Positions 1-64,000 of a DNA stretch of 64,000 nucleotides are shown here, in pieces. Position 1 is the first letter of the stretch, and each line of letters begins with the position of its first letter. Origin of the DNA: Tetramitus jugosus (Eukaryota; Protista; Heterolobosea); NCBI GenBank assembly GCA_937625935.1, contig OW569362.1, positions 372,001 to 436,000 on the forward strand. The letters are read 5' to 3'. Below the pieces are notes generated by a model. The model had not been told where the DNA came from. It worked only from the letters and a program-made list of their open reading frames with translations, and ran no database searches. Both the position numbers and the translations under genes were made by a program.

Positions 1-446
1 CTTACAATGTGAGAATAAGTGTGCCCTATTCGTATGTTGGTCCTTATTTGAAGTGTTTGAATTTTGGTGATCCTGAAGGTGTGAAAATGGAGGATCCTGT
101 TCGTGATTTGCAACTCCAACGGTTATTGCAATGCACGTGCAGTTTGTTGAATGATTCGTTGAGAACTGATTTGTGCATTACGCACAAGTCACATGAAATT
201 GCTGTTGGGTGCATTTACTTGGCTGCTCGGTTGTGTGATGTGCAATTGCCATATCAAAGACAGCACAAGGAGGTGAACAGTGGTGAGGGTGTGAGTTTAG
301 GTGACTCTGCTCTGTCTGTTGCATCTGCTTCAGCTGTAGCTGAAAGAGAATGGTATCACTTGTTTAATGTGTCAAAGGAGACACTGCGGAGCATTTCCAA
401 CGAAATCATTCAAATGTATAGTGATTATAAACAAGTTGAAAAGTAA
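1..446 (+). CDS. Transcriptional cyclin (cyclin L/K/T-like), 3' part only
   Basis: LNDSLRTDLCITHKSHEIAVGCIYLAARL...EWYHLF matches the second cyclin fold of cyclin L/K; frame open at the window start. Confidence 0.75.
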   Translation, partial: YNVRISVPYSYVGPYLKCLNFGDPEGVKMEDPVRDLQLQRLLQCTCSLLNDSLRTDLCITHKSHEIAVGCIYLAARLCDVQLPYQRQHKEVNSGEGVSLGDSALSVASASAVAEREWYHLFNVSKETLRSISNEIIQMYSDYKQVEK

Positions 447-591
447 GAATCATGATCGCACCATTTAAATTTTTCTGTTCTTGGAGCAGGGGTTGTAATT
501 TTTTATCGACAACGAAACAGAAACATCAAGGAGCAACGAAATTGAAATTTTACTACAGAAGGAAGTCAGTCAATTATCATCTGACCTTGCA

Positions 592-1182
592 TCAAGGCTT
601 CCTGAAACCCTGGAGAAGCTTGGCATTTTTTGCCTTTCTGATTTGATACTTTTTCTCACTGAAACGAGGATGATGCCTATCAAAATGTTTCCTTGCTCCT
701 TTTCCTCGGGTTAATTTGTTGTACCAGTGCGCATCTTGTCTCGAAAGAATCTTGAGTCGTGTTGCCAGCTCAATAAGAGCTTTGCTTGCTGTAGTATCGT
801 CAGGATTCTTATGTAACTGACTGAGACTTCTAAAGCACTTACTAGGAACAGTAAACATGTCATCATTTCCCCCGGTGCTGGAGCCACTACCATCTTTACC
901 ATCTTCATCACCATCGTCACTGTCATCCTCATCATCTTCGTCTTCGTCACCATCTTCCACCCCACTTCTATTCCTATCGCTCAGAAAATGTTTGATGCAT
1001 ACATTACCAACAGTCACCACATTCTGATTCTTCTTGTTAATGATGACACAATTGTCAGGACAGGTTTCACCTTGTTGTTCATAGATGGTATCCAATCTCC
1101 ATTCTTTACGAGCAGCTGACCACGAATCAGACTCGCTTGCCTCAATTATCAAGCTGACAAGAATTTGGAAGGTATGGGACAT
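592..1182 (-). CDS. Hypothetical protein with a Cys-containing N-terminal motif and an acidic linker
   Basis: 196-aa ATG ORF; W-x-x-A-x-x-E-W...C-V-I-x-N...V-G-N-x-C-I-K-H-F motif; D/E-rich linker. Confidence 0.55.
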   Translation of the reverse strand: MSHTFQILVSLIIEASESDSWSAARKEWRLDTIYEQQGETCPDNCVIINKKNQNVVTVGNVCIKHFLSDRNRSGVEDGDEDEDDEDDSDDGDEDGKDGSGSSTGGNDDMFTVPSKCFRSLSQLHKNPDDTTASKALIELATRLKILSRQDAHWYNKLTRGKGARKHFDRHHPRFSEKKYQIRKAKNAKLLQGFRKP

Positions 1183-1659
1183 TTTGATGTTTTCTGCAAT
1201 TTTAGTATTGGCATTTTCATTTTCTGTTTAAAAAAGGTTTTGTTTTTCTGGGGAGAACGAACTCACCAGAATTTGAAGGAAGGTACCTCCAAGTAATAAT
1301 AGATGAAGGAAAGTTTCTGCTCGATCAAAATCCAGTTTCTGCTCCTGCACTCAAATGAAACTCATGAACGGCTGATTGCATGTTGGTTTGGAATATTAAG
1401 GAATCTGCTTCTAAGCTCTAGTATCGGGAAATTTCAATTAATTGGCTCTCAACACATTTTATTGAGAATGATCTTCAACTTGCATTTCTGTTTGCTTTGG
1501 GTTTTTCACTTTAAACATGTTCATGCAATTTTGGTCCAAAAAAATCGCACGAGAAAATTGTTCTATCAATAGTCGAATACAACCCATGCCTGAAGTTAAT
1601 CAACTGATTTCCTGTTGAATTGTTGTGACAAAAGCAACAAATATTTCAAGTTAAGATTA

Positions 1660-2388
1660 ATGGTAGAAACAAGAGCACATGATTATGGTGATCCACCTAA
1701 AATTACACCCCATATTGTTCGTCATCATCCAAAGAAGGAAGAAGATACAACTGGTTTGAAAAAAGAAAAGTTGTTCAGCACAGAACACTTCAAGAACGAG
1801 TACTCTGCTCCAGAACTTCGTGAATCACTCCAAGAAACCATCCTACTGGGAACTGCCTATGGTCCAAGTCACAGATGGACCAGTGGTAAGCAAAATCTGT
1901 TGGATCTCAAGTATTATCAAGAAGGAGGTCGATACTTGAATCCAGAGCGAAACACTCGAGTCAAAAAGATGGTGGATGAGAGAGATGAGAAGATACAGGA
2001 GGCTTTCAAACATGAACTGGAAGAGAAGGAGGAAATGGAGGAGAGAGCTCACTATGAAACGATCCACGAAGAACATCCTCACTTTGAAGAATTGAAACAC
2101 GAACTGAGTGTGTCAGATTTGACAGAACAAGAGCTATTAGTGCTGCACCACGGATTACATTCTCCCCATGAACCCAAAGTCATTACCATAAGGGGCATTG
2201 ACTTCCCAGTGAAGATTGCTGTCAATGATTGTCGATACGTTCGAGTTCGAGGCACCAACATTATGGTTCAAAACCCAAAGAAGGAATCGAGATTTGCAAA
2301 GATGGCACGAGAGGGTAAAAAAATCACTTGGATTATTCACTCTGGAAGATGGGGTCTGATGATCGACGACCATCTACTGCGGCGTTAA
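1660..2388 (+). CDS. Hypothetical protein (E/H-rich centre, conserved-looking C-terminal QNP..S.FA.MAREG..ITW motif)
   Basis: Long ORF, first ATG at 1660, AATAAA downstream. Confidence 0.6.
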   Translation: MVETRAHDYGDPPKITPHIVRHHPKKEEDTTGLKKEKLFSTEHFKNEYSAPELRESLQETILLGTAYGPSHRWTSGKQNLLDLKYYQEGGRYLNPERNTRVKKMVDERDEKIQEAFKHELEEKEEMEERAHYETIHEEHPHFEELKHELSVSDLTEQELLVLHHGLHSPHEPKVITIRGIDFPVKIAVNDCRYVRVRGTNIMVQNPKKESRFAKMAREGKKITWIIHSGRWGLMIDDHLLRR

Positions 2389-2650
2389 CGGTCAGTGTTA
2401 TTCCGATCGAAAAACAATAAAAATTTGGTCAAGAAATTGGATTTTGTGATTTTTGATCGGATTTTGTCGGAGTTGACCGAAAGTGTAGCCCGACATCCAA
2501 AATCCAACATTTAGACTGTATTAAACATGTTTCTGGCCAGAATACAAGCTGTGGTTAAGCTACCAAAGACGTCTGGATAATTATCTCTTCAGATCCTAGA
2601 AAACCAAACAACATACCAAAGTTTAACAAACACAAAACAATAAACCAAAC

Positions 2651-3073
2651 ATGGCAAGAACTAAGCAAACTGCAAGAAAATCTACTGGAGGTAAGGCCCC
2701 AAGAAAGCAATTGTCACAAAAGGCTGCAAGAAAGTCAGCAGCCAAGACACCTTCTGCTGGTGGTTTGAAGAAGCCTCACAGATACAAGCCAGGTACAGTA
2801 GCTCTCAGAGAAATCAGACGTTACCAGAAATCGACAGAGTTGTTGATCAGAAAGGCTCCATTCCAAAGATTGGTCAGAGAAATTGCATCAGACTACAAGA
2901 CTGAACTTCGATTCCAACACTCAGCTGTCGAAGCTCTACAAGAAGCAGCTGAAGCATACATGGTTGGATTGTTCGAAGACACCAACTTGTGCTCCATCCA
3001 TGCCAAGAGAGTGACCATCATGGTCAGAGATATCGTTCTCGCAAGAAGATTGAGAGGTGATGACAAGCATTAA
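2651..3073 (+). CDS. H3: Histone H3 variant
   Basis: [20 protein letters not shown]...[28 protein letters not shown] histone fold; divergent tail and C-terminus. Confidence 0.97.
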
Positions 3074-3403
3074 GAAAGGATGGTTGTAAAAGTTGAACAG
3101 GGAGCTACCAATTCGAGAGCTCTAGAGGCAATTGCTTGGAAAATTTAGATAGGCTTGGGTCAGAGAATGACCCAACAATGATTCATCGAGTTCAGAGTGA
3201 TGAATCTTGTAAGATATACACCTTTTGTTAACAGATAGTATAGAATATAACTAGAATTCAATAAAAGAATGATCAAACTACTTACTCTTTGTAATGTTGC
3301 TTGCGCCGTCAGTTAAAACTACGATTATCCTCTCCTCAAATGCTGACGCGGAAGAAAACGTTCTTGGAGAAACTCACACGCGTCGTCAAGGTTTTCAATA
3401 GCT

Positions 3404-3817
3404 ATGAAATCAGACAACCTATTCGTCAATGACCTGAACCAATCACTGGACACCATTGTTTTTCATCGAGGGAGCCCAAGCCTCATTGGAGGATTGAGAG
3501 CTCGACTGGCAGGTACACGATACAGAATCACCTCAATCGGAATAGAGATTCAAGTAAGAAAATGGTTCAACCGAAGAAAAAGAGTCGATCACATTGATTT
3601 GGTTGATATCGAACATGTTTCTTTTCAAACTTCACGAATAGGAAACTACTGCTGTTGTTGCTGTTCAACAAGAGGAACAATGAAGATTGTTTTGGATCCG
3701 TTGGACGTCAGAGGCACATTTCTACTGCATGGTATCAGCATTGACACTTATCAAGCGGTTTCTCAAATTGTGCGTGAGAGTCGGTCTCAAACTCACTTTA
3801 GTACAGTACCTCTGTGA
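3404..3817 (+). CDS. Hypothetical small protein, possible PH-like beta fold with a Cys cluster
   Basis: 137-aa ORF; TRYRITS.GI...IDL.DIEHV...GTM.I pattern resembles bPH_2-like domains; CCCCC run may be palmitoylated. Confidence 0.45.
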   Translation: MKSDNLFVNDLNQSLDTIVFHRGSPSLIGGLRARLAGTRYRITSIGIEIQVRKWFNRRKRVDHIDLVDIEHVSFQTSRIGNYCCCCCSTRGTMKIVLDPLDVRGTFLLHGISIDTYQAVSQIVRESRSQTHFSTVPL

Positions 3818-4073
3818 GATATCAAGAGACACCAAAATTCCTTTGAAAGCTACAACCAAAATTTGTCGACAACAACACTCAGAAGAAATATGTACACCAT
3901 TCGTTTTTTTATTTTTTTGGGTCGCGCAACAACAAAAAGCTTCTATTGAGCAATGATGCCACAAACGTTATGATAAAAAAAAACTGTCATTCATTCATGC
4001 AGTTCATCCATCACATGTTTGCAACAACAAAACAAGATCATCATGAAAAATGATTCACAGTGTCTTTTTTTGT

Positions 4074-4259
4074 TTACTTTTTGCTTCCTCCCTTGATCTT
4101 TGCTTCAGTGAACAGCACGTGTCTTCGTATTATGGGATCATACTTGTTGAAAGCTAATTTTCTCTGTGTTCGTTGAGTATTCTTCTCTGTTGTGTAGAAG
4201 AAGCCTGTTCTGGCTGAGCTGATGAGTTTGATGAGGATGGTCTTCTTTTTTCTTGCCAT
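4074..4259 (-). CDS. MRPL33: Mitochondrial ribosomal protein bL33
   Basis: IKLISSARTGFFYTTEKN...KLAFNKYDPIIRRHVLFTEAK is the L33 signature. Confidence 0.95.
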   Translation of the reverse strand: MARKKKTILIKLISSARTGFFYTTEKNTQRTQRKLAFNKYDPIIRRHVLFTEAKIKGGSKK

Positions 4260-4530
4260 TGTTGTTGTCTATTATTATTATTGCTTGCAATTCGTTCTTC
4301 TGCAAAGAGCTTTTGAGATGGGGATGTTTGTGTGGAAAAAATGCTGTCGCGCAATTAATCGGAGTAAGAACCAACGGAGAAAATGATTTTTTCATTATTC
4401 ACCCGCACCACCAAAGATCTGCCAAGTCATTGGTTCTCAAATCCAGAACCCAACCCGTGTTCCAAACACCTTTAACAACTGAGCCACACGAACACAAAAA
4501 TCGAAAAAACCAACAAGCAAATCAACAACC

Positions 4531-5391
4531 ATGAGTGAGACTGAACAACAACAAGACTTCAAATCCTATTTATTAGCTCAAAGACAACAATACGAGATTG
4601 ATCAAGCAAGGAAAAGAGTCATGTCCGAAGTCGAACAAGACATGACCTATCCACATTGTCTGGACGATGATGAAGACAAGGGAAAATTGTGTTTCTACAC
4701 TGAGAGCGATTTGAATGATTCCATTCGTACCGTTATGCAAGAATTGGAAAAGAATTTTGAGACGATTCGCAGTGAACTCAACAACATTTGTCAAAACGAT
4801 TTTATGAAATGGGTAGAAACGATTTGTAAGGACGGTTGGACCGTTTTTGGTCTCTACGGATTTGGCCGAAAACTACCGGAGAATACGGTTAAATGTCCGA
4901 AAACTACGCTTTTGATTGAAGAGCTTTTTGAGCGGTTGGGTTTGGAAATTACGACGGCGGGTTTTTCTTCGTTGCATCCAGGAACTTATATTAGTCCTCA
5001 TCGTGGTTATGAAGGTTATTCTGACAATGTTCTCAGATTGCATTTGGGATTGGTGGTGCCAGATGACAAGTGTGGAATACGTGTGGGTAATCAGAAGCGT
5101 AGATGGCACGAAGGCAAGTGTCTCGTGTTTGATGATTTCATAACGCATGAGGCGTGGAACTTTGGAGAGACGACACGAATTAATTTATTGCTCGATATCA
5201 AGTACACGGAGAAGGATTACATGGTGAAGAGGCGTCTCTTGTTGGAGCAACAGGGTTCGAGTGGTGCTAACAATAATGAGAGCTCTTCTGTGGATGATGC
5301 CAACAATAGTAATGATATCGATTGTCGAACTGCAAACTTTAGTGCTGGACTCAAGGGAGTTCTCGATCATATTGACAAGACTCATGAATAG
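4531..5391 (+). CDS. Aspartyl/asparaginyl beta-hydroxylase family 2OG-Fe(II) dioxygenase
   Basis: CPKT...FSSLHPGTYISPHRG...LRLHLGLVVP...WHEGKCLVFDDFITHEAWN...RINLLLD. Confidence 0.9.
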   Translation: MSETEQQQDFKSYLLAQRQQYEIDQARKRVMSEVEQDMTYPHCLDDDEDKGKLCFYTESDLNDSIRTVMQELEKNFETIRSELNNICQNDFMKWVETICKDGWTVFGLYGFGRKLPENTVKCPKTTLLIEELFERLGLEITTAGFSSLHPGTYISPHRGYEGYSDNVLRLHLGLVVPDDKCGIRVGNQKRRWHEGKCLVFDDFITHEAWNFGETTRINLLLDIKYTEKDYMVKRRLLLEQQGSSGANNNESSSVDDANNSNDIDCRTANFSAGLKGVLDHIDKTHE

Positions 5392-5568
5392 TGAATGTGA
5401 TAGTTCCTGTGTGGTGCGCATCATTTCACAAACTTTTCATTCTCTAATTATAATTTTTATTACTATTGTCAAGTGATCCATCAGCAATAGTTGTCTGGAC
5501 TCGCAGTGTATTTGTATGGAACGGGTGTATTTGAATAAAATTGAATGCAAGTTCTAACAGTGTTTTAT

Positions 5569-6216
5569 TTACTTCTTTTGGAATACGAGGGTAAAGTTGT
5601 TGGCAGGCATGGCAACTCTTTCAATGAGCTCCAATTGATTCTTGTTTGCTTCTTCTTCCACTTGAGAGATATCTCTGATGCCCCATCTGGCATCTCGAGA
5701 CAACAATGACTGATGGAATTGCTCATTGCTTTCTGAAGTGAACTTTCCATCGACATTATACGGTCCATATGTGAACAAGTATTGCCCTGATTGCAACAAC
5801 TCTCCAGCGCCCTTCATTAATCCTTGAGTGCACTCGTATGGAGAAATGTGAATCATATTAATGTTCACCATTGCACACACGTCATCAGAAGAGGGAACAT
5901 TTGGTTGTTTCCACCATTGTTCACTGCCTACATTGACCAATAGTGGAGGTAGCTTGACATTAGTGCATTGACCATCTCTGACATAGGCTTCAATCGACTC
6001 AAAAGAACCAGAGTCGTATTCACTGGGTTGGAATGTGAGATCAGGAAAGGCTTGAGCAAAGTGAACACAATGTTGACCAGATCCGGATGAGATCTCAAGA
6101 ACAGTCGTGGCTCTCTTATTTCTTGAAAAGAATTCACTTGTGAGGTACTTGCGAAGAACTTGGACGATTGGTTCCTTGTTGCGCTCAGCGGCAGCAGAGT
6201 AAAGCTTGCTTGTCAT
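5569..6216 (-). CDS. METTL26: DUF938/METTL26 SAM-dependent methyltransferase
   Basis: SAAAERNKEPI, VLEISSGSGQH, NMIHISP, YGPY...TSESNEQFHQSL...WGIRD, MPANN; likely ATG at 6216. Confidence 0.92.
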   Translation of the reverse strand: MTSKLYSAAAERNKEPIVQVLRKYLTSEFFSRNKRATTVLEISSGSGQHCVHFAQAFPDLTFQPSEYDSGSFESIEAYVRDGQCTNVKLPPLLVNVGSEQWWKQPNVPSSDDVCAMVNINMIHISPYECTQGLMKGAGELLQSGQYLFTYGPYNVDGKFTSESNEQFHQSLLSRDARWGIRDISQVEEEANKNQLELIERVAMPANNFTLVFQKK

Positions 6217-6317
6217 TTTTTTGAATGGGGTGTTTGTTTTGATTAGGCGATCAAAAACAACCTTGGTGTCACATCCAATTTGTGTTCGTTTGGTTGCGAA
6301 ACTTCCATTTTTCCTCA

Positions 6318-7223
6318 TTAGATGAGACCAGAGAAATCATCTTCTTCTTCCATGATGAGATCATCCAGGATGTCAGCAGCCGAGTTGCTTTCCATGACCT
6401 TGGCATTCCGTCTCTTCATTGGTGTTTCCATGGGAAAGGCAATGCTACTTGCACTCGTGGATCGCATTGAAGAGTGAGACCTCGATGATGATGCTGCCTG
6501 TGAGGAACGAGATTGACTGTTCGAGCTTGAAGATAGCGACCTGCGCAAGTTCTTCTCCCGTTCATGGCTCTCCTCAAGTTCCTTCTTGAGCTTCTCATTC
6601 TCATTCTTTAGTTCCTTTATTTCATCGTGCTTTTGACGAATGTGAACCTTTTTGCTGTTCATCACGTGCATAAATCCAGAGTACAACTGCCTTTCTAGTT
6701 CTTCCTTTTGTTGAATTGCTCGCTGAGAGAGCTGCATAAATTCATCTCTCTGTTTTGCTTTCAATTCCAGCGATTGATTCAATCGCTTCAATTTCTCATT
6801 CTGTTCCCAGAGATCCATGAACAAACTCACGTGAACTGCACCAGAGTCTTTTGCTCTTGTTAATGGAATCTGACCTGCAGTGTACTCTCCATGTTCAAGC
6901 ACAGATTTGATGCTAAACAGGAGCACATCACCACCACCAGTATCATCCATCTGTTGTTGCCTCGAAGCATTCTTGTTGTTCAAGTGTGTTACACCAAATG
7001 CAAAGCTATTATTCTTGTCCAGAGTCATGAGAGCTTGCTTGAGCAGTTGTGTGTGCTGAGAAATTTCAACACTCTTGCTTTTGATGTCATTCAGGCAGGA
7101 TCGGCCAAAGTAGGCAGCAGAGCCATCACTAATACAGAGTTCAAAGTTGTCCTCTGTTGTGAAAACACAACGAAGGATATAGGTCCGACTGTTGATACAT
7201 AGGAGATTGGTATTGGATTCCAT
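6318..7223 (-). CDS. XRCC4: XRCC4-like NHEJ protein
   Basis: Beta-rich head (FELCISDG) followed by a coiled coil containing LYSGFMHVMNSKKVHIR, matching the XRCC4 ligase-IV-binding motif LYxxFxxVLNxKKxKIR; likely ATG at 7223. Confidence 0.8.
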   Translation of the reverse strand: MESNTNLLCINSRTYILRCVFTTEDNFELCISDGSAAYFGRSCLNDIKSKSVEISQHTQLLKQALMTLDKNNSFAFGVTHLNNKNASRQQQMDDTGGGDVLLFSIKSVLEHGEYTAGQIPLTRAKDSGAVHVSLFMDLWEQNEKLKRLNQSLELKAKQRDEFMQLSQRAIQQKEELERQLYSGFMHVMNSKKVHIRQKHDEIKELKNENEKLKKELEESHEREKNLRRSLSSSSNSQSRSSQAASSSRSHSSMRSTSASSIAFPMETPMKRRNAKVMESNSAADILDDLIMEEEDDFSGLI

Positions 7224-7284
7224 TGCGTTTTTGTCGATGTTCAAGTTTTGGTTGGAAAATCGAGGAGAAAAGAGATCAAAAGTG

Positions 7285-7357
7285 TGCCGAAAGCGTGGAT
7301 CGAACACGCGACCTTAAGATCTTCAGTCTCACGCTCTCCCAACTGAGCTATTTCGGC
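7285..7357 (-). tRNA. trnF: tRNA-Phe(GAA)
   Basis: Reverse complement GCCGAAATAGCTCAGTTGGGAGAGCGTGAGACTGAAGATCTTAAGGTCGCGTGTTCGATCCACGCTTTCGGCA forms a cloverleaf with GAA anticodon and A/B boxes, followed by TTTT. Confidence 0.97.
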
Positions 7358-7403
7358 TCCATACTTTAGGAACCCGATGTTTTGAGTAAAAATATATATG
7401 GCG

Positions 7404-8802
7404 AGGTTTCGAGCATAGGAAAGCGACTTGTGAAGCACGAATCAGTCGCAATGAAGCGATACCCCAGTGAGTTATTCTATGTAGGCCCAGAATGGGGCTC
7501 TATCGGTCTTGAGAACTTCTCTGAAGCAGTAACGATTCGCACTGCATTGTTTGTGAAGGCTATGATGAGAGGGAAGAGAGATGAGGATGCTAGGATTCTG
7601 TGGTACGACTCACTTGAGTATATCAAGCAACAATACACGTTCCAATTGGAGAACGTCTTCCAATCGGACCACAGAATCAACTGCGTCAAACACTCCTTTA
7701 TGAAATGGTGCGCTGTTAGATTGCACAAGAGAGGAATTATCATCACTGACGACTCTCATAGTCGTTGCGAGGGGTGTAATTTGTCAAATTACCTAACAAC
7801 ACGACAATTGAGGTTACTGAGCAGAGCGGGACTCTATCAGAAGCAACAACTACTGCAAGATGGCGAAGTTAGAAGTTTCGAGGCACTAAAAACTGAGATT
7901 GGAAGAGGATTCGGCCTAAAGACTTATCAGGAGTTGATACTCACTGTCAAGGCAATGCCAGAATGTATGAGTAAGGATTTACATCCCTCAAAGGGGTTTA
8001 TGCAAATAATCCGATGTAATGGACAATATGCCAGAGGCCGAGATGACCTTAAAGAAATGCTCTTCAGGGAACGAAAGGCCACAATTGATCGATATCCAGA
8101 ATGGTGGTTGCAAACTGCCGCAATGGAGCACAAGAACCAATTCGAGTTTCTCAAGAACCCCTTTGTGATAGATCGTCAATTGGAATGGTTCCATGCACAG
8201 ATCAGAAGCGGCACATTACATACTAGATCAGTGTGTAATGATTTGTATGATGATGACAAACCGGATCAGTGTCCAAGGTGCGGCACTGAGTCCGAAACCA
8301 TCATTCACTGTCTGATCAGGTGCAAGTGTGCAATCGATGCTCGTCGAAAACTTGTGTTGGAAGTTTATAACAAACTGCTCAGACTCCCATTGCATCGAGG
8401 GTCGACTGTGAATCTTTGGTTTGACAAGGTGGTGTTCAGAAACGGGGTACTTTTCCCGAGATCCCGGAAGACCAGTCGGGAGTACCTCTCGGGAATGGTG
8501 GGCATTGAGAGTGAAGCTCTTGACGAAGTTATCGATGCATTGGTGAAGAATGGAATGAAGTTAGAACTAGCCCATCGCAAGGCACGAAGCTTTGTTAGTT
8601 GGGTAAAGAGTCGCTGCATCGTTACTTTGCACAAACTCTACCAGCAATCAAAAGACTACAAACAGCAGTAACGCTCTCCGAGCGTTACTGAAAGGAAAGA
8701 TAAGCGCCGCTCTTCGAGCGGCACGGTGAGAATAAGAGAAACGATTTGAAAGAATGATACACAATAAATTGAGCAACTACGTGTTGTATTAAAAAAAAAA
8801 AA
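7404..8802 (+). mobile_element. 5'-truncated non-LTR retrotransposon (L1/TRE-like), copy 1
   Basis: Open frame to 8671 with zf-RVT CCHC motif CPRCGTESETIIHCLIRC; 3'UTR hairpins, AATAAA, A12 tail at 8791-8802; flanked by AAAAAT(A/G)TATATGGCG at 7388-7403 and 8798-8813. Confidence 0.88.
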
Positions 8803-8822
8803 TGTATATGGCGCATACCGGA

Positions 8823-9560
8823 CGAGAGCAGAGAGCAAATACAGTTGCGAATGGAGCATGAGAGACTCTGCAGGATTAAAGAGATTGGTGGTCTGTGGTG
8901 GTTACAAGTTGAAGCAATGGATGGTGGGGTGGACTTTAGTTTTCTAAAGTACCCCCACAAGATTGACAGAAAGCTGGAGTGGTTCTATGCACAAGTGCGC
9001 AGTGGTACTTTGCACACTCGAGAAGTCATGAGGGTATTGTATGGAAAAAATGAAGCTCCAACAGTGTGTGAAAGATGTAACAAGGAGTCAGAGACTATTC
9101 TACATTGTCTCATTCGCTGTCCACGAGCCATATTGACCGTAGGTCTGGAAGTCCACCCAAAACACAAGATAGACCTATGGTTCGACTCTGTGTGTTGGAA
9201 AGGAGGTAAGATGAGTGTGCAACCAAACCGAAAATTGAGCAAAGAGTTCCTCCTAGGTATGATGGGTGTAGAGAAGGAAGCAGTGGATCAAATTATGAGA
9301 GGGATGAGGAAGAACGGAATCAAGAAAGATATTGCGGAAAAGAGAGCCAGAACATTTGTGAACAAGGTGAAAAGGAGGTGCGTCGAAACCCTTCACCAAT
9401 TGTACACCTCCTATAAGGAAGGAACAAAACAATGACGCCCTACGGGCACCATTGTTAGAATTAAGAAGTAATGGAGGAGATAACGCTCTTTGAGCGTTAT
9501 CCATTGTAAATATTCAGAAAATAAAAGAGCAACCAGTTGGTTGTATTTAAAAAAAAAAAA
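8823..9560 (+). mobile_element. 5'-truncated non-LTR retrotransposon, copy 2 (diverged subfamily)
   Basis: ORF to 9435 homologous to copy 1 (IDRKLEWFYAQVRSGTLHTR, CERCNKESETILHCLIRC); A12 tail at 9549-9560; perfect 16-bp TSD TATGGCGCATACCGGA at 8807-8822 and 9561-9576. Confidence 0.88.
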
Positions 9561-9576
9561 TATGGCGCATACCGGA

Positions 9577-9770
9577 GAGTACCTCATGGGAACGATGGAT
9601 TAGAGAGCGACGCTGTCTAAGATGACGTATACACTGATGAAAAATGGGATGAAACAAGAAGTAGCGCAGCAAAAGGTCCGTAGTTTTGTGTGCTGGGTGA
9701 AGAGTCGCTGCATCACAACGCTGCACAGACTCTACCAGCAATCAAAGGACTGCAAACAGTAGTAACGCTG
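9577..9770 (+). mobile_element. Degenerate 3' fragment of the same retrotransposon family, copy 3
   Basis: Clear nucleotide similarity to 8478-8675 (e.g. AAGAGTCGCTGCATC, ACTCTACCAGCAATCAAA); frameshifts and stops. Confidence 0.8.
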
Positions 9771-9879
9771 CGAGTGCCACAATGACCGAAACCATTAACG
9801 AACTCTTCATTGATGGAGTCCGAACAGTGGATATCCAAGACACATCTGGGGAATTTCCACCTACGAAAAAGAGAAAGGA

Positions 9880-10335
9880 GATCTTGAGTAACAGTAATGA
9901 TTAAGGCTGCCAAAAGACGCAAAGGTGGAACTCTACTTGTACTGTAATGGAAGCTTGACCAAAAGAAATGCAGCCATGACTTCACATGATATTTTGGCTG
10001 GTTTGATTGGGAAGGAGGAAGAGACAAGGGAGGATATTCTCAATGCTCTCATAAAGACAGGATGCAAAAAGAAGGTCGCAGAAAAAAGGGCTGCGAGTGT
10101 CATTCACAGCACCAAGAAAGAGTGTGTTAAAGAGCTGCACAAGTTGGTGCAGAGCATATTTTCCCTCCATCGCTCCTTGGACGTGAACAACTTGTGCAGC
10201 TCTTTAAAGGAATTTTTTCTGGGCGACGAAGAGTGAATAGAGAAGGAGAAAGCAAAGGAGAAATCTCAACAATTCATAGATTATACAAAGAGGAGATGCG
10301 GAGGTGATGCGCTGCCTCTTCACAAGTTCAAAGGA
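9880..10335 (+). mobile_element. Older degenerate retrotransposon 3' fragments (copy 4, probably also copy 5)
   Basis: ILAGLIGKEEETREDILNALIKTGCKKKVAEKRAASVIHSTKKECVKELHKL aligns with the C-terminus of copies 1 and 2; LKEFFLG...KAKEKSQQFIDYTKRRC near 10200-10300 resembles copy 2 LSKEFLLG...FVNKVKRRC; boundaries approximate. Confidence 0.6.
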
Positions 10336-10438
10336 GATTTCTGGTTGCTAACTCGAATCAACATGGCAACCAGATCGGGTCGAACAATTCGTAACAAACA
10401 AAAATTCAGAAGGGCTTTTTGTGCAGGTTGATGAACAA

Positions 10439-11551
10439 ATGATGGAACATGTCCTGAACGATCATGAAGTTACACCTGCCGATGACGAACAAGAAGAAGA
10501 ATTTGATAATGATGATGCTCCTTCAGAGATTGCCATCGAGGCATCAGAAAACAAGATTGACAATTTGTTTGTTCTGGGTCATGGTCAACTGATCCCAAGA
10601 GAAATCTTTCATTTGATCATGTCATTCATTCCTGCTTTTCCCATGTATTTCATGTTGAGATCTGTGTGCTCTCATTGGCTCTCTGAATTTGAAGAACATA
10701 TTTATGCCAATGTGCGACACTTGAACTTGGTGGATGACGGAAAGCCAATTTACTATTTGGGATTGGACAAGTATCGTCAGGACACAGTGATCCTATTGAA
10801 GCCCATTGGTTTCATTGGAACGAAAGATAGTCGGAAGAACAACTCTTATAGCGGTTATAACAAAACCAAATTGTTTGAATTCTTGGCCAAATCATTTCCC
10901 AATGTGACGCATCTTCGATTGGGTTTGGGTTGCTTTGATGCCACCCATTTCAGTCAATGCGTGAAGACAATGTTACCCATGTTGACACAACTTGAAACAT
11001 TGGATATTCTGGGTACTGTAGGTCGTCCAATCGGTTCATATCGTGATTTGGGACAATATCAATTTGAGTTGCTTGCTCATTATTTGCCAACTTCAACCAA
11101 GAACCTTAATTTAATAGGTATCACCTTGTCCAGTAAGCATGCGTTAGCGCAGTTGATGTTGTTTTCAAACAAGGGACGAGGATCATCCTCAAAAGCGAGA
11201 AAGAGACCCCCACGAAATTCGCTGGGGCCATCTGTGGATATTCAGAGCGTTTCTTTGCCTTACATGTTTTTGCCTCAGGATCAGCCGACTATCAATGATT
11301 GGGAATCTTGCAAGCATTTGTTCTCTCACTTTGAAGTGTCAGTCGTTGTTGAATCATGCAACAATGATTCCGCATCAACTCTGCCAGCAATTGTTTCCTA
11401 CGTCGATTACTTGAATTACATGTCAAAGAAGGAGGGAGTTGTGTTGTCTCTCATGAAGTACTTGAGCAGAAGCACTCATGAAGTGAGGGAGACTGTGCTG
11501 GAGATTACTGCGCGAGAGAATAGCAGTTCGGATCCCATCTTTAAATTTTAA
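10439..11551 (+). CDS. F-box / LRR-like protein
   Basis: LIPREIFHLIMSFI...LRSVCSHW F-box, then LxxLxL-type repeats; start and 3' end uncertain. Confidence 0.7.
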   Translation: MMEHVLNDHEVTPADDEQEEEFDNDDAPSEIAIEASENKIDNLFVLGHGQLIPREIFHLIMSFIPAFPMYFMLRSVCSHWLSEFEEHIYANVRHLNLVDDGKPIYYLGLDKYRQDTVILLKPIGFIGTKDSRKNNSYSGYNKTKLFEFLAKSFPNVTHLRLGLGCFDATHFSQCVKTMLPMLTQLETLDILGTVGRPIGSYRDLGQYQFELLAHYLPTSTKNLNLIGITLSSKHALAQLMLFSNKGRGSSSKARKRPPRNSLGPSVDIQSVSLPYMFLPQDQPTINDWESCKHLFSHFEVSVVVESCNNDSASTLPAIVSYVDYLNYMSKKEGVVLSLMKYLSRSTHEVRETVLEITARENSSSDPIFKF

Positions 11552-11674
11552 GATGGCCCACTTGCCAGAATCCGACTTACATGGTCAGGCAGCTGATTGG
11601 TCAGATAGAGAGTTGTGGGTTGGGAGCTGGGCACTTTGGAAAAGAACATGAGAGTTCCTTTTTATTAGTTACAG

Positions 11675-13390
11675 TTACAATGTGGTACCAACTAATTTCT
11701 GATACAAATCTTTGGCAAATGAATCTGTCATCCCTGAAATGTAGTCCGCGATAGTCATCACAATGTGATAAATAATGTACAAATTTTCTGCTTGCTGAGG
11801 GGGCAACTTTTGTTGAAGGAGACAAAACTGGATCGGATCCGATAAGTTTTCTCGTCCATGCAATGGACTCTTGCCCATATAGACTCGAACTACATCTTCA
11901 TAGATATTGAACTCACTTTCGACAGGTTCTTCACATATACTTGGTTCAAAACCCTCCAATAGTTTAGATATATCATGCTGAACTTGTTTTGGTAACAGCA
12001 GAAAATTGATTGAGGATTCTTTGTCAATGCGAGAGAGCATTGATGCAGAAACAAAGGTATCCATGAGATACTTGATGATAGTGAATCCAGCACTTTCAAT
12101 CTCAATAACAGAGCGATGTCTATACACATTCTCGATTGAAAATTGCTTAATTTGTTTCAATTCCTTTCCTGTTACTAATGAATCATGGCACTCCCCTGAG
12201 CAATATTTATCAAACTGGGAACAATACTTTTCGACAGATTTCTTCACTAAATGCTCAATGGCGTCCACTCTCAATTTTTTCACTTGTTCCTCGATTGGAA
12301 GCTTTGCATAGCTGGATGGATCTGTGTTCGGACACAATGTTTGTAATTGCTCCCTCGCTTGTTCATAGGTGATCACCTTCATTCTGCATCCATCCTCAAT
12401 GTCGATGACACAATAACAAATATCATCGGCTGCTTCAACGAGATATGTCAATGGATGTCGCATCCAAGAAAATTCAAATACATTCTTAGTGTCTTCGTTG
12501 AACGTTAGGTTGCATTCTTCTGCGATTTGTTTGTATTTGAACAAATCTGCCAAGTAAATTCCATTCTTTTTGTACCTGTCACTCACCACAGCTGCCACAC
12601 GAGGATACTTGACATATGTTGTCATAGTGGCAAAGGTGAGCTTTGGGATCTTTTTCTGAATCAGTCTAAATCCAGTGGCATTTCCTTCAAAATTTTCAAA
12701 GTCCTTAAAAATAACATTGTTCTTGAGTTGCTTCCAATGTTCAGAAACTGCCCATTGAGCAGGTGGTGACCAATTACGCCACCATTTTCTCATGGCTTCT
12801 TCACCAGAGTGACCGAATGGAGGATTACCAATATCGTGCAACAAGCAAGCTGTTGCGATAATATCCTCGACATCTCTCATAACCAAGAAATTACAGTATC
12901 GCATATGTGCTTCCTCACTCTGAAACACCATTTTCCTGACGTCACTGTTCTCAAATATAGCTCTAGCCAATGTCTTACCTACTGCATGCACTTCCAAGCT
13001 ATGATTCATTCTGTTGTGAACAGAGTCATGACTTGCCAGGGGAAATACTTGAGTCTTGTCCTTGAGACGTGAGAATGCAGAGGAAAACAGCACTTTATCG
13101 TAATCTCTCTGGAAAGGACGTCGATAATGATCAGTAATGGTGCTTGGAGCCGTTTGATTGTCCATTTCTGTTCTCTGAATACTCATAAAATGCTTCCACT
13201 GTTCACTCGTCTTTGTGTTCTCATTCATTGTAAAGTGATAGTCATTCTTGTCTTCTGTTGATAATTCACTGCAGATACGACCGTTCAACAACGGAGAATG
13301 ATCTTCAGCATGGTAGATCGTGTTGAGTGATAATTCTTCGCGAAGAGAAATGTGATCTTCTTCTTCGGATTTGCTTCTTGGTGTTGCCAT
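11675..13390 (-). CDS. dgt: Bacterial-type dGTP triphosphohydrolase (HD superfamily)
   Basis: RRPFQRDYDKVLFSSAFSRLKDKTQVFPL, HNRMNHSLEV, ACLLHDIGNPPFGHSGE, FEGNA, RHPLTYLVEAADDICY, DYISGMTD; intronless; likely ATG at 13390. Confidence 0.93.
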   Translation of the reverse strand: MATPRSKSEEEDHISLREELSLNTIYHAEDHSPLLNGRICSELSTEDKNDYHFTMNENTKTSEQWKHFMSIQRTEMDNQTAPSTITDHYRRPFQRDYDKVLFSSAFSRLKDKTQVFPLASHDSVHNRMNHSLEVHAVGKTLARAIFENSDVRKMVFQSEEAHMRYCNFLVMRDVEDIIATACLLHDIGNPPFGHSGEEAMRKWWRNWSPPAQWAVSEHWKQLKNNVIFKDFENFEGNATGFRLIQKKIPKLTFATMTTYVKYPRVAAVVSDRYKKNGIYLADLFKYKQIAEECNLTFNEDTKNVFEFSWMRHPLTYLVEAADDICYCVIDIEDGCRMKVITYEQAREQLQTLCPNTDPSSYAKLPIEEQVKKLRVDAIEHLVKKSVEKYCSQFDKYCSGECHDSLVTGKELKQIKQFSIENVYRHRSVIEIESAGFTIIKYLMDTFVSASMLSRIDKESSINFLLLPKQVQHDISKLLEGFEPSICEEPVESEFNIYEDVVRVYMGKSPLHGRENLSDPIQFCLLQQKLPPQQAENLYIIYHIVMTIADYISGMTDSFAKDLYQKLVGTTL

Positions 13391-13629
13391 TTTTTTCAAA
13401 GGTGTTGGATATTTTGTTTTTGCTTGTTGTTGTTGTTTGGGTATTTGACCTACGTATCCAAACAACCACTCACCTTCCTTTGATTGAGACGACAACAAGA
13501 CCCATTTCTTCAGGTGGGCCAAGACAAGAAAATCGCAAAAAGGATCCGATGAACTCAACAGGAACATGTTCCTTTCGAGAGCAGAGAAACACACAGAAGA
13601 AAACAATTGAACACGGATAAGAACCAACG

Positions 13630-16115
13630 ATGGGTAATAACGACAGTAAATCACTTCAAAAACAAAAGAAGAATCCTCTGTTAAATGAGGATTTGTTCAT
13701 CACCAATCCAGAGTCTCTTGCTCAATTCAATCACTCAGATCAAGCATCAGCTCAGCAGAGAATCAAGAATCATCTCTTGAGCTTGTTGTTGTCCACAGAT
13801 GACTCAGTTGTCTCTTCACTGCGACTGGACAGAGCGCTGTTGAATGATCTATCAGATTTGTTGTCGCTCATTTCTACGGGAGAAGAAAATGGCGCGAACG
13901 GGAAACTCCACAGAGGGTCCAACATTACAGATTTGGCTCTGAACTCAAACTTTTTGACTCAGTTACCATTCTCTATTGTTCAGAAGACCAATAACAGTGA
14001 TGAAGATAGCTATCCAAAGCTACAATTGTTCAATATTCCTGTTGAGAAACTGTCTATGGTTCCTCAGAATATCACATCGCTCAATTTGAGTCATAACAAG
14101 CTCAATTCTATTGATGGTGCTGTGATTTCTCAATTCTCCAATTTAACGGAGCTGAATCTATATTGGAATCAGTTGATGGTGATCCCTGAAGAGGTCTTCA
14201 GTTTGAACAAGTTGCAAGTGTTGAACATTGGGCGCAACAAACTTCCAACTCTATCCTCTAGTGTGAGTAAGCTCAGTGAGCTTGTGGAACTGAATGTGAG
14301 CTTCAACATGATTTCTGAGTATCCTGATTTGAGCAATCTATCGAAGCTTCAGGTATTTACCGCGTATCGATATCCAGGATCCACACAATCAAACATTATG
14401 CTTCCTCAAATGAATGGTTTGCACTCCTTGAAAAAGTTGGTGTGGAAGTGCCATAGTACCAATGACATATCCACCTGGTCAGACAGTGATGATAGTTCAA
14501 AGAATCCACTGGAAGAATTAGATCTATCATACAATGCACTTACCACTGTCCCAGAAGATTGTTTCTCGAAGCTGTCAAATGTTGTTGTATTGCATTTGTG
14601 TCATTGTTCTCTTGCTGAACTACCTGAATCATTCTCCAATTTACTCTCTCTCAGAAATTTGTACTTGAGAGGCAATAACTTTACCGATGTACCATCTGTA
14701 GTTACCAGTCTGACTGAGTTGAAAGAGTTAGACTTATCCCTGAATAAGATCACAAAGCTTGGGGCGGGTGTTGGTCAACTTGTTCATGTTGAAAAGCTGG
14801 GCTTGGAAATCAATAAGATTGAGTCCTTGTCGCCTGAGTTGCTGCAGTTGAAGAAACTTCAATTATTGAGAATCAATAAGAGTCGTTTAGATACCGATTC
14901 ATTGACTGTTCTCGAAGGTGTACTGCAGACTATCAGTGACAACGTTTTAGCTATTCATACAACCGCCATGAGTAATGATCGTGCGATAACTGTTTTGGAT
15001 CGTGTTAAAGGCTGTCTATTTGGTCAACTCATTGGTGATGCTATGGGACTGGGCACAGAGTTTATGGAGAAGCCAGAAGCTTTGGTTCATTATGGAATCG
15101 AGTCATTGAGACCTGAGAACTTTTTTGCAAATGCACATCTTGCTCGATGGGTGACAGGAGATTACACTGATGATAGTGATCAAATGCTTCTCATTATGGA
15201 TAGTATTATGAACAAACAAGGTCCAGATTATAAGGACTTTGCAAATCGTTTATTCTATTGGATCTACAGAGGATATGATGTGTTGGGTATGTGTTCCTGT
15301 GTGAATTGTAATTCTTTCTGATTCTTAGCTGTCTAAACCTCTTTATTTATCAATCAATAGGTGACAATGGAGGTTTGGGTCTTGGTAAAACAGTGAAAAC
15401 TGTTGTTACTCATTCTTACTTCCTGAAGCAAGATCCTCACTTGGCATCCAAGGACGTATGGGAAAGATCACAGAAACAACTCGCTGCCAATGGTGCTATC
15501 ATGAGAACTTGTATTTTAGGCATATTACACTACAATGATCTTGAACAAGTTGTTGAACAGACCGTTCAATATGCCAAAGTGACCCACTACGACCCAAGAT
15601 GTATCGTCAGTTGTCTCGCTGTAACACTATTTATTGCTCTTCTGCTCCAAGACAATCCACAAGATCTCAACATGGACACAATCGAACAATATATTCAGCG
15701 TTCCTACGATTTAGTTGTGGCAATGTACTTGCGCAATGAAAAGTATACAGCAGAATACGAAGACCAAGAACTAATTGCAAAAACAGAGACGGAATTCAAC
15801 TCAACTCTGTTCTCATTCAAGAACTTTGAAGAGTTGGATCTGGACGAGCCAAATTCAATTGGTTACACATTCAAATCCATGGGATCTGCGTTCGTGAGCT
15901 TGAGACAGAGAGGCACAATCGAATCCATACTGACCGATCTGGTCATCGAAGCTGGAGATGCTGATTCAAATGCATGTGTCGCAGGTGCTCTTTTGGGATG
16001 CGTATACGGCTTCGACAAGCTGCCCACGCACTGGATCGATTCTATGCCTCACAAAGAATGGGTTACTAACAAGATTGCTTCATTTATTGGCACCTTTGTT
16101 CCTTCGGCGAATTAG
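13630..16115 (+). CDS. N-myristoylated LRR + ADP-ribosylglycohydrolase (ARH/DraG) fusion; exons 13630-15286 and 15361-16115
   Basis: MGNNDS start; about 12 LxxLxLxxN repeats; GCLFGQLIGDAMG, YTDDSDQ, ANGAIMR, THYDPRC, GDADSN; GTATGT..TAG intron 15287-15360 joins the two ORFs in frame (GYDVLG|DNGGLGLG). Confidence 0.9.
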
Positions 16116-16180
16116 TGATATCAATTCAAGAAATAAAGGTAGATGGTAGTACAGTTTATTTCTCAAAGGGTAATCTGAGC

Positions 16181-16873
16181 TTAGATACCGTTCAGGAACT
16201 CTACAGTTCTCTTCTCGGCAAGGTCTGATGCTGCTTGATCGTAGTTCGGACCTCCAACATGATCAAATGCATGATCAGTGTCATATCTGTACAGTACAAT
16301 GTCAACACCTGCTTCCTTGGCAGACTTCTCCAGATTGTCAACATCTTCTGGAGCAGAAAATCCCTTTGCTTGATCCAAATTACCAAAGTGACCCAACGCA
16401 GGAATCTTCAACTTCGACACATCAAAGAACGCTGCTCCAGGAATACCATAATAAGCACAAGTAGCGTCCAATGTGTTCTGTCCAGCCGTAGCACTCAACA
16501 ATGCCAGAGCACCACCCATACAGAAACCAACAACAGCCACTTTTTGACACTTTCTCTCATGTTTCAAATAGCTTGCCGCACCTTGAATATCCTGCACTGC
16601 TCCACCAAAGTCCAATCCACTCATCAAATGATGAGCTTCTTCACGATCGATCGTAACTTTACCTCTATAGAGATCAGGAACAAGAGTGATCCAACCATAC
16701 TTGTTAAACAGATCCAGAGCTCTTTCCTTGATGTTGTCATTCGCACCCCACCATTCTTGCAAGACAATGACACCTAGAGAAGGAGAATCCTCTTGTTGTG
16801 GTTCAATCTTTGGGATGTATCCTGGACAGTCAGAGAACTTTGGATTGGTTGTTGAAAAGTGAACGAGCTCCAT
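16181..16873 (-). CDS. Dienelactone hydrolase / carboxymethylenebutenolidase family
   Basis: LQEWWG, PDLYRG, GFCMGG nucleophile elbow, D and H of the catalytic triad (LDQ, HAF). Confidence 0.92.
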   Translation of the reverse strand: MELVHFSTTNPKFSDCPGYIPKIEPQQEDSPSLGVIVLQEWWGANDNIKERALDLFNKYGWITLVPDLYRGKVTIDREEAHHLMSGLDFGGAVQDIQGAASYLKHERKCQKVAVVGFCMGGALALLSATAGQNTLDATCAYYGIPGAAFFDVSKLKIPALGHFGNLDQAKGFSAPEDVDNLEKSAKEAGVDIVLYRYDTDHAFDHVGGPNYDQAASDLAEKRTVEFLNGI

Positions 16874-17182
16874 GGTGAATGAGTACAATGTGAATAGTGT
16901 GAATGTTTTGTCGTTTCAATGTTGAAGGAGGATTATGTTGGAAACACATGCGCACATAATAATTGGGCGCGGAGATTGCATGGGAATTACCCGTTGGAGT
17001 ACCACCACAAACAGGCATGTAATAACCGCAGACAATTGCGAAGGGCAGAACCTGACGATCTCATAGAACTTGGAGAAGTTGATTGAAGAAATCTTGCTAT
17101 CAGGTTATTCCTGGCACTGTTCAACATGTTCCATGAAGTCAGAACAAAAAAGCAACTACAACCAAAGTTGTGACAACATTCA

Positions 17183-18021
17183 ATGACAACACTCGACTTG
17201 TCAGATAATCATGAGTTCCATATTCTTCCAATCGAAGTGGTTCTTCTGATTCTATCCTATCGTCTCCATGAGCCCAATCCCGATTCTTACACCCCACTTT
17301 GCACCAAGGTACAATACATCAGGGCAATGTTCGGAAAACGAGATGGCGATCCTGGATTGTATAGTCTCTACCAATCGATTGATGGAACTTTTGTGCCATC
17401 TCAGTTGCTCGACCTTGTGTTGAATCCGAAGATCCACTCATTCGTCTATTTTGCAAGGGGTCCTAACCAAATCATGCGATTGTCTCAGATGAATCATTTG
17501 GGAGGAAAGACGCCACAAGAAGAATTGAAGCGTCTGTTCGCAAACCATGTCTGCAAATTGGCTACATGGCGCTTTTTAGAGGAACAATCATTCTGAATCA
17601 AGTGTGGGTGCATTTTGGACGATTGTATGACAACAGTAGGACTTTCTGTTCATACTCTTCGTATCGAAATCTTATCAGTGGTCTTTATTCACTTGTCACA
17701 AAGGAAGCCAAAGAGTTGCATGCAAAAGAGATTGTAATTTTGACCGACCCGATCGAGGATAACACTCAACCTTTCGGATACCTGAAACTACTGGATGTTC
17801 TGAAATTGGTGTCTTGCTTTCATTCTGTTGAGTCTATTCGACTCGAATATGTTGACTTTGGGTTGCTGGATGACATTAAATTGAAGTGTCTGGCAGGGAA
17901 CAAGATCAAGCGCGTCGAGCTTCTCAATTGCAAATATTCAGAGAATGAGAAACTGAAGTTGTTGGGAGCCTTACCGAACCTAGAGGTTCTTTTGGATAGA
18001 CAAGAAACTGAATGGAATTAA
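17183..18021 (+). pseudogene. F-box/LRR-like gene split over two frames (frameshift near 17570)
   Basis: ILPIEVVLLILSY F-box start; overlapping second ORF with LRR-like C-terminus; I found no phase-compatible GT-AG intron. Confidence 0.45.
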
Positions 18022-18159
18022 CACAATTGCTTGAAGTCATCGTAGTTGGCGCAGGTGTGATGTTCAATCGGTTCGATGAAACGGCACCGTGATCTGTTGG
18101 GGGAACTCTTGCACATCAGAAAGAATTTTCCACCTTATTTCGAAAAGAAACCGCACGAC

Positions 18160-19845
18160 ATGCACGCCTTTTGGTCGTTCCTTATTACCACTTTTTTCTT
18201 CTGTTTTTGTTTGGGCACTTCCTGTTCAATTAATGGTCAAAACACGGATCACCCACTAAATGTTCTCGTTGTATGTACATCCAGTATGATCTTGCTTTAG
18301 CTAAAGCTGACTGACACCCTCGAATGAAAGATTGTACCAGGAACAGCAGGCCACTCAAGAGTACTTGTTCGATTGATTAGAGAGCTACAGAGTAGGGGAC
18401 ACAAACCAGTTCTCATGTCTGATGGGCTGGTTGAGGTATATTCAGATTGTACCAATATTGAGTCGTATATTGTTCCTCTGGATGTCGTACCGATCAATAA
18501 AACTCAGTGGGACACCATTACGGATGATATGGACAGGATGGGTGTTTTGGAGGGTTGCATGTACATTTTTAGTGAGGGTATCCCTCCTGTCGATATAGAG
18601 ATTGTAAAGTACTTGAACAGGACGGTGGATCTCAAGAAATTTGATGTGGCAGTTGTGGATGTGACCATGGCAGCCAGTACAAGCTTCCTAATGAGCAATA
18701 ATGTCCCAGTGGTAATTAACTATCCAATGGCTTATAGTCACGGGCCAAATTATCCTCCCATGTTGAGCAATCATCCAATTTCGATTCAAGAATATGTGAA
18801 GTATCCCAGAAGAATTATAGCTCATTTCGAAGCATTGTATGAAACAATGTATATTGTGTACACAGTTTTGACCAATCGATATATTAAACATGTTGTGAGC
18901 TTGGAGGCATTGGGGAAATCCCAACAGAAGGCACTTCATGTTGTGACCAATGTTCGTGGCTTCGATTTTCAGTCGGCTGCCGCATCTGTGCCTCATGTTT
19001 ACCACGTTGGACCCATCATTGATGAACAAAAGGCGAAGAATGAGACGATTCTTCATGAAGCCCTACCTGAGCTAACTCCATGGTTGCAGCGATACAATAG
19101 CTCAGAGATTGTGTACGTGGCATTTGGTACGACCGGAACGTTGACTAGCAAGGCTATGCACACATTGATCAGTGGTCTTCTTATGGCACAATCAAATCGC
19201 AACATCTCGGTCATTATGGCACTCAGAGATAAGAACTATGATATGTTGGAATCGCTGAAAATGGATCTACCTGACTCAATATTCATCACAAACAAGTTTG
19301 CTCCTCAGTTGAATATTCTGGCATTACCCTCTGTCAAGTACTTTATTACTCATTGTGGAATGAACAGTGCTCAAGAAGGACTCTACTTTAGAAAGCGTTT
19401 GATAGGAATGCCTTTCTCGTTTGATCAATACAATGTGGCCCAATTACTGGAGAATAGTCAACTCGGTGTTGGACTATACAAAACAAGAGAAGGAAAGGAA
19501 CAGCTAACAGTAGAGAAAATCGTCAATGCTATCGAACTAACAGCAACAAAACCCTATAGAAGAGCAGTCAGCAAGTTGAGAAAGGTGACCAATCATTCAG
19601 GTGGTCTCAAAAGATATGCTGACCTGGTTGAGATGGTAGGAGACATTGGTGATATTGATCACTTGCAAGTAGATCCCCACTACACCTTTATTCAATCGAA
19701 CAAGCTGGATCTGATAGCTGTATACTCTGTTCTGTTGTATCTGATTTATCGAGTCATCCGATGGACCATCTCTTTCTGCTGCAATTGCCTCCTATCTCAA
19801 TATTCTCGCCCAAAGGAGCCAGGCACAAGACTAAAGAGCGAATAA
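18160..19845 (+). CDS. ER-type UDP-glycosyltransferase (GT1, UGT-like); exons 18160-18270 and 18331-19845
   Basis: Signal peptide; intron 18271-18330 (GTATGT..CTGAC..AAG) gives NVLV|IVPGTAGHSR; FAPQLNIL...FITHCGMNSAQEG...PFSFDQ signature; C-terminal TM helix. Confidence 0.9.
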
Positions 19846-19988
19846 TTAGAAATATATCACTAGAAACAACACTGTCAGACATCTCTCATTGCTCGCCAAA
19901 TTGCCCTAAAAAGCTTTTACAACGAAGAACATCAGCAGCTGTGGTCAAAAATAAAAACAACAAGAGATCAACAAAAAACGAAAGAAGA

Positions 19989-20156
19989 ATGTCATTTTTC
20001 CATTTCTTTACTGGACTTGGCTTGGGACTGTACATTTCCCAAAAGTATGATGTAACGAAGGCATACAACGTGCTCGTGAAGGAGAATAAGAGTCTGTCGG
20101 AAATCGGTGAATTGGCGAAGAAGGTCGAACAACAGTCAAGGAGAGCCTCCTCTTAA
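19989..20156 (+). CDS. Small single-TM mitochondrial protein, STMP1/DUF4535-like
   Basis: MSFFHFFTGLGLGLYISQKYDV matches the FxxGxxxGxYxAQNYDI pattern; 55 aa. Confidence 0.65.
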   Translation: MSFFHFFTGLGLGLYISQKYDVTKAYNVLVKENKSLSEIGELAKKVEQQSRRASS

Positions 20157-20272
20157 TGACAATTGAACTCTTCAGTGGAGTGAAACCCAACAGTTGTACA
20201 ATAATAACAATAAATTAATTTTGAGCCATAAAGCTAATAGTGATTGATCAGCTTTTTGCTGCAAAACAAAAA

Positions 20273-21533
20273 ATGGAATCACGCAACATCAACAACAGCA
20301 CGAAACAAGCAACAAATGGCGACAAACATGGAAGTGAAAGTCTTCATTGTGCACAAGATAAAGAAATCAAAGTAATGATTACACTGAATGATTGTTGTGA
20401 TCCATGTTGTAATTTCATTTGTTGCAACTTCAAGATTTGCAATGAGTCGATATGTTCTACATGTGACAATGATGATGATAGTGATGCCAAGAAGAGCACA
20501 AACAGAACTGTCGAAGAACAAGATGAAAAGCTTTCAAAAGAACAAACTTTGAAAATGAAGCGCGAGAAATTGGAGCGCGCATGGAGGCAATCGAAAATGG
20601 CGCGAATAATCGTTTACTGTAGTTATTTGTATGCGATTGTGTTTTTGTGTTTGACCGAAAATGTGATATCGAATGATTTTCGAGCTATGGAGAGCTCGAA
20701 CACGATTTTATCCAAGGTTGCTTATGTGTTGTCAGTTCTGGTTCATCCACGGAGCATACACACGTTTTTGTTCAGTTTGTTGTTTCTTTCTAGTTTAGTC
20801 CTGTTCTGGTACTTGACGTGGAGTGATCCTGGCACACAAGAGAATAGCGAGCTTGTGCTGCGAAGTAAGTTTTGCAGAAGTTGTCAGAAACTTGTTCGGA
20901 CATTTGATCATCATTGTGTGTGGACTGGTATGTGATGTGTTATCTTCTATAGCTATTGACAATCGAGTATATGAAGTATTTAACCAATAGCTATTTGTTG
21001 CAGGTAACTGTGTGGGTGAAGGAAATAGGAAGACCTTTATCCTGTATGTTTCAATCCTGATTGCCTTTTTGGGTGACTGTCTATATGTGTCTGCAGAGTG
21101 TGGATGGCGATTATTTGTCAATGAAGTTCTACAACAGGAACAATGGGGTCATTTATCTATTGGAAGCTACTTTACTCTATTTATGATCGGATTGACTGTT
21201 GTTCTTCTAAGTGGCTTCTCTCTCTTCCCACTATTTCTGTGGTTTCATCAACTCTATCTCATTTCTGTCAATTTGACATCGTATGAATCAATGAGCCCAG
21301 AGAAGTGCCCCTATCTATCGTACAACAAACAAAGAGACATGCTCGGCAACAGTTTTCATCAAGGTATTCTCAACAACTGGAAACATTTCCTATTCAATGC
21401 CTATCAAACTCAAGGGACCAATTGCATGATCAATTGGTCTCTGTATCTAAAAGCAAGCACCTCCCAAAAAATGAATCTGTGTGAGGGTTTGGACGAAGAG
21501 CTAATCAACTACTGCTGCCCTTGCTGTTCATAG
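20273..21533 (+). CDS. DHHC palmitoyltransferase; exons 20273-20927 and 21004-21533
   Basis: SKFCRSC...FDHHCVWTG|NCVGEGN across GTATGT..CAG intron 20928-21003; NLTSYE motif; multiple TM helices. Confidence 0.92.
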
Positions 21534-21731
21534 TAGTCTGACTGAAATTCAGCGGAAACGGCCGCCTTACCCCATTCGTAATTGCCCGCAACGGCAATAT
21601 CGTTCCGAAGATTTCCTCCGCGTGTCTAAAACACGAACAACAAAAGAAACTTTCATCACGTTTTCGTTCAGATTACTTTTCCACACATTCACACATATTC
21701 GAGTTGTTCGTTGTTTTGATTGTGTACCACC

Positions 21732-23651
21732 ATGTCAAGTGCTCGATTGAACGATTTTGAAGAAAATGGCGGCCTAGATGATTCATTGAGTTATACCTCT
21801 CAAGATAATAGAAGGCTCCCCAAGTCCTATGCGAATCAAGGTTCCCTTTTGGCCAAAAGTGCAAAATACATTGTCATGGCAGCTGTGATCCTGCTCATTG
21901 CATTGGCTGTTGTCATCATGGTCATTTTCTTGGTGAGAATGCGTCCAAAGAGTGATGGAAAGATTCATTTCAAGGCAAAGTTGATGATTGGTGAGAATGG
22001 TGCTGTTGCAGCCGATATTCCTCATTGTTCCGTTGTTGGAAGAGACATTTTGCAAAAGGAGGGTGGAAATGCGGTGGATGCCGCAGTGGCTACTTGTCTG
22101 TGCATTGGAGTCATGGGTAGTTATAGTAGTGGTATTGGTGGAGGTGGAATTATGCTCATTTCCAAGCCAACAAACGATGGTAGAGATACTGAGGTGGAAA
22201 CGATTGATTTTAGAGAGATTGCTCCACTGGATGCTCACAGGGACATGTTCAATGGTATGCCAACTAATTATTCACAGTATGGTGGTAAAGCGATTGCTGT
22301 GCCTGGTGAGATCAAGGGACTTTATGCCGCATGGAACAAGTATGGTAGCTTGCCATGGGCTACTCTGGTGCAACCATCGATCAAGCTTTCACGTGAGGGA
22401 TACACTGTTTCAAGACTTGTGGCTCAAAAATTGAAAACGTACACTGATGTCATCTTGAATGAGGTATATGGACCTGGAATGAAAGAGGTGTATGCTCCAA
22501 AGGGAAAGATTTTGGTTGAGGGAGAAACACTAAAGAACGAAAAATTAGCAAACACGTTGCAAACCATTGCAGAAGGTGGAGAGAGCGCATTTTATGATGT
22601 TGAAAAGTCTCAACTTGCCAGAGATATCATATCTGATATTCAAAAGGCTGGTGGTATCGTCAATGGTACAGATATGAAGAATTATCACGTCAAGTTTGCT
22701 CCAGCACTCTCGACATACTATCACGGATACAAGGTCCACGGTGCTCAACCAGAAATCTCTGGAGGTGCATGTACCATGTTGATCTTGAACTTGATTGAAA
22801 GGTTTGGACTGAGTCAATATCCAGTTGAATCCTTCCAGGTTCAACACTTGATTGTTGAAGCCATGAAGTTTGCATTCGGACACAGAATGGAGCTCGGCGA
22901 TCCAGCGTTTACTCAACATTTGAATACTTCTAGGATTGTTGATGCCATGTTGAGCAAGGATTATGCTGCCTACTTGAGACAATATCTGAGCGTGACTCAG
23001 ACTAACACAACCTACCAACATTACTTACCCAGATTGGATGATGAAATCATTCCATTGAAAGCCAGTGTGGGTAATCATGGTACAGCGCACTTGTCTGTTG
23101 TTGACTCAAACAGAATGTCCGTTTCTCTGACATCTACTATTAACCTCTATTTTGGATCATTTGTTTTGGGAGAGAAGACTGGCATTCTTTTCAATGATCA
23201 AATGGACGACTTTAGTGTACCAGGTAGAACCAATTTCTTCAATTTACCTCCTTCAGAAGCAAACTTTATCGCACCTGGAAAGAGACCTCTGTCATCTATG
23301 GCACCAACAATTGTCACTCAAGATGGCAAGCTCAAGATGAGTGTCGGAGCTAGTGGTGGTCCTTTGATTACAACTTCCACCGTACAAACCTTGTTGCGAG
23401 TTCTTGATCAAAAGATGCCCGTCCATGAAGCAATTCAAATGCCTAGATTCCACCATCAATTGTTACCTCCTAGACTTGACTATGAAGGTGCAATGAATTC
23501 AGCACTCGTTGCACAAATGAAGAAGGCAGGACATGTATTGAATGAGAGAGATAATCTTGGCAACTGCCAAGCAATTGTCAGCATGGAAGGTGGCAAAGTT
23601 TTACATGCGTCATCTGACCCAAGAAAGGATGCCACTGCTTCTGTCTACTAG
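21732..23651 (+). CDS. GGT: Gamma-glutamyltranspeptidase (type II membrane)
   Basis: GGNAVDAAVA, SSGIGGGG, IDFREIAP, GTAHLSVVD (catalytic Thr), NDQMDDFS, PGKRPLSSMAP. Confidence 0.96.
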   Translation: MSSARLNDFEENGGLDDSLSYTSQDNRRLPKSYANQGSLLAKSAKYIVMAAVILLIALAVVIMVIFLVRMRPKSDGKIHFKAKLMIGENGAVAADIPHCSVVGRDILQKEGGNAVDAAVATCLCIGVMGSYSSGIGGGGIMLISKPTNDGRDTEVETIDFREIAPLDAHRDMFNGMPTNYSQYGGKAIAVPGEIKGLYAAWNKYGSLPWATLVQPSIKLSREGYTVSRLVAQKLKTYTDVILNEVYGPGMKEVYAPKGKILVEGETLKNEKLANTLQTIAEGGESAFYDVEKSQLARDIISDIQKAGGIVNGTDMKNYHVKFAPALSTYYHGYKVHGAQPEISGGACTMLILNLIERFGLSQYPVESFQVQHLIVEAMKFAFGHRMELGDPAFTQHLNTSRIVDAMLSKDYAAYLRQYLSVTQTNTTYQHYLPRLDDEIIPLKASVGNHGTAHLSVVDSNRMSVSLTSTINLYFGSFVLGEKTGILFNDQMDDFSVPGRTNFFNLPPSEANFIAPGKRPLSSMAPTIVTQDGKLKMSVGASGGPLITTSTVQTLLRVLDQKMPVHEAIQMPRFHHQLLPPRLDYEGAMNSALVAQMKKAGHVLNERDNLGNCQAIVSMEGGKVLHASSDPRKDATASVY

Positions 23652-23708
23652 GTCACGAATTCGGCTGATAAATAAATAATTGTGTTTATTGTACTTCGTA
23701 ACGGTGAT

Positions 23709-25517
23709 CTACTGCATGTAACGAAGAATGTTGAATACCGCTTCTTGATAGGCGGTATGGTTGTGGAATTTGTGTTGCACTTGCTGCACAACAGCTAACG
23801 GAATCAGACTTTTCACCTCGCTTTGCTTCTGAGCCTCAACTTGAGTCGAGTTAACATGCAACACAAAGTGCATAAAATTGAGACACGTAATGGCGAATTC
23901 CTCATTGCCATTGGTGTCTTGCATTGCTTCATCTTGTGCTGTGACAATTAGTGACAAAATATGGGTAATGCCCTTCATGATATTGGCAATCATCGGGATT
24001 GTCATCATCCTTGAGTCACTGCACACATTCATCAGGGCATATAGTGACTCTCTCTTGAGCTCGTACTGCTTCGGCACTTGAGTCTGAGAACATAGTTGCA
24101 ACAGAGGAGAAATAAATCCTGCTTGAACCAACATGTTAACACAGTGTTCGGAACCGGATGCCAAATTACTCAACACCCAAACAGTCTCTTTCTGAATAGA
24201 AGCTGGGTCGGTGCATGACAACTGCACCATCAGAGCCTGCATCAACAGATGCATATCAGGCGATGAAAATATCGAGTCAATGACTTGATCTGGACCACGT
24301 GCAATCGATCCCAATATTCTCAACAATGGAATGGTGATACCAACTCGTTGTTGTAGCACTTCCATGTTTTGATTCTTGCCCAACATATGAATGACAATCG
24401 GTAGGATATTCAATTGAAGTAATCTCGGAATATACACATAGTCAGGATAGGTTGTCACATAGCTCAACGCCCAAGCACTCTCCGTGGCAATATCAGCATT
24501 GTTCGACTGCAAACACTTCACTAACAACGGTGCAAAGTCATGTTCTGCTTGGAAGAAGACTGATGGATCGTACGGAACATTGACTACATTGTGTCTCGAT
24601 CTATCCACCTCACTCCGACTCATTACACCTCTCATGATATTCGACAAGCACCAAATCACGGTTCGAGTCAAATCAGGAATTCTCAATCCAAACAAATTGG
24701 CCAACGGTTTCAATATGCCCGCTCGAATTAAAAAGTGCGCGTACTCTGTAGAATCTCCAGCAATATTACCGAGTGCCCAGGCACATTGCTCCTGCACAAC
24801 ATGATCTGCGTTCTCCAGATAAGCAACCATGCGCATTACACAGGGAAGCACCTGTTTGGTGTGTTCATGTGTGCTACTTGCTATATTTGTAATGCACCAG
24901 GCAGCTTCCAATTGACTCTCATTATTCGCACAAAACAAGTGCTTCTGTATCAAGGTTAAGAAATTGGGAATGGCAAGGCATTTAGCTACAATTACATTCT
25001 CTTCACTTGGAGCTAATGTTGACAATGTAGAAGAACCTGCAGTATCGTCCAATGTTTGCTGGTCTTGCGCTTCTTCTTCACCTTGTAATTGTTGTGCAGT
25101 GGAGTCTTGTAGCTGTTGTTCATCGCTCTGCAACGACAAATCAACAAAACTAGTGTCAACCATGCTCAGAATTGTTCGAAGTAGTTTGAGTGCCTTGATA
25201 CGGACCGAGTGCTTCTCATGATCCAACTCATTCACCAAACTCTGAAGATACTGAGATCCCTCGTCACTCAACACAATTTGTCTCAATTGTTCATTGTCCG
25301 AGTTGGTAGTGGAGCTCGAGGCAAGATTATCTGGTCCGACAGCACTCGGTGGTAATTTTCTTCTCTTGGCAAGTAACTTTGCTTTTTGTTGTCGGTTCGT
25401 GAGCCGTTGTTTCTCAAGTCTCTTCTGCTTGGAAGATTGAGAGGATAGGTGACTCGACTCCTTGAGACCGGCTCTGTGCGGTTGCTGCTGTTGTTGTTGA
25501 TATGGAGGGAGACTCAT
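23709..25517 (-). CDS. Importin-alpha-like ARM-repeat protein
   Basis: IBB-like basic N-terminus (RQQKAKLLAKRRK); QLEAAWCITNIAS, EQCAWALGNIAGDS, ESAWALSY, ETVWVLSNLA. Confidence 0.88.
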   Translation of the reverse strand: MSLPPYQQQQQQPHRAGLKESSHLSSQSSKQKRLEKQRLTNRQQKAKLLAKRRKLPPSAVGPDNLASSSTTNSDNEQLRQIVLSDEGSQYLQSLVNELDHEKHSVRIKALKLLRTILSMVDTSFVDLSLQSDEQQLQDSTAQQLQGEEEAQDQQTLDDTAGSSTLSTLAPSEENVIVAKCLAIPNFLTLIQKHLFCANNESQLEAAWCITNIASSTHEHTKQVLPCVMRMVAYLENADHVVQEQCAWALGNIAGDSTEYAHFLIRAGILKPLANLFGLRIPDLTRTVIWCLSNIMRGVMSRSEVDRSRHNVVNVPYDPSVFFQAEHDFAPLLVKCLQSNNADIATESAWALSYVTTYPDYVYIPRLLQLNILPIVIHMLGKNQNMEVLQQRVGITIPLLRILGSIARGPDQVIDSIFSSPDMHLLMQALMVQLSCTDPASIQKETVWVLSNLASGSEHCVNMLVQAGFISPLLQLCSQTQVPKQYELKRESLYALMNVCSDSRMMTIPMIANIMKGITHILSLIVTAQDEAMQDTNGNEEFAITCLNFMHFVLHVNSTQVEAQKQSEVKSLIPLAVVQQVQHKFHNHTAYQEAVFNILRYMQ

Positions 25518-25913
25518 ATCACGATCTTGGGTCGACTTTTGTTAGTTTTTGCAAGCCTCTTGACTCAAGCCACAACCAAAAGAAGAATTAAAAAAGGAAA
25601 AGTTGTTTTTTTTTGGCGGGCTAACGTTAAGTTTTTTGGAGTGATTTGTGCGACAATGTATTCACATTGATTTTCTCAATTCAGCAGCAAGAGCTAACAT
25701 CATGCCCAATCTGTTCCTTGATAATACAGTAGAACAGTATCTTTAAAGTAAGGTGAGCATTTTCAATTTTGGAACAAACTGCGATGTTATCCAACTTCAG
25801 AACTTGAAGAACAACAAGGGAACATTCCCTCTTTTAAAAAAATTCGGGAGCACATCATCCGATTGTTGTTGACAGTCCCCACAGACACAGAAAACACAAG
25901 CAAACAAAGGATC

Positions 25914-27326
25914 ATGACTTGTGAAGAAACAGAACCTCAACCAACCAAAATGATGATGATTGTTTCAACAACAACATCTGATGACGATAACACCACTTCT
26001 GATCTTGCTCTTCAGAGTAGTGGAACAATAACTATTGTTTGTGACAACAACAATGACCACCACTCGACATCATCACCACAGAATCAAGTAGTGGTCGTTG
26101 CTGATGAGAGCAGTACTGCTACTACTATGATGACGATGATACCTGAACCACCTCAGAATCCATATCAATTGTTTGAGCATGTGCGATCCAATGACATTGA
26201 ACGAGTGAAGAACTTTATTCGAAACACCAAGGGCTATCAATTGTTTAGGCAAGATGATGCCAATTCATTTACGGCACTGCACTTGGCAGCTCATCTGGGT
26301 CGCACTGAAATTTGTAGATTGTTGATAGAGGAGGCTCACATGGATCTGACAGCATACTCTGAGAGGATCAGAGACGGATTCATGCCTGTTCATTTGGCTG
26401 CTGATGAAGGTCACTTGGAAACCATGGACTATTTGCTGAGTGTAGGAATCGAAAGAAACCTGTATGATGTCAATGTTCGAATGAACAATCCATTTAGTAG
26501 TTATGCGTGTATTCATTTGGCTGCATTCAATGGAGATTTGAAGCTGTTGAGGCATTTGATTGAGTATCACCATGCGGATCATGAACTGCCCTTGTTGGGA
26601 CAACCGTGGACAATTCTCATGTTGGCAGCCAATGCAGGTCACTATGAAATTGCGCAATACTTGGTTCAGGAAGTGAAAATGAATGTGAATCAAGTGTTGC
26701 GCTACGATTCGGATGACACGGATGAAGATGGTGGTGACGCAGTCGTCATCAAGGAGTTTACAACGATTCATTTGGCCATGCGTCAGGCTCATTATCGCAT
26801 CATCGAACTGCTCTTGGATCACGGTGCTAGTTTCCATCGACCATTGCCCAATGGGGACGCATTGATTCATGTGGCAGCCTACCAAGGACTCAATCTTATT
26901 ATTCAACAGTTGATCAACAAGGGTGAGAATGTGAATCGCATCAGTAATTCAGAGTACGCCTATACGCCATTGCATTGGGCTGCAGCGTACAATAAGATGG
27001 ACTGTGTGCGGTACTTGTTGCACTATGGTGCTGATGCGAGTATCAAGTGCTCTTCTGTCGGTGGAAGTCGTACACCAGCCGAAGTGGCCAGCGTTCAGGG
27101 TCATGAGGAAATTGTAAAGTTTATTGACTGGTTTGTCACTGGTCGTGAGAATGCTCAAAAGGAACGAGCACGGAGAGCACTGAATTGTGCACTTCGCTCT
27201 CAATTCACAGACTGTATCATTGGTTTTTCAACAGAAGACGAAGAAGAAGAAGAAGCAGAAGCCATCGTTGAAGAAGAAACAAACGAAACTATTGAAAGTA
27301 AAGAGGTAACAAGAGAGTCGTCGTAA
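25914..27326 (+). CDS. Ankyrin-repeat protein
   Basis: Seven to eight TALHLAA/TPLHWAA..G...V..LL repeats; low-complexity ends. Confidence 0.9.
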   Translation: MTCEETEPQPTKMMMIVSTTTSDDDNTTSDLALQSSGTITIVCDNNNDHHSTSSPQNQVVVVADESSTATTMMTMIPEPPQNPYQLFEHVRSNDIERVKNFIRNTKGYQLFRQDDANSFTALHLAAHLGRTEICRLLIEEAHMDLTAYSERIRDGFMPVHLAADEGHLETMDYLLSVGIERNLYDVNVRMNNPFSSYACIHLAAFNGDLKLLRHLIEYHHADHELPLLGQPWTILMLAANAGHYEIAQYLVQEVKMNVNQVLRYDSDDTDEDGGDAVVIKEFTTIHLAMRQAHYRIIELLLDHGASFHRPLPNGDALIHVAAYQGLNLIIQQLINKGENVNRISNSEYAYTPLHWAAAYNKMDCVRYLLHYGADASIKCSSVGGSRTPAEVASVQGHEEIVKFIDWFVTGRENAQKERARRALNCALRSQFTDCIIGFSTEDEEEEEAEAIVEEETNETIESKEVTRESS

Positions 27327-27409
27327 AAATCAAAAGCGTTCGTGGTTTTGTGTGAACTCCAACAAAAAACTTTTCTTCGCGAATCAACCTGAACAAACGA
27401 ACGCACCAA

Positions 27410-29104
27410 ATGAGCTTATTCAGTCGCTTCACAAAATCAAAGTCACCTTCACAACCTTCTCCACCATCACAGCCATCACAGCAACCACAACAACAACAAC
27501 CCATCGACCCCAACAATGAATACTCTGTTCTGTATCACACGTTTTCACTTTGTCCCATTTGCTCATTTGTCAAACAACAAGGATTTCAAAAGGAACAATG
27601 GAAACCATCTCAAGTAGTGACTCACAGGGGTCAAGTCTATCAGAGAATCGAATGCACCGATCACGGCATTCAAACCATTCTTCTCTGTTCAAATGCCGCC
27701 TTTTTTGATCGTTGCATGACATTTACTCCGGCTGTGCTGGAACAAAAAAAGAAAAAGTCATCTACGAGTAGTAGTGGCAGTAGTAGTAGTAGTGGTGGTG
27801 CACCATTGTTGGATATTGAAGATTTGGAGCAGCGATTGACTCATAATCCTGAAATATCAGGCATTGTAAATACTCCGTTTATGGTTGATTGTAATTTGTA
27901 TGTGAATGGTGGTAGTTCAACAGACAACAATAGCAACAATGGTTATTTTGTGCCGGATGATGTGCTAAAGCAGCAATTGAGTGACATTTGTACCTTTTTC
28001 CCAAAAGACAAGAATTTTGTGTTGAAATTGAACGCGCAATTGGTTCCAATGAAACAAATGCACATTTTGAATGAGAGAGTGAGTCAAGTGTTGAATATGA
28101 GTGATGACCGGATATCGCAACAACCAATTGTGCTAGAGTGTACGTTTGATCGTTTGTCTCGATTGTCCAAATTGGAGGACACTGTTCTGTTGAATAGTCG
28201 CATTTATCCATCGGTTCAGCTCTATGTGGAGAAGGGAAGAGAGAGTCACAATACAGATGAGTTGCGATATGCGTACGAAAACTTGAAAACGATTCAAAAC
28301 TTGCAAGTGATTGTTCGATTGGTTGTTTCAAAGCCATTACCTGACTTGAAGCTATTATTGGAGCTATTGCGGTTCGAAATGATTGGATTTACGCGATTTG
28401 TTATTATCGAGATGGAACGGACACCGAGTCAACTCATGAAGCATTTCAAAGCACCGGATCCGAGTATTGAGAATCGGTTCGAGCATGTTCATTTGCAATC
28501 TGATTTTTCATATTCTGTGGATCCTCTTGAGCTGTTGCATAATATTCAACAAGCGACAGACGGTCAAGTGGCCATTTCTGATTTCTATCCTGCGAGTACG
28601 GGTATGATATTGGAACCGTTCTTACGAATGCTTGGCAAGGGTAATTATAACATTCGTCCGTCGCCCTTCTGTGGATTTGCTGCCATGTTGATCAATACGG
28701 AAGAACAATTTAAGTCAGTGCCTATAAGTCGTATATTTAATATTGAAAACCTGTATCGGCAAATGGTTCCACTGGTGAAGAAGTTGGAGAAGGGAGATGG
28801 AACATTAAACTTGTTTACGGGTCATGCTCTAAAGAAAGCAATCAATCAGTCCATCATACCGAAGAAGTATCGGATGGACAATTTTGAAATTCCATCGGAT
28901 TTTGTATCTTTCCTAATATCGGAAGACAAGCAATCAGAAACCACAGAACTCATGGACAAGTTGCAATTTATTATTATTCATAACAAAATGGATGTTTGCA
29001 GTATTGATATGACAAAGCGATCGAGATGTACATTGTGTTCTCATGTCAATCAGACAGGCAGTGAAAATGGTAAGCTTGTTGCACAATGTACGAGAATATT
29101 ATAA
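27410..29104 (+). CDS. Degenerate radical-SAM protein of the Tes/GDGT-MAS (MJ0619) family, lacking CxxxCxxC
   Basis: TFSLCPIC...VYQRIECTDHG N-terminus; IQQATDGQVAISDFYP; PFCG; VPISRIFNIE; KMD...DMTKRSRC; only DCNL remains at the SAM-cluster position. Confidence 0.7.
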   Translation: MSLFSRFTKSKSPSQPSPPSQPSQQPQQQQPIDPNNEYSVLYHTFSLCPICSFVKQQGFQKEQWKPSQVVTHRGQVYQRIECTDHGIQTILLCSNAAFFDRCMTFTPAVLEQKKKKSSTSSSGSSSSSGGAPLLDIEDLEQRLTHNPEISGIVNTPFMVDCNLYVNGGSSTDNNSNNGYFVPDDVLKQQLSDICTFFPKDKNFVLKLNAQLVPMKQMHILNERVSQVLNMSDDRISQQPIVLECTFDRLSRLSKLEDTVLLNSRIYPSVQLYVEKGRESHNTDELRYAYENLKTIQNLQVIVRLVVSKPLPDLKLLLELLRFEMIGFTRFVIIEMERTPSQLMKHFKAPDPSIENRFEHVHLQSDFSYSVDPLELLHNIQQATDGQVAISDFYPASTGMILEPFLRMLGKGNYNIRPSPFCGFAAMLINTEEQFKSVPISRIFNIENLYRQMVPLVKKLEKGDGTLNLFTGHALKKAINQSIIPKKYRMDNFEIPSDFVSFLISEDKQSETTELMDKLQFIIIHNKMDVCSIDMTKRSRCTLCSHVNQTGSENGKLVAQCTRIL

Positions 29105-29155
29105 GCAAAAAACAAACAAGCAGGCAAGCAATCATCATTTGGTTCAAAATTCATT

Positions 29156-29638
29156 TCACAGGCTTACGCTGTACACGCTGGTTATACAGTAAAGGTTCTT
29201 CCCTTCAAACTTATGGATGTAGCTTCCGTCGCATGATTCCCAATAGCAAGAGCTAGCAGTGTGGAAACCAGCACCGTTATTTTGCATAATCACACATGTC
29301 ACTAGAAAGAGAAAGCTCGAAATGTTAAACAATGATTCACTTAGAGATTTTGAAGTGAATGACTGAATGCCACATACCTATGTACTTGAATGGTTTCTCC
29401 ATACTCATCAACTTCTTCATGCAAGTTTCTATTATCGTGGACACCCATTGAGAAACTTTGGTGTGTTGGTAAACTGTTTCAAAATTGATGACACCTTCTA
29501 CAGCCTGTTGAGAGCGTTAGATTGAATCAACATGATAACGATACATTTACTCATTGAGAATGAACTTACATCTTTGACAGCTATTGCGACCTTTTCCCGT
29601 TCAAAAGCAGCATCTTTGTCCACCTGGTTCGTGTTCAT
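29156..29638 (-). CDS. DYNLT: Dynein light chain Tctex-1 (absent from the ORF track); exons 29638-29570, 29504-29378, 29301-29156
   Basis: Splicing at GTAAGT..CAG and GTATGT..TAG gives ...YQHTKVSQWVSTIIETCMKKL...[33 protein letters not shown]...KNLYCITSVY. Confidence 0.93.
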
Positions 29639-29820
29639 TATGCGTGCACTCAAAGAAGAATTGATTGCTCACACAAAGACTGTAGATCTGATTCCCCGAA
29701 TTTCCGAACACTGTTCCGACTCAGGAAGATGAGCCAAAAATACCCCAACGATTTGCGCTCAGAAAAATGATCAAGACCCAACATTAACGAAAAAGCAAAA
29801 CACAACACAGCACAAACACA

Positions 29821-30963
29821 ATGAAGATTGAAGAAGAAGGTAGTACAAGCAATGCACCAACAACGACCACACAACCACAACAAGAAACATCCATTCTTGA
29901 TCAAGTGCGCCAATCCTGCCAACAAGTCGCCCAAGCATCCAAGCTCGTTCACATCAATCAAGACCAATTGCAATCGTTTGTGACCAAGCACACTCCACTA
30001 TTGAAAACATTTGTGGCTGAAAAATTGACATCCTCCTCCAGTTATCCCATCTCTTTCGACAGTGACGTCCATGAGGCTTCATTCCACGTCATGTACTCTG
30101 CACTGCAATTTGGTAGTGGTTATAGACACTTGTTGCACAAGTATTGTGACAGGGGAGCTGCTGAAACTATGGTGTATGGTTTGTTGAGTATGGTACTGAG
30201 TTCGTCCAATGGTAATTGTTTCGATGCAATGACCATGAGTGGAATGACCGTGTTTGATGTACAAAATTATTTCCAGATACCGTTGACGGTGGATGTACCA
30301 TTGGCACCAGACTCACCCATCAAGACAGAAAAGGACTCGGAGTTGAAACCGTTGGCTGAGCATGTTCGATTTGTGTTTAATGAGTGTGGAAGAGTGTTGA
30401 GAGGTTTGCAGTGTGAACAGGGATTTGGTCAATTTGTGGAGAAGACACTGGATGAGTGCAACACACCAGAGTATCTTGTACAACAATTGATCAAGTACTT
30501 CCCAGGTGTGTTCAATGACAAGGGTCAATCACAGAGTGGCACGACTGCTTATTTGATGAAGAAGGTTCAGTTGGTGATTGGTGAGTTGTACAAGCATTTT
30601 TCGAGAAGAGACACTGTGGGATCAAACTTGTCTCGGTTGTTGGCTCAATGGACACGTGATGATATTTCGAGATTGACAGTGTTTGTGGACAATGTGTTGC
30701 CTGCTGTACTCGTCAAGGATGGTGTTCTAGAGTTGGATGAGAAGCTGGAGCATAAGATACGGAACAGAGTGAACATTGCTGCGGCAAGTCCAATGGAAGT
30801 AGAGTTGCGTGCTGTTGCGCTACATGCTTGTGAACTAATGGTGAAAGAATCAAATAATGAATTCAATGCCTATGAACTAGACTACTATCTGTGGAGCCTA
30901 GGCAAGGAAGAAGGATATCGAACATTTGATAGACATGCCACAGTTGGTACTGTCTTCTATTGA
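29821..30963 (+). CDS. Queuosine-salvage protein family (DUF2419/QNG1-like)
   Basis: FGSGYR, KKVQL, LTVFVDNVLPAVL, EVELRA, LDYYLW, RH...TVFY. Confidence 0.8.
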   Translation: MKIEEEGSTSNAPTTTTQPQQETSILDQVRQSCQQVAQASKLVHINQDQLQSFVTKHTPLLKTFVAEKLTSSSSYPISFDSDVHEASFHVMYSALQFGSGYRHLLHKYCDRGAAETMVYGLLSMVLSSSNGNCFDAMTMSGMTVFDVQNYFQIPLTVDVPLAPDSPIKTEKDSELKPLAEHVRFVFNECGRVLRGLQCEQGFGQFVEKTLDECNTPEYLVQQLIKYFPGVFNDKGQSQSGTTAYLMKKVQLVIGELYKHFSRRDTVGSNLSRLLAQWTRDDISRLTVFVDNVLPAVLVKDGVLELDEKLEHKIRNRVNIAAASPMEVELRAVALHACELMVKESNNEFNAYELDYYLWSLGKEEGYRTFDRHATVGTVFY

Positions 30964-31328
30964 ACACAATAAACAAATCAAAACTGATTGACAAATATGC
31001 GGCTATTAGATATTGTGAACTTTACTTCGAAGACATCTTTATTACTACTGGTTCAACACAGTGATCTCTTCTTCCTCACCAAATCTCTTCAAGATCGCTG
31101 CTGATCCGGATGATTCACTGTAACCATGCAATTTCAATTCCCCGAAGCTGACTCGCTTTTTCATTGTAAACTCTTCAAGTCAACTAGTTACAACCGACGA
31201 TCGGCCACGCTGGCTGGACTACGAATTCGTATTTAAAAAAATCTTGCTCTGTTCACCTCTCACTCGAAATCTTTCACAAAACAACTACATTACTCTGTAC
31301 AAACAAACAAACAACACAAATAGTAAAC

Positions 31329-32459
31329 ATGGCTGACGAAGATATTACTCCATTAGTTATCGATAACGGTTCTGGTATGTGTAAGGCTGGTTTCGCTGGT
31401 GATGATGCACCAAGAGCTGTCTTCCCATCCATTGTCGGTAGACCAAAGCACAAGAACGTCATGGTCGGTATGGACGGAAAGAATGAATATGTTGGTGATG
31501 AAGCTCAAGCCAAGAGAGGTATCCTCCAATTGAAGTACCCAATTGAGCACGGTACCGTCACTAACTGGGACGACATGGAAAAGATCTGGCATCACACCTT
31601 CTACAATGAGTTGAGAGTTGCTCCAGAAGAACATCCTGTCTTGTTGACTGAAGCTCCAATGAACCCAAAGGCCAACAGAGAGAAGATGATCCAAATCATG
31701 TTTGAGACCTTCAACATCCCTGCCACCTACGTTGCCATTCAAGCTGTCTTGTCCTTGTATGCTTCTGGTAGAACTACTGGTATCGTCTTGGATTCTGGTG
31801 ATGGTGTTACCCACACTGTTCCTATCTATGAAGGTTATGCTTTGCCTCATGCCATCATGAGAATGAACTTGGCTGGTCGTGACTTGACTGACTACATGAT
31901 GAAGATTGTTTCTGAGACTGGTCACTCTTTCACCACAACTGCTGAAAGAGAAATTGTCAGAGACATCAAGGAAAAGCACTGCTACGTTGCTTTGGACTTT
32001 GATGATGAAACCAAGAAGGCTCAAACCTCCTCTGCTTGCGACATTGACTACGAATTGCCTGACGGAAACGTTGTCACCATCAACTCTCAAAGATTCAGAT
32101 GCCCTGAAGCTCTCTTCCAACCATCTCTCCTCGGTAAGGAATTGTCTGGTATTCACCAAACTACTTTTGACTCCATCATGAAGTGTGATGTCGATATCAG
32201 AAAGGACTTGTACGCTAATGTTGTCATGTCTGGTGGTACAACCATGTTCAAGGACATTGATGCTAGATTGCAAGCTGAGTTGGAGGCTTTGGCTCCAGCT
32301 GCCATGAAGATCAAGGTCGTTGCTCCACCTGAGAGAAAGTACTCTGTCTGGATTGGTGGTTCCATCTTGTCTTCCTTGTCCACATTCCAAAACATGTGGA
32401 TCTACAAGGCTGAGTATGATGAATCTGGCCCAGGTATCGTCCACAGAAAGTGCTTCTAA
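31329..32459 (+). CDS. ACT: Actin
   Basis: [28 protein letters not shown]...HRKCF; strong high-expression codon bias. Confidence 0.99.
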
Positions 32460-32585
32460 ATTCATTGCGAAGCAAACTGTAAACAATATCATAAACACTT
32501 GTATTAATTTAGTATCATACCTATTCATTTATTCTTCTCCTAAACAAAGCTCCGTAGATTGAGAAATGAAAAGTATATATAATGC

Positions 32586-34607
32586 TTAATCGTCTCTGTA
32601 TTCTTCTGTAATCTTGTGGAGGATTTCCAATTTCTCACTCACTTCATCCTTTGTCAGATCATAACCAGGTAGGTTCACTCCTCCCTTGCTACTCTGTGTA
32701 AAGTATTTTTGTAGTTGAGATACATAACCATAGATTTCTCCACCAGTCTTGGCATGTACCATCATTGGAACAGTATCAATCTTTCTGGTTTCTTGTTCCA
32801 AGTTCGTGTCAACATATCCTTGAGAATTCAGCACCTTTGTGTTGAACACTCTTGGATAGGCATATGGAATGGCACTAGGTCGGTCAATATAGCATCTAGA
32901 ATATTTTGGAGTCAGTATGATGATTGTTATGTGTGACAAAAGTAATTGCTGAACCAATAAAGAAACGTACCTGGAAGTCATATATGACGGCGTTTGGTCA
33001 ATGTATCGATCCAACATCTCTTTGTGTGTTGTACAATCGGAAAGTATTGTCTTCTGTGGTCTATCCTTAGATCTGGAATCGGTTCTACTTTGTGCTGACA
33101 TGACACTGCTACTATTCAAAACATTCTGAACGAACATTTCTTCCATCGAGAGCTTAATCTTCTTATCCTGCTCTGATTTGTATAGGTCTATTTGATCGTC
33201 AATACCTCGATAGACAACAGTTTGAGCAAACGGTAAATCATCACTCGAATTTGTCACTGCATGATCGAATGGATACAGTGCCATAGATCTTGATTGATTC
33301 AGAGAACCGGACCTCATCAAAAAGTCATGCAAATTCTCGTTCACTCCAATTCCGAGAGGCATTCTAGTACTCAACACACCAATGCGCAATCCCTGTCTTG
33401 GAGACATCTTAGTGATCCAGTTCCTGAATCCAATGTTGTCCATTCCACGCGATAAACTTTCCCATGTAGTACCCAAAACTGAACTCCACTGATATGCGTT
33501 CACATTATCACCAAACTGCACCAAATCACTGTTCCATTCCTTGTATTGATTTCCAGACATTGGAATCACATAATCACAATTAGAGTACGTATCAATGAGG
33601 CCGAGTGCCGAATAAGACACAAATTGATTGATATCCGAGTGACTCAACTCCTCAGGTGAAATATATGGCTGAACCAAAGATGTAACAACAGACAACTTGC
33701 CAAATTCATCATACATTTGGGGCAAGAACTGAGATGTCACACTGGACCACCAATCACCTGCATTACTAAACAATTGGATACCATCAAAGTGATCAGCTTC
33801 TTCCAATGCAAAGCGAATGTGATCCATCGAATCTTCTACATAGGTATTCACAATATCTTGAACAGACAAGATTTGACTCGATTCGTCCAATGCCACGTTC
33901 GGCATCTTGAACACTGATTTTGGATGCAAATGAGGAATCAAAAAATCGGTCCAATATCGACTCTGTGTCTCCAACTCTGTTAAAATGTCATCTCTCGTGT
34001 ATGATTTGACATCTTGTTTCTTATTATTAGACGCTTCTTCCTCTTCATCAATATCCATTCGATCACTTGGATGAACCTTGTTCTTTTGTTGTTCCTTGTT
34101 CCAATAATTTTCATAAAAATCAGATGACAAAGATGAAGCCGAAGATGACGATGACGACGCATGATACTCATTTTGCATGTACTGAGCCGTAGATGGATCA
34201 CTAGCCAACAATGATCTTGTAAACTTGCTCATTCCATACTCTTGTTCTCTTAGTACATGTTTTTCATCATCAACATTGTCATCATGACCAGTTGTGTTAT
34301 CACTTGATTGATTGTACATGTATCCCATGGACTTCAAACTGGACCATTCTCTCCGTTCATCAAAAATGATGCACCTAGGAGTGAAAACAGACTGTTTTTT
34401 ATCATTTTCACCTTCTCTGAAGAATCTAGAGAACTCGTATTGAGCATCACTTAAATCTCTACCAGAATATCCCTTTTCTTGTTGTTGAGCGAGAATCTTG
34501 TTCTGTTCTAGTTGAACTTCAGTGCAAATAGTGTTCCAAAAGTGAGTACAGGCAAAGTTGGCATACTTTCCGAATTGGAGAGTAATAATTTCGTTGTTTG
34601 ATGGCAT
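32586..34607 (-). CDS. MSTO1: Misato/DML1 tubulin-like protein; probable intron 32896-32970
   Basis: EIITLQFGKYANFACTHFWN, FTPR, YWTDFL..HLHPKS, IRFALEEADHFDGIQ; 75-nt GTACGT..TAG intron read through in frame. Confidence 0.88.
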   Translation of the reverse strand: MPSNNEIITLQFGKYANFACTHFWNTICTEVQLEQNKILAQQQEKGYSGRDLSDAQYEFSRFFREGENDKKQSVFTPRCIIFDERREWSSLKSMGYMYNQSSDNTTGHDDNVDDEKHVLREQEYGMSKFTRSLLASDPSTAQYMQNEYHASSSSSSASSLSSDFYENYWNKEQQKNKVHPSDRMDIDEEEEASNNKKQDVKSYTRDDILTELETQSRYWTDFLIPHLHPKSVFKMPNVALDESSQILSVQDIVNTYVEDSMDHIRFALEEADHFDGIQLFSNAGDWWSSVTSQFLPQMYDEFGKLSVVTSLVQPYISPEELSHSDINQFVSYSALGLIDTYSNCDYVIPMSGNQYKEWNSDLVQFGDNVNAYQWSSVLGTTWESLSRGMDNIGFRNWITKMSPRQGLRIGVLSTRMPLGIGVNENLHDFLMRSGSLNQSRSMALYPFDHAVTNSSDDLPFAQTVVYRGIDDQIDLYKSEQDKKIKLSMEEMFVQNVLNSSSVMSAQSRTDSRSKDRPQKTILSDCTTHKEMLDRYIDQTPSYMTSRYVSLLVQQLLLSHITIIILTPKYSRCYIDRPSAIPYAYPRVFNTKVLNSQGYVDTNLEQETRKIDTVPMMVHAKTGGEIYGYVSQLQKYFTQSSKGGVNLPGYDLTKDEVSEKLEILHKITEEYRDD

Positions 34608-34745
34608 GGTCTTGATGAAAAAGTTGTTATGGTACGTTAGTTTTGTGGTTGTTTGAAGAAAGTTTATCTTTGCCAAAATTTTAGCTTCGCGTTTTTTTGG
34701 TTGTTCAAGGCATTCGATGATCCGTGCTTTCTGTCTCAGACCTCT

Positions 34746-35612
34746 CTACTTGCGGAAAACCTTGAACAAATTCTTGTTAAAGTACCGTAGCTCTTGAATG
34801 CTTTCATAAATGTCTGTTCGAGCTGTGTGATTCTTGACCTTTGTTGGCCTGTGCTTGTGCACTCTTGGATTAAGGGCAGTGCTCAGCATCGAAACAGTGG
34901 AAACATCAATCAATCGATAGTGCAAATGATCATTGACCTTTGGCATATGCTTTGCCAAGAACATTTTATCAACGTAGACACTGTTTCCTGCCATTGACAC
35001 ACCCTTCTTTGTAAACTTTGACAAGAATGACAACAAAAAATCTTCAGCGTCTCTCATTTGAAGATCAGAAGCACGAACACGTGCAGTCAATCCTGTTTTG
35101 CCATGATTTTCCACGCACCATGGCGAAAATTTTTGAATGACTTCTTCAGGATGGTGAATCACCATGGTTTCATGCTCTGCAATCAAATCCAAATTTTCAT
35201 TGAGTTCTGTAATGACACAGGACAGTTCGAGCACCGTGTGTTCCTCAGGATCCAATCCAGACATTTCACAATCGATCCATGCGACTCTCTGTCCTTGTTG
35301 TTGTCCTTCTCTGTTGTTGCCACTAATACCACTGCTCTTCATAAAGGCAGGTGACATGATATCTGCAAGAACATTAGCTCTGAATAGTGATTCTGGTGTA
35401 GATGCAGGGTTTGTCTCTTGTTGAGTTTGTTGTACTTGCGCTTGTGCTTGTTGTTGTTGTTGATCTTCTAGTTCTTGAATCACTTGTGCGATAAATTCTT
35501 CTTCTGATGGTTGAAAGTAGGTGAGTGGTAGGAATCGATCATCTGTGACGAGATGTTGTGGTGGGAGAAACGGATTGGTTATGTTGCTGATTCTTTTTGT
35601 GCCGCGATACAT
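34746..35612 (-). CDS. REXO2: Oligoribonuclease (DEDDh) with N-terminal extension
   Basis: WIDCEMSGLD, WCVENHGKTGL, AGNSVYVDKMFL, HYRLIDVSTV, HTARTDIYESIQEL. Confidence 0.95.
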   Translation of the reverse strand: MYRGTKRISNITNPFLPPQHLVTDDRFLPLTYFQPSEEEFIAQVIQELEDQQQQQAQAQVQQTQQETNPASTPESLFRANVLADIMSPAFMKSSGISGNNREGQQQGQRVAWIDCEMSGLDPEEHTVLELSCVITELNENLDLIAEHETMVIHHPEEVIQKFSPWCVENHGKTGLTARVRASDLQMRDAEDFLLSFLSKFTKKGVSMAGNSVYVDKMFLAKHMPKVNDHLHYRLIDVSTVSMLSTALNPRVHKHRPTKVKNHTARTDIYESIQELRYFNKNLFKVFRK

Positions 35613-35755
35613 TGTTTTTTATCGTGTGTACGTGTGGATGATGCTGGTTCTGCAATTTTGTTTTTTCTTTGGCGCGATTTTTGAAAATATCCGAGATCGG
35701 GGTAACGAGAAAGACCGATAATTTCCAAGCTGAAAATCTGGACAGACCAAGCAGC

Positions 35756-37297
35756 ATGGAGGAACAACATCTGGAGGATCAAGAGTTGGAATCACTTTCA
35801 CCTTGTCATGAGGGAGCATATGATCAACAAGAACAAAGAGAGATGAATGAGAAGGAGAGCGAATCGTCATCAGATGTACAATCAGAATCCATCAGGTTCT
35901 CTGTCAACGATTCGATCGAACAGAGTGGATTAGGTCTGTTTCAGTTGTTGCTATTTGCCATGGGGTGTATATGTTGGACGTGTGATGCAATTGAAATTCT
36001 CCTCATTAGCTATATTCTGCCGACGTTGCAAGCAGAATGGAAGTTGAGTGGTGTGGAGAAGGCTTGTGTCGCATCTGTTTTGTTTGTAGGGATGCTGGTT
36101 GGTGCCATTTTGTTTGGATGGTTGGCTGATCGTTATGGTAGAAGAAAAGCCTTGATTATTAACTTGGTGTACTCTACAGTACCCACAGTGTTGTGTGCAT
36201 TTGCACCGAATTGGACTCTCTTTGTGGCTGCCCGAACATGCACGGGCATAGGAGTAGCAGGAATGCAGATCATATATGGATTGATAAGTGAATTTTTACC
36301 AACGAAACGAAGGGCATTAGTGCTGTTAACGATGACTACCCTTGGAACAATGATTGCTTCATTGTTGGTCACGGGTTTAGCATGGGTGTTTTTACCTCAT
36401 GTTACAATTGATGTTGGTTCAGTTAGTGTAAAGAGTTGGCGCTTGTATCTGCTCATTCTATCGATCCCTCTGATCGTTGTTGCAATCTTGTCGCCCTTGC
36501 TGCCCGAGTCACCTAGATTTGACATGCTACAAGGAAATCAACAGAAAGCACTTCGCACACTCCGTACCATGGCCAGATTGAACAACGTTACAATGATCAG
36601 TGGAGAACTAGTGCTCAATGAATCTAAGGAGACTGTAGAGGTGGAAGAGTCGACAAGAATGACTTCACGTCTGAGCAACACCAAATTTGGGCTGCTCTTT
36701 CATCCAAATTATCGTTACTTAACGATATTACTCGCTATTATTTGGTTTGTTTCGAACTTTTCATTTTTTGGAGTTCAGCTTCTATCAGCCGAGTATCTGT
36801 TGGGTGATGGACAAGCAAAGTACATTCGAGTATTTCTTCCTGCTGTTGCGGACATTCCCATCGTTATGTGTCACATATTGATCGTTAACAAACTGGGAAG
36901 AAAGAGAACAATGATAATCACATATGGACTAGGATCACTACTCATGTTATCTCTCATGATACCGAGTACTGCACTCGTGCAGCGAATTCTGATCGTTCTT
37001 GCGAGAATTAGCATTCAAGCCGCGTTCGCTACAGCCATTTTAGCAACACCCGAGTATTTACCAACAGAAATTCGAACTACAGGTCTGGGCTTTGTGTCTG
37101 GGATCTCGCGCTTTGCGGGTATGGTTGCTCCCTTCTTTAGTTCGGCACTGTTTGAAGTTTCCAGGGCAGTTCCATTGTTATTTTTTTCGGCCACATGTGT
37201 TGTTGCAGCCATTGTTGCTTTCTTTCTGCCCTATGACACAACCGGGACCAAGTTAGCTGAAACTGTGACCAACAAACAAGGAGAGATAAACACTTGA
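35756..37297 (+). CDS. MFS transporter, SV2/SVOP-like
   Basis: GWLADRYGRR, SEFLPTKRR, PESPR, PTEIRTTGLG; about 12 TM helices. Confidence 0.92.
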   Translation: MEEQHLEDQELESLSPCHEGAYDQQEQREMNEKESESSSDVQSESIRFSVNDSIEQSGLGLFQLLLFAMGCICWTCDAIEILLISYILPTLQAEWKLSGVEKACVASVLFVGMLVGAILFGWLADRYGRRKALIINLVYSTVPTVLCAFAPNWTLFVAARTCTGIGVAGMQIIYGLISEFLPTKRRALVLLTMTTLGTMIASLLVTGLAWVFLPHVTIDVGSVSVKSWRLYLLILSIPLIVVAILSPLLPESPRFDMLQGNQQKALRTLRTMARLNNVTMISGELVLNESKETVEVEESTRMTSRLSNTKFGLLFHPNYRYLTILLAIIWFVSNFSFFGVQLLSAEYLLGDGQAKYIRVFLPAVADIPIVMCHILIVNKLGRKRTMIITYGLGSLLMLSLMIPSTALVQRILIVLARISIQAAFATAILATPEYLPTEIRTTGLGFVSGISRFAGMVAPFFSSALFEVSRAVPLLFFSATCVVAAIVAFFLPYDTTGTKLAETVTNKQGEINT

Positions 37298-37434
37298 CTT
37301 TTTGTCGACAGCGGACTTTTTTGAAAAAGTTACCGTTATGGATAATCGAAACGTCGTTTTTTCAATTGTCATTGGAAAACAAAGCACTCATCAACAATCA
37401 ACCAACAGATTTCCCCAACCAACCACTAGACTTC

Positions 37435-38460
37435 ATGGGCAACAATAACTCTCGCAACAGATATGCACAAGCTCTACGTGAAGAAGCCAACACACCTATG
37501 AAGGCAGATTCATTCTGGGAGACAGATGATGAATCGTGTGAAGCTTCTTCGATGGCTTCCACTCCAAAGACTGGCAGTCAGTTTGTCCACTATTCCATCG
37601 ATTCACCACTATCTTCAACAGTCACTCCAAAAAGCAAGAGATCCATGTCACTTCCACATGCTGTCGAGAATGGAACAGCCTTGTCATCTTTTATCGATCC
37701 TAGATCACCAGCATACGATTTCAAGCGCACACCTCTGCGTGAAGTTTTGAAAATTTATGAGGAACATTTGAGAAAGAGACAAGCAGAGTTAATGGTCAAT
37801 GTACTCGAGGAAGAAGTTGAAGAAGAAGATGAAGCAATGGGAGAAGAAGACGAACAATTGATGGCTGGAGCTCTAGGTGCTCAAAAGCAATCACCATTTG
37901 AATACTTAACGAAAGAGGAACACTCTTTTGGTCACGTGACACCACGTGCAGATCGGGATAGCCTCGGTGGCAATTACATGGAAGTCCCAATGATTTTGGC
38001 TGATGTGAGTCGTTCATTGCCAACATCGACTCATTTGCTCTCGCCTGCCTCAAAGGAAGAAACAACGAGATTCAATCTTGTTTCCTCTTCTCCATCCACA
38101 CCATTGTCTCCCATTCGTATATCTCGTTCTAGCAACAGAGTTAACACTAGTTTATTGAGTTCTCCATCAACTCGTCGATCCATTACTCAAGCAAAGAAGA
38201 CTTTTGTTTTCGAGGAGGAACAACAACAAGATGAAAACACGCCTAGCACTCCACAGCCTGCCACACCAGTCAACGTTGCCAAGAAACTCATTAGCAATAG
38301 CAGTAAGAGCAAGAAACGTCCCGTTTCTGCCGGCCTATTCAACTCCTCCCCTAACTTGCCTCGTCACTTACAACAGCAACAATTGCCACTCCATGCTCAC
38401 AAATCCCTGACTCAAGGCCTGCAATTCAACAGTGACAGACGATCTGTTCAATGGTATTGA
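37435..38460 (+). CDS. Hypothetical myristoylated, S/P-rich disordered protein
   Basis: MGNNNS start; long ORF; no recognised domain. Confidence 0.6.
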   Translation: MGNNNSRNRYAQALREEANTPMKADSFWETDDESCEASSMASTPKTGSQFVHYSIDSPLSSTVTPKSKRSMSLPHAVENGTALSSFIDPRSPAYDFKRTPLREVLKIYEEHLRKRQAELMVNVLEEEVEEEDEAMGEEDEQLMAGALGAQKQSPFEYLTKEEHSFGHVTPRADRDSLGGNYMEVPMILADVSRSLPTSTHLLSPASKEETTRFNLVSSSPSTPLSPIRISRSSNRVNTSLLSSPSTRRSITQAKKTFVFEEEQQQDENTPSTPQPATPVNVAKKLISNSSKSKKRPVSAGLFNSSPNLPRHLQQQQLPLHAHKSLTQGLQFNSDRRSVQWY

Positions 38461-38550
38461 TTGTATTACTATCATCGAACTCTTGTAAAACAACACGCAA
38501 CAAAATAAACTATCAAGTCCAGTTGCAACACTGGAACTTCAACGAAACAA

Positions 38551-40827
38551 ATGAATTTTCCCACGTTCAAAGGAACAAAAACAAAACGAATGAGTCACGA
38601 AAGCAGAGATCAAGGATCAAGATTCTGGAGACCTGGATCGTTAGGACCCTCTAGACTCTCAAACCTCAACGAGCAGCCATCATCATCAAGTAGTCAACAA
38701 GAGAACGCTGTAGTATCAAGAGAGGAACCAGAAGATGATGAATCTTCATCTTCTATTTTTGAAGGAGCACTCAGTTTACAGAGAAGTGAAATGACCATTT
38801 CACAACAACGTCAGAGCTTGCCAGTGTACCAGCATCGCAATGAAATTTTGTTTGCTGTCAACAAGTTTCGTGTTGTGATCATTGTAGGTGAAACGGGGTC
38901 TGGAAAAACGACTCAGGTTCCTCAGTACTTGCTAGAGGATGGATGGTGTGATAATGTGGCTGCCATGTTGGTTTCAAGTGGTTCCAGTGATGAAACAGCA
39001 GCTGCAACAAGGACTCAGTGCATTGCTTGTACACAGCCCAGGAGAGTGTCTGCCATCTCGGTTGCAAAGCGTGTCAGTGAAGAGAGAGGCACAGTATTGG
39101 GAGCTCAAGTCGGTTATTCCATTCAGTTTGATAATCAGTCGGATGACAATTTGACAAAGATCAAGTACATGACAGATGGTATTCTATTGAGAGAAATGTT
39201 ATTGGATCCATTGTTGTCCCAGTATTCGGTCATTATGGTAGATGAGGCACATGAGAGGTCACTCAATACGGATTTGCTGCTCGGACTGTTGAAAAAGGTT
39301 ATGAATAAGCGAGAGGACTTGCGAGTGATTATATCGAGTGCAACAATGGATGCAGAATCGTTTAAAGACTTTTTCGAAACGAATAGTGACAGGAGTGATG
39401 CAACCAAGGACACTGTATGCATATTGCCAATACCAGGAAGGACATATCCCGTCGAACTATTTTATACAAGGGAACCAGTTGCGAATTACATTGAATCTTG
39501 TATGGAAACTGTGATTCAAATACATCAGTATGAAGATATAGATGGAGATATTTTGGTGTTTCTAACTGGGCAAGAAGAGATTCACTCTTTTATATCAAAG
39601 TTAAAGGATGAATTGGAGCATTATCCAAGCGCACCCCTTCTAGTAGCATATCCATTGTACGCAGGATTGCCAATGGATCAACAGATGAGCGTGTTTGAAG
39701 AGCAGAGATACAATGTGGATGGTACGAGAAACGGTCGAAAAGTGATTATAGCAACCAATGTGGCTGAAACGTCCGTAACCATACCCAATATCAGATATGT
39801 TGTTGATTGTGGGTTTGTTAAATGTCGAGTGTATAATCCAACCACAGAATCAGATTCGCTAGTAGTTACAGAGATTAGTAAGTCATCATCGAGGCAAAGA
39901 GCCGGAAGAGCAGGGAGAGTAAAGGCTGGCAAGTGCTTCCGCATGTACACAGAAAAATCATTCCAGCAACTCGCACCGAACAATATTCCAGAGATACAGA
40001 GGTCAGATATAACCGGAGTTGTTTTGCAATTGAAGGCTCTGGGAATTGACAATTTGATTAATTTTCCATTCTTATCACCTCCTCCTGCTAATAATCTGCT
40101 GGCTGCTCTGGAGCTATTGCATGTCCTTGGTGTACTGGACGAGCAAGCTCGTTTAACATCACCTCTTGGTATGCAAGTTGCAGAATTCCCTGTTAAACCT
40201 CAAGTAGCAAAGATGTTACTACAATCGGGTGTGGTTGGGTGCAGTAGTGAAATGTTAACGATAGCAGCAATGTTATCAACGCCAAATATTTATGCAATGG
40301 TAAGAGGTAACCAGCAGGCTCGAGCAGACATTGCAAAGCAACAGTTTTCTGTTACGGAGGGAGATCACATAACATACTTGAACATTTACGACAATTTTAT
40401 TCGAACCAAAAATCAGTCTCAGTGGTGCTTCGATAATTACTTGAACTATAAGAGTATGAAGCGCGTGGTAACTATTCGAAAGCAACTCGAAGGTTATCTG
40501 AGAAAATTCAATATTCCAATCAAGTCAATGCACGACAAAGAAGCAAATCATGATGAATCACCCACCACTATTATTTGTAAATGTGTACTGAGTGGCATAT
40601 TCAAGCACTCTGCAAGATTGCAACCCGATGGATCATATCTAACCCTCCACTCAAATCAGAAGTTGCACATTCATCCATCGTCAGTATTGTTGCGTAAACC
40701 GCCCAAGTGGGTTGCCTTTTCTGAGGTAATTGTAACAACGAAAGAATACATGAAAGATGTGTTAGCGATTGAATTGGATTGGTTGACAGAGGTAGCTCCT
40801 CAATTTTATAAAAATATTGTTGGTTGA
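38551..40827 (+). CDS. DHX35: DEAH-box RNA helicase DHX35-like
   Basis: FWRPG N-terminal motif, GETGSGKTT, DEAH, SAT, QRAGRAGR, HA2 and OB-fold; start may be 38590. Confidence 0.92.
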   Translation: MNFPTFKGTKTKRMSHESRDQGSRFWRPGSLGPSRLSNLNEQPSSSSSQQENAVVSREEPEDDESSSSIFEGALSLQRSEMTISQQRQSLPVYQHRNEILFAVNKFRVVIIVGETGSGKTTQVPQYLLEDGWCDNVAAMLVSSGSSDETAAATRTQCIACTQPRRVSAISVAKRVSEERGTVLGAQVGYSIQFDNQSDDNLTKIKYMTDGILLREMLLDPLLSQYSVIMVDEAHERSLNTDLLLGLLKKVMNKREDLRVIISSATMDAESFKDFFETNSDRSDATKDTVCILPIPGRTYPVELFYTREPVANYIESCMETVIQIHQYEDIDGDILVFLTGQEEIHSFISKLKDELEHYPSAPLLVAYPLYAGLPMDQQMSVFEEQRYNVDGTRNGRKVIIATNVAETSVTIPNIRYVVDCGFVKCRVYNPTTESDSLVVTEISKSSSRQRAGRAGRVKAGKCFRMYTEKSFQQLAPNNIPEIQRSDITGVVLQLKALGIDNLINFPFLSPPPANNLLAALELLHVLGVLDEQARLTSPLGMQVAEFPVKPQVAKMLLQSGVVGCSSEMLTIAAMLSTPNIYAMVRGNQQARADIAKQQFSVTEGDHITYLNIYDNFIRTKNQSQWCFDNYLNYKSMKRVVTIRKQLEGYLRKFNIPIKSMHDKEANHDESPTTIICKCVLSGIFKHSARLQPDGSYLTLHSNQKLHIHPSSVLLRKPPKWVAFSEVIVTTKEYMKDVLAIELDWLTEVAPQFYKNIVG

Positions 40828-40835
40828 CATGAAGT

Positions 40836-42728
40836 TTATATCTTCTCAAACTCTGCGATATCACTGAGAAGATGCTTTAGGAAGTTGTAGGAATCGAGGA
40901 CAGAGTCTATATGAACTCTTTCTTCTGGTGAATGAGGTTGTTCAATCAATGGTCCCATACTCAACATTTCAATATCTTCGCGGTTCGATTGTCTCTTGGA
41001 CGCAATCACTGCACATTCCAATCCACTTTGAGAAACAAGCAACGTTGGTTCCTTGTCAAACAATTTGTCGTACACTACAATGGCCCTGCGAGCTGTCTGA
41101 GATCCTAACTTTGGAGTCCAACTGGGGTACGTGGCCATTGTATCATTGATATATGATGCCTTAGCCAACTCGAGAATAGATCTAATCCTCGTGCTAGTTT
41201 CATTCTTTGCACTCTCCAACAAACTTCGAGTCATCAAGGTAATATGGAATCGATTGTCTTCCAAATTCTCCACCTTTGTGTCAGTGGCAACAACAGCCAG
41301 ATTGGTGGAAGTCTGAACAGCTGGGAAATCGTAGCTGTATGACAGAGGCCCAGATGGCAGGGCCTGAAGCACTCGTAATATGTGTCTCGTGTAGTTTGAC
41401 GCGAAGGGTTTCGATTGTGGAATACCAATCTTGTTGATGAGATGGATGGTCACATTCTCATATCCCTTGTATTCAACTTCATTAATAAGCACAGTGAAGC
41501 GCTTGACCACTTGCTCAATAACTGAAATATCATCTCTTGACTCCACATGAATCGTAGTCTTGGCATCTCTTGGAATTGCGTTTCTCTTGGTACCACCTTG
41601 GATCTGAGAAATGTGGTAGCTTCGTTTGTTTGCACTGAGTTCGCGATCAACTTCTAACAATAATCTTGCCAACAATTTGATAGCATTGCCTCTGCCCATA
41701 TGTATCTCGTTGCCAGAGTGTCCACCTTTTAATCCTACGAGTTCAATATCATAGACAATCGTACCCGCTTTTTCCTCGTGTTCATCCATGTACTGAATCT
41801 CAAATTCAGCTACTGTATCTTGACCACCAGCACTACCCACAGTTAGTTGATCTGGTACCATTGTATCCAAGTTCAAAATGATTTTACCAGTGAAGAAATC
41901 CTTTGACATTCTCAAGGCACCACGCAATCCAATCTCCTCCTCAACCGTAAATAGCAACTCAATCTTTCCGTGCTGTTTTGAAAGCTTAGATTCCGCTTGT
42001 AATTCCTCTGCCAGTGTCATCATCATTGCAACTGCAATACCATTGTCCGCACCCAGAGATGTCCGATTGGCATGTACCCAAGTGCCATTGGTCATGAGCA
42101 AAGTAATTCCATCTCGAGAGCAATTGTGCTGCGCTTGATAAACAGGATCACACTCGCACACCATGTCCAAATGCGATTGAACAACAATGGTTGGAGTATG
42201 TTCGTATCCATGTGCCGCTGGAATCGTGAACAACATACTGCCCGATCTCTCATCCACCGTCATGTTGACATTGGGTAGTCGTTCAAGCAGATAATCACGA
42301 ACGTAGTGAGCCACTGGTTGTTCTTGCTTTGGTGGCCTAGGAATAGCAGATATGACAGCAAAGTGATTCCACAGCAATTTGGGCTGCAGAACGTACAATT
42401 GATCCTCTGTTTGTTCTTCCCCTGAAGAAGAACGATGTCCGTGATGATGGTGCTTGTTGTGGTATTGATCCTTGGGAGACATTGTCTTTCGATATTGACC
42501 AGAAACCAGGGCCATGTTGTGTGACATGAGGGCAATCAGATCTGTGGAATTGACGGGTTGGATCTGCTTGGGACTTGGATAGTGCAGTATGCGTTGTTCC
42601 ATCATGGAAGCCACTTGATCAAACAAGTGCTGATAATTGGGTCCTTTGACAGTTGCAGAAATGCTGACCACTGAAAGCAACAAGAGTAGTAAGAGTAGTG
42701 GAAGGAGGATGATTCGTTCGTGCTTCAT
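40836..42728 (-). CDS. pepD: M20C aminoacyl-histidine dipeptidase (PepD-like) with signal peptide
   Basis: QSHLDMVC, LGADNGI, EEEIGL.GA, GLKGGHSG.EIH.GRGNA, NAIPR, GLEC, HSPEE; hydrophobic N-terminal leader. Confidence 0.88.
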   Translation of the reverse strand: MKHERIILLPLLLLLLLLSVVSISATVKGPNYQHLFDQVASMMEQRILHYPSPKQIQPVNSTDLIALMSHNMALVSGQYRKTMSPKDQYHNKHHHHGHRSSSGEEQTEDQLYVLQPKLLWNHFAVISAIPRPPKQEQPVAHYVRDYLLERLPNVNMTVDERSGSMLFTIPAAHGYEHTPTIVVQSHLDMVCECDPVYQAQHNCSRDGITLLMTNGTWVHANRTSLGADNGIAVAMMMTLAEELQAESKLSKQHGKIELLFTVEEEIGLRGALRMSKDFFTGKIILNLDTMVPDQLTVGSAGGQDTVAEFEIQYMDEHEEKAGTIVYDIELVGLKGGHSGNEIHMGRGNAIKLLARLLLEVDRELSANKRSYHISQIQGGTKRNAIPRDAKTTIHVESRDDISVIEQVVKRFTVLINEVEYKGYENVTIHLINKIGIPQSKPFASNYTRHILRVLQALPSGPLSYSYDFPAVQTSTNLAVVATDTKVENLEDNRFHITLMTRSLLESAKNETSTRIRSILELAKASYINDTMATYPSWTPKLGSQTARRAIVVYDKLFDKEPTLLVSQSGLECAVIASKRQSNREDIEMLSMGPLIEQPHSPEERVHIDSVLDSYNFLKHLLSDIAEFEKI

Positions 42729-42879
42729 GATTTGGGTTCTCTCACGTTGTTTTTTGAACACGAAATATCCTTTGCTTTCCTGAAATGCAGAGAATGACTG
42801 ACCTCGGACTAAAAAAGGAATGACTTACGTTATGTGAGCGAAATTAGATCACTTGTTTATTGTTTTGTTCACTCATGCA

Positions 42880-44274
42880 TTAGAGGCAGTAAGGGGTCAC
42901 CAGGCAACCATTCTTTTCACGACCATGGTCTTCGATAAAGTCATGGACTTGGTCGTGGAACCATTGAATAGCAGCATCAGGCAAGTTGAATGAAGCCATG
43001 ATAATCAACATAGATGTCCACTTTTCAATACCGCCTGCCTTGTAGCGTGCCCAGCATGCCTCAATAGGGAATGTTTTGGGACTTACGCCCTTTTCGACAA
43101 GACGATTGTAGTAAGCTGTGAAGATACGAAGTTCGTGTTCTCGCCTCAACTCTGTTGTTACATGGCTAATCATGAATTGAGCTAGGTCTGTGAACGGACA
43201 GTAAACGCTAATTTCAGACCAATCTACGAGGTAGAATGGAATGTCCTTTTGTTTCCAAACCCACAGGATGTTACTTGCATGGAAGTCACCGTGACAGAGT
43301 GTAAAAGGCGTATCCGGAGAGGAAACATCAAAACGACGCTGGAAATTGTTCCAGTTCGTGTTGGCCATGGTTGTATTGATCTCTGAAATGACAGTATCAG
43401 ACCATTTGACACCAGTTGTCTTCTCTTCAGCTGCCTTCAGTAGTTTCTGCCATTTCATTTTGATTCTATCAGTCGCAAACTCCCACTGTGAACGATTCTT
43501 CCCTTGGAAGTAACTCACCATTTTCATCCATGACTCAGAGAGTAGTGACTCTTGTCTCCAATATTTGGCATGCATATCTGCCGCACTCAAGAATATAGTT
43601 TCCAGAGCAACCATAGGATCGATATTGGCATCCTTTGGTAGTTGAGGTGGACCCCAACATTGATTACCAAACAAATGACCACCAGCTGAAGCAACAGGAG
43701 ATAGATCCTCCATCAGAATCAATACATCTCCAGTCATCATGGATCCCTTGGCATACAAGACCTTGGGAATATTGGATATTTGTGAATCCTTGTTAGCTCC
43801 ATACTTGTGATAGAATAGAGCCTCTCTTGCGTGACCCATCAAAGCAGATGACAGGTGGCTGGAGAAACCTGAATGAACGGTTTTAACGACAAGGCTTCTT
43901 GGCAGTCTATCATCAGCATCATCGGGCCAAGAGAGAATCAGTCTGTGCATTTGAGCTGACAAACCACCAACCAATTGATCACCGTGCTCCACTTTGACAA
44001 TCTCTGGTACTTTAATCGAATCTCCCATGTACTCTTGAATGATTCGTCGAAGCCACACATAGGAATTGAAGTTTTTCCAGTCTTGTGGCTCCATTTCCTG
44101 TGGATTACCCAGTTTGCACTTGATGCTTCTCCAAAGACAGAAGACATGATAACAGATGTATGTTTGCAGCTTCTTTGACTGGTAGAACGAGAGGAACTTG
44201 TTGGAAAAGATTACCAGAATGATAATGGCACCTAAAACTGCAGAAAGTGCAGTCGACAAAACTGAAAAATTCAT
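42880..44274 (-). CDS. Choline/aminoglycoside/ecdysteroid-kinase-like phosphotransferase with N-terminal TM
   Basis: SLVVK, REALFY, LMEDL, LCHGDFHASNIL, LVDW. Confidence 0.85.
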   Translation of the reverse strand: MNFSVLSTALSAVLGAIIILVIFSNKFLSFYQSKKLQTYICYHVFCLWRSIKCKLGNPQEMEPQDWKNFNSYVWLRRIIQEYMGDSIKVPEIVKVEHGDQLVGGLSAQMHRLILSWPDDADDRLPRSLVVKTVHSGFSSHLSSALMGHAREALFYHKYGANKDSQISNIPKVLYAKGSMMTGDVLILMEDLSPVASAGGHLFGNQCWGPPQLPKDANIDPMVALETIFLSAADMHAKYWRQESLLSESWMKMVSYFQGKNRSQWEFATDRIKMKWQKLLKAAEEKTTGVKWSDTVISEINTTMANTNWNNFQRRFDVSSPDTPFTLCHGDFHASNILWVWKQKDIPFYLVDWSEISVYCPFTDLAQFMISHVTTELRREHELRIFTAYYNRLVEKGVSPKTFPIEACWARYKAGGIEKWTSMLIIMASFNLPDAAIQWFHDQVHDFIEDHGREKNGCLVTPYCL

Positions 44275-44501
44275 TGTGTGGAGTATATAATAATCAGATG
44301 CCCTTTTTGCTTGTTTTGTTGTGACCCGGGTTCTTGTCAAAAAACCTGCGGAATAAATACCAGACCAACCGTCCAAGAGCTCAAGACTGAGATTGAGGTT
44401 TGATTCCCACCTCTGGTAGAATTGGAGGTGTGTGAGAACGTTTCACCTTTGAGACAATGTCCCAGAATGTGTTGTGGGACTACACACTCCATTTGAGGAT
44501 T

Positions 44502-46208
44502 CTATAATCGAGATGACCATTGTACCGTGTTGCTGTGGTGTAAGATTTTGCCCGCTTGGTTCATAAGGCTCTCTAATTGTTGGTGCAGCAATGCATTCGT
44601 TGTTGAATGAACTGAACTCGTATCATACTTCGTAAAGCGGTCAGAGAACCATAGAGCAGTTCGAGCACTCAGATTATGCCAACTAGGATTATCGGAGGGA
44701 CTAACTCTTGCTATTTGATTTTGACTCCACCGATATGTGTCTACAGCTGAATTGCTAATCTTGGATAACACTGGTACATTGCTTAAATAACCTGGTTGAG
44801 GTTTCTTCTTTTCTTGTGATCCAAAGGGTAGATACCGATTGATAAGAGCTCTGGCGATTCTACTATCCTTATACAATGGGATTTGACTTAAAATGGCTTC
44901 ACGATCTAAACCCATCATTGAAGCCATCATACCAAGGTCCATTCCGCCACTTTTCTTACCGCCTTTCTTCTTTTGTTTCTGGTGTTTGTCCATTGATGAT
45001 TTATCAGGCGTTTCGATCAAGTTCTTTGGGATCTGTGGATAGAGCAACGAATCAACATAACCTTGATACATTCCAGTGACTGTCTTCAAGATCATACGAT
45101 TCATACCAGCATCAGATCCTAACATTGGATGTTTGGACAACAGAGTCGATGGCAATTGACTCTTCAAGAAGTAGAGCACAGCTCGATGTGCACCATATCT
45201 TGCTCCAAAGTTCATCACGATTCCAACAAATGATCCAACCATTAACCAAAATGACTGTCTAGCCATTGTCAGTGGAATATCGTTCGCTTTCATAGAGTCT
45301 GTAGGCAACGAACGCGAGGACGTCTCGGACATCAAAAACTGATTCTTCAATTGTCGAGTCACAGTCAGTGGCAATGCACTCGACATGGCACCAAACAATG
45401 TTCCAATCACAAATCCACCATAAGCCTTCCACTGCCACAATTCTATTCCACCAATCTTCTTTTTTTCTTCATGATGACGACGGAACAATAGAGATAACAG
45501 CTTTGAGAGATACATGGGTGCCAATCGCGATCCAAAAACACCAACCATGAATCGAACAATCGAATAATTAATATGATGATACAGTCGCAAAATGATAAAT
45601 CGTTTCACTTTTTGCCTTAATTGAAAATGACTCAAAAAGCTCTTCTTTTTCTGCTTTGTTGTCATTGCTTGATTGTGGATCGGAAGCAATGACAACTGTT
45701 GACTCCTTGTTGGCTTGTCCTTGATTGCCAGCTTATGATTACTGAAAATTTGATAGTCCAACAACAAGAGTCGATTCAACACACTCAGCCGCTCACTCTT
45801 TTCACTACTTTTATCATGAAATTGTTGTAATTGTTGTTGTTGCTTGATAGTCAACAACAAACATAACACTGCACAAAAATGCAACATGAAATACAAGTGT
45901 GGATCATCACCATCACCTTCATTGGTTCTTAATAAAAATTGACCTTCTTGTTGTTTGTCCAAATGATGAACAAGTGATTGTTGAATTTGATCATTGGTTG
46001 GATCATTGAGAAACACCAGGAACTGATTTAATAAATGACTCTGATTCGTATGATGATGCTGAGAGCAAAGTTGAGTCACAGTTGTAGCAAATGAGGCCAA
46101 CAAGTGTGCATCGATGAATTTCAGTTGGATATTGCGATTGTTGTTCGATTGTTGCTCTTGTTCAAGAGAACGAAAAAAGAGGGTTTTGTCCACCTGTGGA
46201 GATGACAT
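44502..46208 (-). CDS. Hypothetical membrane protein
   Basis: 568-aa ATG ORF with several hydrophobic segments; no recognised domain. Confidence 0.6.
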   Translation of the reverse strand: MSSPQVDKTLFFRSLEQEQQSNNNRNIQLKFIDAHLLASFATTVTQLCSQHHHTNQSHLLNQFLVFLNDPTNDQIQQSLVHHLDKQQEGQFLLRTNEGDGDDPHLYFMLHFCAVLCLLLTIKQQQQLQQFHDKSSEKSERLSVLNRLLLLDYQIFSNHKLAIKDKPTRSQQLSLLPIHNQAMTTKQKKKSFLSHFQLRQKVKRFIILRLYHHINYSIVRFMVGVFGSRLAPMYLSKLLSLLFRRHHEEKKKIGGIELWQWKAYGGFVIGTLFGAMSSALPLTVTRQLKNQFLMSETSSRSLPTDSMKANDIPLTMARQSFWLMVGSFVGIVMNFGARYGAHRAVLYFLKSQLPSTLLSKHPMLGSDAGMNRMILKTVTGMYQGYVDSLLYPQIPKNLIETPDKSSMDKHQKQKKKGGKKSGGMDLGMMASMMGLDREAILSQIPLYKDSRIARALINRYLPFGSQEKKKPQPGYLSNVPVLSKISNSAVDTYRWSQNQIARVSPSDNPSWHNLSARTALWFSDRFTKYDTSSVHSTTNALLHQQLESLMNQAGKILHHSNTVQWSSRL

Positions 46209-46342
46209 GACAGATACTTTGTGTTTTGTGGTTTTGCGGCCGCACGACGAGATCTTCTTGATATCGGCTTTTTGAGAAGAAGGCTAAATTCAGCAAGGAC
46301 TATTTCTTTAGTTTCTTTGGATCAACAAAAAACGAGGACACG

Positions 46343-47302
46343 ATGAATCATGCACAACAGAATAGTTTCAGTCACGGGAATGTAACAGTGACAAGGATGA
46401 TTCTTGATACGAATGCATCACCAAATGTGAACCAAAGGCTCGTCCCCATGTTTTGCTTTCCAGAGTTGGGGACAAATTGCGAACTGTGCTACAAGTCATT
46501 TTTCAGCGATCGGGAAACACAATTTCTGCGCCAAATCTTCGCCATCTACAGTGTGGAAGTTCACGGTTTAAGCTCAACCAGAGACAAACAATCGTACAAC
46601 TATAGCTATGAAAGCCTTGTTGATGATTTGAGTGCGATCGTGCAGGAGCACAAGGACCAATTCTGTGTCGTCAAGAGTCATCTGGAGAAACAACAACCAT
46701 TCTTCCATGGAATGGGAACTGGGTCAGGTGGATACTTGTTGTCTCTGTTTGCTTGTACGCACCCTCATTTGGTTGAGTCCATGGTTCTAATCTCTTCTCC
46801 CATCCATGGTGCCTCATGGCTAGAATCCTTCCAAATGCATGCTCAACAGTGGAGAGCAAATTTGGGTGGTGGAGTTGATGCCTATTCAAAGAAGCTCATG
46901 AGTTTGTACTTTAGTGAAAAGTTTAGACAGCTGCCATCTCACGAGTACATTCTGAACGAGTTCCATGAATATCATGTCTTGTCATTCGAACAGTTAAAGT
47001 ACGATATTCAGTTGAACACGAAAAGAAAGGATTTGAGTGATCAGTTGAAAAAACTGTGTTGTAAAGTTCTTATACTAGTCGGTGAGGAATCTGCATATTC
47101 CAATGACGCTAGCTACAATTTGGACAAGTTTGATCCAGAGTTAGTATCATGGATAAAGGTGCCGAACTGTGGTGGGCTCGTTACGAGAGAAAAACCAGAA
47201 CAGATCATCACATCTCTCAAACTGTTTCTGCAAAGTCAATCTTTCATGTTGGATACAATTGTTGAATCACATTCCAATCCTCTATCGATCACGGTGCTAT
47301 GA
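46343..47302 (+). CDS. NDRG/Ndr-family alpha/beta-hydrolase-like protein
   Basis: ELGTNCELCYKSFF, GMGTGSGGYLL, ASWLE, KVLILVGEES, KVPNCGGLVTREKP. Confidence 0.85.
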   Translation: MNHAQQNSFSHGNVTVTRMILDTNASPNVNQRLVPMFCFPELGTNCELCYKSFFSDRETQFLRQIFAIYSVEVHGLSSTRDKQSYNYSYESLVDDLSAIVQEHKDQFCVVKSHLEKQQPFFHGMGTGSGGYLLSLFACTHPHLVESMVLISSPIHGASWLESFQMHAQQWRANLGGGVDAYSKKLMSLYFSEKFRQLPSHEYILNEFHEYHVLSFEQLKYDIQLNTKRKDLSDQLKKLCCKVLILVGEESAYSNDASYNLDKFDPELVSWIKVPNCGGLVTREKPEQIITSLKLFLQSQSFMLDTIVESHSNPLSITVL

Positions 47303-47629
47303 GCTGAATGATTGTCCCTGTTTCTGTCATAATATGAATTCGATGCCTGTGTCAACTGATGACCAATTGAAGAATTCGATATAAAATCCTTCTTGCCTCA
47401 TCCTTGATAGATACTTTTGTAGCATGGGTACTGTGTGCCACTCAATTTTCATAAACTCTTCGCTCGTGAACCAAGCAATCTGTTCCTTAACAGGAAGATT
47501 GGCCCTGTCATGATCTGAATCCTTCGATTTTACCTTCCTTGTTGAACTCCAAATTTGATATCCAAGAGTGCCATAATGTGCCATAATCTCTTTATAGAAG
47601 AACCCTTTCTTCTTATTCGTGTAATACCA

Positions 47630-47734
47630 TGAACCAATGAACTGATTAAGGTGGCGGTCTACTGTCGATCAAGCCATAATAAAAAAATTATGGTTTCCCG
47701 ATAAGACACCTTAACGCTCCTACATAATCGGGAT
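47630..47734 (-). ncRNA. Putative Fanzor omegaRNA (about 89-nt scaffold plus flank-derived guide)
   Basis: Lies between the Fanzor stop and the element end; stems 47696-47702/47727-47733 and 47674-47680/47687-47693; 8-nt pairing 47707-47714 with 47646-47653; guide end not determinable. Confidence 0.7.
47650..47662. repeat. Terminal inverted repeat (Fanzor 3' end)
   Basis: GGTGGCGGTCTAC, exact reverse complement of 50305-50317. Confidence 0.92.
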
Positions 47735-49663
47735 TTACATAGCAGCTTGATGGAGTGAGCCTTGGAGGTGTTCCACCATTTTGATTAATTCTTTTGCGAC
47801 CTTTTTCTTCCTCTTGAAGGCATCGGGACGTGACTGTCCATCCATTTCTGTTCTCAGTAGATGGAGCATGTTCTTGGCCGCATTGATGTCTCTGTTGTGA
47901 GTCACTAAACATTTAGTGGTTGCACACTGTTTAACTCCTCGGACGACAGAGACATTCAACGTTCCATTCTTGTCTATTCTCTTATGCTTGACTGGCTTCA
48001 TGTGAGAATGGCAATGATGACATTTCTGACTTGTCATGAACTCGTCGATCATTTTCACTTTGAAGTGCTCATTCAACTTTTTCAATAGCTTTCCTTTTGG
48101 TGTTGGAGCATGTCCTTTGTAACAATGGCCAAAACCAGCATTGCCCATCCCAATTAACATGCTTCTTCCATTTGCTCTCTTTCGAAAGTCATTCATAACA
48201 TTGGCAATCGTCTTATCTCTCATTATATAGCTATCCCAATTCAGTCTCTTCACCTTTGGGGTGCAATAAAAATTCAACAAATCATCCTCGACTTTCAATA
48301 CAGAATTGATGTGTTCAAGGAACAGACCACTTGTTGGTACACCGGCCTGTTTGATTGAGTTTTGGAGTTCATCCAAGTTCTTCTCATTCATTTCGTTCCA
48401 TTCTGCTTTGTATTTCAACAATCGCTTGGAGTTTTTTGAATGGTGGGACAGATGTCTATATGTTTTGTTAGAAAACTCCCACTTCTTGCCATCTGAATCT
48501 GCACAACTCACCAACGTAACAATACCCGGGTCAATCCCAACCAAATATTCAGCACCTTCGTTCATATTTGTTTCTTTCTTTCTCTTCTTTGCTTCTTTCT
48601 GGCCCTTGGATTCCTTTGCCTTATTGTTCTTGTGATTGCCAACGAGTTGATGTCTGAGAACAACAGAGGCCTGAATACCGTCAGTTCTGATAGAGTCGAT
48701 TTGAATCTTCTTTGTTCCGATATTCAAACACTTGAGATTGTATTTCAATTCAATGGGTTCAATAACTTGTATATTACCCTTCTTTTGTACTCCTGGTTTC
48801 TTCTTCTGTTGGAGCATGTCTATCAGGTCCGTTGTACCAATCTCCATGCATCTACATTTGAAGTGGGACAAGGGCAACAATGCAAATGATTTCGTATCAT
48901 TGCCAATCAGAAACTGTTGAGCATGCCAGTAAAACTTCAGCATGTTATTGGTGTTGTTGTTCACAAACGATTCATCAATCACTTCGTCGGTTTCAGCACC
49001 AACAAGTGTTCGAACCTCTTGGATCAACACAGGAATAGTCTCTATCAACTCTTTTGGAGGCAGTTTGACAAAATCATAAACTGGAGTGGCGAATGTCAAC
49101 TTTCTGATGATGTATTCTACGACTCTTCTGTATTCAGACCTTGGTATTGATTGACCATTGTGCAATTGATTCATCCTCACTCTCAAATACTTTCTCAGTC
49201 TTTGTTCCAATGTGAACTTGAGCATGTTAGAAATATTGACATTGAGAGACTTTGCAACGTAATTGATGGATTTGGATAACTTCTCACAAATCTTCCTTAG
49301 CTTGATTGTTACGTCATCCATGTTGACTGACCCGTTGATGAGGTTGACATTATCGTCTCTTGTCTTCGATTTGCGTCCAAACAACACTGAACCGATTCGT
49401 TGAATAAATCCTTGATTCAAGAGAGGGATATCACAATTGTTCTCCAAGTGCCTCAAAACAAATATGTTTATAAATCTTGTGAGTCGAAGAGCAATCCTTG
49501 TAATCTCCAGAGCTTGAGTTTGTATGATTGGTAACAGAGTTGGATGATGCAACAATAGAGACTTCAGACCGACCTTGATCACATAATGTGATGAGTATTC
49601 ATCCTTTTTGACAGTCTCTCTCTTTCTCTTTCTCTTGCCGTCCTTAGGCACGCCTCGTGGCAT
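47735..49663 (-). CDS. Fanzor1 (eukaryotic TnpB-like RNA-guided endonuclease)
   Basis: 642 aa; N-terminal NLS (KRKRKR); IRTDG; RuvC-I GIDPG, RuvC-II IDEFMTSQKC, zinc finger CHHC..CATTKC, RuvC-III NRDINAAKNM; D-E-D triad intact. Confidence 0.93.
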   Translation of the reverse strand: MPRGVPKDGKRKRKRETVKKDEYSSHYVIKVGLKSLLLHHPTLLPIIQTQALEITRIALRLTRFINIFVLRHLENNCDIPLLNQGFIQRIGSVLFGRKSKTRDDNVNLINGSVNMDDVTIKLRKICEKLSKSINYVAKSLNVNISNMLKFTLEQRLRKYLRVRMNQLHNGQSIPRSEYRRVVEYIIRKLTFATPVYDFVKLPPKELIETIPVLIQEVRTLVGAETDEVIDESFVNNNTNNMLKFYWHAQQFLIGNDTKSFALLPLSHFKCRCMEIGTTDLIDMLQQKKKPGVQKKGNIQVIEPIELKYNLKCLNIGTKKIQIDSIRTDGIQASVVLRHQLVGNHKNNKAKESKGQKEAKKRKKETNMNEGAEYLVGIDPGIVTLVSCADSDGKKWEFSNKTYRHLSHHSKNSKRLLKYKAEWNEMNEKNLDELQNSIKQAGVPTSGLFLEHINSVLKVEDDLLNFYCTPKVKRLNWDSYIMRDKTIANVMNDFRKRANGRSMLIGMGNAGFGHCYKGHAPTPKGKLLKKLNEHFKVKMIDEFMTSQKCHHCHSHMKPVKHKRIDKNGTLNVSVVRGVKQCATTKCLVTHNRDINAAKNMLHLLRTEMDGQSRPDAFKRKKKVAKELIKMVEHLQGSLHQAAM

Positions 49664-50304
49664 AATGTTATTGTATTTGTTGTGTGTTGTGTTTGTTGTG
49701 TGAGTTGAATCAAACAGCGAAGAAGACAGCGCTTTTTAAACCGAGGAAGATGGCCGTTGCCGTTGTAAAGACAGTCTCAACGGAAATTTTTACAACTGCA
49801 CCAATTCCGCAGCTTAGAGGAAACTGAGATTTAGGCAACAGAAAGATGACGTTACTCGTTTGGCAAATGCTTTATTTCTTCTTGGGTGGTTCAATCTCGC
49901 GTCTTGAAAGAAAATGTCCATCGTCCATCCTCTGAACCAATACACACAACAACCGAAATCATCTACTGGAGGAGACTCCAATATGAAACTCTACCAAGTA
50001 TTGCATCTTTGACTCAGAACTTGTTTAATGACAACGTGTGGATGACTCATCATCCAAGTGTGTTTTTGTATTCTCCAGAGAGCTTCAATGTTCCTGTCCA
50101 CTAGCCCAAATAAAGAAGCCCGAACCTCCGCCGCAGAGAAATCACAAAGCACAAAAGTGTTGCTTGTAACCGAGAATTCACAGTATTGTGGATGATTAAC
50201 ACTTGTGTATGGATTCTGATGTTTTTTGATCGACCCACATCTTGCTTCTTTTTTCTCAAACAAAAATCATTTTATACGAGGAGCCCTATTAATACGAGGA
50301 GTTG

Positions 50305-50317
50305 GTAGACCGCCACC
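50305..50317. repeat. Terminal inverted repeat (Fanzor 5' end)
   Basis: GTAGACCGCCACC; adjacent direct repeats ATACGAGGAG at 50274-50283 and 50292-50301. Confidence 0.92.
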
Positions 50318-51127
50318 TTAAACGCGGAATTCATGAGTGAATTCTCTTCGGTGGCCCAAAAATCATTCGATTCTGACCTATCTGTCTGTATCAAATGCTT
50401 TACTCGCTGGATGGTCTCATCCATGCCGATAGCCATCAATTTCCGCTTGGTAAACCTGGGATCAAACATCTTCATCAATTGTACCACATTGTCCTCATTA
50501 ATCTCGTCCTCCATACTGATCCACTTTTGAATCATTTGCGGTTCAGGTGCATACACGAACAATCCCATTGGACAACACAAGATGTCAAACATGCTTCGAC
50601 CATTCGGATTCGACAAGTATCCACTGTTGTGCACATTATCTTGCACGACTCCAATCATGTCTTCATTTGACACGAGGTTGGGAATATTAATAGGAGAGCC
50701 TCTGTCATCGGCCTCAATCGGGTGCATGTGATAGGTAAACGGATGATCATCATTGAACTCACACAGAGTATATCCACCGTATGCTGTGCCATCTGACACT
50801 GATCTGCCCTTCAATCTTTTCACAGAGAGAAGCGACTCATCGACGTCAGAACTCTCATCTCTGTGCACGTGCAACTCGAAGCAATTCGAAGTTAGAGACC
50901 GCACTTCAAAATGACCACCCGTTTCAATCATCTCATCCAAGGAATCAATGAAAAGAGACCTGAGTTGTGCCACTTGACTCGGTGGAACCACATACTTGTT
51001 GATGAACACAGTCGGTAAAGCATCTGCTGCCCCAAGTTCCGACATTATGATTTTTGATTGGTTATTTGTTGTTCTGGTTAGTTTGTTGTTTATGGAACAT
51101 AATTTATTCGTTGTGTGTTGTCTTGTT

Positions 51128-53046
51128 TTAGAAGAAGCCTGAGAAACCTCCCATACCTCCCATGCCACCCCTACCACCACCACCAAATCTCATACCACCC
51201 ATGCCGCCGCCGCCGCCACCACCCATAAACATACGCATAATATCATTGATGTCACCTCCTTCGAAGCCACCTCCTTGTCCACCCATGTCTTCCAGATCTA
51301 CACCAGAGTCATATCTTCTTCTCTTTTGAGCATCTGTTAAGACATCGTGTGCCTCTCCAATGTCCTTGAACATTTCTTCGGCCTTCTTCTTCTCTTCCTC
51401 GTCCTGGAACTTGTCAGGATGCCACAGCTTGGCAGCCTTCTTGTATGCTTTCTTGACATCTTCAGTGTCAGCATCCTTTGAAATATCTAGAATCTTATAA
51501 TAGTCCTTCCTCTTGGCCTTCTTGTACAATTGTTCAGCTTCCTTCAGCTTTTGCTTCACTTCTCTGTTCTCTGGTTCAATTTCGCTCGCCTTGTGATAAT
51601 CTCTCTTGGCTTCCTCAAACTTTTGAACTTGTTGATAGCATTGTGCTCTTCTTAGGTATGCCTTCAGATATTGAGGGTTCAACTCAATAGCCTTCGATGC
51701 ATCTTCGATAGCGCTATCCCAGTTGTTCAACTTGCCTTGACACGCTGATCTGTTGCAATATAGTTGAGCATTGAGATTCTTGTTCTTTGGATCGTTTTCA
51801 ATAGCGTTCCCATACTTTTCAATGGCTTCTTGATATTTGCCAGACTTGAACAAATCATTGCCCTCTTCCTTGAGTGCCTCTGATCGTCTCAATACCTTTC
51901 TGAATTGCATGGACTTGCTGTGATCAGGGTCCAATTGCAATGCCTGAGTCAAATGTTTCAAGCCATTTTCTGCTTGACCAGAGTAGTACAGTGCCTTTCC
52001 TCGCAAGAAATAGGCCTCAGAGTTATTAGGATCCTCATCACGCAAAATGTAACCAGCTTCCTTGGCGACCAAATCAGACTCTCCTAATCCTAGTTGAGCC
52101 TCCAATTTGTACAACTTGATTCTCGTGCTCATGGACGCCAGATTCAAAGCACGATCAAACTTGTTGAGTGCTTGTTGATACCGCTCAGCATTCAACTCCT
52201 TTTGTCCCTCTTCGACAAACGTCTTGATTTGTTCAATTTTGGTCAACTCTGTCTTCACTGCTGCATTTCCTGGTTCAATTGCAAGTGCACGCTGCAATTG
52301 CATGGCTGCTTCATTCAACAATCCCATGCACGTGTAGGCTGTTCCGGCTCTCAGGTAACCCTTGGAGAATTTTGGATCCAACTCTGTGCACTTTAGTGAA
52401 TCCTTGAGTGCGTCCTTGTAATTTTTCAGTTGCAAATAGCATGCTGCTCTGTTGCTGTAGTAGGCTGCGACAGATGGATCGAGAGCAATGGCCTTGGTGT
52501 ACAATTCGGCTGCAGTTTTCCAATCAGCCTTTGCAAAAAATTTGTTTCCTGCGTCCTTGTACTCGTTTGCCGTTTCAAATGTCGGTATTGGTTCTGCTGG
52601 TTTCTCCTGTTGTTCTGAAGTTGTTGCATGCTGTTGAATGTCTCTTTCTAGTTGTGGAATGTTGGCACCTTGAATCTCGGACACTTTTCTACCATTCTTG
52701 AACAGCAAGAATGTTGGAACAGATGTGATATTGTATTGTTGTGCGAGGTCTTGATTCTTGTCGATATCAACCTTCAAAAAAGTGGCTCTTGAGCTGTACT
52801 TTAGTGCGAGTTTTTGAAGAACGGGAGCTACTTGTTTGCATGGTCCACACCTGTATGTTTTTGTTTTTTTTTTGAGGAAAGAAATTTCATGTATGTGTTG
52901 TGTTAGTTAGTCTCTATGAAAAAAAAGCAAAGATTGATTGTGTTCCAACATCTTACTTACCATTCAGCAAACATGTCAACAACGACGAGCTTACTTCCTC
53001 TAATCTCTTGTTTGAATTGACTTTCGTTGACTTCTCTTACAGACAT
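51128..53046 (-). CDS. DNAJC7: Thioredoxin-TPR-J-domain co-chaperone (DNAJC7-like with N-terminal Trx); exons 53046-52961 and 52850-51128
   Basis: Intron 52851-52960 (GTAAGT..CAG) restores FAEW|CGPC; two TPR clamps; DYYKIL...HPD J domain; G/F-rich tail. Confidence 0.9.
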
Positions 53047-53273
53047 TCTGTGTTTGTTGTATTGTTGTTGTGTTGTATGTAATGAGGTTGTTGAGAATTA
53101 GTTTTTTTATCAAGGGAGTGTATCAAAAGCGCAACAACAGGATGATGGATTCACAAGAGATGCATCTCTGAATCGGGAGTGGAATTTTTCATGAACCCCG
53201 ACAAAAATTCCGAAGTTTCAGGTTGTTTTGGGGTGGCCTCAGCCCAGTGTATGTACAATACAACGTTTATTAC

Positions 53274-54829
53274 TCACCTGTTTCTCATGGTGAGGAATGC
53301 CTTAAACTTTTCTGCAAGGTTTCTTCTTGCATGTGGTTTTTCGAGTTGCCGGCGAGGAGACTTTGAATTCAGCGGCGACGATACTTCAGCTTCCTGTTCT
53401 TGGCTGCGATCTGTGAAGGGGGTAATGGTTGTTCCTTCAATGGCATTTGCTCTCATCAACACTTCCAGGTCGTCGAGCGACGCTGAGAATTGTTGTTGGT
53501 TGGGTGTTTTCTTACTATTCGAGATGGATGAACCGATTCCTGATATGAGACGCAGCGATGCTCTAATAGAGCCTCTCCGCGATGCTCGTGGTGATACCAG
53601 TGATGTAGACCTCTCTCTCTTTCTGGAGTTGTGATAAAACCTTGCGATTAGTGTTTCTATCATCTCATTCAATGCCTCCGACAGTACCATTTCGCTGTCA
53701 CTCTTTTCCAACGATGTCTCAAACACTCGGATCAGATTGTAGGAACACTCGCATGCATTCAGGGCCAAATTTTCTGCTGCCTCGATACTCACCTTCTGAT
53801 CATCTCTCAAATCTGATTTGTTTCCCATCATAAATATCACTGGCAGCAAGTGCCTTGCGACTCCTTCCTCCTTGTACGTCGTGCTCAAATGATTCAAGAT
53901 TCGAGACGCATAATCAAAGCTCTCCTTATTTGTGACATCATACATGATGAGAATGGCTTGGGCAGAGAGAGCAATCTCCCTGAGAGATAGTTGATATTCC
54001 GTGAGACTCCTTCGGGCAATTTCTTTCCTTTGTCTTGTTGCTTCTTCTTGCTGATCCTCTGTTGTCTCATAGCCGTCACATACTGACTGTGATACTGAGA
54101 ATGTTTCGTTCATTTCCATTGCAGATACCGATGATCTAGTGTCCAACGACAGGGAGCCTCCTTGTTCTTCGTTTGGACTTCCTAGATAGTTGGTTGTGTT
54201 TTGTCCGATGTGAAACTCGATTGAGAACCTGTCACTTCCGTAGGTTAGTTGTAACTCGTTGGAGTCTATAATGGATTTCAAACAGGACGAAATAGCAGAG
54301 GAATGGCATAGTAGAGAAGAACTAAAGTAAGTTTTCATTTTTCACACAAGGATACAATTGAGACAATGAAGTGTCATGTAAATGATAACATACCCACCGT
54401 TCTTCTAAGCTCTTCAACAAAGAACCCCTGTTGATATCATGAAACAAAACAATAGAACATCATAGAGGATCATTAATTAGTACATGCATGAAGAAAACTA
54501 ACAAGCAAAAGAGAATTCTCTCTACGAACACAACAAAAACAAATTTCAAAATAATCTCATACTCGCAAAAAGAAGCTACACAAACTATGCTTGCCAACAC
54601 CACTATCTCCAAATACGATGACCTTAAACGTGGAAGTGATAGCAGGGGTATTGTTGTCCCTAGAGGGACTTGAATCATCACTAGTCGGTGATGTGACGGA
54701 TATTGCGGGAGGTGTCGATGGAGAATTCAATGTCGATCCACATCGATGAATTTTTGGAGTGAGAGAAATGCTGTTGTTAAAGTTGCCTGCCTCAGGAGAC
54801 GAGGGAGTTGATAGTGGAGATTTATCCAT
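53274..54829 (-). CDS. Atypical Ras-like GTPase; exons 54829-54563, 54427-54394, 54265-53274 (3' end uncertain)
   Basis: KVIVFGDSGVGKH; two phase-consistent GT-AG introns; MYDVTNKESF, GNKSDL, FETS; G1 Ser/Thr replaced by His and no DxxG. Confidence 0.75.
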
Positions 54830-55108
54830 TTATTGATTCTTCTTATTTCTATCGTTGTTCTTGTGAGAAATAGAATGTCTGACGTCGAAGATGGTCTTGT
54901 GTTTCAGTTGTGCTTTGCCCAAAAGCTCCATAAAGCACGACAAGATGTCCCCTTTTGACGTTTGAAGTGAAATGAACGAACAAGACGAGTTCAATCAACA
55001 CTTTACCGGAATATCGGGAATATATAATTGGCCGACAAACTGAAAGAAATATTTTTGATTTTTTGTTGAATTGTTTGATCAAGGATATCACAAACATTGA
55101 CAGAAACA

Positions 55109-57014
55109 ATGCGACCACGTTTGAGGGTCATCTTGGCACACCTACAGCCTCAAAAATGCAGCACCTCCCCATCGTCATCACCACTCCTTCATTTCAACCA
55201 CACAATCGCCCAACAACGCTCTTTTCACTCAAACAACAAGATCTCACTCAACCAAAGCACCACGACAACTTCTGATCAAGAAAAGCGCACAAATAACCTT
55301 CCGATCAGTGAAAATCACAGTGAACTGAGTGAACTTGTTCGAAACTACTTTCAGGACGTAAAATCCTTCATTGGCGGAGAATCAAAGTCCGACTTTTGGG
55401 ACGGAAGTGTCAAAATTCCGACTCTACTGTCGCAGATTGAACAGCGGAAAGCTTTGAGTCAACCGTTGCTCGCACACAACATCAAAATTCCTGATGTCAT
55501 TGTATCGGAGCTTTGCAGTCTTTATGTAGCTCTAACAATGGAAGAGAAGGAAAAATACTTTCAAGTGATGGCTCTCGAGTTTGGTGTCAATGAGGAGAAT
55601 GTCTGGAGAGAAATGGATCGATTAAAAAGTCAGAAACTTCAAAGAGAGGCTGAAAAGAGTGAAGAGCTACTTGATTTCCAACATTTGAGACGAGTGATGG
55701 TGCCCTTGTATGAACAATTTTTTGATCATTTGATTAAGCAACCGAACGGGATGCAGTTCGTTGTGAGTATGAGAAGGGATTTATTGGTAAGTTAATTGAT
55801 ATCGATGGTTTTGATTGTTGTTTCCTTGTTCAATATTAGCTCGTTAAGAGTAAGCTGTCATCATTGACACACTGTTAATGTTTGTAGAATATTATTTCGA
55901 CCAATAGAAAGAACGGAAAACCTAATTTGCCACAAGTCTTAAGCATGGATCACAATTTACAATTGGTTCTTAGCTCTTGGTTCTCTCTAGCATTTCTAAG
56001 GTTGGAGGAATTGACATGGAATTCTCCAATTGCCATGCTCGAGAAGGTGATGAATGGAGAGAGAGTTCACAAGTTTGGTGACATTGATCCCAATATTAAT
56101 TTGAGTGATCGATGGCAGGATTTGAAACGCAGAGTTTCGACTGGTCAGGATTTGGTTTATGAACGGAGAAGATTGTTTTGTTTTGTGCATCCAAACATGA
56201 GTAGTGAGCCATTAATTTTTGTTCAAGTAGCCTATTTGGATCAAATTCCTGGTGGCATGAGTCAAGTTCTGCCAAAGAGTGACACCTACTTTACGAGCAC
56301 AGTCTCTCAAGCCAATACAGCTGTATTCTATTCTATTAATGCAACTCAGCATGGTTTGAGAGGAATAGAGTTGGGCAACTTTTTGATTAAGCGTGTTGTC
56401 AAGGTATGCAATATTTTCGTTTCTTTGTAGTCGCACTTTAATTGCCATCGATATTGACCTTTTGTGCTTTGTAGGAGGTGCTAAGGAATAATCCAAACAT
56501 CAAACAGTTTTGTACACTGTCACCAATCCCTGGATTGGCTAAATGGTTGTTCACAAAGATTGAGATGCATCTCTCTCAAGCAACTGACAAGTTCAGGGAT
56601 CCATCCTTGTTGAAACAGGAAGATATTGACACCATTTTCTCTTTAGTATCACCTGCTGAAGCCAATAATAATCCATATGAGGCACTAAAGATGATTCTGT
56701 CGAATCAACAACAGCAACAAGCACCATTGCCATATCAATTACGGCCTCTGATGCTTCGCTTGGCCACTAAGTACTTGTACAAGGAGAAAAGAAGAGACAA
56801 GGTGATCGATTCTGTCGCAAACTTCCACATCCGAAATGGAGCTCGCATGTATCGAGTTAATCTCGATGCAGACCTGTCCAAGCTGCGACTGAAGGAAAGC
56901 TTTGGCATTATGATCAACTACGAGTATGTGCTCGCTGACATTGAACCCAATAACCAGGCCTACATACTTGATGGCACGGTGAAAGCAAGTGAACAATTTT
57001 TGACTAACATATAA
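55109..57014 (+). CDS. MLYCD: Malonyl-CoA decarboxylase; exons 55109-55786, 55888-56403, 56475-57014
   Basis: FVVSMRRDL, W.DLKRR, FVHPNM..EPLIFVQVA, FYSI...GLRGIELGNFLIKRVV, TLSPIPG, VANFHIRNGA; two canonical introns. Confidence 0.95.
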
Positions 57015-57042
57015 ATAATGAACTGATATTTACTGAACCTAT

Positions 57043-59151
57043 CTATGATCTGCGTTCGTACAGAAGCACATACGCTTGTGACGCAAGCACTTCCTTCAGA
57101 TCTACTAAATTAACCATCTGATCATCAAAGTGTATCCATCGACCACTTGCATGCTTCACATAGGTCGAATAATGACCTCCAGATGCTTCCATGCCATGGT
57201 GACAGATGACAGCCCGAAGATTAAAATACCTAGAGGGATCTTTTTCCTTGATCTTGATGCTCGATATGACATTCTTATCCAGGTACAGTTCCTCTGAAAA
57301 CTTGACATGTTTTCCAATCTTTATGCATCGATTGTCCTGATATTCGAACCGTATAATCTGTAGAACCAATACACGTGGAACTTGTTCCACAGCAATTTGC
57401 ATCGAAGCTAAGTGATCCAATTGTTCTCTGGCTGTAATGAGGCGCAGTGAATCTTCAATCGAAGTGACAGCAGAACCATCATTATCAATTGGCAAGTGCA
57501 AAGAATAGAATGGCTGTAGTATCAATGATCCAACAGAACTTCTCTTCCGAATGACACTTCTCATCTTTCCAGCAAACAAATCACTAATCGGTGACTCTTC
57601 GTGTCTTACTTCCTGAACCACATTCGCCTTGTTGTTCTCACCCACTTCTTGCCATTCACCCTCATCATTTCCATTTTTCTCCATTTCATCATCCTGCTCT
57701 GCATACTTGAAAGCATTCTCCTCACTCTCGTGGTTGCAACTCAATTTCAACTCGTCATGCAACTGATGCAACAAGAATTGCAAAAATTCATGAACATCAT
57801 GTTGATCGCCCTGCCTTAAAATATCCGTATTCACCGACTGCATGTACTCTAGCAGAGCAGTTGGAGTGAATGATGAACCAGAGTCCAACGGTTTCAATAA
57901 CGACGACGACGACGACACTCCACTCTTCTTCTTTGATTGAACAGTCAATGGTGAAAATTCATTCACAAATTGAATCATGGCTCTCGTTAACATGAAATGA
58001 TTCGATTTTTCCATTTGTAATTGCAACTGTTGTTGCTGTTGTTTCTTTGCCTTTTTTTGCTTCTTCTTTTTTGACTTTTTCAACACATTGTCACCACCTA
58101 TTCCAAATTCTTCTTCACCATTTATCATCATCAATTGATTATTTTCATTCAAATAAGAGAGAAACGATAGAGAAATACAATTCTTGAACAAGTGATAAAA
58201 CGATGGAATGTGAACCAGTGCTTGCATACATGCATTAATGTAACAAGAGTTGTGAACATTGGTTAGACCTCTAGGATAGAATTGTGTCGTTGTTGTTGTT
58301 CCATTTTTTGATTTTGAGTCCTTGTAAAATTGATTCATTTGTTGCGTTACTTGTTTCATGTATTGATCAGTGGTCAAACTTGTTTCGCCACTATTGTCAA
58401 CATTAGTATTATTGTTATTGTTACAACTATTAGTATCAATATGTTGTTGTTGTTGTTGTTGTTGCTGTTGTTCAGTTGTTTCCATTGTTGTTCGTTCATG
58501 ATGATCATTGTTATTATTATTCTTGTTTAATTGTTGTGCGAGTAGAGCTTGTTTTTTCATCATTTTTTTCCATTGATTTTTAGAGAGTGTTGTTGATGTT
58601 GTTGTTGTTGATTCTTGTTGTTGTTCTACCTTGTTTTCATTCTCATCATTCTCATCATCACTATGATCATAATTATTTGTTGTTGTTGTTGCTGTTGTTG
58701 ATGATGATGATAATAATTGATTACTCCATGAAAATGTTGTGGATGGATGATCAGTTGTAGATGATGGAATGATGATATTGGATGATTGAATTACTATACT
58801 ACTCTTTACTGGATGATGTTGTTGTTGCTGTTGTGGTTGTGGTTGTTGTTTTTTGATGATGAAATCATTATTCTTATTTTTTGTGCTAGTTGTTGTTGTT
58901 GATTTAACAGTAGTTGTAGTATCATGTTGTTTTTTGTGCTGATGAGAAGAATGATATTCTCTCTTGTTATTGTTGTTGTGATTCTTGGTTTTTGAATAGT
59001 GTTTTTTTTGAGATTGTTGTTGTTGGTGAGGTGTTGTTACTTTGGTCCATACTTCTTCATTTGTCTCTTCATTGACTTGTTGTTGATCATTCTTGTGAGG
59101 TGATGAATGAGTCGCCACCTTTTTGTTTTTCGTTGTTGATTGTCGTTGCAT
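57043..59151 (-). CDS. Ubiquitin-specific protease (USP10/Ubp3-like) with poly-Q/N/T N-terminus
   Basis: PRGLTNVHNSCYINACMQAL Cys box; QHDVHEFL; GEWQEVG; HHG..ASGGHY His box; WIHFDD; AYVLLY. Confidence 0.92.
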   Translation of the reverse strand: MQRQSTTKNKKVATHSSPHKNDQQQVNEETNEEVWTKVTTPHQQQQSQKKHYSKTKNHNNNNKREYHSSHQHKKQHDTTTTVKSTTTTSTKNKNNDFIIKKQQPQPQQQQQHHPVKSSIVIQSSNIIIPSSTTDHPSTTFSWSNQLLSSSSTTATTTTNNYDHSDDENDENENKVEQQQESTTTTSTTLSKNQWKKMMKKQALLAQQLNKNNNNNDHHERTTMETTEQQQQQQQQQHIDTNSCNNNNNTNVDNSGETSLTTDQYMKQVTQQMNQFYKDSKSKNGTTTTTQFYPRGLTNVHNSCYINACMQALVHIPSFYHLFKNCISLSFLSYLNENNQLMMINGEEEFGIGGDNVLKKSKKKKQKKAKKQQQQQLQLQMEKSNHFMLTRAMIQFVNEFSPLTVQSKKKSGVSSSSSLLKPLDSGSSFTPTALLEYMQSVNTDILRQGDQHDVHEFLQFLLHQLHDELKLSCNHESEENAFKYAEQDDEMEKNGNDEGEWQEVGENNKANVVQEVRHEESPISDLFAGKMRSVIRKRSSVGSLILQPFYSLHLPIDNDGSAVTSIEDSLRLITAREQLDHLASMQIAVEQVPRVLVLQIIRFEYQDNRCIKIGKHVKFSEELYLDKNVISSIKIKEKDPSRYFNLRAVICHHGMEASGGHYSTYVKHASGRWIHFDDQMVNLVDLKEVLASQAYVLLYERRS

Positions 59152-59327
59152 TTACTTGTTTTTTTTTGCGATTGAATTCGATTGTGTGTTTGATCATTCT
59201 TTTTCAAGGGAGAGAAAGCTTTTTGAGAGTCGCGGAAACTTCAATCTTGGTTCTGAACCTGCAAACTTATGCGGAATACAACCAACAAAAAATAATATGG
59301 GAAGAAGACAGGATTTATGGTCATCTC

Positions 59328-60524
59328 TCATGAAACATTTTCCTCCTGTTTTTCTTGTTGTTGTGGTGGTGCCACAACCCTCACTTCAACTGTTTCCCAT
59401 TGTCCAACCGATGTTGTTTGAGGATATCTGTGATACTCTTCCGACAATTGTTTCTTGTACTTTTTCTTTGGTGGTGATTCCTCCGCCTCCTCCTCCTCAT
59501 GACTCGTTGCACTTTCCGCTCTATCTCTCTTCTTATTCTTCTTCTCATCATCATCATCGTCATCTTCTTCTGACTCTGAATGATCATAATAGAAATAATC
59601 TGGATTATTGTAGTAATCATCACCATCACCATCTTCATCTTGTCCATTGTTTATAATAGTCCCTTCGTCATCATCATCAGCTTCTGAAACCTTCGTACCA
59701 CCACCACCACTACTACTACTACTACTTTGAATCATCGTTAGCTGAACAGGCGGAGTGATCGTCGATTCTTGTTTGAGAGATTCCTGAGGCGCTAGTTCGT
59801 TGCTCGTTATCAATGGCGGAACAACTGCAACACTCGTCTCTGATGCTTCTATTGTCGTTGATGGCAATTGTTTTGGCTTCTTCTTAAACCGCGATGGAGC
59901 TGATGCGACAGCTACTGGTGCCGCAGGAGCTACAGCTATCATTGATTGCTGCTGCTGCTGTGGTTGCTGTTGTTGTAATTGTAGTTGCTGCAGTTGTTGC
60001 TGCTGCATTTGTTGTTGCATATAGTATTGATAATAATAATATTCATTCTGTTGTTGCTGCTGTTGATAGAGTTGCTGCGTTTGATCAACGACAGCAGTTG
60101 AAGCAACAGCAGTATGAGCACTTGTTTGAGATGATGGCAAAGATGTCGTTGGTGTCGTTGTTGTCATGAGAGACGCATAATAATCCTTGGCAGCCTTCAT
60201 TTGTTCCTCCTTTTGCTTTTCAAGCTCTTGCTGCTTATAAAACTCCGCCGTAGACATGGACTCCAACTGTGCATCTTGTGTGGAATGACTCGATTGCTGC
60301 GCTGCTTGCGTAATGCGATTCATTTCCCGCGATATGACTTGTTCATTTCTCCGATCATTCTTCTTTTTTTGTTCTTCGTTTTTCAACCAGAATCGGACAT
60401 TGTTCTGATGACGGTGACCGGACTCGTGTTGCTTGAGTGTGTTGGTCGTTACAAATATTTGACAATATTTACACCATGATTTGTTGGGTTGAGGAGCATA
60501 CCTGTTGTTCGACGTCGCACTCAT
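59328..60524 (-). CDS. U1-type zinc-finger protein (WBP4/FBP21-like), Q-rich
   Basis: WCKYCQIFV...HESGHRHQNNV matrin/U1C-type finger; GQWETVE motif near the C-terminus. Confidence 0.7.
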   Translation of the reverse strand: MSATSNNRYAPQPNKSWCKYCQIFVTTNTLKQHESGHRHQNNVRFWLKNEEQKKKNDRRNEQVISREMNRITQAAQQSSHSTQDAQLESMSTAEFYKQQELEKQKEEQMKAAKDYYASLMTTTTPTTSLPSSQTSAHTAVASTAVVDQTQQLYQQQQQQNEYYYYQYYMQQQMQQQQLQQLQLQQQQPQQQQQSMIAVAPAAPVAVASAPSRFKKKPKQLPSTTIEASETSVAVVPPLITSNELAPQESLKQESTITPPVQLTMIQSSSSSSGGGGTKVSEADDDDEGTIINNGQDEDGDGDDYYNNPDYFYYDHSESEEDDDDDDEKKNKKRDRAESATSHEEEEAEESPPKKKYKKQLSEEYHRYPQTTSVGQWETVEVRVVAPPQQQEKQEENVS

Positions 60525-60799
60525 TTTGTTTCTGGAACTCGTTGGTGAGAGTCTTTTGTCGGTGTTTGTTGTTTTTTCTCTTCCTCGTTCAAATGAAAGT
60601 AGTACGCAATTCATCTCATGGAAGAAACTAGGAGTAAGCAAAGGACCTACGAGCCACTCATTGTTTGGACCTGGGGCTCTAATGCAAATTCTACCCACAA
60701 AATTTACAAACCATACCTTTTTCGTGCAGCCAACTCCTCAAACCAGATTTTTTGCTTTTTTTAAATACTTAAGTTCGTTTGTCGGAGAATTAAATATCG

Positions 60800-60870
60800 G
60801 CTGCTTTAGTATAGTGGTAGTACACGGGATTGTGGCTCCCGCAACACCGGTTCGATTCCGGTAGGCGGCA
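60800..60870 (+). tRNA. trnH: tRNA-His(GTG)
   Basis: GCTGCTT/AGGCGGC acceptor stem, CGGGA-TTGTGGC-TCCCG anticodon arm, GGTTCGATTCC T loop, TTTT downstream. Confidence 0.95.
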
Positions 60871-60911
60871 TCTTTTGAGAAAGTTTTTACTCTGGTTGGT
60901 TCGACGAAACA

Positions 60912-61337
60912 ATGCGAGAATGTATTAATCTTCTTGTTTGTGGCGCCAGACTCACAGGTAAGACAGCTTTCACTCTCAAATTGTTGAGTCCTGTCGATCC
61001 ATCGACTGATGGTCATTACCAAACAACTTCGATCGTAGATGATCAAGAATGGTTGTTGGATGTGACAGATCACACATGGCTGGAAGAGTATAGAGGCATG
61101 AGAAAAGGGCTATTGAGGTGGGGCAGAATTGTTGAAGGCACCTGTAGACCTATCATCCGCTGTTGCAGAACACTCAATGTAGGGCAGCAGTTTTTCCTCG
61201 GATACAACTCTTTGCAGATGCATATCAAGCTTGTTTCCCTGGCACTTGACCATGAGAATCTCATTCCAAAAAGAGTCAACTTCCTCGAACGACTGTCTAT
61301 CGACAATGGAAAAAATGAGCACAAAGCAGGTGCCTGA
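60912..61337 (+). pseudogene. Ras-like gene with an internally inverted C-terminal half (61145-61326)
   Basis: Plus strand: GARLTGKT, LDVTD, EEYRGMR; minus strand: FSIVDRQSFEEV, GNKLD, PYIECSA; segment bounded by AGGCACCTG/CAGGTGCCT. Confidence 0.75.
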
Positions 61338-61500
61338 AGGAATTTCAAAGCATCAAACTACCCACCCAACAAGTAAGATTACACCCTAAACGTCAGTCAA
61401 AATGTATCCTCTTGTAAACTTTGAAACTTCTTAAATCACACTCTTTCAATTATTGAAGTTTTCTAGACCGCGAAAGTCATCCTTTTCCTCTCAATGAATT

Positions 61501-61788
61501 GTGCCTGACGATTGCATTGTCGCCCTATTCAGTTTTCTGCCCAAAACAGATCTGCTCCAGGCAGCCGGTGCAGTGTCCAACGAGTGGAGATTACTGTCCA
61601 TGCATCAATATCTGTGGAATGATTACCAATGGGGCAAGAAGAGCATACGTACGGTTTTGCTGAATGCTCCTGCAACATTCAAAGGACTTTCCATAACGAA
61701 GGATCCTTTTCATAGGAGTGCTCTCACTACTATGATCGACTATCCGACACTCCTGACTCTGCGATTCAAGAATACACACGACAATTAA
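61501..61788 (+). pseudogene. F-box gene fragment
   Basis: PDDCIVALFSFLP..DLLQ...VSNEWRLLS...LW F-box; no upstream in-frame ATG; early stop. Confidence 0.55.
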
Positions 61789-62572
61789 CTGCCTTCTCTC
61801 CTCCATACAACCTACGAATGATCGTAGGAAAGGAAGAAAAAAGTCACTGAACACCATTTTGCAATTGAAAAAGTACCACAAACATCTACTTTCTCCCTTA
61901 GGAGAAAGTATGGATTCGTTATTTAGTGTTTATGTTTATTGGTTGCTGCTGTTTGGTGCCGGCAGGCTCAAATAAGTGGCTCCTTTTATTGTAGAAGCAA
62001 CCCTTGTGTGCAATGGAGTGTAAGGTCGATTGTAAATGGCCTTGTACTTTTTCTTTAGTATTTGATTTTGAAGGTGCATAAAATCTGTTGTTTAAGGGAA
62101 AAAAGAAATCAAGAGGTTGTAATCTCAATAAAGCTGATCATCAGGTAAAAAACAAAAACAAGCAGGAGGTGTCGGAAATGCAGTGAAGAAAACAACACTA
62201 ACCTAAGAGCATGATGAGACTCATAATGTACAGAGCATTCTTGGACATGGAACCGATCAACAACACAAATTTTATGGGTGTTTTGATGGCAGAGTACAGA
62301 AGCTTGGAAATGGACATATCTATGACAAAAGTGAATTCAGATCTGATAATTTGTGTGATATTTCGATCGCCCTCGTTGTTGTTTTTTTTCAGGTTGTCTG
62401 AAAGGAGAATTTACTATTTTATGGAGCAGCAACTTCACAGAACTTGTGCCTTCCTCTCTTCATTATGTCATTCTAGCTCTTTTGATGAACCATCGATTGC
62501 ATGTCAGGTAAAAAACTCTAGTGATGCCACAAGAAAGAGATTGATGACTGAAGTTCCGATTGTGAAGTGATA

Positions 62573-62992
62573 TCATTGGTATGATAATTTCTCTCTGGAA
62601 ACTCTCCTGGATAACAGAAGAATATCATTGTGTTTGGTCAATAACATGAGCCATCTATAGATTGTGTAACCAATATGGCTCATTTGCTCCACCACTTCAC
62701 TGTCGATATCTTCCAATTGACTTCTCACTCTATTGATTTGGTTTGGAGTAACATTCTCTGGTTCAATGTTCGAAACACGCCTCGCAATATCATCCCTGGC
62801 CAGAAACTTTCTACATTCCCACCAATTCTGAACTTCACTGGAATACAGGATGAAGATGAACTGGGTGATCACTTTCACAAACTCCACAGGTGGTTGAGGA
62901 TAGCCCATGAACAGTTCCCATGTCGAAGCCGGGGTCGAGTGAATCAAGTTCCTCAGTGTTTCAAAGGTCGATTCTACTTGACTCAACTCCAT
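62573..62992 (-). CDS. Stand-alone dynein microtubule-binding-domain-like protein
   Basis: YPQPPVEFVKV...NWWECRKFL...IEPENVT...VEQMS...IYRWL parallels the dynein heavy chain MTBD pattern YxxPP..V..SW...KK.L..FD.xNI..V.K.S...LC.WV. Confidence 0.6.
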   Translation of the reverse strand: MELSQVESTFETLRNLIHSTPASTWELFMGYPQPPVEFVKVITQFIFILYSSEVQNWWECRKFLARDDIARRVSNIEPENVTPNQINRVRSQLEDIDSEVVEQMSHIGYTIYRWLMLLTKHNDILLLSRRVSREKLSYQ

Positions 62993-63297
62993 CGATTAGA
63001 TTCGATTCCAACAAAGAGTTTTCGAAACGTAAATTTGTGTGTCGGGTAACGGCAACACCTCGAAAATCTGATTGGGGAATTGCGGGAATATGATAGACCC
63101 AATCAAAATTGCATAAGCTTGGGCATTGCCCCCAAAAGACGTTTCTAGGCACTTTGAAATATCGAACGAAGGGAATCACAACACGCACGAAGCCACACAC
63201 CAACGTTATCGAGCGAAAGTTTCGAGCTCTAAAAAAAACTCACCTCACATCAAAAGCTTTTTCATCCCCAAAAACCAAACACCAGCAAAAACACAAC

Positions 63298-64000
63298 ATG
63301 CATCGCGTATTAGCAAGGTCATCTTCATCTAAACCACAATGTGTCCATCATTTGAATCGTCATCATTCATTCATCAACCATAGTTCATCCTCATCACTCA
63401 ACGTCGTAGCTCAACAACAACAGCAACAACAACAACCATTACGCACCCTTGCAAGATCTAGATCCATACACACAAACCAACAACAACAACAACAACAACG
63501 AAATGGTCATGACAACAACAAAAACAACCATCACCATCACAATAAAAAGAATGTTGTGTGGATGAAAGGAAGCATAAAATTTGCATGTGCAGCAGTAGGT
63601 GCCATTGCACTGTATGAATCACTTGTGGATGAATCATTGTTACGATCCGTGTTTTTAGCTGAAGAAGCAGTAGCAGAAGCCGCAGCAGCAGAACAAGAAA
63701 AAAATCAATCATCATCATTGACTACTACGGATGCTGAAAGTGAAAAAATCAAGTCATTACCAGAGTATACAAAAGCTCAAGTGGCAGAACACAAGACGAG
63801 TAGCAATGGTATCTGGGTGACGTACAAGGACGGTGTCTACGATATTACAGAATTTGTTGGTGTGCATCCTGGTGGAGATAAGATTTTGTTGGCTGCAGGT
63901 GGTGCAATTGATCCGTTCTGGAGACTGTATGCGATACATGAAAAGGAAGATATTAAGGAGATTTTGGAGGAGTATCGAATTGGTACGTTGAAGGCTGGCG
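63298..64000 (+). CDS. SUOX: Sulfite oxidase, 5' part (presequence plus cytochrome b5 domain); runs off the window
   Basis: Open frame from ATG 63298; EYTKAQVAEH..IWVTYKDGVYDITEFVGVHPGGDKILLAAGGAIDPFWRLYAIH...LEEYRIG typical of the SUOX b5 domain. Confidence 0.85.
   Translation, partial: MHRVLARSSSSKPQCVHHLNRHHSFINHSSSSSLNVVAQQQQQQQQPLRTLARSRSIHTNQQQQQQQRNGHDNNKNNHHHHNKKNVVWMKGSIKFACAAVGAIALYESLVDESLLRSVFLAEEAVAEAAAAEQEKNQSSSLTTTDAESEKIKSLPEYTKAQVAEHKTSSNGIWVTYKDGVYDITEFVGVHPGGDKILLAAGGAIDPFWRLYAIHEKEDIKEILEEYRIGTLKAG

Follow-up and report, generated by a model that had tools for sequence, protein, structure and literature searches.

In the heterolobosean amoeba Tetramitus jugosus, a young 2,668-bp DNA transposon carries an intact gene for Fanzor1, a predicted RNA-guided DNA nuclease, but no transposase. 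Broken sister copies and empty versions of its insertion site bear the marks expected if the nuclease re-opens vacant sites, so that the element is copied back in. This role has so far been shown only in bacteria, and it is inferred here from sequence footprints alone. The analysed window is a stretch of 64,000 nucleotides (contig OW569362.1, positions 372,001 to 436,000, assembly GCA_937625935.1). The assembly, paTetJugo1.1, has 26,350,207 bases, and a second haplotype has been deposited (GCA_937658345.1; PMC11106597).

The Fanzor1 element and its genomic family

The element occupies 47646-50321 of the window. A perfect 13-bp terminal inverted repeat (TIR), GGTGGCGGTCTAC, lies inside each flanking TTAA, and 2,642 bp separate the two repeats (Table 1). 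The observation of the earlier note, an intact 642-aa Fanzor1 reading frame with zinc finger and nuclear localization signal in a TTAA-flanked TIR element without an intact transposase, was confirmed in all its features. The 13-mer occurs 26 times in the genome against 0 for a control pattern, excluding chance. All 26 occurrences have TTAA directly outside and no conservation further out. A 90-aa open reading frame at 50263-49991 was considered as a transposase relic and rejected, since it runs across the captured end of a pogo-like element.

Table 1. Features of the element and its insertion site (positions in the window; strand in brackets where assigned)
Position	Feature	Basis or remark
47327..47645 (-)	3' part of the interrupted host gene	one TTAA joins both parts into a 348-aa open frame; uninterrupted alleles in sequencing runs X3, X7 and X10
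47626..47645 (-)	predicted guide (first ~15-20 nt of the host flank); equals the target at the empty allele	inferred from known Fanzor1 architecture (PMC10711439, PMC10432273)
47646..47649	TTAA target duplication on the 3' side of Fanzor	predicted last 4 nt of the omega-RNA scaffold
47646..47760 (-)	predicted omega-RNA scaffold: short stem plus long hairpin closed by UUAAGG:CCUUAA	overlaps the last codons of the reading frame
47650..47662 (+)	13-bp TIR, right end in Fanzor sense (type A)	
47735..49663 (-)	Fanzor1 reading frame, 642 aa, no stops	RuvC D378/E541/D592 and C4 zinc finger
49664..49827 (-)	5' non-coding core	shared by the close Fanzor copies whatever their cargo
49847..50185 (-)	short, very deep, apparently polyadenylated transcript of the left cargo	run X7, library type not on record; deep contig 49876-50185, poly(T) loose end at 49847; may come from sister copies
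49930..50185	captured end of a pogo-like (DDE_1) TA-flanked TIR element	intact pair at C14:514049-515791 and C28:86541-88272 (C, contigs of the genome)
50286..50296 (-)	left subterminal TATA-like motif (GTATWAATAG)	shared by all three left-end types; 17 hits, all in family loci; control 1
50305..50317 (-)	13-bp TIR, left end in Fanzor sense	
50318..50321	TTAA target duplication on the 5' side	with the T at 50322 forms the predicted WTTAA TAM of the empty site
50322..51045 (-)	5' part of the interrupted host gene	JAB/MPN-like HxH..SxxD motif at aa 106

The protein is a Fanzor1. It carries the TnpB-type zinc-ribbon domain PF07282, and the only sequence match in the PDB is SpuFz1 of Spizellomyces punctatus (E 5e-15). 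The Fanzor1 motif D-X(125,275)-[TS][TS]xx-C4-X(5,50)-RD, with the glutamate a few residues before the zinc finger, is formed by D378, E541, T544-S545, C548/C551/C580/C585 and R591-D592. D378, E541, R591-D592 and three of the four cysteines are nearly invariant in 119 homologues. Basic NLS-like clusters lie at aa 10-15, 359-363 and 617-621. A 119-sequence profile ranked SpuFz1, PpFz1 and GtFz1 at E 4e-93 (3.8e-93), 3e-68 and 7e-63, respectively, against 5e-12 for Fanzor2 and 5e-5 for ISDra2 TnpB. A first structure model from a shallow alignment was poor (pLDDT 54) and was replaced by a model with pLDDT 91. In a Foldseek comparison, the latter matched the three solved Fanzor1 proteins with TM 0.60-0.69, against 0.23 on the Fanzor2/TnpB side. 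The best match was SpuFz1 (E 2.5e-24, TM 0.69). The length of 642 aa lies within the 550-750 aa expected, together with an enlarged REC, of Fanzor1. Close relatives are few and environmental (60-76% identity).

The genome holds 19 full-length stop-free copies and many fragments. Against the window copy, dN/dS is 0.15-0.33 at dS 0.03-0.73, so that the gene is under purifying selection and the nearest copies are young. Over all loci examined, TTAA flanks 37 of 38 readable ends. A second TIR type (type B, GGATGTAGTTCG) also carries this Fanzor. It is native to a distant family of 37-44% identity (C32:2808-4989; locus L057). Type-B copies are thus chimeras, and end types do not follow the protein tree. 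The ends are GG..CC in types A, A' and B. Of the relatives from other samples, loci L049 and L050 keep the GGTGGCGG/TTAA right end, while L047 and L048 (62% identical) have no TIR.

About 20 copies carry a Vps35 fragment 98% identical to a host locus at C22:83229. The long insert of larger copies consists of Vps35 plus F-box-like and chromo-like pieces. The window copy instead carries the pogo-like end.

The last 115 nt of the element are predicted to fold into a short stem and a long hairpin. The fold z-score is -2.2 here, -3.0, -3.9 and -4.9 in three relatives and -0.4 in one decayed copy. All 8 aligned right ends keep an internal TTAAGG that pairs with the terminal CCTTAA, including the target site duplication (TSD). 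The pairs are invariant, so this represents conservation and not covariation. An Rfam search gave no match. The prediction fits the published finding that Fanzor1 scaffolds include TIR and TSD (PMC10711439).

Insertion site, truncated copies and flank bias

The copy splits a 348-aa host gene. Public contigs span the empty site. Run X7, which bears the same organism label and shares two other insertion sites with the assembly, and the soil run X10 read TCAA in place of TTAA, a silent change. The groundwater run X3 keeps TTAA but has TATA for TCAG in the next four bases, i.e. three changes in the first four target bases against a background of about 1.2-1.6%. The insertion is therefore polymorphic and recent. 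An intron-like rescue of the host gene was considered, since the left end offers AG|GT and the flank a CAG that would splice in frame. None of the contigs examined shows that joint; the joints seen are empty alleles.

Of seven left-truncated copies with a readable junction, a sample that leaves out several truncation junctions, three begin with TTAA plus the start of their own right flank. The duplicated part comprises 20 nt with 2 mismatches (C24:126319), 11 nt (C52:269731) and 9 nt (C48:129356), each joined to the element through 2-3 nt of microhomology. The anchored exact matches of 9, 11 and 9 nt compare with a maximum of 5 in 756 mismatched pairings. The C48 copy is almost full length with an open reading frame but lacks its left TIR, so it is unlikely to have arrived by transposition. 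At C24, the left copy is the intact end of a host gene. The other four junctions show no such duplication (L006, L010, L023; L036 has TTAA only). About 37 loci carry the right end against 17 hits of the left-end motif, although the latter pattern is strict.

The base 5' of the left TTAA is A or T in 9 of 9 left ends (p 0.011 against background) and in all 3 scars, while the mirror position on the right is C in 13 of 28 (Fisher p 0.015). This suggests a WTTAA TAM. The left-flank sample is small and leaves out most type-B left flanks, and an asymmetric transposase preference would give the same bias. Precedents are Spu-1, with TAM bases conserved on the left flank only (PMC10432273), and GtFz1, with a TTAA TAM. 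The filled right junction also reads TTAA plus a perfect target, but is preceded by the C of the element, which would fall outside a WTTAA TAM. Both empty alleles differ within the predicted TAM or seed. Three changes in four bases at 1.2% background are unlikely as independent substitutions, but a single multi-base change or a repair footprint would explain them. The TCAA allele is also what strict TTAA targeting predicts (about 6% by chance).

Proposed homing model, possible carriers and rival explanations

The explanation considered most likely, with moderate confidence, is a non-autonomous cut-and-paste transposon inserted at TTAA by a transposase supplied in trans. It would carry a working Fanzor1 whose omega-RNA is the right end of the element plus the TTAA, followed by a guide read from the host flank. 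In this view, the RNP cuts the same locus when it is empty, after excision or on the homologous chromosome, about 14-21 nt after a W-TTAA TAM, the range reported for GtFz1 and SpuFz1. The TAM-distal broken end would invade a filled copy and re-copy the element from its right end, i.e. homing. Two scars end at +9 and +11, short of published cut sites, so resection must be assumed. Aborted or template-switched repair would account for left-truncated copies, swapped ends and captured host pieces. The sequence data establish the anatomy of the element, its Fanzor1 identity, copy number, selection, TTAA specificity, polymorphism, cargo, chimeric ends and three junction duplications, whereas the omega-RNA, the TAM, RNA-guided cleavage, homing and the carrier are inferences.

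The interpretation in the earlier note, a young, probably active, non-autonomous Fanzor1 element mobilised in trans, possibly by a Kolobok-type transposase, was supported in part. A young, multi-copy, non-autonomous element with strict TTAA targeting and GG..CC ends was supported, but the mobiliser was not identified. The caveat of the note, that a TA TSD gives the same empty site, stands. The split host gene, the polymorphic empty alleles, cargo capture, end swapping and the homing-like scars had been missed.

No autonomous partner was found by TIR, left-end motif, relaxed TIR pattern or profiles of seven Pfam families, nor beside relatives in metagenome or viral contigs. TIR matches in viral contigs were unpaired chance hits. 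As judged by coordinates alone, hits to piggyBac (12), MULE (5), DDE_3 (3), DDE_1 (2) and YqaJ (1) profiles lie outside all the family TIRs compared, the relaxed pattern covering C1-C32 only.

A Kolobok-superfamily transposase, its autonomous copy missing from the primary haplotype, too diverged for Pfam or extinct in this strain, is the best guess, although slightly less likely than not. TTAA with RR..YY termini is the Kolobok signature by the Repbase criterion, and Kolobok is reported from Naegleria (PMC9587614). GG..CC ends occur in two Fanzor families only 37-44% alike and in other hosts. However, the Kolobok-type profiles PF20700 and P2RX7_C, used to look for the DDD/E transposase (C/DxxH group), gave no hit in searches whose controls were also silent, the single YqaJ hit could not be tied to family ends, and the left-end motif occurs only at family loci. 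Kolobok is thus a classification by ends.

An atypical piggyBac-family transposase accepting GG ends is unlikely. Several of the 12 piggyBac-domain (DDE_Tnp_1_7) hits are open and duplicated, piggyBac is listed as a Fanzor carrier (PMC13565253), and the empty site is a precise single TTAA. The relative L049 has TCAA left and TTAA right, as donor-derived TTAA overhangs would give. However, no family-like TIR was found near any piggyBac hit, with the relaxed pattern covering C1-C32 only, and Repbase piggyBac ends are not RR..YY, while all ends here start with GG. The termini of piggyBac are typically CC..GG. An IS630/Tc1-mariner-like or unclassified enzyme duplicating TA inside TTAA (14-bp TIR starting AGG), or the same unknown family as the insect-virus TTAN elements, is equally unlikely. 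Sequence alone cannot separate a TA from a TTAA duplication, Mariner carriers are known, and the insect-virus elements HAmv-1 and SFav-1 have 13-bp TIRs, TTAA/TTAN TSDs and no transposase. However, a T precedes TA in 37 of 38 ends, DDE_3 and DDE_1 hits lie outside family TIRs, and the pogo pair has its own TA-flanked ends. That Fanzor is an active or selected passenger that does not home, with scars from ordinary gap repair or template switching between filled and empty alleles after transposase breaks, is the least likely reading: mosaic ends and cargo show much recombination and 4 of 7 truncated copies lack the signature, but a transposase break lies at the TTAA and cannot place 9-20 nt of the right flank on the left side, three independent junctions fall in that window, and the ORF is under purifying selection.

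Relation to known elements and implications

Spu-1 shares about 19 full-length copies, a TIR-flanked single ORF, no transposase between the inverted repeats and extra TAM bases conserved on the left flank only (PMC10432273), and its protein SpuFz1 is the closest solved structure. Identity is only 18%, and Spu-1 has a 30-nt inverted repeat with CATA TAM instead of the 13-bp GG TIR and TTAA; host-gene cargo, end swapping and the scars also set the present element apart. The insect-virus elements HAmv-1, SFav-1, HVav-1, HAgv-1 and PUgv-1 are transposase-less Fanzor1 elements with 13-bp TIRs and 4-bp TTAA/TTAN TSDs and were left without a superfamily (PMC3627910). Their TIR and TSD are part of the RNA scaffold (PMC10711439). 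They have TTAN rather than strict TTAA and reside in different hosts. Non-autonomous Kolobok elements share the TTAA TSD and RR..YY termini (PMC9587614), but no Kolobok transposase was found here, and no Fanzor cargo is listed for Kolobok (PMC13565253). TnpB of IS200/IS605 and IS607 takes its RNA from the right end and its guide from the flank and cuts the vacant site. These elements are bacterial, without TSD or TIR, and their restorative homing was shown by experiment, while it is only inferred here. Pack-type DNA transposons such as Pack-MULE are non-autonomous TIR elements carrying host-gene fragments. The present element carries in addition a selected, predicted RNA-guided nuclease that may itself trigger the capture.

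The element type itself is known; the interest lies in the putative genomic footprints of homing and a testable self-protection rule. A Kolobok carrier would add a superfamily to the list, but that alone is a modest gain because Fanzor1 has changed carriers many times, and the close relatives L047 and L048 already have different, TIR-less ends. A far-reaching possibility, considered unlikely but not excluded, is a Kolobok-mobilised Fanzor1 lineage acting as a natural RNA-guided homing drive in a two-haplotype amoeba. It would cut vacant alleles at WTTAA, spare its own junction by the -5 base, leave aborted-homing scars, drive host-gene capture, and face TAM and seed escape alleles in wild populations.

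The natural role of Fanzors is stated as unknown (PMC10432273), and a 2026 review lists empty-site cleavage and restoration only for bacterial TnpB and IscB (PMC13565253). The flank bias gives a concrete prediction for how a TSD-making element avoids cutting itself. T. jugosus is a cultured, harmless amoeba with two assembled haplotypes, 19 intact copies, readable guides, polymorphic sites and junction scars, so the homing hypothesis is directly testable in a eukaryote.

The interrupted host gene and its surroundings

The host gene split by the Fanzor1 element encodes a JAB/MPN-like HxH..SxxD motif. Its nearest ESM Atlas clusters are unnamed proteins of Nucleocytoviricota (score 0.94), which is a lead for a viral origin only. 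A contig of the public run X7 representing the empty allele showed 18 differences left of the site and none in 757 nt right of it, suggesting either a conversion tract or an assembly haplotype switch. In the same run, a very deep contig with a poly(T) loose end was found over the left cargo of the element, which seems to give an abundant short polyadenylated RNA. The left end of the element supplies AG|GT and the flank a CAG that would splice the element out in frame, but no read support was found.

Location of the features (C, contigs of the T. jugosus assembly; L, individual family loci and relatives)
Location	Strand	Feature
window 51045-50322 and 47645-47327	-	split host gene
window 47646-50316	-	element with potential in-frame splice signals
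window 49847-50185		left cargo region, deep contig of run X7
window 46510-51077		empty-allele contig of run X7
window 51128-52777	-	thioredoxin domain in frame with a TPR plus DnaJ co-chaperone
C14:514049-515791 and C28:86541-88272		pogo-like DDE_1 elements
C45:332440-332820		380-bp derivative
C18:38735/C39:393561		pair of open piggyBac-domain genes
C18:150044/C30:266267		pair of open piggyBac-domain genes
C43:251443-252066		YqaJ lambda-exonuclease domain
C4:597942 (L006)		lone right end
C24:244738 (L045)		type-B right end
L049:393-2568		minimal cargo-free element
L047:4521-4560 and L048:3862-3900		short hairpin-like 3' end

Other transposase and exonuclease genes

The two pogo-like DDE_1 elements score identically and are open, with a 515-aa frame and TA-flanked TIRs. 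The piggyBac-domain genes within each pair have identical scores and probably represent recently active families. The single YqaJ domain lies in a 466-aa frame and is a possible KolobokE candidate.

Variant ends and relatives

The type-B right end of L045 is followed by TTGG instead of TTAA, the only non-TTAA end among 38. The lone right end of L006 is joined about 30 nt downstream of a tRNA-Glu gene. L049 has TCAA on the left and TTAA on the right, resulting either from a non-canonical insertion or from later mutation. L047 and L048, relatives at 62% identity, have no TIR and share the hairpin-like 3' end just after the stop. Thus, the same Fanzor lineage rides another carrier. A Helitron-like nature of this end is a guess.
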